Source: Botryllus schlosseri (lineage: Eukaryota). From it: a stretch of 64,000 nucleotides of DNA. Made by a program: the position numbers and the translations under genes. The notes beneath the pieces were generated by a model. It was not told where the DNA came from. It saw nothing but the letters and a program-made list of their open reading frames with translations, and searched no databases. Location: assembly GCA_051294905.1 (NCBI GenBank), contig CM119374.1:29884001-29948000 (forward strand), in the 5' to 3' direction. Below, piece by piece: positions 1 through 64,000 of the stretch (position 1 is the stretch's first letter; each line of letters opens with the position of its first letter).

Positions 1-3000
1 AGACGGAGACGTGCCAGTTTGGAGAAGAACTGCTCGAATTCGCATCTGCGGGTAAGCACGATCAAACTATAAGAACCATGTTGGCTGTTGGGATTGCCGC
101 AAATCACCGGCAATGTCAGAAAATTTGATAATGAAGTGTCTCTTAGTCTTTTTGAAGACGCTACGCCGAAGACTTGCATATTAGCGTGAGGGTTCGTCAG
201 GCAGGTAAAAGTTAAGAAGCGCTGTTGTAAAATATTGTTTAGAGAACAAGTATAAATCATCGTTTAAGCGTGCTTTAAACTATCGCGTTTTGTTACCAAT
301 TCCAATGCAACCTTATAGTCAATGAGTATGCGGTTCGAAAAGGTGAAGGTGCAAAGCTACGACATATTTGCATTCAGACTGTCAAGTGTCGGGTGGGGGT
401 CAGGATTGGTTCCGGTGCGGAAACGGCCGCTGCATCCAATCCAGTTTGACCTGCAACGGGGACGACGACTGCGGGGACTCGACAGACGAATATCCGTCCT
501 ACAATCAATCTTGCTCCAACACTGTGAGATAAATCGGTAGCCTACAGCGAAGAGGCTTGAAAACGGGATAGCTTGTTGTTCGCAGGGGGATTATATTTGT
601 GGGGTTCCTGTCCCCGCAAGTCCCACGAGTACTACACCCCCGAGATCGGACCGATATTTCCTCGCAATTCCGGGATTGGACGACTTTGCGTTAGGATTCG
701 ATCTACTGCGTGGTGAGTGAACGCGATAGAAATGGGGAGGGTCACACAATTGACTCTTCAGAAAGGGTCTCATTCCCAGTCTTGGACGGCTAGATAATTT
801 TAGTTGTCTACTTATAGACTAATTAGAGCGAAACGCAGGTAATCTAATTTGAGAAATATAATATACGGTCCAATTTTAATTGTAGGCTATAATCTAATAT
901 ATAATTTTCCTGAAAATACTACAGGAGAACTGTATCGTGTGATACGAGCCAAGCTCACTGAACAGACATTTGTCATTCCAGTGTTTAAATCAATGAAATC
1001 AACTTGATTTTTGTTGTATTTCTTTCTTATTCCAAATTTAATCCAATTTGCAAGTATTTACGAATTCAGTAATTCTAATTCTAATATCTTCAAAAACTGT
1101 GTATAGCTGTAACTGAAATTCGATATTTAATTTGCGATAGCTGAACCGCAGAAGCTTTATGAATTTATTTCAGGAAAGTCAGCGGCCCAAGTGTTGTCCA
1201 TGCGACCTTTCGGATCTTGTCGAAGAGTCGCCAAATCCGGAGAATCCGGATACTACTACAGACTGCCTCACAACGTGAACTCATTCGCTCAAGAACTCTC
1301 GACAAGCGACGGAATGGGGACGGTGCCTGCCTTGCCCTGTCACTTAATTATATCAACGCGACGTCTGTATATGTTGTTTCAGACGTTTCGCAGCGCGGCT
1401 GAAATTTCTGAGCTCAGATCTTCGCTGTTGGCGAACAATTACTTGTTCGGAGGGACTCTCGGAAATAACGACAGCGCTTCCGGTCTGACGCAATATCCGC
1501 TATTCCAGTCGATGATGATGTCGGAAATCGCGTCCAGGAATAAATTCTTCGGGATTTCGACGGATTTGAAAGTCAACATTTTCCAAGTAATACTATTTAT
1601 TTGAGGGGTTCCCAACCCTTTTGACGCCGTGGCCGATTTGAGAATTTTGAAAAGTTAATCGCGCCCTACTTTTTCAACCTTTTGAAATATACTATTCAAT
1701 TGGATATTGAAGTTCTGTACCTCCAAGAAGCTCATTTGAAGCTCTTCTCACAATGTCTTAATTTGTGGAAATCGGCGGTAGGGGAATTGAAAGTAAACTG
1801 GACATCAAGAAGTAGGTTATTACCGGATTAGTATTTTTATTAAACTGCAATTCATTTATTTTGTTATGCGGTAGTGGAATAGACAGATGATAAATTGATT
1901 CATACCCCCTAAAAAGGCTCATTGCGCCCTTAAGTTGGGAACCCCGGATTTACTTCTTTGCTATTTCATGGATAACGATAGGTTCCACATCCTGCACTGA
2001 CATAGCGACATGTACAGAAGACAGAAAAGCTCTGATAGCAATGTCTTCGCAGATAACTTTGAAAGGAGCGAGTTATCTCGAACTTTCAGACTCCTTCATC
2101 CAGCGTTTGTTCGATCTGCCGTCTCAAAACTACAGCCATCAGCGATACTTGGAGTTCGTGAAGGAGTTCGGTACTCACTACGTCACGTCGGGTTCGCTTG
2201 GAGGCCAATACAGACAACTGGCCATTTACGACTCGTAAGTCGCAGAACTGAGACTGCACGCAACAGTGGTGGTCAGTAACGCAGTACAAATCTACTTTTT
2301 CCTCGTTACTCAAACAGCGTATGCATTATTTACTAAATTGGATATATTTTAAGACTACTTGCACTCATCCTTGATCGTCAAAAACAGTCACAAAAACCTG
2401 TCCCTGAGCAGTGAGCAGATAATTACGAACCAGGTCGTTACAAAGTGCCAGGAAGACTGTTTATTTTGATCCGTTGTAGCGCGTGACTACAACCATAGAG
2501 ATCGTCAAAACGTATCGATCGGCAGCGACAAGGGTAGGGGCCGCCCTCCGATGGGAATCGAACCGGGGCCGCCCGATTTAATCGCTTATCGTCACCACTA
2601 CGCTATCTCCCCCGCAGATGCGCGTTGAGTCCATGATTAGGGGGTGACTGCGGATTGGCTCATAAAACACTTGGGGTTATCGAATCATTATGAGATTTGG
2701 GTATGATAAGAGATGTCAAATATCAACGATGGGTGTTTACGTGGTAAAAACGAAGCAACGTCTGCACGACCGCATATAACTGTGATTCCCAACCTTTTTG
2801 TCTTCATTCCCCACAAGACAAAACTTTTGTCATTATGGAGCAGATATTTGCTTGTTTGAGTACACAAGACACACAATCATACCGGTACGCAAGATACTCG
2901 CCTATAACTGCAACATAAAACGTATTGTGAACCGATATTGGTAAACCACAAAATTTAGCGAAAGCGTTATATCACGTCATACCGGTCGTGCTGGATGCGT

Positions 3001-6000
3001 TTGTAACGCCATGATTGGTTATCCGGAGTTAAAATGAGTTTTGTGAACAACGCGCAATATAATTTTCGATACATAGGCCTACATTCTAGAGCAGTTTACT
3101 GGTAACGTTAATCGCGCAGGTGTATCCGTAAATATGTAGACTGTCCTGTATATAGTGTTTAACAAATGCGTCTATTCCCCACCAGAAACCTTGGAATTCC
3201 CCACCGGTTGGGAACCACTGGCATAAAACAACAAGTCCTTAGATTTATTAGAACACGGGCATCATGCTCTGCGACAGGCTCACCCTTGACTCATTTCCTG
3301 AGGCTTGATGAAAACCAGGCAAATGCCATAAATTCTGCCATTGGTAAGCATTTGTTTATCGAGACGACAGATTTCATGTTGTCGGGAGAGGTCGTTCACA
3401 CTTTCATTTGGGTGCTTTGGAGGAGTAGACTTTTATCAGAATACGCGAACCAAACCTGTGCCTACAGGAGTTCATGTACCATCTAAAATTGTGCATTAAG
3501 CTTAAGCTCTCTCCTCGCCCCGATTATTCGAAATTAAAAAAATATTCACGATGTACCATTGAGCCCCTGTATCCATTGTGCCCACCTTCCGCTATATTGA
3601 GGATCTGTACCTTCAAGAGTTTTTTCAAATACTTTTATACTTGAGTAGAACTACTGATTAAACTCTGTCTGCTTCTTATTTCCGCAGATGCACGACCTTG
3701 AACGACCCGGACGTGGGTTACGAATTCCAAGTCGAGCCGCTCAAATTTCAAGAAAAAATTCTCTTCTGCGAGAAACAGACCTTGAAACTGGCTCTGAACC
3801 CCGGTTTGACTTTGCCGAGCGTTTGCTTGAAATCGAACGCAAGTGAGTTAATTGAGAACAGGACGTGACGTGACCTTCCCATGACATGCCGCCCTATTTC
3901 TCGTCGCATTCTTTTTCTATACTATCTTCTTTACTTTCATTCAGTGTGCATGCCTCCTCTTTACATCGCCTAGGCCAAGGTGGGTGTCAGATTCCATAGA
4001 CTATACTCCTTGTCGCTTCGACATCTTCCTGTCTTTTCATTGTATCGCATTTTTTGTGGTGTATTGAACTGATAAAATTGCTAATAAACCAATGATGATG
4101 ATGATGATGAGTTGGACAAATAGGAGAAAACTTTCAGCTTTGCAAATTATATTATAATTTTAGCTGTGCACACTTTGCAAAATTAGATTTGAATTCAGAA
4201 CGAATAACTGAATTCGCAAAAAAAAAATTTGGAAATTGAGATTAATTCTGGACTAGAAAGAAATACAACAAAAGTTCAAGTTCACTTCATATCAATTCCG
4301 AGTTCATTTTCGTAAGCACGAGAATGGCAAATATTTGTTCGCCGGGTTTGGCTCGTTTCGCACGATAGGGATATCCGGTAGCTTTTTTAGGGAATTTGAA
4401 TTGAAATGAAAGCATATAGAAACATATCACGAATAAGGTTCGACTTTGATTACCTCTATTTAGTAGCCTATGGGTTACCAAACGTCTTCCTTCAGGTGGA
4501 TTTGTCCTACTTTTTCAAGAAATGTCCCCCCTTCGCCCAAATGTCCTCCTTTGTGGAAGATTAGCCCTCCCTGTTAGCTTAAAATACCCCAAAAGAACCA
4601 TGAACTACGCGAAATGTGGGGCGAATGTACGAGAGATCTGTATTTCGGGAGTCGAGTTCGAAAAATGGCATTTATTATTAGTCAACTCGTCAAATATATA
4701 AGCTAGAAACGGGTATTTTGTGAGTCGAGTCGGAAAAATAAGGTATTTTCATTCAACCCATGCACCTATACCTGAGTGAATTTGAAAATCAGCCGTTTTC
4801 TCGTCGGCTGCAGTGAATTTTGCAGCCTGTGGAAAGTGTCCTCTTTAAAGGATCTCAAAATATGGTAGCCCTATCATTAGACACTAGAATAATCTATATG
4901 TTGCCCAAGTCTAGATGCGATGTAGCCCTTCCATAATACCCGTATTCTGCAGACAGTGTGGTGGATGACGCACTCTCTCGTGATGTCAGCATAATGGGAG
5001 GGAGCATATCCACTATCGCGGCTTTAATGCAGTCCGTGACTAGCGCCACTATGCAGCAATGGATGACATCAGTCGTAGACTATCCGACTCTGATACCACG
5101 AGACTTCAAACTTGAGAGGATTTCAAGGCGAGTTGCTATCAGTGTTTTGATTTGGTCAAAAATTTTATGAAGTAAAATTATAAAAGAAGAAAATTGAAAA
5201 AAAGACGAAGAAAATGATTGCCTGGAAACTCATCTATGCCGACTAACATTCAGAATACACCAAAATAGTCACCGTTCGTACTCGAGTAGATGCTTCGTAA
5301 ATTTCTATACGTGTACAATGTACATTAGGGCGGTTCAAAAATAACTTTTTTCGCGGATTCCAGCCATTCACTGATTAAATTGTCAGGTTACCCTTAAAAA
5401 CGCTGCACACCAAATTTAATTCAATTCTAACGAGTATAGGACTGCCGCAGATCCAATAAAAAATTTTAATTTAATAGAGAAAATAAAAAAAAATTCTACT
5501 TTTTCTCTCAACCCTATGGAATTGTTGAGCCGTCTTCAAAGGCGATGCGAAACACATTTGACTGAATTCCGACTAGTAGAAGCGGAGTTATGTGAGTTTT
5601 TCGTTGATAATTCTCGGATTGCCTTAATCGGCAGATAATCCTTGATCGGCAGATAATCCGAGAATTATCAACGATAAACTCACATAACTCCGCTGAAAGT
5701 ATAGCTTAAAATCATAAGTACGCGATTAAGTAAAACAAGTAACGAAATACTTCTACTTTTCGGAGTACTCCAAGTAGATTTTGCCTACTCGCACTATGCT
5801 TCCTCAAGTAGTTAATATTTACACTACTTCTACTTGACAGTTTTCAGTTTTTCAGGTCAAAATAGGCATAGACTACTTAGTTTTTTACTTACTTGTAAGT
5901 TGCTACTTCTACTCCTACAGAAATTTACGGAGTTACTTCCACTTTTACTTGAGCACCTCTGAACACCGAATTTCAAACCTTTCTGCTCAATATAAGTATA

Positions 6001-7624
6001 TGTAAGACTGTACCAAATTGTATTCGGGTCGTAAAATCTGCAATACTGGTCGGATCGAGCTGAATTTGGTACGCTAGAACGTGGAATTTTACGAAGTTTT
6101 CAAAAATTTCTGACTTGTCGAACAACAAATTTAAAAGCTCGTACATCGCATGGTGGAAATTAGAAAGTTTTTCAATTTTCACCCATAATATGTGTTTTGA
6201 TGTAGTTTGTTGCAAAATCCGTTACCGCAGTTAACCACGGAGCAAAGACATCGAATCAAGAAGTTTCTCGACAGAGTGATTGATGTGAGAACATTTTTAA
6301 ATGTAAATTTTTCGTATTTGATGATTATATGTCACTTTGGCAGACTTATTTGGAGCCTTACGATGCCGCCAATTTGTGCGAAGAATTTAGTGCGAAAGGC
6401 GCTTGCAAGGACACGTGCAGTCAATACGACGAGGTCTGTATATTGTTTCCGTGTATGACATCTTCACAGAGTTGGACTGCTACAACATTTTTAGCCATAT
6501 TAAATTAGAATTAGAATGATAGGTACACATTTGTTTCAAATTCGATTGCAATTAGAATTATAGCTACACGTTTTTTTTTAAATTTGATTAGAATTAGAAT
6601 TATATCTACACATTTTCTAAATTAGATAAGAATTAGAATGATAGCGACAGTTTTCTCCAAATTATATTAGAATTAGAATACTAGCTACATTTTTTTGCGA
6701 ATTAGCTCATAATTAGGATGATATTAACACACATTTTTTTCTAAATTCGTTTAGAATTGGAATAATATCGACACATTTTCTAAATTCGATTAGATTTAGA
6801 ATGATACCCACAGTTTTCTCTAAATTATATTAAAATTAGAATAATAGCTAAATTTTTGTTCCGAATTACATTAGAATTATTTCACTTGTTAAAATACTTT
6901 TAACTGAGGTGGTCAGTATCGAAGCACTTCTACTTTTCAAAGTACTTCAAGTAGATTCTGCCTACTTGAACTATACTTCCTTCAGTGGTTGTGAATCTAT
7001 GCTACTTCTACTTCTTCTTGATAGTTTTCCGTGTTTTTAGACAAAGCTAGGCCTACAAAACTTGAATTTAACCTTACTTGGAAATGTCTACTTCTACTTC
7101 TATACTTGATTACCGACCGTGACTACTTTGATCAGCCCTGCTTATTAATGGATTTAAATTCCTAATTAAAAATAATCAAATCATGGTTAGCATGATAATG
7201 GCAAACGTCTGTGCACCGTGCTTGGATCATTTCGCTCGATACAGTTCTCCTGTAGCATTTTTCGGAAAATCAATTAAAATGAGAGACTTAGGTTACCAGC
7301 ATTTCGCTCTAATTAGTTCAATTAAACAAGTAGAATTATCTAGTTGTGCGACTCTGGTTAGGACAGACTCTCCAATCACAGAATAGGATGTATCTGACGG
7401 GGACCGGCGGGCAGAACTACAGATGTTTGTGCGCTTGTTCGGGGCCGCCGTCTGACATCACATGCAGCGCGGGTAATACATCTTTTTTTCATACGAGAAT
7501 GTGACTTTAGTCGCACTGAATTGACATTATACACGCCCTCATCTGTTTTGCAGGTGAAAGAATATCTGATACGTCTCTCCTGTTATCGATATCACTGCTT
7601 TCCGCATTCTCTGCTCTGTATTGA
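1..7624 (+). CDS. Complement C6-like MACPF protein (LDL-receptor class A + MACPF + EGF-like + predicted GPI-anchor signal); 5' end lies outside the window
   Basis: Phase-consistent exons: 1-51, 378-523, 586-712, 1174-1322, 1383-1586, 2053-2234, 3688-3842, 4953-5127, 6206-6284, 6344-6433, 7382-7472, 7554-7624 (1518 nt from position 3, i.e. 505 aa + stop). LDLa motif [28 protein letters not shown]; MACPF entry [16 protein letters not shown]; MACPF signature [13 protein letters not shown]; MACPF exit [25 protein letters not shown]; EGF-like [16 protein letters not shown]. This domain order is that of terminal complement components. Confidence 0.9.
1603..1947. mobile_element. Non-autonomous hAT-type element (MITE)
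   Basis: TIR (G)AGGGGTTCCCAAC / GTTGGGAACCCC(GG); 8-bp TSD ATTTATTT / ATTTACTT (7/8). Confidence 0.75.
2460..2613 (-). mobile_element. tRNA-derived SINE
   Basis: Minus strand starts GGGGGAGATAGCGTAGTGG (Pol III A box), has GGTTCGATTCC (B box) about 40 nt later, then a non-tRNA body ending in AAAATAAAC. Confidence 0.7.
2780..3220. mobile_element. Non-autonomous hAT-type element (MITE)
   Basis: TIR CTGTGATTCCCAACC / GGTTGGGAACCACTG; TSD GCATATAA / GCATAAAA (7/8). Confidence 0.75.
3860..4112 (+). mobile_element. 3' tail of a LINE-like (CR1/L2-type) retroelement; dispersed family
   Basis: Motif CTCCTAGTCGCTTCGACACCTTCCTATCTTTTCATTGTATCGCA followed by AATAAA and an (ATG)n tail. Related copies at about 8700-8900(+), 9295-9545(-), 10790-11070(+), 21780-22070(+), 51100-51290(-), 52100-52420(-), 52490-52540(-), 52880-52970(+), 53070-53210(+), 60715-60790(+). 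Class inferred from 5' truncation and the simple-repeat tail. Confidence 0.6.
5128..6205 (+). other. GC-AG intron in the C6-like gene
   Basis: Donor AAG|GCGAGT at 5128 and acceptor TGTAG| at 6205 give a phase-2 junction reading ...ERIS-S-LLQNP..., the expected end of the MACPF domain. Confidence 0.75.
5326..5797. mobile_element. Truncated copy of the fold-back hAT MITE family (see 12430-13047)
   Basis: Begins TAGGGCGGTTCAAAAATAAC and follows the left arm and central hairpin of the 12430 element; most of the right arm is missing. Further fragments near 25270-25550, 27090-27360, 28380-28600, 32170-32640 and 56450-56820. Confidence 0.7.
6490..6880. repeat. AATTAGAATTAG-type degenerate tandem array (about 40-bp units), part of a dispersed intron-filling repeat family
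   Basis: Units like AAATTAGATTAGAATTAGAATGATAGCTACAC. Similar arrays, often with CAGACTTGGACAACTAG-like ends, at about 830-1130, 4140-4440, 18660-19187 continuing 21078-21360, 25600-25900, 38760-38930, 39480-39960, 43100-43340 and 46660-46945. Confidence 0.75.
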
Positions 7625-7731
7625 TCTAGGAAACAGACGTATTCATTTAATATTGATATATAAACGTTTTTCAATACCTCTGGTCCAGATTGAGAGAGTG
7701 GTAAATTTCGAACAATGAATATACTAGTCAG

Positions 7732-8691
7732 TGGGGATGGTGTGAACGCGAGGTTCACGTTCGCGTTCTGTGTGTGAACCTCAGAAATTTAGAGGTTCAC
7801 GTTCACAAACGAACCTTGGTAGGTTCTGCACTGTGAACCTTTTTCATAAATTACTATTTTCACTTCATTATAACATCTTTCGATGAAATTTACTGCATTT
7901 CAACTGCGGGCCACTCTATGCATAGCGTTGGCAGCATAGAAAAACCAACACTAAACGAGCATGCACCTTGAAAATCTCAAAAATTTTACTTGCTTCGCTA
8001 CAAAAGTTTGCTCGAAATATCCAGCTTTCCGTTTGTGAATATTTATTGACTCTCTGCTGTGAGCGTGACCCGCAATCACAAAACATCAAGAGCGAAATAC
8101 ACTACATGTAGGATTGTAGGTAGTCAGCGAATGATACTTATTCAACCAATCAGTGAAATTGATATCGTTGTCTGATGTAAAATATCTAGCAGGCGTACGG
8201 GGTCAATCCTGCTTGCACATGTTTATTTTATCATAAAAACTAAATCCGTGCGATCGCGGTGTTGGCTACTGCTGTATAACTTGGTAATGAGGTAATAGCG
8301 GTAGCAAGAATAGAAACTCGGACGCCGAATACAATGTCCGGTCTGGCCTAGACCGTCAAGGCGTAAGCTTTAATTCTCTTGCAAGTCCTTTTTGCAATTG
8401 TTGGCAACGAGACGGAAGATATTGATTTTATCGGATTATTATACCATTCGATTGCCCCAGTTGATACATTAGGCGACGTTAAAAACATCAATATGTAGCC
8501 TACTTCAGCATCGTGACATTATGTGGCCTGCGTTGTCGCTATAGGTATCGTGTACATTAAAACAGGCTATTACTTCGCTGAAATGTATAGGGTTGGAATT
8601 AGCAATATTCACGTTCGTGTTCACACAGAACCTTTCAAAAAGGTTCGCGTTCACACTAACCTGAACCTTTCAGAGGTTCACGCCATCCCTA
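7732..8691. mobile_element. Non-autonomous hAT-type element, 960 bp, about 110 nt after the C6-like stop codon
   Basis: TIR TGGGGATGGTGTGAAC / GTTCACGCCATCCCTA; perfect TSD CTAGTCAG; subterminal GTTCAC/GAACC repeats. Confidence 0.9.
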
Positions 8692-8991
8692 CTAGTCAGC
8701 CCGCAAGATTAATAACCGGACCTCGATCTGACAATATCGACCTTGCCTAGGATACATGCGTCATTCATTTTCATCTCTAGTTCTTTTATGTTATCCCTTA
8801 AATTTCTTTCCATCTGATTGCAAAGACTACTCCAAGTCGGTTTGACATCTTCCTCTCTTTTCAGTATCGCAATCTTGTTATGTTTTGAAATGATGATATT
8901 AGTATTAAACTGGCACTGATCGTCTCTATATTAGGCCTATTGTTTTACAATTGGATGGCTGGTCGATAGAACTGATCACCAGTATTTCGCA

Positions 8992-9030
8992 CAGAGATAT
9001 CAATAGAACTAGAAGTTCTAGATATCCCTG
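8992..9030. mobile_element. Ultra-short (39 bp) TIR element
   Basis: CAGAGATATCAATAGAACTAGAAGTTCTAGATATCCCTG flanked by a perfect 8-bp direct repeat ATTTCGCA (8984-8991 and 9031-9038). Confidence 0.8.
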
Positions 9031-9589
9031 ATTTCGCATTTTCCGAGTTAGGCAAATTGAAACCCAAGCAGCGTTTCACAGTCCTATTTTCTACAGTTTT
9101 GCGAACAGTAGGAATCACTCAGACACAGGATTCGACAACTGTAGCAAACTGTAAAATGATCTAGTGTTTATCTTACTTAGTCAGATTTATATTAGTCATT
9201 TTGCAGCGACGTTCATTTGCAATCTTTTAGTGGAGGCGATTACATCACATTTCAATTTATCGTTAACCTTTTCACCATTTCAATATGGAACACCACAATT
9301 AGACTGAGATACGGTGAAAAGATAGGAAGGTGTCTACACGACTAGGAGCAGTGTTTGAAACCTGACGCCCTCCCGGCCTAGGGCCTTGGGCGACGTAAAA
9401 AGGAGGCATGCACAATTCACAATGCACATGCACACTGAATGAGAGTTAAAGAAGTTAATATAAAAGGCAGGCGACAAAAAGAGGAGGCATGTGTCGGAAG
9501 GCGAGATCAAGATGTCAAGACGAATTCCGGTAAACTTGAGGACACATTCGCGCAAAGGCATGTGCTGATTCGCCGAGGATAGTTCAATA

Positions 9590-10513
9590 CAGTGTTGGGA
9601 TGACTCGAGTCATATGACTTGACTCGAGTCAGACTCGAGTCAACTTTTTCGTATGACTTGACTTGACTCGAGTCACTCGGAGCAAAATTTACGAGTCAAT
9701 TCAAGTCATCAAGTAAATGATTTTGAATAAATCACTGTATCTTGTGTATGTTCGGATAGTTCGAGATACGCCTGTGTCACTTGTGTGAGCAACCATAGCC
9801 ATTAACTGATTCTACGTTACACTATCATCCATTGTTAGAGCATAAATAAATTGACCGCAAACTAAACGATCACAGCTTACGTTGTCAAAGTTGACTAATC
9901 TAAATAGCAATGTGTCTCTGTTTCTTAGACGGCTCGATGGTTACGTTGCGCAGTGCTCACATTTACCAACCCTCTTATGATTTAAATCGAACAAATATGG
10001 TTTGTGCGTTTAAATTCTCACGGATGTGTAGATTGGTAGTGTAGTCTATTGTGCCATATTAATTTGTTTCAACTTCTTGAAGCTTCGTATTAGGTCCCAT
10101 ATTTTGGTTGATATTAACTGACTCTAGAATGTAGCTGTACAATTACTCACGTATTTTATTACCGGTACTACGTGTGCGTGAGGGATACAACGTCTTTTTG
10201 CATGTATATTTAACTAGATATCCGTTATTTGATTCAAGATAAATGATAAATTAATCCGTCTTTCATACAGCTAGCAAAATTTAATGACTTTGAATCATCA
10301 CTCATACTTCGAAAATTCAATTTGACTTGAATTGTGACTTGACTCGTGACTTGACTTGACTCGACTTGACTCGAGTCACCTCCAAAAAAACGAGTGACTT
10401 GACTTGACTCGAGTCACCTTTGAAAATTGATTGACTTGACTTGACTCGAGTCAAAATCTGCAATGACTCGAGATGACTCGTGACTCGAAGGTAGTGACTT
10501 GATCCCAACACTG
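9590..10513. mobile_element. Non-autonomous hAT-type element with GACTCGAGTC/GACTT subterminal arrays (copy 1)
   Basis: TIR CAGTGTTGGGAT / ATCCCAACACTG; TSD GTTCAATA / GTTCAAGA (7/8). Confidence 0.9.
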
Positions 10514-12429
10514 GTTCAAGATGGATACCGTGCTTTTATTATATTACAATCTTCAAGTTATATTCAATCATGTCTGGAGCGTGTTTACAACATGTGTTGG
10601 TGGTTACAGCTGTTATTTACATGTGCGGGTGTATTTACATCGGTTTGACGTTGAAGTATCGCAGGTATCAACCAGGTATCACTGGGGGTAACGCAAGCAT
10701 TCCTGGCCCGACCACCATCTCTACAAGCTTACGAACAACGAAGTGACGCGAAAGACACGGTATTTTTTATTGGGAACTGAATAAATACTAGTCAACGCTC
10801 GAGATTACTGGATCATGATGTGACTAATCGACCTCGATACCGACACATGCCACTTCATTTTCACCGCTTATCGTATATTGTTATTTTATGTTTATTTTCT
10901 ATTCATTGTACAATGACTCTTATTTCCACGTTCTAGGCCAAAGTGTTTGTCTGATGAAAAGACGACTCCAAGTCGTTTTAGCTCCTTCCTATCTTTGCCT
11001 TGCCTCGCAACACTGTAGATCTTGTGTCGTTTTGAGATGATACAATTATTATACTGATAATGATGAATAAATTGCGAAACTCAGACTGAATGTGCAGTTG
11101 TGCACCTGTCTGACTACATACAGCCCAAGCATGACACACGCGCGTCCGGCGGCCGTAAACACAGTCTCGACGTGATACCTGCGATACCTGAGTATATCCA
11201 CATGGCCCTCGCGATCTTTAATGCGCTGACGCTGCATGTCTGCTTTGCTCCATGTCCGATATCTGCACAAGTATTTTTTATGATATATCATATATGTATT
11301 GTGGTGTTACTGGTTTTATTGCATGTCATTTGACGTCTTTGGTCACTGGAACGAGATGAAACCTCCATACTATACTTGACCAGTCACTGATTACTACATA
11401 AACCGCGCGTAATATTATACGGTACAGTCTGAGTCTGTAACATGCTGTGAATGGAACGCACATGATATATACTGCCTGCGATTGTATATCGTGCCTACTT
11501 TCGCTGGGACTACCGGAATGACAGAATGATTGCACTGTGTGGGTATTGAGGTTACTAATTACCAAATAACGTTATTCTGCAGCCTCTGAAGTGGGATGTT
11601 GATTTCAGCATAAAATGACATCCTAACGGCTAACGCTAACCCTAAGGCTGACAGTATAATCCGCGATCCCATTCGTTGCGGACTAGTGATGCTTATTACA
11701 CAATTTCCGTGACATCAATTTTTTTAGTCAGCGTATCTCATAAATCAAGTGGGTGAGCAGAGTTCGGAGTTGTCGCTCGTAGATATTTAGTCTGTGATGT
11801 TTAAGACCGCTATTTTGACGCATGACCAATGACGTATTGTTAATTCATTCAATTTTATTCAAAAATGCTGTTACCAGTCACAAAATCCATGAGATTATCA
11901 CACAATGAATTGAATCTAAGCGGAGTACCGACACGAATTTATTAATCAAATGTCCATGCAAACGAAAACGAGGGTAGAATCTAGAATCACAGCACTCTTT
12001 GTTTGCATCCCAAGTCTCAGACTGGGATGGCTTTGTCAATTTGCTCTACGGCTCGATATATTATAGGTGCCATGATCATGCCAGGCCTGAATTGAAAGAA
12101 TGTAATCTGTAAAATATTAGATTCTATAGGTGCAAGGAACGTCAGGTAAAGGCAGTAGGCCCAACTCCAGGCGATACAGGCCTGTTCAACTACTAGGTCT
12201 AATCTAAAATTGAATAATATATTCATATTGAAATAAACCCAAAGTGGTAGGGGTCATCGCAACTAGTGAATAATTGAAAAACAAATGTACATCTACAATC
12301 GTAGCACCAAAGACCAAATATATAGGGTACGATTGTTTGTTAATACAATACAATGTTCTTCCCAATTATCTATACTAGTTGCTGATGAGTGTAGGCCAAA
12401 AATCGCCGGGTTTATTTCAATATGAATAT

Positions 12430-13047
12430 TAGGGCTGTTCAAAAATAACCTTTTTTCCTGAATCTTGCTGGTTACTTGATTAAATCGTTAGGTTGCCTTA
12501 AAAAACGACGCACACCAAATTTGAATTCATTCCAACCAATATTCGCGGGTTTCGTAGAGTTTGAAAATTTTGAATTTGCCTAGAAATGCAAAAAAATTTT
12601 TTTTTCAAATTTTTCTGCCAACCCCATGAAATTGTTGCGCTGTCTTCAAAGACGATGCAAAACAAATTTGACTCAATTCGAAGCCGTAGAAGTGGAGTTA
12701 TTTCAGTTTTTCTTCGATAATTCTGGGATTATCCTTGATTGTTGGATCATCCCAGAATTATCATCAAAAAACTTGAATAACTCCGCTTCTGCAGCTTGGA
12801 ATTGAGTCAAATTTGTTTTCCATCGTTTTTGAAGACAGCGCAACAATTTCATAAGGTTGAAAGGAAAATCTGACTAAAATTTTTTTTGCATTTTCAAGCA
12901 AATTCAAAATTTTCAAACTCTACGAAATCCGCGAATATTGGTTGGAATGTATTCAAATTTGGCGTGCGTCGTTTTTTAAGGCAACCTAACGATTTAATCA
13001 AGTAACCTGCAAGATTCAGGAAAAAAGGTTATTTTTGAACAGCCCTA
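12430..13047. mobile_element. Fold-back hAT-type MITE, 618 bp, almost entirely a single inverted repeat
   Basis: TIR TAGGGCTGTTCAAAAATAACC; arms of about 300 bp with scattered mismatches; perfect TSD ATGAATAT. The host repeat occurs uninterrupted elsewhere (TTTCAATATGAATATGCTATTCAATTG near 35300). Confidence 0.92.
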
Positions 13048-13254
13048 ATGAATATATTATTCAATTGTGTAGGCTTATTAAAGCTCTTTACCTCCAACAA
13101 GAGTCTTCAATCACTAATTTGTTATCTACGCGGATGCTGGAATGTTGATTTAAAACAAATGACAATCATACTTTTAATTACAATCAATGATGACCCAATG
13201 ATTTTTCGATTACAGAACATAGAATGCCAATTTCGTTACAGTACAATCCTTGAA

Positions 13255-16173
13255 ATGGAGCTAGGAAATGGATTTCACAAACCGCTCACATCCCCAAACG
13301 CTGACGAGCACCAACAAATGCTCCTGTACTTTGACAAGCTGAAGTCTTCCGACCAAGGATTGGAGTATTCCGTCACCGAGTTATTAAACGAGGAGGGCAA
13401 GTCACAGCAAGAAGAACTTGTGTTTTTGCACTGGAAAGTTGTGGAATCGCATGTAAAGCAACGTAGCGATTCATTACCAATGCATATCAGACGGTGGTTG
13501 AAAGAGGCTTTACTTGAATGGATTAGAAAACACGCTAATGGGAGCTACAATGTACCGACATACCTTCGAAACAAAGCAGCTCAGGTCTTTGCATTGGTAT
13601 TTGCACATGAGTTCCTGCTAACATGGCCAACGATGATTTTGGATACCATGAAAATTTGTCTTGAAGCGCCAAAACCGAGTGGTGTCGATTTTTATTTGCG
13701 TGTCTTGCTGGCAATTGATGTGGAAGTTGTCGATCGCGTGATCACACACACGGAGGCAGAACAGGCTCGCAACACTAAAATTAAGGACACAATGCGTGAA
13801 GTATGCATTCCTGATATGGTGGAGTCTTGGTATAATTTACTGGTCGTGAATACGGAAAAACTGGATAAAAACATCACGTCAATGTGCATGAATGTTGTCG
13901 GATGTTACATCGAATGGATTGATATCAACATGATCGCGAACGAGAGATTTTTGACCATTATTTTCTCTTTTCTTACTGAAAAAACGAATTCGGAAGTCCG
14001 CGAAGCTACGTGCGAGTGTTTGAGAGAAATTGCATGTAAAGGAATGTCTCCTCAAGACAAAGTACGTCTGGTCCAAGTCCTTTGGCCTGAAATTCGAAAA
14101 TACTGCCATGTAAGACCGGAAGAAGACATCGATTTTGTGATCAAATTATCGCGATTAGTGGGCGGCATCGGTTCAACGTTAGTCTTCACTTTTAATAAGT
14201 TACTAAAATGCGAAAATACGCCTGAAACTCAACAAAACATGCACGCAGTCAAAGATTCTATCAATGACAAAATAGAATTTTGTTTCAAATTCCTATCTCA
14301 CGACGATGACGACGTTTCACAGCAATGCGTGCAGGTGGCGTTGGATTACGTTGATTTTTTGAAGAAAAAAAACTGGCTGGATGATGCAGAGAAGCAAAAC
14401 ATGGTGACTTTATTCGGGATTTTGGTGCGAAAGTCAAAATATGACGAAGAATACTGTTTTGAGAACGAGGGTGAGGACGAAGCGGAATTTAAAGAATATT
14501 TGAAATCGCTGAAAAATATTTACGAAAACCTAATTCTGCTGGAACCAAAGATTTTACAGACACTCCTACTTGAATTGCTACGTTCAACTCTGCCAAACTG
14601 GCAAATAGTAGACTTCAGCACCGTTGAAGTCACAATCAGACTATTGTACTTACTAGGAGAATCGTTAGCCGTAAATCTCGGAACATTATTCTCAAACGAT
14701 TCCAAATCTTTGTTGCAAGAAATGATGGCTGTGCTCACATCAAGCGGTGTCTGCGACCACACACATCCATATGTGCGTCTTATGTTTTTTGAAACTGTAG
14801 TCCGTTACGACAGATTTTTCATACTGCAAAGCACCGAGGCAAAGGTCTTGTTTCAAGTAACGAAAGCGTTTTTGGATATCCGCGGTATTAAATCCGATAA
14901 TCCAACTATCAGAAGCCGTTGTGCTTATCTGTTATCTAGATTCGTTAAAACTACGTCCAAAGCATTGCAGAATTTCTGCGGTGAGCTTCTACATGATATT
15001 CAAGACTTGCTTGTTTTGAGTCCATCGAACAGCATTGAACGAATTCTTTCAAACGACGACCAACTGTTCATATACGAACTCGCCGGTACTTTAATTGTCA
15101 ACAGCGATTCTGATGTCAAAAATGCAATGATGACTAATTTATTGCGCCCTCTCGTCGAAGGATTTCCAATTTTACTCACAAAAATGCATGAAATCGCGAG
15201 TATTGAAGACAAAAACGGAGATCAAAATCGGATTGAAAGCACAGCCATGGCAAAAACAATCAACTACGCAATGTCATACGCAAGCCGTACTAGCAAAGCA
15301 TTCAGTAACAAACACACCATGGCTCAAGCTAACTGTTCCGCAGTATACACGGAGACCTTACGAATATTTTTATCAGGATTTGAAGTCGAAATACACCATG
15401 ACATCATCCATTCCGGTATCAGGCAGTATTTGCATCGTATGGTGATTTGTTTGGAGGATGAAGTCTTACCTTTTGTGCCTGTCGCGGTACATAATCTTTT
15501 GAAACATTGCGACGCACGCGCGTTACATCAGTTTATTCCGTTGATTAATCAAATCGTGAACAAGTTTAAAAAAGTGGTCTCGCCTTTTCTGGTACAGATT
15601 TTCATGCCTGTTGTAAAAACAGTTTTCAAAATACTATCGGAAGACCGTGAATCTGAAGACTTGAAAACTGTGCGACGTACCTATTTCCAATTCATCCACG
15701 CGATCGTATCTAACAATCTGTCCGACGTGATTCTCTCTCAACAGCGTCAAGACTCTGAAATGGTCCTAATCACTTTAAGGCAAGGGGCTGTGGATTACCC
15801 TGACCCTTCAGCTCAAAAAGTCTGCTTCAGCATATTCCACAAGTTCGTTGAATCATGGAAAGTCAACAAAAACGAGGTTCTCCGTGATTTAATCATGCAT
15901 ATCGTAATACCGTCGTGTTTTCAAGCTCCCATGAGGCCGACCTTTGACCTCACAGACGCTCAGACGGTTCTTGTGTTGAAACAAACATCATCTATGATGA
16001 AAGACTTGTATGTAGCTTTTGGGGATGAAATTATAGTCGCACTGCAAGCTTACCTGCCAACAATAGAATTTTCTGCGCCGTTGACCGAAGAATATTGCCA
16101 AGCCTTGAAGCAACTCGATGTGAAACAATTTAGGAATTACACAAAAGCTTTTTTCCAACGTGGCAGGGGATGA
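13255..16173 (+). CDS. XPOT: Exportin-T (tRNA exportin), single coding exon, 972 aa
   Basis: Uninterrupted ORF with recognisable exportin-T segments (LRNKAAQVFALVF, GVDFYLRVLLAIDVEVVDR, RNTKIKDTMRE, IRSRCAYLLSRFVK, DAQTVLVL). Start set at ATG 13255, 14 nt after a TTTCGTTACAG acceptor; length then fits known exportin-T (about 960 aa). Confidence 0.95.
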   Translation: MELGNGFHKPLTSPNADEHQQMLLYFDKLKSSDQGLEYSVTELLNEEGKSQQEELVFLHWKVVESHVKQRSDSLPMHIRRWLKEALLEWIRKHANGSYNVPTYLRNKAAQVFALVFAHEFLLTWPTMILDTMKICLEAPKPSGVDFYLRVLLAIDVEVVDRVITHTEAEQARNTKIKDTMREVCIPDMVESWYNLLVVNTEKLDKNITSMCMNVVGCYIEWIDINMIANERFLTIIFSFLTEKTNSEVREATCECLREIACKGMSPQDKVRLVQVLWPEIRKYCHVRPEEDIDFVIKLSRLVGGIGSTLVFTFNKLLKCENTPETQQNMHAVKDSINDKIEFCFKFLSHDDDDVSQQCVQVALDYVDFLKKKNWLDDAEKQNMVTLFGILVRKSKYDEEYCFENEGEDEAEFKEYLKSLKNIYENLILLEPKILQTLLLELLRSTLPNWQIVDFSTVEVTIRLLYLLGESLAVNLGTLFSNDSKSLLQEMMAVLTSSGVCDHTHPYVRLMFFETVVRYDRFFILQSTEAKVLFQVTKAFLDIRGIKSDNPTIRSRCAYLLSRFVKTTSKALQNFCGELLHDIQDLLVLSPSNSIERILSNDDQLFIYELAGTLIVNSDSDVKNAMMTNLLRPLVEGFPILLTKMHEIASIEDKNGDQNRIESTAMAKTINYAMSYASRTSKAFSNKHTMAQANCSAVYTETLRIFLSGFEVEIHHDIIHSGIRQYLHRMVICLEDEVLPFVPVAVHNLLKHCDARALHQFIPLINQIVNKFKKVVSPFLVQIFMPVVKTVFKILSEDRESEDLKTVRRTYFQFIHAIVSNNLSDVILSQQRQDSEMVLITLRQGAVDYPDPSAQKVCFSIFHKFVESWKVNKNEVLRDLIMHIVIPSCFQAPMRPTFDLTDAQTVLVLKQTSSMMKDLYVAFGDEIIVALQAYLPTIEFSAPLTEEYCQALKQLDVKQFRNYTKAFFQRGRG

Positions 16174-16221
16174 TGTTTGCGTTTTTCTTGTGTGATTACG
16201 AAGATGTGTTTGTGTCAAATG

Positions 16222-17245
16222 CAGGGCTGGGCAGAATGATTCGAGTACTCGGATCTGAATCGAGTATGAATAGTAATGCTTGAAGTCAAGCATGGAAATT
16301 GAAAATAATATATTCATATTGAAATGAACCCAAATATTTTTGGCTGACACTCATCATCCCAATATTTATTTTGTTTCAAGCATCGAAAAAGATGCCGCCA
16401 TATAAGTATTTTGAACTGTAACTTAACAGTAGTCAGCATCAATACAATGCTGTTACTGCAAGTTTGATGCAATATTTTAACAGATTTAATTAACATAAAC
16501 TTAAATTCGGAATAGTCACCATTGGGAGGTACAGGACTTGAATATACAATTGAATAATTAACTCGTATTGAAATATTCCCAGATATTTTTGGCTGGCATA
16601 CGCGAACAGCTTATAGAAAATTGGACATAACATTGTATACGGTATCAACAATCGTATCACAACGTATGACAATGCCGGTATGAAATTTTGAATAATAACC
16701 ATTGGATTGATATTTATTTTCTAAAAAACGGTAGAGAACCAAAGTCAACTTTTCAATTTGTGTGATTGGCATATTTGACAGTGTAACATTGCTGCTCAGG
16801 ACTGACTTTGGTCACCGCTAGAAAAATTTACCAAATGATTGAAAAATATACCACTAAGAGTTTCATTTTCAATGAAAATCATAGTTTCTATACTATTTTC
16901 CGCCTTGGTAGGCTATAAACCTAGATTGTCCATATGGCAGCATACAAAACATGTAGTGCAAGGTCACGCACGTAGCTGGAAATGATATATCTGTGAAGCC
17001 GCGATCAACCCACAACATTGTCACAGAGTGCAATGAAATAGGCATGCTCAAAAATTGAAAAAATATTTTACCGCGGTGTAAAACTGGCATTATATTGTTT
17101 GCGGTTGCATGAAAGGTACCTATTTGAACTTTCCGCATTATTCATGCTGTTATGATGCACAATGAGTGAAACTTGAATTCTTGACTTGAAGCCAAATACT
17201 CTACTCAGAATCAAATCACTCAGTGTACGATTTTGCCCAGCCCGC
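16222..17245. mobile_element. Older non-autonomous hAT-type element between XPOT and Deltex
   Basis: TIR CAGGGCTGGGCA / TGCCCAGCCC(GC); TSD GTCAAATG / TTCAAAAG (6/8). Shares internal sequence with 60124-60624 and about 40950-41220. Confidence 0.65.
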
Positions 17246-17451
17246 TTCAAAAGTTGGACAAACGAACGTATTTCGCTTTATTTTATAGCAATTCTCAAAT
17301 TCTGAGATTTGTTCTCCGTTGGGTGTGGGTTTGGGATTTTGAAATTTGCTTTTATAAGGCATGCTCGTATCTTATGAGCCGAACGTTTCATGTTGGGTAT
17401 CAATTTTCATTTTTTTCTTTAGATGTATATATTTTGTGAATAGCGCAGACG

Positions 17452-20400
17452 ATGTCTTCTGACATTGTGGTTTGGGAGTGGCTGGAAGACAATGGTGGGT
17501 GTACTTCGATTCATTTTTTCCTGTGGCGGTGTCTAAAGTTGAGCGTTTTCAGGTCTTTTTTTCGCGTACGAACCCAAAACTTCAAACGAAATCGAAAAAG
17601 CTTCTAATTCGCATTCCACCGTCTCTGTCGATGTTCGTCATATGCGTTATGTCATCGATCCGAACACAAAACAACAGACTAACAGAGACACAGGTGAGTC
17701 TGTATGGATGTCCACAGTAGTGTCTATGTCCTCTTGAAAGGATTAGTCCTCTTTTCTCAAGAAAAGCGAATGGTTCTCCGAGGATGCTCAAAATGCTTGA
17801 ATGTCCTCTATTTTCGCATTTCGAGTTACGTGCTTATACTTTCAACAATACTTTTTTGCGAGTCGTATTTATTTTCCAAAAAAAATACTGTATCCATGAA
17901 ACATGCTGAATTGCTGGTTTAAACAAGGTTTTCCAACAAATCGTCTGGTCAACCCGACCTTCTTCATTGTTATTGCAAACATTGTTTGACGATGGACGTT
18001 TTTAACATGCGATGATCTGGCACAATTTTGGACTTAACAGATCTATTGGATCAGTTGTGAGCATCTTGGCGGTAGTACATAATTCCAATGATATTTCATG
18101 TAAACAATTTCACGAACTCGTTAAAAATGATCTTTCTTTATTGGCAATTAAGTTAAGGGAACCCAGAAGTATTCATGGGCCGCATTTGAAAGAGAAATTT
18201 GATTTTTTGTGTTCGTTCTTGTAACTTTTGCTTTGTTTTGTTTTTGTAACTTTTGCGGGAAGGTGACGTAAAACATCCTCAAACATAACAATTCTACTTT
18301 CGTTTTACTTACCGGTAAAAATCTTTTTGGGTGCTGAAGATAGGGTATGCCTGTTTTGACTTGGTCACCATGATTCAGGAATGACCCGTCAGATTCGAAG
18401 GACTGTGCTGCCTTGTACAAGCGCTTTCGCTCGAGGACTTAAATGGGAATGGCAAGATCACAGGTTGGTTCATTGCTGGCCACTACTCTCATTTTTCTGA
18501 TTCTCTCATTTGAAACGCAGGCCCTGGCGGCCGTACGCCGCAGAGCTGGTTGAAGAGATTGATGAAGCGCATCAGCGTGGAGACAATACTCTGAATCTAT
18601 CGTTGAAACATGCAGACATGCCGTATGAAATAGATTTTCGGAATATGACACAGGTACAGCCCAGACTTGAACTAGATAATTCTAGGTGTCTAATTAGACC
18701 AAAATGTAAGTAATTTAATTCTAATCTGATTTGTGAAATGTTTCTACACTCTCATTTTATTTCTAATTTAATTTCTGGTTTTCCTGGAAATGCTACAGGA
18801 AAACTGCATTTTGCGAAACGAGCTAAGCCTGCTGTACAGGCATTTGCTATTCTCATGCCCAGGAGAACCAACTTTGATTTGATATGACCTAAACTTGATG
18901 CAATTTCCGTGTTTTCTCGAATTCTGCAATTCTAATCTAATTTGAGAAAAAAAACTATAGTTATAATTCTAATATTAGTCTAATATGGAAAAAATGTAAC
19001 TATATTACTAATTTCAGTCTAATTTGAAGAAAAAAACGGTAGCTGTCCTGTCATTCTTATTTCAATCTAATTTGAGAAAAAACTATAGTCATGATTCTAA
19101 TACTAGTCTAATTTGGAGAAAACAAGCTATATTACTAATTTCGGCTAAATTTGGAAAAAAGCTATAGTTATCATTCTTATTCTAATCCAGTGGTTCTTAA
19201 ACCTTGCCTCGAGCGCCCCCCAGGGGGCGCTGGTGATTTTGAAGGGGGCGGAAACGCTCAGGGGGCGATATGGGGGGCGCTGGGCTCAGGGGGGCGATAT
19301 GGGGGGCGCTGGTAAAAAATGGCTTCGTAGTAGATAATGTGGTAGTAGGACATATCCTTAATGAGTATTCAGAGCGATTTAACACCAAAAACTTCATTAT
19401 ATATAGCCCACAAAAGACATATAGGTTTAATTGTCCATAGGCGCCTAAATGACTGGCACCGAATGTTCCTGTTTTGGCAATCTGAACCTCAGAAGACGAA
19501 TTCTATCTGGCAGGGAAAAATTATATGCCAGTGAAGAAATACCAATTTGAAATCGTGTGCGTCTTGTAGTTTAGTACTATTGAGCGACAGGGATATATAG
19601 AACTAGATATCCCTGTTGGGCGATATCCCTGTTTGGCGATTCTATATTTTTTTTATATAGCAGACAGGAGGTCACGAAATAACATCATGCAGTGAAGTCA
19701 TACCAACGAGTCCGCCCGCCCGAATATGTTTAATTATTAGTTACGGGCCCTACAGTTTCCAAGACACCTCACAATGTTCCCTCTACGTTTTGACGAGTCT
19801 GCGCACACTCACCAACTCACTGTGCAGATCCTTGGACAACAGTGCGTAACGACTAAAAAAAGGTCATAACTTCGGATTTGTTGTGCGCAACGTAGATTTT
19901 CGGTGGGCAGAGACCGTGTCAGCACTGAGCACAGGCGCAGCTTAGAGGGAACGTTGCACCTCACTCAGCTCTACCGGTAAATCTTGTAACGTGAGCAGAG
20001 AGGACAAGAAATTGATAGCAATATATATATGCAATTCCCGATCTTATTGACCGATTTTATCATGAATTATCGAAAATTTTCGCGCTTCGCACTGGCTCGC
20101 TAAACAGTACAGCTGATTTCATGGCAAAAGCGAACAACGTGATGGGGGGCGATCGGTTTATCACTCCTATGGGAGCCTAAGACCCAAGTTTTTTCGGGGG
20201 GCCTGACGAAGTGTCGTTTCGTTCTTGCCAACGGGTATACGCCCGAAGATGTATAATTATTATTGAGGGGTCCTACCTTCTCAATCACACATCACTCAGC
20301 TCTACCGGTAAATCTGTTTACGTGAGTAGAGAGAGGATTAAAATTGATATCAATATATATGCAATTCCCGATCATATTGACCGATTCAATAATAATAATT

Positions 20401-23400
20401 ATTGAAATTTTTCGCGATTCGCACGTCTAGGCGAGAATAGCTGGCTCAGTAAATGGACACCCAATATAGATGACCAGTATCAGCAAATAGCGGATAGCCG
20501 AAGGGGGTCTGGGAGCGAAGCCCCCCGGAAGTTTGGTTTATCACCCTATGGGGGGCCCAAGACCAACGTTTTTTTGGGGAGGCTGACGAAGTGTTGTTGC
20601 CGCCCTGGTAACGAATTAATTGTACCTACGGGCACGCCCGACTATGTTTAATAATTAATTACGTGCCCTTTATTTTCCAATACAACAGCTCACTCAGCGC
20701 TACTGGTAAATCTGATTACGTGGGCTGAGAGGATAAAAAGTTTATAGCGACATATATATATGTATTTACCACCTATTCATTCATGCATTATAGAAAATTT
20801 TGGCACCTAGAGCGACCAGGCCACACAAACTTTGCTGACCATCGAAATCACGCTATACGGGGTTCTTGGGGGCGAAGCCCTCAGAAGCTGTGTTTATCAC
20901 GCTATGGGTGCACAAGGCAATCGTTTTTAGGGGTTTGACAAAGTGGTGATACGGCCCTTCCTTTTACTCATTGTCTTTATTACATTCCTCACAATATGAC
21001 GTTGGGGGGCGCTGGAGCACGATAATCTTTGAAGGGGGGCGCTGGAGGAAAAAAGGTTAAGAACCGCTGTTCTAATCTATTTTGATAAAAAGAATCTGTA
21101 TATTTATAATTCTAATACGCTACTAGTCTAATTTGGTAAAGACTAGCTATATTACTAATTTCAGTCTAATTTGGAAAAAAAACCATAGTTATTATTCTAA
21201 TTCTAGTCTAATTAGAAAAAAATTTAGCTTTCATTCTAATTCAAGCCTAATTGAAAAAAAACTGTAGCTATTATTCTAATTCTAGTGTAATTTGGAAAAA
21301 AAAAATATAGCTATAAGGTATTATTGCGATTCTGATCTAATTCAATAAAGCTAAAAATTTTCTAGCTACGATACAAACTTGATATGCGCAGGTAAACATC
21401 CAAACTCACTACTGGAGGTCAATTCGAACACAGCATCTGAGCGGGTCTTATGCGTCCAACGTGACGACGTTGCCTTCATCTGTGCCGAGTCCCTCCTCAA
21501 GCCTTTCAAAGTCAGCACAAAGTTTTGCTGGTCCATCTCAGGCCTCTGTGGCGCCACAGTCTGGTTCGGTCATCGGGGCATCAAGTCAACCGATGAGACG
21601 GAAAAGGTTCGTATGATATTAATAAAATACGGTAATAAATATAATCAAAATATCAGAGTTGTAACCAAGTTCCCAGTCACAAGTCTATTTTATAGTTTTG
21701 ACTCGAGTAAAGCCGAGTCATTTTCAATTCCTCACAGAGTCAACTCCGAGTCAGGGTGCAACGGGTCCAGTTCAAGTCAGGTTCAACTGACTTCTATAAA
21801 ACTCTTGCGTGATATCCAAGGCCTCACATTCGCAGCACACTCATTTTTCTCATTCTAAACATGATTTGCTGCAGCTTCATCTTGCAATCATAGAGGATAT
21901 TGGCCTTATTCTATGAACTGTACAGGTACATCTTACACGTCTCATTTGCTTTGGAATTGACACTGTAACCATTTTTTGGTATGTGTCCGTCATGTGTTTC
22001 TCAAGTTTACGCTATTTTGTTGCCTGTTTTGTTATTTTGTGATGATGAATAAAATTTTGTCTCTCTCTATTCAAACCGATAAATGACCGTTTCTGGGCCT
22101 ATTTTTCAATTGTCGGACCTCACATACGAGACTTGAATATGTCGTATAGAATGTGTTGAGTTCTATGACTTGCTAGAGTCAATACAAAAATTGACTTTAG
22201 CCGAGTCATTTTCCTCTTCTAAGTAAATGACTCTAGTGGACTCGACGAAACATTGAAAATTGTGACTCGAGTCGAGTCATTATAACCCTGCCAAATATAT
22301 TATATTATTTATTTATATCTGCGATACTTTTGCAGCGTAGCTTGGAAAGATTGCCCACACGGCGGAATATCTTCCTCAGCTAACAGTGAGTATATCAAGC
22401 TTTGACCCCAAGCCCCAGAACAAACGCATTTACAACAGGAGGTGGTCAATAATGAAGTACTTCACTTTTTTCGAGTACTCGAATAGGATTTGCTTATTTC
22501 CACCACCTACTCGAGCGGTCATGATTTTACTGCTTACAATTTGAAACTTTTTATGCATTGTATTTTCAAGTAGAAAGTGGTCTTGGGAAAGGTTCCAACC
22601 ACGTGAAATGAACTATGTACTGTGGCTGAATATATTTCCAGAAGTTCTATATGTAGTGTCATTAGGCAATTAGCATTCGTCACGAAGATGCGTCTTGTGA
22701 TTTCGGGTCAGTCAAAATTGAGCGACTTAGTGGTTCGATTCTGAATCGAGTGCTCGGCTGCGGGTGTTCGGCTATCGCTCATTATAACATAGGGTTACCG
22801 TAAGCTGTCTTTTAGGAGGATTTGTCCTCTTTTTTTAAAACTTTTTTGAAAGTGTCTTCGGAGGACTATCAAATGTCCTCTTTCTGAGAAATTGTCCTCT
22901 GTTTTAAAAATTTTGGTCAAGTGTGTGTGGAAATTCAACTTGGATATAGGAAATGAGTACTCAAGTACCGGTCTGGCGGGTCTTTCGGGAGTTGAGCCAG
23001 GTAGACGACCTTTTTTTTAGTCAACCAGAAGAATTTGTGGAAAAATTCCAGTTTTCAGCTTTCAGAATTTTTAAGAAGTCTCCTATTTTTCGGATCTCAA
23101 GATACGGTAGCCCTATTATAACATGATCTGAAAAGTTGAAATTTGTACTTTCTATGCAACCACAGAGAATACAATGCCACTTCTACATCACAATGTTATT
23201 TGCTTTCTGATATGTTTAAATATTTATGCTGTTACTTGTACTTTGCAACGTTGATTACTCTGACCACCTTTGCATTCCAATCAGGTCAAACGCAGAATGT
23301 ATCTGTGAGCGAAGCGATGTCTTTGCATACTCAAAAGGTAGAGAACGGATCTACAGAGGTTTGCGCCGTGTGCCAAAACAATCTTGACCAACAGTCTGGC

Positions 23401-26400
23401 TTTGGAAATGGTGAGTCTCTCTCCTATGAAAGTTTGTCACGCAGCGAACAGCATAACGTATGATAGCTCATTTTGCCTTTTATTTTGGTGTGATGATAGG
23501 CTTGGCTGCATCAGTCTTAGACTTTTACAAACTACATGATTTTCAAAACGCGCAACTGGAACTGCAACTGCTCACTCTTCAATACTCGCAACTAGAATTA
23601 GGACTAGAAATACTCACTTTTTGGAATTCGCAACTAGAACTGGAACTCCAAAAATGGAACAGTTTTTAAAAGTCTTCAGTTCTAGTTCTCGTTGGGAGTT
23701 CTAGCACTACTCACTTTTCAAATTGTACAACTACAACAGGGGTGTCAAACATACGGCCCGCCAGACGATTCCATCCAGCCTACGAAGCAATTTTGAGTAA
23801 ATTAAACATGCTTATATCATCCAGCACACTCGTGACAAATGTTGACGTATAGGAAATACTTTCAATAAATAATCCCTCAAGACAGCAAATGTCGAGCACG
23901 TCCATTGTCCATAGGTCACATTATAACCACCCGACTGCGGGGTTGTGGTTTCACCGTAGTTACCTTTCGGAATAAGCCCATGACATTTTGACAATCAATT
24001 CCAAGAGGGCAAAAAGTGCACACTGATCTCAGAGTTTTATGGAAAAATGGACCAAAACGTAGTTATTCACAGAAGCGAAAACGCCAATGTGGAACCGTTA
24101 CATACGGTTTACTAATAGAATATATTAGTCAAACAAAATATATAATTCAAATATCTGTGGTCGGACTTCGGTGTCACTTAAGACTCGAAAGGTCCCCGGA
24201 CTACAGTTAAATCTCTTGCATTAATTTCTTATCAAACACATGGCTAACGCCTGTGCATAGATAAGTGCCAACTTATATCGATAGTCGTTTGCGCCACTGT
24301 TTCAACGGTTCATATCGGTATTCAACCGGCCAAGCATCGTTTTTTTTGGCAATTCCGTTGTTCGCGAATAAAGGTGTTGCTACTTGCTAGAATAAAGCCC
24401 CTGTGATTCGTAGTACCATTTAATTTACTGAAATCTATATATAATAATAAAGTATTCGAGTGATCATTCTGGAATCAGTTGACTGGTGCGGCCCGCGAGC
24501 GCTTTGAAGGTTTGAATCCGGCCCGTGACGAAATTTGAGTTTGACACCCCTGAACTACAACTACTCACTTTTTGATTCTTACAACTACTACTAGGACTAT
24601 TCACTTTTCAATACTCGCAACTAAAACTAGTACTACTCACTTTTCATAATCTAGAACTAGAACTACTCAGAACAACAGTTAGTTGCGGATTTTTAAAAGT
24701 CGTCAGTTCCAGTTCTGTTTGTAGTTGTGAATTTTGAAAAGTGAGTAGTTCTAGTTCTAATTGTGCATTTTCAAAATCCGGTAGTTTGTGCAATCTGACT
24801 CTCATAAGATCAGTAGCGAATGTCGGTGATACGTTGAATCTTATTGAAAATGTAGGAAATATTTACTATATTTGTATTTCTCATGTTACAAACAGCATTT
24901 TTACCAACAGGCACCGATGTCGTGGAATTGAACAAGTGCAAACACACATTTCATCTGGAATGCATAGAAGCGACGTACTCGCACGGAGTCAAGGTACCGA
25001 CTTGCCAATTTCATCGACGCATTCACCGGACCGGCCATGTATTCAGGGTGGTTGCATCGTCTGCCCGTATTGCAATACGTTGCACGGAATAAAGACCGGC
25101 GACCAGCCCGCTGGGACCATGACATACTCCAGGTCACACTATTCACTACCAGGTGAGATATAGTCAGAGATAGAGTAAGTATTGCTACTCGATTAGCAGT
25201 GAATCAATAAATAAAAATTAAGTCAAGTGAATAAATTGAGTGAATATAATAATAATTATTTTTTCAAATTGAACTGACCACTTGATAAATTTGGTTGGTT
25301 GGCTAAAAAAACGCTGCACATCAAATTTGGCTCAATTCCAACCAGTGGAAGCGAAGTTATTGCAGTAGAAAATTTTGGATTTGAAAAAATAGTATTTGCG
25401 GAGGCAAATTCTTCCATTATTTATTATAGACCTACCAAACGTGAATACTATTTTTTCAAATTCAGTTATAGCTCCACAATTATTTCCAAATTAGATTATA
25501 ATATAAATATAGCTCCACACTACACAGTGTATTCCAATTTTTTTTAAATATATTGATGTTCTAGTGTTGAAATTGACAAGAAGTAGATTGTATGTCCGAG
25601 GTCAAGAAATCTTGTTCCAAATTAAACTAGAATGAGAATAATAGCTCTACAGTTTTTTCGAAATTAGATTAAAATTACAGTTACCGGACTCTCAAAAACC
25701 TGCAAATGGAATGAAGCTCAGTTCAAATATAATTAGAGTTGATTCTAACACGCACGCGAATGGTTAATGCCTGTACAGCAAACTTGGCTGGGTTTGCACG
25801 ATCCAGTTCGGTAGCATTTCAGGAAAAGCATAAATTTGACTAGAATTAGATTACCGGCATCACTCTCTTATTAGTCTAATTAGACAACTAGAATTATCCA
25901 GCTGTCGAAGCATGGTACCGGAAGCCTCCTGCTGCATCAGATTTTGTTCCCTCTTCGCAGGCTATCAGGGCCACGGAACCATCGAAATCCAATACAACAT
26001 TCCGAGTGGGACCCAATACAGCGAGCATCCTCACCCGGGGCAACAGTTTACAACCCCAGGCTTCCCGAGGAGAGCCTACGTACCAGACTCGGACGAAGGT
26101 AGATCTGTGAGTATCTTGAATGACTGTTTTTTTCTCTCCGTTCTCAGCCTAAGGCGCATGATGATGTCACACAAAAATGCACTTGCTCAACATGACCTAG
26201 GCAATGGCAATATTAATCAATGTGAGCGACAATCTTTTTTTTCTGGATGCCGGGGATTCACTGATTGCTAGGATGATTTTTTTACCTAAAAACGGAAGAT
26301 TTTGGCCTAAAACTTTTGACATTTTTTGATTTTAAAAAACTCAATTTTGAACCAAATTTTGACCTAACGTATGCAAATTAGGTGTTTTCCCATGTAATGT

Positions 26401-29086
26401 TGGAATTGTACTACTTGCCTTCATTTCTGGTTTGAACTGTCTGTCCTTACGAAGTAGTTTGTCCTTAAAAAACTTTTATGACTGAAAAACTGACAAATTT
26501 TTACATGGAAAAAACTTTGTTTTAATAAAATCCTACCCTATGAAGAATTCCAGTAGTTATATCACGTATTATGGTGGAAATAATTTAAATTTGTTGTAGT
26601 ACAACGAAAGATACTTCCCTACATTCTCGGGTAGAAAGTGTCTGTACTTACCAAGTAGTAAGTAGCTTGCCAATAACGAGAAAGAATGTTCTACAGCAGC
26701 AGTTGTTGGCAGAAAACACTGAAGTTGTGCGTACACTGCTGGTGACACACCGTGTTGCTTCATTCTGACAATGGTGTCTACATCACAACTTTTCATCATG
26801 CGCTTCTTGATATAAGAACGACGCAATGCCCACGCTGTCTTGCTTCAGTTAGGATATCGCGGTACGTTGAGCATAACACCATGTCAACCTATTTGTTTCA
26901 TTTGAATCTATAAAGTAGGCTACAAGCCGTAAAATGATAAGTTCACCAACAGTGCAAAATCGACGATACAACCGAAATGCAGGTTTCAAAAACATTTCGA
27001 ATTTATAAACAATTTTGACATTTTTTGACCTAACTCAACAATTTTGACAAAAGTTTGACTTTTTTGGCATGTAAAAAAAATTCGCCCTTCTGATTACATT
27101 GTTAGGTTGCCTAAAATATCGCTGCACAACTAATTTTGCTCAATTGCAACTGGTAGATGTGCTGAAAATTTTGAATTTATTACCAAAAAAAATTCAAATT
27201 TTACTGTTAACCCCATGAAATTGTTGAGCTGTCTACAAAAACGATGCAAAACAAATTTGACGCAATTCCAACCCGTAGAAGCGAAGTTATTTGATTTCTT
27301 CATTAATGATTACCCACCGTCCAGGCTATTCTTGCGAATCCAAAATTTGCAACTGCAATATCTTGTTTCTACCAGTGTTGGGATGACTCGAGTCATGACT
27401 TGACTCGAGTCAGACTCGAGTCAACATTTTCGTATGACTTGACTTGACTCGAGTCACTTTGCAAAAATGACTTGACTTGACTTGACTCGACGCTTCAAAA
27501 ATGTGGATTGACTCGTGACTCGGAGCAAAATTTACGAGTCAATTTCAAGTCATCAATAAGCAAACAGTGTCGACTAAATCATTGTATCATGTGCACGTTC
27601 GGATTATTCGCGATACGGCGCTGACACTTGTGAGAGCAACCAGTCAGTCATTCACTTATTGTGCGTTTCACTGGTACTCCATTGTTACATCACAAATAAA
27701 TTGACCGCAAACGAAATGATCACGGCATACGTTGTCGTAGTAGTAGTAGTAGTAGATTAATAGAAACGTATCTCTGTTTCTTAGTCGACTGAGCGCTTAC
27801 ATTAAGCAGTACCCACCTTTACCAACCCTCCTCTATGATTTAAATCGAATGAATATGGTTTATGCGTTCATATTCTCACGGATGTGCGTAGATGGGTGGT
27901 GTATAGTACCATATCAATTTGTTTAAACTTCTCGAAGCTTCGTATTTGATCCTCTATTCTGGCTGATAATAACAGACTGTAGCATGTAACTAGTTAATGA
28001 CGTATTTTATTCGCAGTTCTACGTGTGCGCGTGCGATACATTGCCTTTTTGCTTGTATGTTTAACTTTACATTCGTTATTTGATTCAAGCTAAATGGCCA
28101 ATTAATCTCTTTCACGCAGCTGGCAAAATGTTATGACTTTGAATCATCACTCATACGTCGAAGATTCAATTTAATTTGAATTGTGACTTGACTCGTGACT
28201 TGACTTGACTTGACTCGAGTCACCTCCAAAAATCGATTGACTTGACTTGACTCGAGTCACCTTCGAAAATTGATTGACTTGACTTGACTCGAGTCAAAAT
28301 CTGCAATGACTCGAGATGACTCGTGACTCGAAGGTAGTGACTTGATCCCAACACTGGTTTCTACAGGTTGGAAGTGAGCAAATATCGTTGAGCGTCGTTC
28401 TTTTAGACAACTTCACAATTTCACGAGGTTGACAGTAAAATTTGAACATGAATTTTTTTTCTTAATAAATTCAAAATTTTATAACTCCATCTATCTGTTG
28501 AAATCGAGCCAAATTTGGTGTACGGCTGTTTTATAAGCATCGTGACAATGTAATCAGTGAATCCCTTATGCCGCATTTTAACAATAACAGAACATTCTTA
28601 CTATGTATTTGTATTGTTCAATTCATTTTATTTACCACTCCCATACTGATGTATAATTCATTTTTATGCATTTTAAAGCATTAATCTGCAGCGTTTGTTA
28701 GTTTGCAGTCGCAACTTCTTCCTATATAAGAAATGTACTTACTTAACAAAAACGTTTGTTCAATTATGGCAATGTAAAGACAAAATACAAATGTGATGTG
28801 GTCTAAAATTGAAGTTTGAGGGGTGAAAACATTTTTACGTTTGTACGGATCGGAAATATTCTCTTTGCAGATATTGTTTTTACTCGTGGAAGCTTGGAAA
28901 CGGCGGCTTATATTCACTGTGGGCCGGTCAACCACAACTGGCGCTGATAACGTCGTCACCTGGTCCTCGGTCCACCACAAGACCTCAAACAATTCTCACG
29001 GCAGTCACGGATATCCGGACCCGACCTATTTGGAAAGAGTTCGCTCTGAGCTAGAGACTGTTGGAGTTTCTGATGACTGGCAATGA
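17452..29086 (+). CDS. DTX: Deltex-family E3 ubiquitin ligase (WWE-WWE-RING-H2-DTC), 11 exons, 447 aa
   Basis: Exons 17452-17494, 17553-17693, 18379-18463, 18521-18653, 21392-21606, 22336-22385, 23285-23410, 24911-24993, 25047-25152, 25961-26106, 28871-29086 (1344 nt, all GT-AG, phases consistent). Motifs: VVWEWLEDNG and KWEWQDHRPWRPY (WWE x2); CAVC...CKHTFHLEC...CPYC (RING-H2); GIKTGDQPAGTM, HPHPGQ, FPRRAYVPDSDEGR, AWKRRLIFTVGRSTTTG, HHKT, GYPDPTYL (DTC). Confidence 0.92.
19188..21069. mobile_element. Non-autonomous hAT-type element, 1882 bp, in Deltex intron 4
   Basis: TIR CAGTGGTTCTTAA / TTAAGAACCGCTG; perfect TSD TTCTAATC; GGGGGCGCTGG subterminal repeats; internal degenerate triplication of about 375 bp. 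Confidence 0.9.
19588..19615. mobile_element. Ultra-short (28 bp) TIR element, same family as 8992-9030
   Basis: CAGGGATATATAGAACTAGATATCCCTG; flanks TTGAGCGA / TTGGGCGA (7/8); followed by a tandem duplicate of the right end plus TSD (TATCCCTG-TTTGGCGA). Confidence 0.7.
21654..22290. mobile_element. Non-autonomous hAT-type element with GACTCGAGTC subterminal motifs
   Basis: TIR CAGAGTTGTAA / TTATAACCCTG; TSD CAAAATAT / CCAAATAT (7/8). Confidence 0.7.
22790..23115. mobile_element. Non-autonomous hAT-type element (GTCCTCT-motif family)
   Basis: TIR TAGGGTTACCGTA / TACGGTAGCCCTA; perfect TSD TTATAACA. Relatives at about 4470-4873, 17740-17900, 33538-33870 and 58640-58770. Confidence 0.88.
23530..23736. 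repeat. ACTAGAACT/CTACTCACTTTT degenerate tandem array (dispersed family)
   Basis: Units of about 35 bp (CAACTAGAACTAGAACTACTCACTTTTCAAAA); continues at 24553-24790. Relatives at about 33350-33430, 42720-42860, 43430-43620 and 56130-56190. Confidence 0.7.
23737..24552. mobile_element. Non-autonomous hAT-type element, 816 bp
   Basis: TIR CAGGGGTGTCAAAC / GTTTGACACCCCTG; perfect TSD AACTACAA; inserted in a CTAGAACTA..CTACTCACTTTT array. A solo right end is present near 54340-54404. Confidence 0.92.
26569..26826 (-). pseudogene. C-terminal remnant of a hAT-type transposase inside Deltex intron 10
   Basis: Peptide SPAVYAQLQCFLPTTAAVEHSFSLL...RHFLPENVGKYLSLYYN resembles the hAT C-terminal dimerisation motif P-T/S-x-A-x-(V)ERxFS; upstream sequence is degenerate. 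Confidence 0.6.
27373..28356. mobile_element. Non-autonomous hAT-type element with GACTCGAGTC/GACTT arrays (copy 2 of the 9590 family)
   Basis: TIR CAGTGTTGGGAT / ATCCCAACACTG; perfect TSD GTTTCTAC; colinear with 9590-10513 along its whole length. Confidence 0.93.
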
Positions 29087-29191
29087 ATTTTGTCGCATAC
29101 TCTACATTCCTTATCGCTGTAGTATCTAAATATATTTTGCTGCAATTTATCTGTCAATTTCCTTCATTTTTTCTTCACAATAATTTCATTA

Positions 29192-29197
29192 AATAAA
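29192..29197 (+). terminator. Candidate polyadenylation signal of the Deltex gene
   Basis: AATAAA about 105 nt after the stop codon at 29086. Confidence 0.45.
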
Positions 29198-30416
29198 TTT
29201 TGAATCACCAGAGGCGGTCAGTAAAGAAGTGCTTCTGCATTTTCAAAGTACTCAAGTAAGTCTAGACTACTTCTACCTAAGTTAGCAGTCCTTGAACACA
29301 TACTTGGAAACCGCTGCTTCTACTTCAGCGACTGTGAGGTGGTCAACAATAAATTACTTATGACCGTCCATTAATTGGAGCAGTGGCTCTGAAACTGTGT
29401 GCCGCGAATCATTTTGGAAAAGATCATTAGTGTTATGAAATAAGGCATTTGGACAACCGTATGCAATTTTAAAAGCTTCGACTACTTCAATAACTGATAA
29501 ATACGCACAAGTGAAGTGGTTACCTTGAGAGCAATCATGACATTGTAAATGGGTAGGGTAATGGCCACGACATAATTGAACTGCTATCTCTGATGGAAAG
29601 TCTGGCTTATTTCACGGTCTTATAACGAATCAACTCATGCACAATTGCACATGAAATCATGAAAGAGAGATAGAACCTTTAATCGTCCACGTAATAAAAA
29701 TGAATAACAAATAAAAACTAAGTAACGAAAAGATAAACAGAACACAGTATCGCGGCACAATTAGAAATACAATGCAAATGAGATATTAATTTTGACTTCT
29801 TTCAAATCTGTTTCATAAGAGGTACAAAAGCATTCAATTTGATTGCCTTTTGCATCTTCCACGCTCATATGCTTTTCTGTTTCGAGTGCTGTAAACGAGA
29901 TATACAGCTTGCTACGACGACGACACGCGGGCCGTAGGCATGTTTTGTCAACAAGACAACCTCATTTCAGTCGTATCTGTTCGTATAAACAAGAAGCCAT
30001 CGCATTACGACGTGAAAATATTTAGTGAAGAAACTTTCTTGTAAGTGTGCCGGGAGCGTTTTATAATTATACGAGTTTCTGGTGATGATGGTGGTTATTC
30101 TACTGCATCCGAAATGAAAGACCTGATTCGAATCCACCAGCTGTGATAGGTGATGAATTGTAGTATATTCAAAAGAACTCGTTGCGGAAGAGTGTTAACT
30201 GAAATATTCGAGTTTATTGCTTAAATAACTGATTGGTGGTACAAAACTTAAATGCAGCTTTAAAAGCTATTCTTCGTACTCTATGAATACCCTTGTATCC
30301 TAGCAACTGCATCACAAGCGATCCGTATCGTTTCGACCGCGCCTACAAGCCCCGCCTTCGATTTCTCAACACATTCCATCGCCAATGTCTCTTGCGTAGC
30401 TGCAGGGAAATTATAG

Positions 30417-32075
30417 ATGGAATTTATATCCCAGGAAAACCCCGAAAGGGGCTCCGGGCGTAAGCACGGTGGGTCACTGGCCCCAGAAAGAAATATTTCA
30501 GGAGATGAATTCATGGCTGCTAGCATCGGCGATGTCGTATGGCTTGACCAGACTATGAGAGAACGTCAGGGTCAGGCACCAGGCGTGGATAGAAACGGTT
30601 TAGCTCCAATCCATCTTGCTGCATTACATGGACGATTAAACTGTCTTCAACTACTGATTGAAAAATATGAGGAAAATGTCAATCTTAAATCGTCTGCCGG
30701 ATGGACGGCTCTGCACCTGTGCATAAACAAAGAGATTGGTTCTAGAGCTGTGAAATGCATGAACTATTTACTATCCCAAGGCGCCGACATTGACGTATAT
30801 AACGACGATAATGTGACACCAATCCATCAAGCCGCTAGTGAAGGCTTGTTTGAATGCTTGAGAGCACTAACCTCCGATGCAGATTTGGAGATTTTGACTG
30901 CAAAAGATTGTAGGGGATATACACCACTGGATTTGGCTAGAATATGGGGACACAAAAACTGCGCGAGGCTGCTAAAAAACGTGATGTGGAAGTGTAAAAA
31001 AGAGAAAAAAGCAAAGGAAATGGAGCAGTTGAAAATTGTGAAGCATATTTTTAGAGACTTGCAACAGGACGCGATACATCAGCTGCGTAACGAGCAAGAT
31101 TTTTACGGCGGTGTCGCATTCGGGAATTGGTTAGCCGAAAAAGGTTTACCGGACGATCTACGCAGTCTCGCTATGTCTCATCTTGAGAGATATCCAGACG
31201 CTCCGATCGAAGGACTGTTCAAACGATTAAGAACTAGCGGCGGGCTAGAAGATTGCGCACAGAGACTCGAAAAAGGAACTGCGAAACAGCAAAAAAAACG
31301 GCATACGCTCGGAAATCAAGCTACATCTCGTAGCAATATAACTCCAAAGGCAATCACAGAAAAATCCTCAAAAATACCGGCATCGGTCGCTCAAAAAAAC
31401 AGGGCAAAAAGTATTAAAAGAGTTAAAGTTACTGGGTTTTTGTCTGATAGCTCTGAAAGTGATGATGCATATGAAATATACTCACAAATTTCCAACACTA
31501 AAAATACTCTTACTACCAAGTTTTATAGCCAAACCCCGTGGAATTACAGTACAAATGTGAACAGCGAGCCTGCAACAGATATTAAACGTAAAGACATGGT
31601 CTCAATGAGCATACATCCGGATGAGTCCATGGATTTGTTACCTCCGAGCGCAAATCTCTCAGTACGACTTACATCAAGTCCAGAAACAAAGATTAGATTT
31701 ACGGTACCAGGCGGGCAAATTAAGAGTGCAGACGTTAGAATGCCTAAATTGCCTCAAAAATTCTTGTGGGATTCGCTATCCGGGATGGATTCGGACAGAA
31801 TAAGGATACCTCAAGAATTCAAAGCGGTGCACGTTTACGATTTGCAGAAAAAGAGATTAGGCGAAAAACCGGAAGAAGAAGCGGGCATGCATCTGCAAAT
31901 GTTCGGAGACCAAAAATTTTTGCGTAAATCAACAGTTCTCGGTGCCTCATTTCCGATTAATTTCATTTCCGGGTCGGAATCGGATATTTTGCCGCCGTTG
32001 ACGGGTAAAGCGGGACACACGAGACTTTTGGAGACTTTGAAAGGGATGAATTCTCCAAGAGCGTTTTTGGCATAA
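30417..32075 (+). CDS. ANKRD53: Ankyrin repeat domain-containing protein 53-like, single coding exon, 552 aa
   Basis: Four ankyrin repeats (GLAPIHLAALHGRLNCLQLL, GWTALHL, VTPIHQAASEG, GYTPLDLARIWGH). The flanks match ANKRD53 as recalled (FMAASIGDVVWL before; CARLLKNVMWKCKKEKKAKEM after). The C-terminal half is low-conservation. Confidence 0.8.
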   Translation: MEFISQENPERGSGRKHGGSLAPERNISGDEFMAASIGDVVWLDQTMRERQGQAPGVDRNGLAPIHLAALHGRLNCLQLLIEKYEENVNLKSSAGWTALHLCINKEIGSRAVKCMNYLLSQGADIDVYNDDNVTPIHQAASEGLFECLRALTSDADLEILTAKDCRGYTPLDLARIWGHKNCARLLKNVMWKCKKEKKAKEMEQLKIVKHIFRDLQQDAIHQLRNEQDFYGGVAFGNWLAEKGLPDDLRSLAMSHLERYPDAPIEGLFKRLRTSGGLEDCAQRLEKGTAKQQKKRHTLGNQATSRSNITPKAITEKSSKIPASVAQKNRAKSIKRVKVTGFLSDSSESDDAYEIYSQISNTKNTLTTKFYSQTPWNYSTNVNSEPATDIKRKDMVSMSIHPDESMDLLPPSANLSVRLTSSPETKIRFTVPGGQIKSADVRMPKLPQKFLWDSLSGMDSDRIRIPQEFKAVHVYDLQKKRLGEKPEEEAGMHLQMFGDQKFLRKSTVLGASFPINFISGSESDILPPLTGKAGHTRLLETLKGMNSPRAFLA

Positions 32076-33650
32076 ATTTTTTGCGATCGGAACTGACTGC
32101 AAATGTAAATTCCCGTTTTTGGCTACAGGGTAATATTGTATGTTATGTTCAAAACTTTGCCGTAAAGGCTTCTTCTTAAAGAACTTTTTTTTTCAAATTC
32201 AACTGGATATTCGATGCAATTGTTAGGTTGACTGAAAAAAGCTGCACACAAGATTCGGCTCAATTCCAACCTGTATAAGTGAAGCTATTAGATTTATTTA
32301 TTAAAAATAAGAAATTGTTTTCAAATTTTACTGTCAAACCCATCAAATCGTCAAGTTGTCTAAAAAACGATGCATACCAAATTTAGCTCAATGCAAACCA
32401 AGAGAAGCGATGTTATTAGAGTGCGAATTTTGAATTTTGGGAATTTTCTTATTTGTTAATAAAAGAGCTACCCACCGTAAATACTATTATTTCAAATCAT
32501 TTGCTTCTAAAGGTTAGAATTGAGCCAAAGTTGGTGTACAATGTTTCTTTAGCCAACAATTTTACCCAATAACCAGTAAAATTTGTAGAGAAAAATTAAT
32601 TTTCAACAACTCTGCGGTACAATTCAACTAACTTCTGCGAAATCAATTACACTCTGTTTTAAATTTTCGAGCGTATTCCTGTTTTAGATTCTTGTGTCTT
32701 AGCTATCTTTAGTCTTAGATAACTTTAGCCTGACAATTTTGTGTCGGCTTCAGATTTTTGACGGTCAAATTTCTACGTATGAGTGTTTCTTCATTATCGT
32801 ATGGGTTGATCATCATTGTTCGAATGTAACAGAACTCTGACGAACTGTTTTCTTGATAACAAATTTCAATCGCTACATTGACCGAATGCACTTAACGCAA
32901 TGTACTTTGTTATAGAAGCAAAATAATTTTTGCGACCCCCATTAATTGCATTGAAATGTGTGTAACTGTATCTGTAAAATTTTATCACTGTGAGTTATAT
33001 TTCATTGTGTCGCCAAATTCTAAACGAATCTGTATTAATCAGCATTTTCCAGGGTAATATATACAATATGCAGACCACTGCTTAGGTATTACTGAAAATC
33101 TGTTGCATGCCTGTTTTGGATTTTGAATTGCATTAAATGGGCCGATCAATTCAGGAAATCCTGCATTTCTCTTTTGTTGTTCACCCGTGAATGAACTGTT
33201 GGTCACGGTTCAATATGAACTGAAAGTCTTCTAGGTGAGTGAGATATTTGTTTTACTATTTCACTTTCTGTTCAATACTCGGTATTTTCTTGTCGAGAAA
33301 AGGGATATACGGCAACACACGTTTTGGGATCAGCGTCTGATTCATTAGAACCAAAACTACTCACTTTTTAAAATCCAAAACTAGAACTAGGCTACTCACT
33401 TCTCAAAATACACAATTAGAACTAGAACCGGCAGTAATTTGACCGAGCGAATTGCCGGTATTCTAATTTTAATTGAATTTGTGAAATGGTTCTATGCTCC
33501 CATTTTTTGTAATCAAATTTCTGGATTCCGTTCAAATTAGGGTTAACATATTTTGGAAATCTGACAGGAGGACACTTTTTCAGAATTTTCTAACTTGCAA
33601 AACCGGAGGATTATCCTGATATGATGGTAAATTTTTCACACTTCGTGGTC

Positions 33651-33825
33651 GGTTGACTAAAAAATAACAAAAAAGGTCAACTTTCTCGCTCGGCGCCCGA
33701 AATACACTGTTTTCCTTCACAATATGTGGTGGTTGACTAAAAAATAACGAAAAAGGTCAACTTTCTCGCTCGGCGCCCGAAATACACTGTTTTCCTTCAC
33801 AATATGTGGTGGTTGACTAAAAAAA
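33651..33825. repeat. 80-bp tandem direct repeat, about 2.2 copies
   Basis: GGTTGACTAA starts at 33651, 33731 and 33811; units are nearly identical; lies inside a GTCCTCT-family element. Confidence 0.9.
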
Positions 33826-35536
33826 GGTCATCCCCGGCTTAGCTCTCGAAATACATCGTCTCAGCGTTACTCCAGTGCTGTTTTACGGCATCTCATTCGA
33901 TTGTGGACGTAAATTTGACCGCAATTCTCACAAAAGAGGACAAAAGGGCGTCTTCCGAGGACGCTTTCAAGAAAGTCGAAAAAGAGGACGTATGGTAATG
34001 CTACAGGCAAACTGTACCGTGCGAAACGAACTATGCAAATTGTACAGACAGCTCTCATTTCAGATATAAACGGAACTTAATTCAATGTCCCAAGTTGTCA
34101 CGAATTCAGCAATTCTGTATCTAATCTAATCTGATAACTTTGTTGCTGTGATTCTAATCTAATTGAGTAAAACTGAAATTAATCCAACTGTCCAAGTCTG
34201 CGTGAGGCATTATTGCAAACTGCTGTTATTTTAGTGACGAATGTCGTTTGACTTTCATTATCATCATGTTGTGAAAGTGTCAAACGCTTTCTTGACTGTT
34301 CTAGACTCCGTTGAGTAATTCCATGTCATTTCCTCGCATATAACTTTCTTGTTTAGACTGCAATTTCCTGACAGTTGCGATGCTGTAAGGACAGTTGTAG
34401 TGCTTGTTATACGTTCAGAGTGCTAATGTAACAAAGATTTATCTGAAGAGATACTTGAAGACACAGAACTTCTGTATGCAATTGTTTAATATATTGATAT
34501 TGACATAAACCGGAATATTTTCGGCTGACAGTCATCAGGAGCAATTGTCAGCGACTAGTAGAGAATTCAAAAGAACTTTGTGTACGGTATCAACAAGCTT
34601 TATCTGGTGTGAAGGAAGTTGTTGCATGTGAGAGTTTAATGTTTTGCAACAAATGCAGATTTCTCTTTGGCTAAGTTGCATGTAAGTCTGTGACAGTTTC
34701 GATCACATTCTAACTAATACGTCATGGTCAGCACTTCTCTGACTCAAGGCAATTGCTCCATAAAATAACAAAATAAACTGCAGTTTACCAGGAAGATGAT
34801 TTACATAAGAATTTTATTAGGTTAAAGAGACTCTTGGAGATGAAGCTTCCATAGGCCTATGCAATTGAATAATCTATTCATATTGAAATAAACTTGTTAG
34901 ACTAATCTAATTTGTGAAGTGTTTCTATAGTCTCATTTTAATTCTGATCTAATTTCAGGTTTTCCTGAAAAGGCTTCAGGAGAACTGTATATTGTGAGAA
35001 CCGTACCAAGCTCTGTGTACAAACATCTGCCATTCATATTCTTATTAGAATCAACTTAAATTTGATATATTACCGTAACTGAACTTCATTCAATGTCTCA
35101 TTCAATATCAAAATGTTACTAGCTTACTGGATTTATCGCAATATGCTACGCTTAACTACCAGTTTCAAAAACTTGTTCATTTAACGTTCTGTGGTAACAT
35201 TCTTCATTATCAGTATCAGTTTGTTAATATACGATGTTCTTTCCAATCCTCTACTAGTTGCTGACAATTACCCCTGACAAGTGCCAGTGAGGTTCATTTC
35301 AATATGAATATGCTATTCAATTGCATGTATTGAAGTTCTGCACCTCTAAGAAGCTCTTCAGTATCAGTTTATTTCATCAATTCAAAACGTCACAAGACTG
35401 TCATCACATTTATTTCCTTCATTCTAGGCTGCAATTTGCTCTATCGATAGCGTTAGTCAATATATCAACCAATAACCGAATGGCGTCATGCTAAACGATG
35501 GTATGAATTGAAATAGCCAACAGGAAACAAATCGTC

Positions 35537-38500
35537 ATGGCGTGGAACCAAGTATCGGGCGTGCGCATGAGACAACACACCAATAACAACGAGAGAAATG
35601 CTCGCACTTCAAAAGTCACGTCTATGATAGAGTTGTTTAGTAACGCCGGTCTTGATGAAGCAGTAAAAAGTGACTCGCAGACTACAAAACCAGTTATTAC
35701 GGTGCTGCAAAAAGGGTCCGATTCAAGCACTAGACTTTTTGCCAATGCAGATAGCAAAGCGGTACCCCAAAGGATCAGAAAACGTAATTCTGGAGATTTA
35801 TCTATTAGCAATCGTGTGCCCAAGCCTTACAGACACACACAGAGACCTTTATCTTCTTCCCACAATCAAGATAGTGAAAGTACTTGGAATAGCAACGGAG
35901 CAGGATTGCAAACAGATAAACATACCGCTGCAGTCTCAAACTTGAAGAGCAAATTAAAGAAATTCGACACAGGGCAAACCGAAATGAAGGCAAACACTAT
36001 GAAAAAGTCAACAGGAAGTAAACTAGACAATCGACCTGCTAAAATGCCGGAAAGAAAACAAGACATTGTTTTTCGGAAAGACGCTGACACACCAAATCCG
36101 AAAATGCGTAACACGTTAAGTTACTGGGAGCATAAATTGGAGAGAAACGAAAAACCGAGACCGAATTCTGTGGCGCTGGAAAATCTTTCGTCGAGAAATT
36201 TCGCGTCCGCTTCGAGCCCAAAGTTACGGTTAAAATCGGCAGAGTCGGAGTCTCCAAATCAAGCTTCTCTCGTAGCGAATCGGGTGAAGAATTTTAGTCA
36301 ACATGTTTCAAGCACATCCAACTCCAATGCCGTCAACAAAGTATCATCGCCACCCGTATCTCAAGCTCCAAAGCCATATCAACGTACTAACAACATACAA
36401 GGTGGGCAGACTACCGGTGGCGGTACAGTGCAAGCTTCAAAGCAAAAATCTACTGGAGAATCAATTGGAGGTACAGGACTTATGATATTGAAACAACCTG
36501 AATAAGTGATTATGACTATCGTAGTAGAGAATTGAAATGGCGTTTAGAATTGCAAAACTTGCAACCAGAAATATGCAGGTCTTGCGAAATTCTATGCCAT
36601 ATCAAAACAAAAACATAGGTTTGGTCAAAACTTTCAGAATTTGCTCAAATTTGGCGCAAAACATTGTGAAAATTCCGGTAGGCCTAAATACTAATTTATT
36701 TTAAATGGATCGTATAAGTAGTTTCCAGCTATTTCATGATTAAACGTTGTTCTCTTTGTTATGTTACATAAACTGATCTATTCTATCATGCAAGCGAAAA
36801 TGTAATGATTCTTGGTGGTCATTTTTTATAAATGCGATAATTTTACAAACGGTCGGGTTTGAGAAGTGATTTTGATGAAATTTAGTTTGTTACACTCATT
36901 GGTATATACCAGATTCACCCTAAAATTACTTGAAAAATACGAGACCTAGTGGATCAGCGTGTGGTTGATTTGACATGGAATTGTCAGATTGCAGAATTTA
37001 TTCCACTCGTAGATTTTCGACAGACTCTGGACAGGAGATAACGTTAGTAAATAAATCTGGCACTATTTGGACATATTGTTTGTTGCAATGGTAGAGAATA
37101 TCAACAATCTTCTTTCCAATTCCCTACTAGCTTGTAACGATCCGAACTGTACAGAAATGAAGTGCTTCTACTTCCGCATAAAGTAGATTTTGCCCGCTTG
37201 CAGTACTTCCTCAAGGGGTTGTGTTTTAGACTAGCTTCTACTTGCACTCAACAGTTTTCAGTTTCCTAGGCAAAACTAGGCGAAAAATTTCCACTGTTTT
37301 ACTTACTTGGAAGTTGCTACTTCTATGTCTACTCGATTAGAATTCCACAACATTAATTATTTTTACTTGACTACCAATGATGATGGTTTTGTCCCTGAAG
37401 AGTTTCAGCCAAAAATATTTGTGTTTATTTCAGTATGAATGTGTCATTCAAATATGTAAGTCATAGAATGAAACCCTGCATTTTATTAGGCAAGGAAGAG
37501 TCACCAACCGATTGGAAGGACAAAAGAATGGTGAATCCGCTACCAAAACCCGTTCGGACTTTCACATTTTCAAGGGCCGACTCGAGTCCCGGTAGGGTGA
37601 AGAGCACCCGGACCAATCTTTCGTCATTAAAAGATGAATATGAGGAAGTTGCGTTCCTCAGCACTGCAGGTTGGCGTGTTTTTGATTATTAACTTGAGTA
37701 CAGATGGACAAAATTGAATGACAGTGGTCTTTATCAAAAGGTATTGTCTCACTGGTGCCGAAAATATAAATCAAAATCTTGTCGGGGCACTGCAACCACC
37801 CCGAAACAGCCCTCAAAGAAAACAGGCGCGCAACACAAGGACCATAACAATCACCTAATACGACACTTCGATTATTCTGAACAATGCAGATTTCAGACTT
37901 TTTAATGCGATTCCGGGGTGGTTCCATTGTCCTGATTTGATTTTAATTTATATTTACGGAATCAGTGCGACAGTAGCTTTCGGTCAGGACTAATTCTATT
38001 ACATTTTGTGATCGGGTTGGAAAATTACAGATTTCTGACTTTTAATGCGATACCTGAGTAGTTCCATTGTCCTGAACAGGTCCTGAACAGATTTCAATTT
38101 TTGTAATCAACGCAACCAGCGCAACAGTAACTTTTGATCAACACCAGTCTTATTAAATGTCAAGGTCTGGTCAGAAAATGCAGATTTCAGACTTATAAAG
38201 CTATTTCGGGGTAGTTCCATTGACCTGACCAGATTTAAATTCAAATTTTTGTAATCAGCGCAACAATAGCTCTCGATACATACCAGTTTTAGTGAATTTT
38301 GTGGTCGAGTCGGAACAACACAGATTTGGTACTTTTAAAACAAAATTCCATTGTACAGACTAGGATATAATTAATATTTTCGGAATCTGTGGGACAGTAG
38401 CTTTTGATCAAGACCAGTTTTGTTGAAATTACTACTCAGTTCTCCAGCTATAGGGTTACTAATATTGCTGATTTTGCCCTTCGTAGCAGTAAACATGATT

Positions 38501-41500
38501 AGGTATACCAGTGTGACGAATGAAGTTGTGTATTTATCCATTGGACGTTAACTTCAAATCATTTTTTGATGAAAACAATTTGATTTTCATTCACAAGGAA
38601 ACATGGAGAGTGAGAGGCATAATAATGCGTGGTCCCGGCAACATAATTACGAGGAGGTCGGCAATCCCAAAGGTGAGCGATTTTTGGTCGAAAATGTAGG
38701 GCTCCTACTACCGAAGCTGGTTTTGACCGATTGCGTGTACTTAATCATAAGTGGCTGTATTTTTAAACGAAAACCTGAAATTGGATTAGAATTAATATTA
38801 TAGCGTAGAAAAATTTCATAAATTAATTTAGAATTACATAAATATTTAACAAATTAGATTAGAGGGCATTTCGCTTCAAGTAGACAAACAGAATCATTGG
38901 TATCTAGTTGTCCAAGTCTGGTTTTGGTATTGGTTTATTTCAATTTTGTGAGTGAAATCATGACATTAACTTGGCGAAATGGCCTCTGTATTGTGGTGCG
39001 GTAACATAATATTTATCATCGAAAAGTGATTCATTAGTGGAGTCATCAGTTATTTTGCGTTGTTATAATTTCGAAAGTAGACATAGTACACTTGTATCTG
39101 AAGTTGTTTTGACATGTCTCGTAATTGAGTAGAAATTTACGGCATTACTAGAGTAACAATACCGGTGATATGCACGGGTGGGTCATTAAATAATGTGCGC
39201 ATCTGGATTTTATTATCCTACGTATATACTAAGGAGAAAGCTATTACATGATGACTAAGGATCACACTCTATGTGAAATGATGCATAGTTTGTTGTGCTG
39301 CGTAGCGCGCTCAGTTTCATTGTGATCTAGACACAGCTGGCTTACGTTGCAGTGTATGTTTAGGTGCTGAATGAGGCTATTGGATGAGTGTAGTTCCGTG
39401 CATAGTATATTTTATGAGTTTTTAAAGTGCATGCTCCTTCCTATGTTGACATAACAATGAAGGTAACATAGTTGGAAAACTGGAAAATTTTCAGCCTAAA
39501 TTCCAAATTACGGGAGATTAGAATTAGTATGATAGCCGTACAGTTTTTTTTCCAAATTAGGTTAGAATTAGAATAATAGCTATATAGGCCTACAGTTTCT
39601 CCAAGTTCGATTAGAATTAGAGCTGCACAGTTATTTCCAAATCAGATTAGAATTAGAATGATAGCTATACATATTTCTTCCAAATTGGACTAGACTTGAA
39701 ATGATGGCTATAAACAGTTTTTTCCAAGTTCGATTAGAATTAGAGTTACACATCTTTTTCAAATTAGATTGGAGTTAAAATGATAGCTATAAACCGTTTT
39801 TCCAAGTTCGATTACAATTAGAGCTGCTCAGTTATTTCCGCATTTGATTGCAATTAGAATTAGAGCTACAATTTGTTTTTGAAATTAGATTATAATTAGA
39901 ATGATAGCGAGTTTTTCCAGATTAGATCAGAATTAGAAACGACTGAAGTTGCAAAAAATTGGATCTATTCAATTACGAATTCGAAAGAAATACAATAAAA
40001 ATCACTTTATATCAAACCGCAGTTCATTTTCATATGCAACAGCAATACTTTCCTTTAGACGCGCAAACCAGATTGGATTACGATCGCATAGATTTGTCTG
40101 AAAGTGCGCAGAACTCTGCCGAAGGGGACAGATACTCGCACCTCACCTTCAAGCAGGACTTGATCACTACCGAGGTTGGTTGGTTTTGAAAATTCCATTA
40201 AATCACAAAGTTTTTAGCGCGAGCAGAATAGGACAACTAGAATATTTCAGCTTTTTCCAAGTTGTAGTACGTAATAGTAGTAGACTAGTTGTCAATACCG
40301 CGAAAACAATTACCAAGAATGTCACTACCAAGAATGGACATTACCAACAATAGACATTGCCGATAATAGACATTACGCTTTTCAATCGTTATGCGTAGAT
40401 ACTAGGTAGTCTAATGAGACAGCCAGAATTATGTAGTTGTCCAAGTCTGCATTTGAGACCGTTTGTAATGAATCAATTTCGTGACCCTCGTTTACAACTT
40501 CTGGTGTAGACCGGCGACTTGGATTATCTGGACGATCGTTCAAAACCAGCTCTCAAGCTGTTCCAAAAGTGGCCTTCCGTTCGGAGGTCAAAGGTGAATC
40601 TGTGTGCCGGTTTCACGTAGCACCCAATCACTGTAGATGTGCACTTTTGAATTTGGTGGTAGCGCGTAGCACTTCTTAATTGAAAGATTGTTGTAGTGAA
40701 TGTAATCTCGGTGTCAGCGATCAAACGGCTATTATGTTGGCTTGCAGGAAATGAGTCACTGCAATTTTTGCTCACTTGGCAAGACATTCAAGTCCTAATT
40801 AGGGTTGTCACAACAATTCGAGTCGAGCTGTGGAAGATGAGTTTTTCCAGCACTGGAATCATATGCTCCTCGTTACTAAGAGTAAATTCATCAACAAAAG
40901 TGATAGGTTTGATGCTATTTTCCACCGAGGAGGCTGTGAACCTCATTTGGTGGTATCACAGCATGCGAAACAGGTATTACAATTCTACGAACGTTACTGG
41001 AAGTGACATATGTGTGAAGTCGTGATCAGCCCACAACATTGTCACAAAGTGCAATGGAATAGGTATGGTCGAAAAACACCCAGTTATCTTTCATGTGATG
41101 TAGAAATGGCAGTCGAACAAAAGTCACATTTCTGAACTTTCTGCATCATTCATACTGTTGTGACATCATATCCAGTATAATACTCTATCCCGACTCAAAT
41201 CACTGAAGTTGTCAATTTTGTCAAGGCCTATTTATGATAGCCTACTTCTCTAAGAAAACAGGAAATGAGTCAATAAATTTCAATTTTCGGTCACTCGGCA
41301 ATACATTTGAGTTCTAATGCACTTCTGTCACTTAAGTAAACATTGTCACGGAAATACAAAATAGTTGTTACCAGGCTAATTTAGTCATAAGCTGCTTTGT
41401 GATTCTGCTTTCGAGCGTGTGATTTTGTCGCAGTAAAGAAATTCGAACGATAGAAAGTGGTACTTCTGGAAATTCTTATGATGTAGATCAGGGGTGGCCA

Positions 41501-44500
41501 ATCTTCACGGCCAATGGGCCACATGTAATTGATGAACCCCTGCGTGGGCCATTTGTTGATGAGCTTTCTCAGTGGTCCGTTAGGTGCCAGCTGGCTTAGA
41601 AAACTGTGAAAACAAGACTTGCACTACCACGCATCAAAATCGATAACATACACGTCACAAAAACTCAGTGAGTATAGTCTCTGTCAAGCGTGAAAATTTT
41701 TCGAAGTTAATCAGCGAATTCCGTCAATGTTCTTACTTGCATATATTGTGGGTAAAGTGTGACTAGTCCCAAGCTACACCAATGCGTTGGAACATATAAT
41801 TTAATGTTCAACATCCCAAATTTGGTGGTCTCAGGCTAATCATATTTTGGGTTGGCCTTGCAAGTTCGCAATAAAACACCTGGAACATTCATTTTATGAT
41901 CAATATTCAATACTATAACAATTTCAAAAATCACCTCACGAGCCACATGGGACTCGCAGGCCATGGGTTGGCTGCCCCTGATGTAGATGTGCGATATATG
42001 TTGTATGTAATGTAGTTGATAAATCTTGAATAATTTGTAAATTGAAGTCCTAGTCAAATCAGGCCTGCTTAAGTAGAAAATGTTCCATGGTTTCCAATGG
42101 TCGATTGGCATAACACGTTTCCGCGCTTTGATTGTTGATATACAGTGTTCTTTCGAATTCTCTACCAGTTGCTGACGATTATTCCCGACGAGTGTCAGCC
42201 GAAAATATTCGGGTCCATTTCAATACGACTATACTATTCAATCGATCAGTTCTAAAAATGAATTGCGAATTTTGTGCGCAGAAAAACCCGGGGCCCGTGA
42301 AAATTTCTCCCCAATTACAACACATGAAGCTGCGTAAAATCAACTCTGACGTGTCCGACGCGACGTCGCGGTCCTGCGAGGATCTGTCCAGGCCGGAAAA
42401 GTCAACGGAATCGGTCACAGACAAAATCCGAGAAGTTTTTTCGCAATTCGGTCGCAGATATCGTCACTCCAAGAGAAGCGAAGAGGAGAAAGAGAGTGGG
42501 GATGAAGATTCAGACACGGAGACTGATTTTAATAAACACAGGTCGGTCGCGTCAATGGAAAAATGAACATTGCAAATAAGGTTGTCCAAAAGTAACTTTT
42601 TTTTCCAATCCTGTGAAATTATTAGAGAGTCTCAAAAAAAACGATGCATGGAAAATTTGTTAGCGGGTAAAAAAGTGGGCAGTTTTAGTACTAGTTGGGG
42701 GATATGAAAAATGAGTGGCTCTAGTTCGATCTCCTGTTACAGCTTTTGAAAACTGAGTAGTTCTAGTTCTAGTTGCGGAATTTGATAATCGAACAGCTCT
42801 ACTTGTAGTGCCAGTTGCGCATTTTCAAAATACAGTAGTTCTATTTAGTTCTATGTGTGCATTGGAGTTAAAAATGCGTATTTTACAGGCAAACGTTAAA
42901 CCGCGTGAGAACCTACCAGACGAAATATCGGAAAACCCTGAAATACAAGTCTTTGGAACGCGACCTGTACAAGTCTGAAAAATCAACCATATTCGAACAC
43001 GTTCTCATATGCAAAATTGTGGAAGGTAATTTTTGCTTCTGTGAATATCCACCGCAGACACATCTGCACAATTACATAATTCTACGGCAGTTGTCTCATT
43101 AGACCGATTAGATCGAAATGCCGGTAATCTATTTCTAATATAATTTATGAAATTTTCCCATGCTCCCATTTTAATTCTAGTCAAATTTCTGGTTTTCCTG
43201 AAAAAGCTACAGGAGATCTTTATCATGCAAAACAGGCCAAGCCTGCTGTACAGACATTTGCTATTCTCGTGCTTATCAGAAGAAACTATGATTTCATATG
43301 AAATGAACTTGATTTTCTGTTGAAGTTGAATTTGTTCATTTACAAGTTCCAAAAGTCGCGTCAAAACTGAAAAGCATCAGAAATTTCATGCCAAAGTCCA
43401 ACAAACCACCAATTTTAGTTGACAGTCAAGTATCCAACAGTTTTTGAGTAGGTCTAGCTCTAGTTGTGAGTTTGGAAAAGTGGGTAGTTCTACTTCTAGT
43501 CGCAGACTTTGTAAAGTGAGTAGTAGTTCTAGTTGTGAGTTTTGGAAAGTGATTAGCTGTAGTTCTAGTTCTAGCTGGTTGCACATTTTAAATTTCCAGT
43601 AGCTTGTACAAGTCCAAACCCAACTTCAAAATGATCACAAACGCATATATGATCCAAATCAGGCGAAAATCTTATCGTTAAATGTAGCTTTCCAAACCCA
43701 AACCCACCAGTGTGAATATACGCAGACGAAAACGGCCAACGGAGTTCAAAGGTCACGTACCGCTATCCCGCGCCTCCCCCGGGCAAGAATCTGGGCGACG
43801 AAAAAACTCTGGCCCATTTTTGCTATCCGGATATCGACACGGTTCATCGTCGCGAAGAAATGCAGAGCGACAGTTTTTCGTTTATGCTCACTCGCGAAGA
43901 CGGGACCAGGAAATTCGGATATTGCAGAAGGTAGATTCATAGTTTTGTCTGCTTCAGACACTTGAGTGGTTGTGATTGTATACTGCTTCCATTTCTACTT
44001 TCCATTTAGGCAAAACCACTTACTTTTCACACTTGGGCTTTTGTTAAGTAGAAAGTAATTTCGGGACACGTCTGATTCGTATTTATTAGTGAAATTACTT
44101 GCTAAAATCGCTCCTGTTTTGAAATTGTTAGGTTACCTGAAAACCTACAAAACAAATTTTGCCCATTTCACCAAACCAAAAAACTAACACATGAAATACA
44201 ATTCATAGTGACGCCTCTTGCCCAAATCTGCTTTTCAAACCATTCTTTTTATACTTCTGGTTCAGGTGATTTTGATATGTCTTGAAATGCCCACTGAATA
44301 AAAATGTTCGGTGTTATATACTCATTCTGACTTGATATTTCTTTCTCAGAATCCTGCCGCCTGGGTCGGGTCCGCGATACCCGTTGGTCTATTGTCTGAT
44401 CAGCCCCCTGGGCAGTTTCGGTCTTTACGAGTCTGTGCTCGACGAATTGGAGCAACGACATCGCGTTGGTTTGAAGCAGGTTTCCGTTTTCCTGGAGACG

Positions 44501-47500
44501 CTCTTTTTGGAACGCTTTCCGGCTCCCGGGCGTTCCGTGATTGTCGATGTCGACGATTTTGGTGAGGGGAAATATTTGCTGCAAATTTGTTAAGATTTAA
44601 AATATGATATTATATTTCTAAAATTCTGTTGAAATTTGCTAAATTTGTGCTAATGTATACGAAAATTTTCTAAAATTTTGTTAATAGCTACTAAAATTTG
44701 CGAAATATTTCTAAAATTCTGTTGAAGTTAGCTGGAATTATCATACTATATGCTGGAATTCTGTTGAAATTTGCTAAAATTGTGATAATGTATACTAAAA
44801 TTTTCTAAAATTTTGTTGATAGCTACTAAAATTTGCTAAATATTTCTAAAATTCTGTTGAAATTGCTAAAGTTTTGTTCAATTTGCTAAATATATGCTAA
44901 AATTCTGTTAAAATCTGCTGCAATGATCCTAAAATGTGCTAAAAATTTTCAAATTATTCGACAAAACGTCAAAATTTCCATGTTTTCAGAGGGCGCGAGC
45001 AAGTTTGTGCTGCGTCGTCCGTTCGACACGAGACTCGAGCACGTCGACCTACCTTGCCTGCTCAACGAAATGGGCGTTCAGAACACCATAATGGTAAATT
45101 TTTGTCTCTTGTACTTTGTAATCCACAGCAAAATCAGTCTTTTCCATAAAATTGGTCTAGTGAACTTTATTATCCACAACAACATGACAATCACCGATTA
45201 TATTGCTCAGGTACATGGCAAAAGTTATGGTGTTTAGGTTAGGGTTGGGGCACAGGTAATGAATTCTCCTTCGACACCCTGACCCAGTGGCTCCCATACT
45301 TTTTGATGTCCGTATTTTAAACTTCATATTTCATATGGAGTACAATGAAATCAAGTAACTATTACATGTTCGACTTGTAGTACACACACAAACGCATTGC
45401 TGCTGAATGACTCGGAGATTGTCATCTCGAGATGCACTGTGCATTTCTATAGATTCTGTAACGTTCATTTCAGCATTGATAGAAGCAGATTGGCGAGTTC
45501 TATTCAATGAAACAAACTGCAAATACATACCGTCCATACATCGTGATATATATATGTCGTTTATGTGTTAGCTCTTTGTGCATAATTATGCACAAGTATG
45601 CAAGGGGAATATATGCCTAGTAATATTGGACATATTGCAATTTGTACTCGCATATGAGCAGTTATTTTGTGTAGTCATGTGCTGTCAAAAATCAATATAT
45701 AAAGGTCTGTCACCTCTATAACTCTGGCATTAGTCTATGCGTTTCACGTAATATGCTCGTCTGCAGGAATTCTCCTCCCGGTTTTCAGAAGCGACCTCGA
45801 GCAGCTTACAACTAGAACACAGTTCATTCTTATGAGCATGAGCAAAGCAAACATCGGTACAGCAAGCTTGGCTCGTTTCGCAATATGAAACAATGAGATT
45901 TAAATTAATATTATAGAACATAAACATTTCGCAAATTAGATTAGAATTCGATTTCCGGCATTTCTGTCTAATCAGTCTAATTCGACAAGTAGAATTATAT
46001 AATCCAAGTCTGCTCTGAACCCACGATAATCGGCATCAACACTAACACTAATACGGCTGGATAAGAGAGCATATTAGGCCCGAAATTGGACCGAGTGTGA
46101 ACCTCGACCTTTCTCTCAGGTTTTCGCTTCTCTCCTGCTGGAGCGTCGCGTTATCATCAGCGGAAAATCCTTGAGCACCCTGACGGCTTGCATCCACGCT
46201 TTACGGACCGTCTTGTACCCGTTTGTGTGGCAGCACGTTTTCGTTCCTCTGCTGCCGCCTCCCATGATCGACCTGTGCTGTTCGCCGACCCCGCTTTTGA
46301 TCGGGATACTGGAACCTTCTCTACACAAGCTGAAGACTTTACCTCTTGAAGAGGTTTGACTAGGATTTTGGATTCTAATTCAGATTGTAATACTCATTCT
46401 GATTCTAATTCGATAACCAACTTCTCTCATTTTCAGGCTCTCATCATCAATCTGTCGACGCGAGAAGTGGTTTCGAACATGGGAGACGAACTCGAGATCT
46501 TGCCCAAGAAACTCCAAGAGCCGCTCATGGATGCTCTGAAACGGTTTGCTTCTAGCGGGAGAAGCGACGCAGCTCAACCAAACTACGATTTTGCAATCGA
46601 TTATGGTTTGATATGTTCTTTGTTTGCAAATTTTTTGTCAGTTCTTGTTCAAAAATTGACCTAGAACACAACTAGATAATTCTAATTTGTAAAATATTTC
46701 GTTGCTCCAATTCTAATCTAATTTCTGTATTCCCGAAAATGGCACAGGATAACTGTCTCATTAGGATCGAGCAAAGCTCAGTGTAGTGACATTTGCTTTC
46801 ATCTGATATGAACTCAACTTGTTTCAATGTCTAAGTTTTCGCGAATTCAGTAATTTTAGTCAAATTTTGAAAAAATTGTTAACCTATCATTCTAATTCTA
46901 ATCTAATTTATAAAAGCTGAGCATTTTCTAGTTGTCCAAGTCTTCCCCCTATCCCCCGTGTCTATTCCTGAATTTTGTTGCTCTGTGCAGAATCAGCGGA
47001 ACGCAACACGGTAATATCTGAATCGTTCATGCATCTCTTCGTGGAAATGATCGGACATTATCAACAGCATTTCCAAGTCGACCCAAACGCAAAAAGCAAC
47101 ACCAGATTTGGGTAAGAATCGGTAGTGTTGTCGACTTATTTGGTCAATAACTAAGTATTTACCAGGTTTTCTTTCTGATTACGCCCTCCAGTGGTTATGT
47201 TTTATTGATACTTCCGATATTACTTCTCACTTTTGCTGCAAAACTGCATGCTTTTTGCACCTTTGATTTTTAAAAGTGTGGGAGAGGCTTTTTGGGGTAT
47301 AGAACTTGAATATACATTTTAATAATATATCCGGGTTTTAATACATATTTACGTCAGTGATTCCCAACCAAGGTATCAGTGATTCCAAGGTAGCCTTCTT
47401 GTGGCTCTGATTAACCTCTAAATAAGCCACAAAAATAGAATAGACGACAGTGGTTGTTGTTGTTGTTTGTTTCTATGAATAGCTATAGTCAATTTCTGTA

Positions 47501-64000: not shown

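What the first reader, a model, noticed from the sequence alone, without database searches (positions are those of the whole stretch)
6344..7624. Terminal-complement-like (LDLa-MACPF-EGF) protein with a C-terminal GPI-anchor-type signal
Seen: after the EGF-like exon the gene ends ...[29 protein letters not shown]-stop, i.e. small residues (S,A,G), a short polar spacer and a 16-residue hydrophobic end with no cytoplasmic tail. Established: this is the usual layout of a GPI attachment signal; vertebrate C6-C9 and perforin-1 are soluble, while perforin-2/MPEG1 is tethered by a transmembrane helix. Inference: this is a surface-tethered complement-like MACPF protein. It could be a contact-dependent effector, a nucleator or regulator of an invertebrate MAC-like complex, or a self-protecting decoy. 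I do not know of a described GPI-anchored C6-like protein, but I cannot exclude one.
Basis: partly seen in the sequence, partly recalled or inferred. Interest (0 to 1): 0.75.

Follow-up and report, generated by a model that had tools for sequence, protein, structure and literature searches.

The report
Sea-squirt C9-like pore protein, lipid-anchor tail
This is a real, expressed sea-squirt (Botryllus) gene for a second, undescribed complement C9-like pore-forming protein. It ends in a short greasy tail typical of a GPI lipid-anchor signal, and its sea-squirt relatives end the same way, so these proteins may be held on the cell surface rather than secreted.

Summary
Observation confirmed.

- **What the gene is.** The genome is Botryllus schlosseri or a sibling clade. 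Another locus, on contig C5, encodes the published BsITCCP ("BsC9", PMC11593599). The window gene is a second, undescribed paralogue: 44% identical and sister to BsITCCP in a tree.
- **Architecture.** Signal-peptide exon upstream of the window, a degenerate TSP1-like module, LDLa, MACPF and an EGF-like module.
- **The tail is conserved in kind, not in sequence.** Ours, BsITCCP, Styela clava "C9-like" and a fourth tunicate transcript all end the same way. After the last EGF cysteine come small residues, a Ser/Thr-rich spacer, 12-15 hydrophobic residues and 0-8 further residues.
- **Exon structure.** The tail has its own final mini-exon after a phase-1 intron in all three genomic loci examined.
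- **Controls.** A third Botryllus C6-like gene, vertebrate C6/C8β and amphioxus C6-like lack such a tail.
- **Limits.** Simple GPI rules fit best for the window protein (ω Ser552, 7-residue spacer, tail reaching the C-terminus). No trained predictor or biochemistry was available, and a short transmembrane anchor cannot be excluded for the relatives.
- **Literature.** The BsITCCP paper calls the protein secreted and does not mention the tail.

Verdict: a known family with a plausible, unreported membrane tether.

The parts
1..51 (+). 3' end of the second TSP1-like exon. The exon starts at L003:9931, 70 bases upstream of the window. The earlier exons lie at L003:9366-9417 (signal peptide), 9474-9554 (in-frame, possibly included) and 9613-9701.
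   Evidence: Collinear tblastn matches to Styela P0001 and to P0002; splice sites read.
378..523 (+). LDLa exon
   Evidence: Pfam Ldl_recept_a, E = 4e-10.
586..712 (+). Exon for the linker and the start of the MACPF region
   Evidence: 54% identical to P0001 residues 146-192; GT-AG borders.
1174..1322 (+). MACPF exon (…GSCRRV…YYYRLP…)
   Evidence: tblastn. The 60-nt intron 1323-1382 falls in alignment gaps of both orthologues.
1383..1586 (+). MACPF exon covering the first membrane-hairpin (TMH1) region
2053..2234 (+). MACPF exon with the signature [15 protein letters not shown]
   Evidence: Pfam MACPF, E = 6e-14.
3688..3842 (+). MACPF exon covering the second hairpin (TMH2) region
   Evidence: Piece of the X1 contig; joint 3842/4953 seen in X1, X2 and one X14 read.
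4953..5127 (+). MACPF exon (…IMGGSIS…), with a GC donor
   Evidence: Weak Pfam MACPF match; X1 joint 5125/6204 with 2 ambiguous bases, which equals 5127/6206.
6206..6284 (+). Exon for the C-terminal helix of MACPF
   Evidence: X1 and X2 joint 6284/6344.
6344..6433 (+). EGF-like module, first half
   Evidence: X1 and X2 joint 6433/7382. Its cysteines align with the EGF cysteines of C6/C8.
7382..7472 (+). EGF-like module, second half (…[19 protein letters not shown])
7473..7553 (+). Last intron (81 nt, phase 1). It is spliced out in the X1 contig and retained in the X2 contig, which would give a tail-less end ...[10 protein letters not shown]-stop.
   Evidence: tables 5 and 8; reading.
7554..7624 (+). 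Terminal coding mini-exon: spacer ERISDT plus the 16-residue hydrophobic end [16 protein letters not shown] and the TGA stop. This is the GPI-attachment-type signal, with predicted ω site Ser552 in the motif C-S-A-G.
   Evidence: X1 joint 7472/7554; rule-based scan; hydropathy.
7625..7763 (+). 3' UTR, minimum extent. The contig ends where a high-copy repeat begins.
   Evidence: The X1 contig piece 7553-7763 spans it. No AATAAA nearby.

Best explanation
The gene is a second Botryllus paralogue of the tunicate 'invertebrate terminal complement complex protein' (ITCCP, C9-like). An N-terminal signal peptide takes the protein into the ER. It has a degenerate TSP1-like module, LDLa, a full MACPF domain with two roughly 60-residue hairpin regions, and an EGF-like module.

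Its last mini-exon encodes a GPI-attachment-type signal. The inference is that the GPI transamidase cuts at or next to Ser552, directly after the last EGF cysteine, and replaces the 24-residue tail with a GPI lipid. The mature pore-former would then be tethered by its EGF end to the outer leaflet of the producing haemocyte's membrane, either at the cell surface or on the lumenal face of its vacuoles.

By analogy with membrane-tethered perforin-2/MPEG1, the tether would keep the protein at the cell-target contact site and keep it from acting at a distance. It would act either on an apposed target membrane or after release by a phospholipase or protease. A transcript that keeps the last intron could supply a soluble form.

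Shown: the gene, its splicing, the domain content, the paralogy and the conservation of the tail type. Inferred: GPI attachment, localisation and pore activity.
For: - **Splicing and C-terminus:** confirmed by the 2027-nt RNA contig.
- **Domains:** LDLa and MACPF by Pfam.
- **Family:** the orthologue's closest solved relatives are C8α, C6, C8β and C9.
- **Paralogy:** sister to BsITCCP with 98/97 support.
- **Hydropathy:** the 19-residue Kyte-Doolittle mean is 1.54, below the classical 1.6 transmembrane threshold. The 11-residue mean is 2.34.
- **Conservation:** the same tail type is present in BsITCCP, Styela clava C9-like and P0002 with little sequence identity.
- **Exon structure:** the tail sits on its own terminal exon after a phase-1 intron in three loci.
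- **Contrast:** the tail is absent from the Botryllus C3-contig C6-like gene, from vertebrate C6/C8β and from amphioxus.
- **Selection:** three of four coding differences in the RNA contigs are synonymous.
- **Biology:** BsITCCP is made only in cytotoxic morula cells, which closely contact perforated yeast (PMC11593599).
- **Precedent:** MPEG1 has a tethered form plus a secreted form, with the tether proposed as a safety and trafficking device (PMC7593815).
Against: - No trained GPI predictor, signal-peptide predictor or experiment was available.
- The ω site would sit immediately after a probably disulphide-bonded cysteine, with no flexible linker before it.
- In BsITCCP, Styela and P0002 the hydrophobic run is followed by K/R and further residues (3 after the K or R in Styela and P0002, 7 after the R in BsITCCP). 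That resembles a stop-transfer sequence. Styela and P0002 also reach 19-residue hydropathy of 1.9-2.0, which is compatible with a transmembrane helix.
- The tail exon is pyrimidine-rich, a composition that by itself tends to encode Leu, Ser and Phe.
- The authors of the BsITCCP paper treat the protein as secreted.
- Expression of the window gene was near zero in the two bulk RNA read sets sampled.
Confidence: 0.5

Rival explanations
1. The hydrophobic end is a short single-pass (type I) membrane anchor with a minimal or absent cytosolic tail, not a GPI signal. The protein would still be cell-tethered, but by its own peptide, as perforin-2/MPEG1 is.
For: In three of the four tunicate proteins a basic residue and 3-7 further residues follow the hydrophobic run. 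Styela and P0002 reach 19-residue hydropathy of 1.92 and 2.04, above the 1.6 threshold.
Against: The strictly hydrophobic runs are only 12-15 residues long. The window protein has no residue after the run, and its 19-residue hydropathy is 1.54; BsITCCP's is 1.47. That is short for spanning a plasma membrane. The small-residue triplet plus polar spacer upstream is a GPI feature, not a transmembrane feature.
Confidence: 0.2
2. The tail does not anchor the mature protein. It would be a cleaved C-terminal propeptide, or a sorting or retention signal for the vacuoles of cytotoxic haemocytes. Alternatively the working product is the soluble form from the intron-retaining transcript. Either way the active protein is secreted and polymerises like C9 or perforin, as the BsITCCP paper assumes.
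For: The published model for BsITCCP is secretion into a synapse-like cleft. The anti-C9 antibody detected a band of about 59 kDa in that study. The X2 contig retains the last intron, which predicts a tail-less product.
Against: No localisation data distinguish secreted from anchored protein. The X2 contig also starts inside an upstream intron, so it may be unfinished pre-mRNA. Conservation of a hydrophobic C-terminal exon across a paralogue pair and two other species argues that the tail is functional. The commonest function of such tails on signal-peptide proteins is GPI addition (established knowledge).
Confidence: 0.2
3. The C-terminus is a gene-model artefact: the real transcript ends elsewhere or continues into further domain exons.
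For: None found, apart from the retained-intron contig in X2.
Against: The X1 contig carries the exact junctions and 140 nt of 3' UTR. No TSP1, CCP or FIMAC-like reading frames lie between 7624 and the exportin-T gene. The orthologous mRNA (BsITCCP, obtained by 3' RACE), the NCBI Styela model and the P0002 transcript all end the same way.
Confidence: 0.02

Closest known systems
BsITCCP / 'BsC9' of Botryllus schlosseri (GenBank PQ126347.1; PMC11593599)
   Same: Same genome (locus G000:C5:13305001-13335000) and the same exon-intron plan. Same architecture: signal peptide, degenerate TSP1-like module, LDLa, MACPF, EGF-like module and a hydrophobic tail exon. Sister in the tree.
   Different: Only 44% identical, and the window gene sits on the longer branch. 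BsITCCP's tail is followed by RKINSISS, whereas ours ends with the hydrophobic run. The paper reports a single MACPF transcript in the species and does not mention the tail or this paralogue.
Vertebrate terminal complement components C6, C7, C8α, C8β and C9
   Same: The TSP1-LDLa-MACPF-EGF core. C8α, C6 and C8β are the best solved-structure matches of the orthologue (E about 1e-17). The EGF cysteines are conserved.
   Different: The vertebrate proteins are soluble plasma proteins. After the EGF module they either end (C9) or continue into TSP1, CCP and FIM modules. None has a hydrophobic C-terminal tail. Identity to ours is only 22-27%.
Perforin-2 / MPEG1
   Same: A MACPF immune effector that is held on the producer's membrane by its C-terminus. 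It also has a secreted truncated isoform. The tether is thought to control trafficking and prevent unintended lysis, and the prepore is aimed at an adjacent membrane (PMC7593815).
   Different: MPEG1 uses a true transmembrane helix plus a cytosolic tail and has a MABP/P2 domain. Ours has neither, and it belongs to the C6-C9 lineage, with LDLa.
CD59 (GPI-anchored inhibitor of the membrane attack complex)
   Same: A GPI-anchored protein of the terminal complement pathway on self cells (PMC12313776).
   Different: CD59 has an unrelated Ly6/uPAR fold and no MACPF domain. It blocks pores rather than forming them.
Amphioxus and ascidian 'C6-like' proteins (TSP1-TSP1-LDLa-MACPF-EGF±TSP1; PMC11312191), including the third Botryllus gene at G000:C3:5859501-5863500
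   Same: Invertebrate-chordate members of the terminal-complement family. The Botryllus C3-contig gene shows Pfam TSP1 x2, LDLa and MACPF, plus an EGF-like end.
   Different: They have clear TSP1 domains and hydrophilic C-termini with no tail exon.

Membership tests
Terminal complement component-like MACPF proteins (C6-C9 / tunicate ITCCP) | MACPF domain with the Y/F-G-T-H-Y/F…G-G signature | tested here: met
   Pfam PF01823, E = 6e-14, on exon 2053-2232. The motif [15 protein letters not shown] is present.
Terminal complement component-like MACPF proteins (C6-C9 / tunicate ITCCP) | LDL-receptor class A module directly N-terminal to MACPF | tested here: met
   Pfam PF00057, E = 4e-10, on exon 380-523.
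Terminal complement component-like MACPF proteins (C6-C9 / tunicate ITCCP) | EGF-like cysteine module directly after MACPF | tested here: met
   Pfam EGF is not detected. However, the cysteines of exons 6344-6433 and 7382-7472 align with the invariant EGF cysteines of C6, C8β and amphioxus. The module carries a 12-17-residue tunicate-specific insert.
Terminal complement component-like MACPF proteins (C6-C9 / tunicate ITCCP) | N-terminal thrombospondin type 1 repeat | tested here: inconclusive
   There is no Pfam TSP_1 hit on our exon or on P0001/P0002. Against that, solved-structure alignments of P0001 start within the TSP1 region of C8α and C6. Styela and P0002 also keep W-S-x-W-S, which both Botryllus paralogues have lost.
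Terminal complement component-like MACPF proteins (C6-C9 / tunicate ITCCP) | Groups with described family members in a tree | tested here: met
   In the maximum-likelihood tree, ours plus BsITCCP has 98/97 support. The tunicate clade has 100/100 support against C6, C8β and amphioxus (8 rows, midpoint root only).
Terminal complement component-like MACPF proteins (C6-C9 / tunicate ITCCP) | Forms oligomeric membrane pores, or is recruited by C5b/C3-dependent assembly | not testable with these tools
   The only indirect hint is that the two hairpin regions are about 60 residues each, as in lytic MACPFs. The AlphaFold model of the orthologue was too poor to use (mean pLDDT 41).
GPI-anchored proteins | N-terminal ER signal peptide | tested here: inconclusive
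   A start exon was found upstream of the window (MSRPTYLVAYAILGFLY, with a 12-residue hydrophobic core). It matches BsITCCP's signal-peptide exon in position and phase. It was not covered by laid reads, and no SignalP run was possible.
GPI-anchored proteins | ω site with small residues at ω and ω+2 | tested here: met
   S552-A-G directly after the last EGF cysteine. Alternatives are C551-S-A and S558-D-T (rule-based scan).
GPI-anchored proteins | Polar spacer of about 5-10 residues after ω+2 | tested here: met
   ERISDTS, 7 residues.
GPI-anchored proteins | Hydrophobic stretch of about 10-20 residues reaching the C-terminus, with no cytosolic tail | tested here: met
   [15 protein letters not shown] runs to the last residue. 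The 11-residue hydropathy is 2.34 and the 19-residue hydropathy is 1.54. In the three relatives, 4-8 residues follow the run.
GPI-anchored proteins | Positive call by a trained predictor (NetGPI, PredGPI, big-PI) | not testable with these tools
GPI-anchored proteins | Release by PI-PLC, or lipid/ethanolamine found on the mature C-terminus | not testable with these tools
   This is a bench experiment.
Perforin-2/MPEG1-type transmembrane-tethered MACPF | Transmembrane helix of about 20 residues followed by a cytosolic tail, plus a MABP/P2 domain | tested here: not met
   The hydrophobic run is 15-16 residues and no residues follow it. The 19-residue hydropathy is below 1.6. There is no domain between the EGF module and the tail, and LDLa is present instead.

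The most novel reading that the evidence does not exclude
The C9-like pore-formers of stolidobranch sea squirts are GPI-anchored on cytotoxic haemocytes and kill by contact. The chordate 'terminal complement' lineage would then have begun as, or passed through, a cell-bound weapon of the perforin-2 kind. Vertebrates would have turned it into a humoral, C5b-nucleated complex later. Alternative splicing of the tail exon would switch between tethered and soluble forms.
Probability: 0.3. Interest if true: 0.75.

Novelty: new variant of a known kind. Interest (0 to 1): 0.5.

Why it matters
Whether invertebrate chordates have a lytic complement arm is an open question. The only functional study in tunicates (BsITCCP, 2024) assumes a single secreted C9-like protein. 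This work changes three things:

- The species has at least three terminal-complement-like genes, not one.
- The two ITCCP-type genes and their relatives in other sea squirts carry a conserved C-terminal anchor-type signal that the literature searched here does not mention.
- The anchor claim can be tested directly, with PI-PLC release and surface staining of morula cells.

If the anchor is real, killing by these cells would be contact-dependent and self-limiting. That fits the synapse-like contacts seen by electron microscopy. It would also give the C6-C9 lineage a membrane-bound stage comparable to perforin-2.

Tried and rejected
- **Pfam on single exons.** EGF and TSP1 were not detected, so these modules rest on alignment only.
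- **Protein searches.** The representative-library search with exon 1176-1586 found only three relatives. Two word-index searches with P0001 and with the P0001+P0002 profile added only vertebrate C6/C8, amphioxus and an LDL receptor. No Ciona or other tunicate sequences turned up, so how far the tail extends beyond these four proteins is unknown.
- **Structure prediction.** AlphaFold2 on Styela P0001 with a 6-sequence alignment gave mean pLDDT 40.7. It was unusable, so no fold search was run. The only observation is that the tail is drawn as an isolated low-confidence helix. Where the EGF end lies relative to the hairpins could therefore not be measured. The cis-versus-trans argument rests on published statements that the EGF module lies in the top globular part of poly-C9 (PMC4742998).
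- **Raw RNA reads.** Runs X14 and X18 gave almost no coverage of the exons, so expression level, cell type and isoform ratio are unknown.
- **Literature.** Searches for a GPI-anchored MACPF or C6-like protein found none. That covers only the open-access library.
- **Rejected ideas.** Downstream TSP1/CCP/FIMAC exons are not there. A pseudogene is ruled out by the intact frame, the spliced RNA and the mostly synonymous differences.
Full report
**1. What is in the sequence**

The window is AT-rich, intron-rich animal DNA. Frame-by-frame translation and splice-site reading give a plus-strand gene with 12 exons inside the window. It starts upstream, and I fetched the preceding 10 kb as L003.

- 6344-6433, phase 0.
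- 7382-7472, ending in phase 1.
- 7554-7624.

The encoded end is …[41 protein letters not shown]-stop.

Upstream of the window lie:
- A start exon (L003:9366-9417, MSRPTYLVAYAILGFLY).
- An in-frame 81-nt exon that may or may not be included (L003:9474-9554).
- Two exons of a cysteine-rich TSP1-like module.

The model gives 576 residues, or 603 with the extra exon. All introns are GT-AG except one GC-AG intron (5128-6205).

**2. RNA evidence**

I laid two contig-type runs and two raw-read RNA runs on 3600-9599.

- **X1.** One 2027-nt contig (depth 18.6) carries the joints 3842/4953, 5127/6206, 6284/6344, 6433/7382 and 7472/7554, and continues to 7763. About 1.2 kb of the contig lies 5' of 3688, which fits a full-length mRNA.
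- **X2.** A 587-nt contig has 6284/6344 and 6433/7382 spliced. It keeps the last intron and begins inside the intron before 6206. This is either unfinished pre-mRNA or a minor isoform that would end …[13 protein letters not shown]-stop, without the tail.
- **X14 and X18.** These bulk RNA read sets hardly cover the exons, so expression there is low.
- **Selection.** Of four coding differences between the contigs and the genome, three are synonymous.
- **Downstream.** No other exon is joined to 7472. The next gene is an intronless exportin-T reading frame at 13039-16170.

**3. Identity of the gene**

Pfam finds LDLa (4e-10) and MACPF (6e-14) on single exons. A search of the representative library with exon 1176-1586 found two close relatives:
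- P0001, annotated "complement component C9-like [Styela clava]".
- P0002, a 2070-nt transcript contig from run SRR32906200.

Both are collinear with our exons. The closest solved structures to P0001 are C8α, C6, C8β, C9 and C7.

The literature search led to Ballarin et al. 2024 (PMC11593599), who describe BsITCCP in Botryllus schlosseri. It is a 590-residue LDLa-MACPF protein made only in cytotoxic morula cells and induced by zymosan in a C3-dependent way. Its sequence is in their Figure S1. It matches, including the 3' UTR, a second MACPF locus of this very genome on contig C5. The genome is therefore B. schlosseri or a sibling clade.

The window gene on contig C4 is a different gene. It is 44% identical to BsITCCP, sister to it with 98/97 support, and on the longer branch. 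Styela is the next relative and P0002 lies outside.

A third locus, on contig C3, is one long reading frame with TSP1-TSP1-LDLa-MACPF and a canonical EGF end. The statement in the paper that the species has only one MACPF sequence therefore does not hold for the genome.

**4. The tail**

All four ITCCP-type tunicate proteins end in the same way. After the last EGF cysteine come one to three small residues, a Ser/Thr-rich polar stretch, and 12-15 hydrophobic residues. The endings after that run differ:

| Protein | After the hydrophobic run |
|---|---|
| Ours | nothing (Tyr is the last residue) |
| Styela P0001 | KNSW |
| P0002 | RNLQ |
| BsITCCP | RKINSISS |

The tails share little sequence, which is the pattern expected for a signal read by its physical character.

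In the three genes for which I have genomic DNA, the tail is a separate last coding exon. It follows a phase-1 intron that splits the Gly codon after the last cysteine: ours at 7472|7554, BsITCCP at c5 15939|16011, and Styela in L009 near 15138.

The Botryllus C3-contig C6-like gene, sturgeon and cod C6, frog C8β and amphioxus C6-like have no such tail. After the EGF module they stop or go on into TSP1.

A simple rule scan gives the following for our protein:
- ω at Ser552 (S-A-G).
- A 7-residue spacer.
- A hydrophobic run to the C-terminus.
- 11-residue hydropathy of 2.34, but 19-residue hydropathy of only 1.54, under the classical 1.6 transmembrane threshold. BsITCCP is similar at 1.47.

Styela and P0002 reach 1.9-2.0 and have a basic residue after the run. 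For them a short transmembrane anchor is a fair alternative.

**5. How it most likely works**

- **Shown.** This is a transcribed, intact, ER-type C9-like MACPF gene whose mRNA ends in a conserved anchor-type exon.
- **Inferred, about 50%.** The tail is exchanged for a GPI lipid, leaving the EGF end of the molecule on the outer leaflet of the producing cell.
- **Geometry.** Published poly-C9 structures place the EGF module in the top globular part, away from the membrane-inserted end of the barrel (PMC4742998). With almost no linker between EGF and the anchor, insertion into the cell's own membrane looks awkward.
- **Precedent.** Perforin-2/MPEG1 is tethered, has a secreted isoform, is thought to be restrained by its tether, and has a prepore aimed at an adjacent membrane (PMC7593815).
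- **Fit with biology.** A tethered ITCCP would match the close contacts between morula cells and perforated yeast reported for Botryllus.

Rivals are a short peptide anchor (0.2), a non-anchoring tail or a mainly soluble isoform (0.2), and a model artefact (0.02).

**6. Comparison with what is known, and novelty**

The family is known. It appears as BsITCCP, as NCBI "C9-like", and as "C6-like/C8" of ascidians in PMC11312191. Membership in the C6-C9/ITCCP family is met on MACPF, LDLa, the EGF cysteines and tree position. The TSP1 feature is only a degenerate remnant.

None of the searches for a GPI-anchored MACPF or C6-like protein returned such a report, and the BsITCCP paper has no occurrence of GPI, transmembrane or hydrophobic. 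The new points are:
- The second ITCCP paralogue.
- The third terminal-complement-like gene.
- The conserved anchor-type tail.

I rate this a new variant of a known kind, of moderate interest. The claim is cheap to test and would change how the tunicate "lytic pathway" is pictured, but at present it is a sequence-based prediction.

**7. Limits**

- No trained predictors were available.
- Only four tailed sequences are in hand, and there is no Ciona data.
- The AlphaFold model was unusable.
- The 5' exons are not confirmed by reads.
- The 3' end is undefined, with no AATAAA nearby.
- Earlier notes of this scan on this genome concerned other genes and did not affect the reading.

Noticed in passing
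G000:C3:5859501-5863500, minus strand (L006:1503-3113): A third terminal-complement-like gene in this genome. It is one uninterrupted reading frame with TSP1-TSP1-LDLa-MACPF and a canonical EGF end (…GRMCEKSARIL-stop), with no hydrophobic tail. Together with the window gene, it contradicts the published statement that B. schlosseri has a single MACPF sequence.
   Followed up: partly
window 13039-16170 (+): A 1044-residue reading frame without introns that matches Exportin-T (Pfam E = 5e-88) and Xpo1. An intronless copy in an intron-rich genome may be a retrogene, or simply a single-exon gene.
   Followed up: partly
window 7473-7553, and L003:9474-9554: Two possible isoform switches. Retention of the last intron in the X2 contig would give a tail-less protein. 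An in-frame 81-nt exon between the signal-peptide exon and the TSP1-like exon may be optional. BsITCCP has a 30-nt exon at the same place and phase.
   Followed up: partly
window 3875-4110, 7734-8200 and 8600-8800: High-copy repeats with word depths in the thousands in RNA-type runs and many loose ends. One lies inside intron 3843-4952. The others lie just after the 3' UTR, where the transcript contig stops.
   Followed up: no
window about 6480-6880 (intron 6434-7381): A run of roughly 50-60-bp units built around 'aattagaattagaat…', looking like a degenerate tandem array or satellite inside the intron.
   Followed up: no
window 5128-6205: A GC-AG intron (donor AG|GCGAGT), confirmed by the X1 contig joint.
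   Followed up: yes
L003:9613-9701 with window 1-51; P0001 residues 41-52; P0002 residues 53-64: The N-terminal module keeps the thrombospondin W-S-x-W-S motif in Styela and P0002. In the window gene it reads E-W-T-N-F-S-S, and in BsITCCP V-P-D-D-F-G-V. This may be why the BsITCCP paper reports that TSP1 is absent.
   Followed up: partly
L009 (Styela clava OZ123521.1:1542764-1564452), about 15430-15700: The NCBI model of the Styela orthologue splices its last three to four codons (…K-NSW) from a further tiny exon. Without that splice the frame reads on for 26 residues (SKYFLLFFIHVP…). The exact C-terminus in Styela therefore depends on an unverified junction.
   Followed up: no
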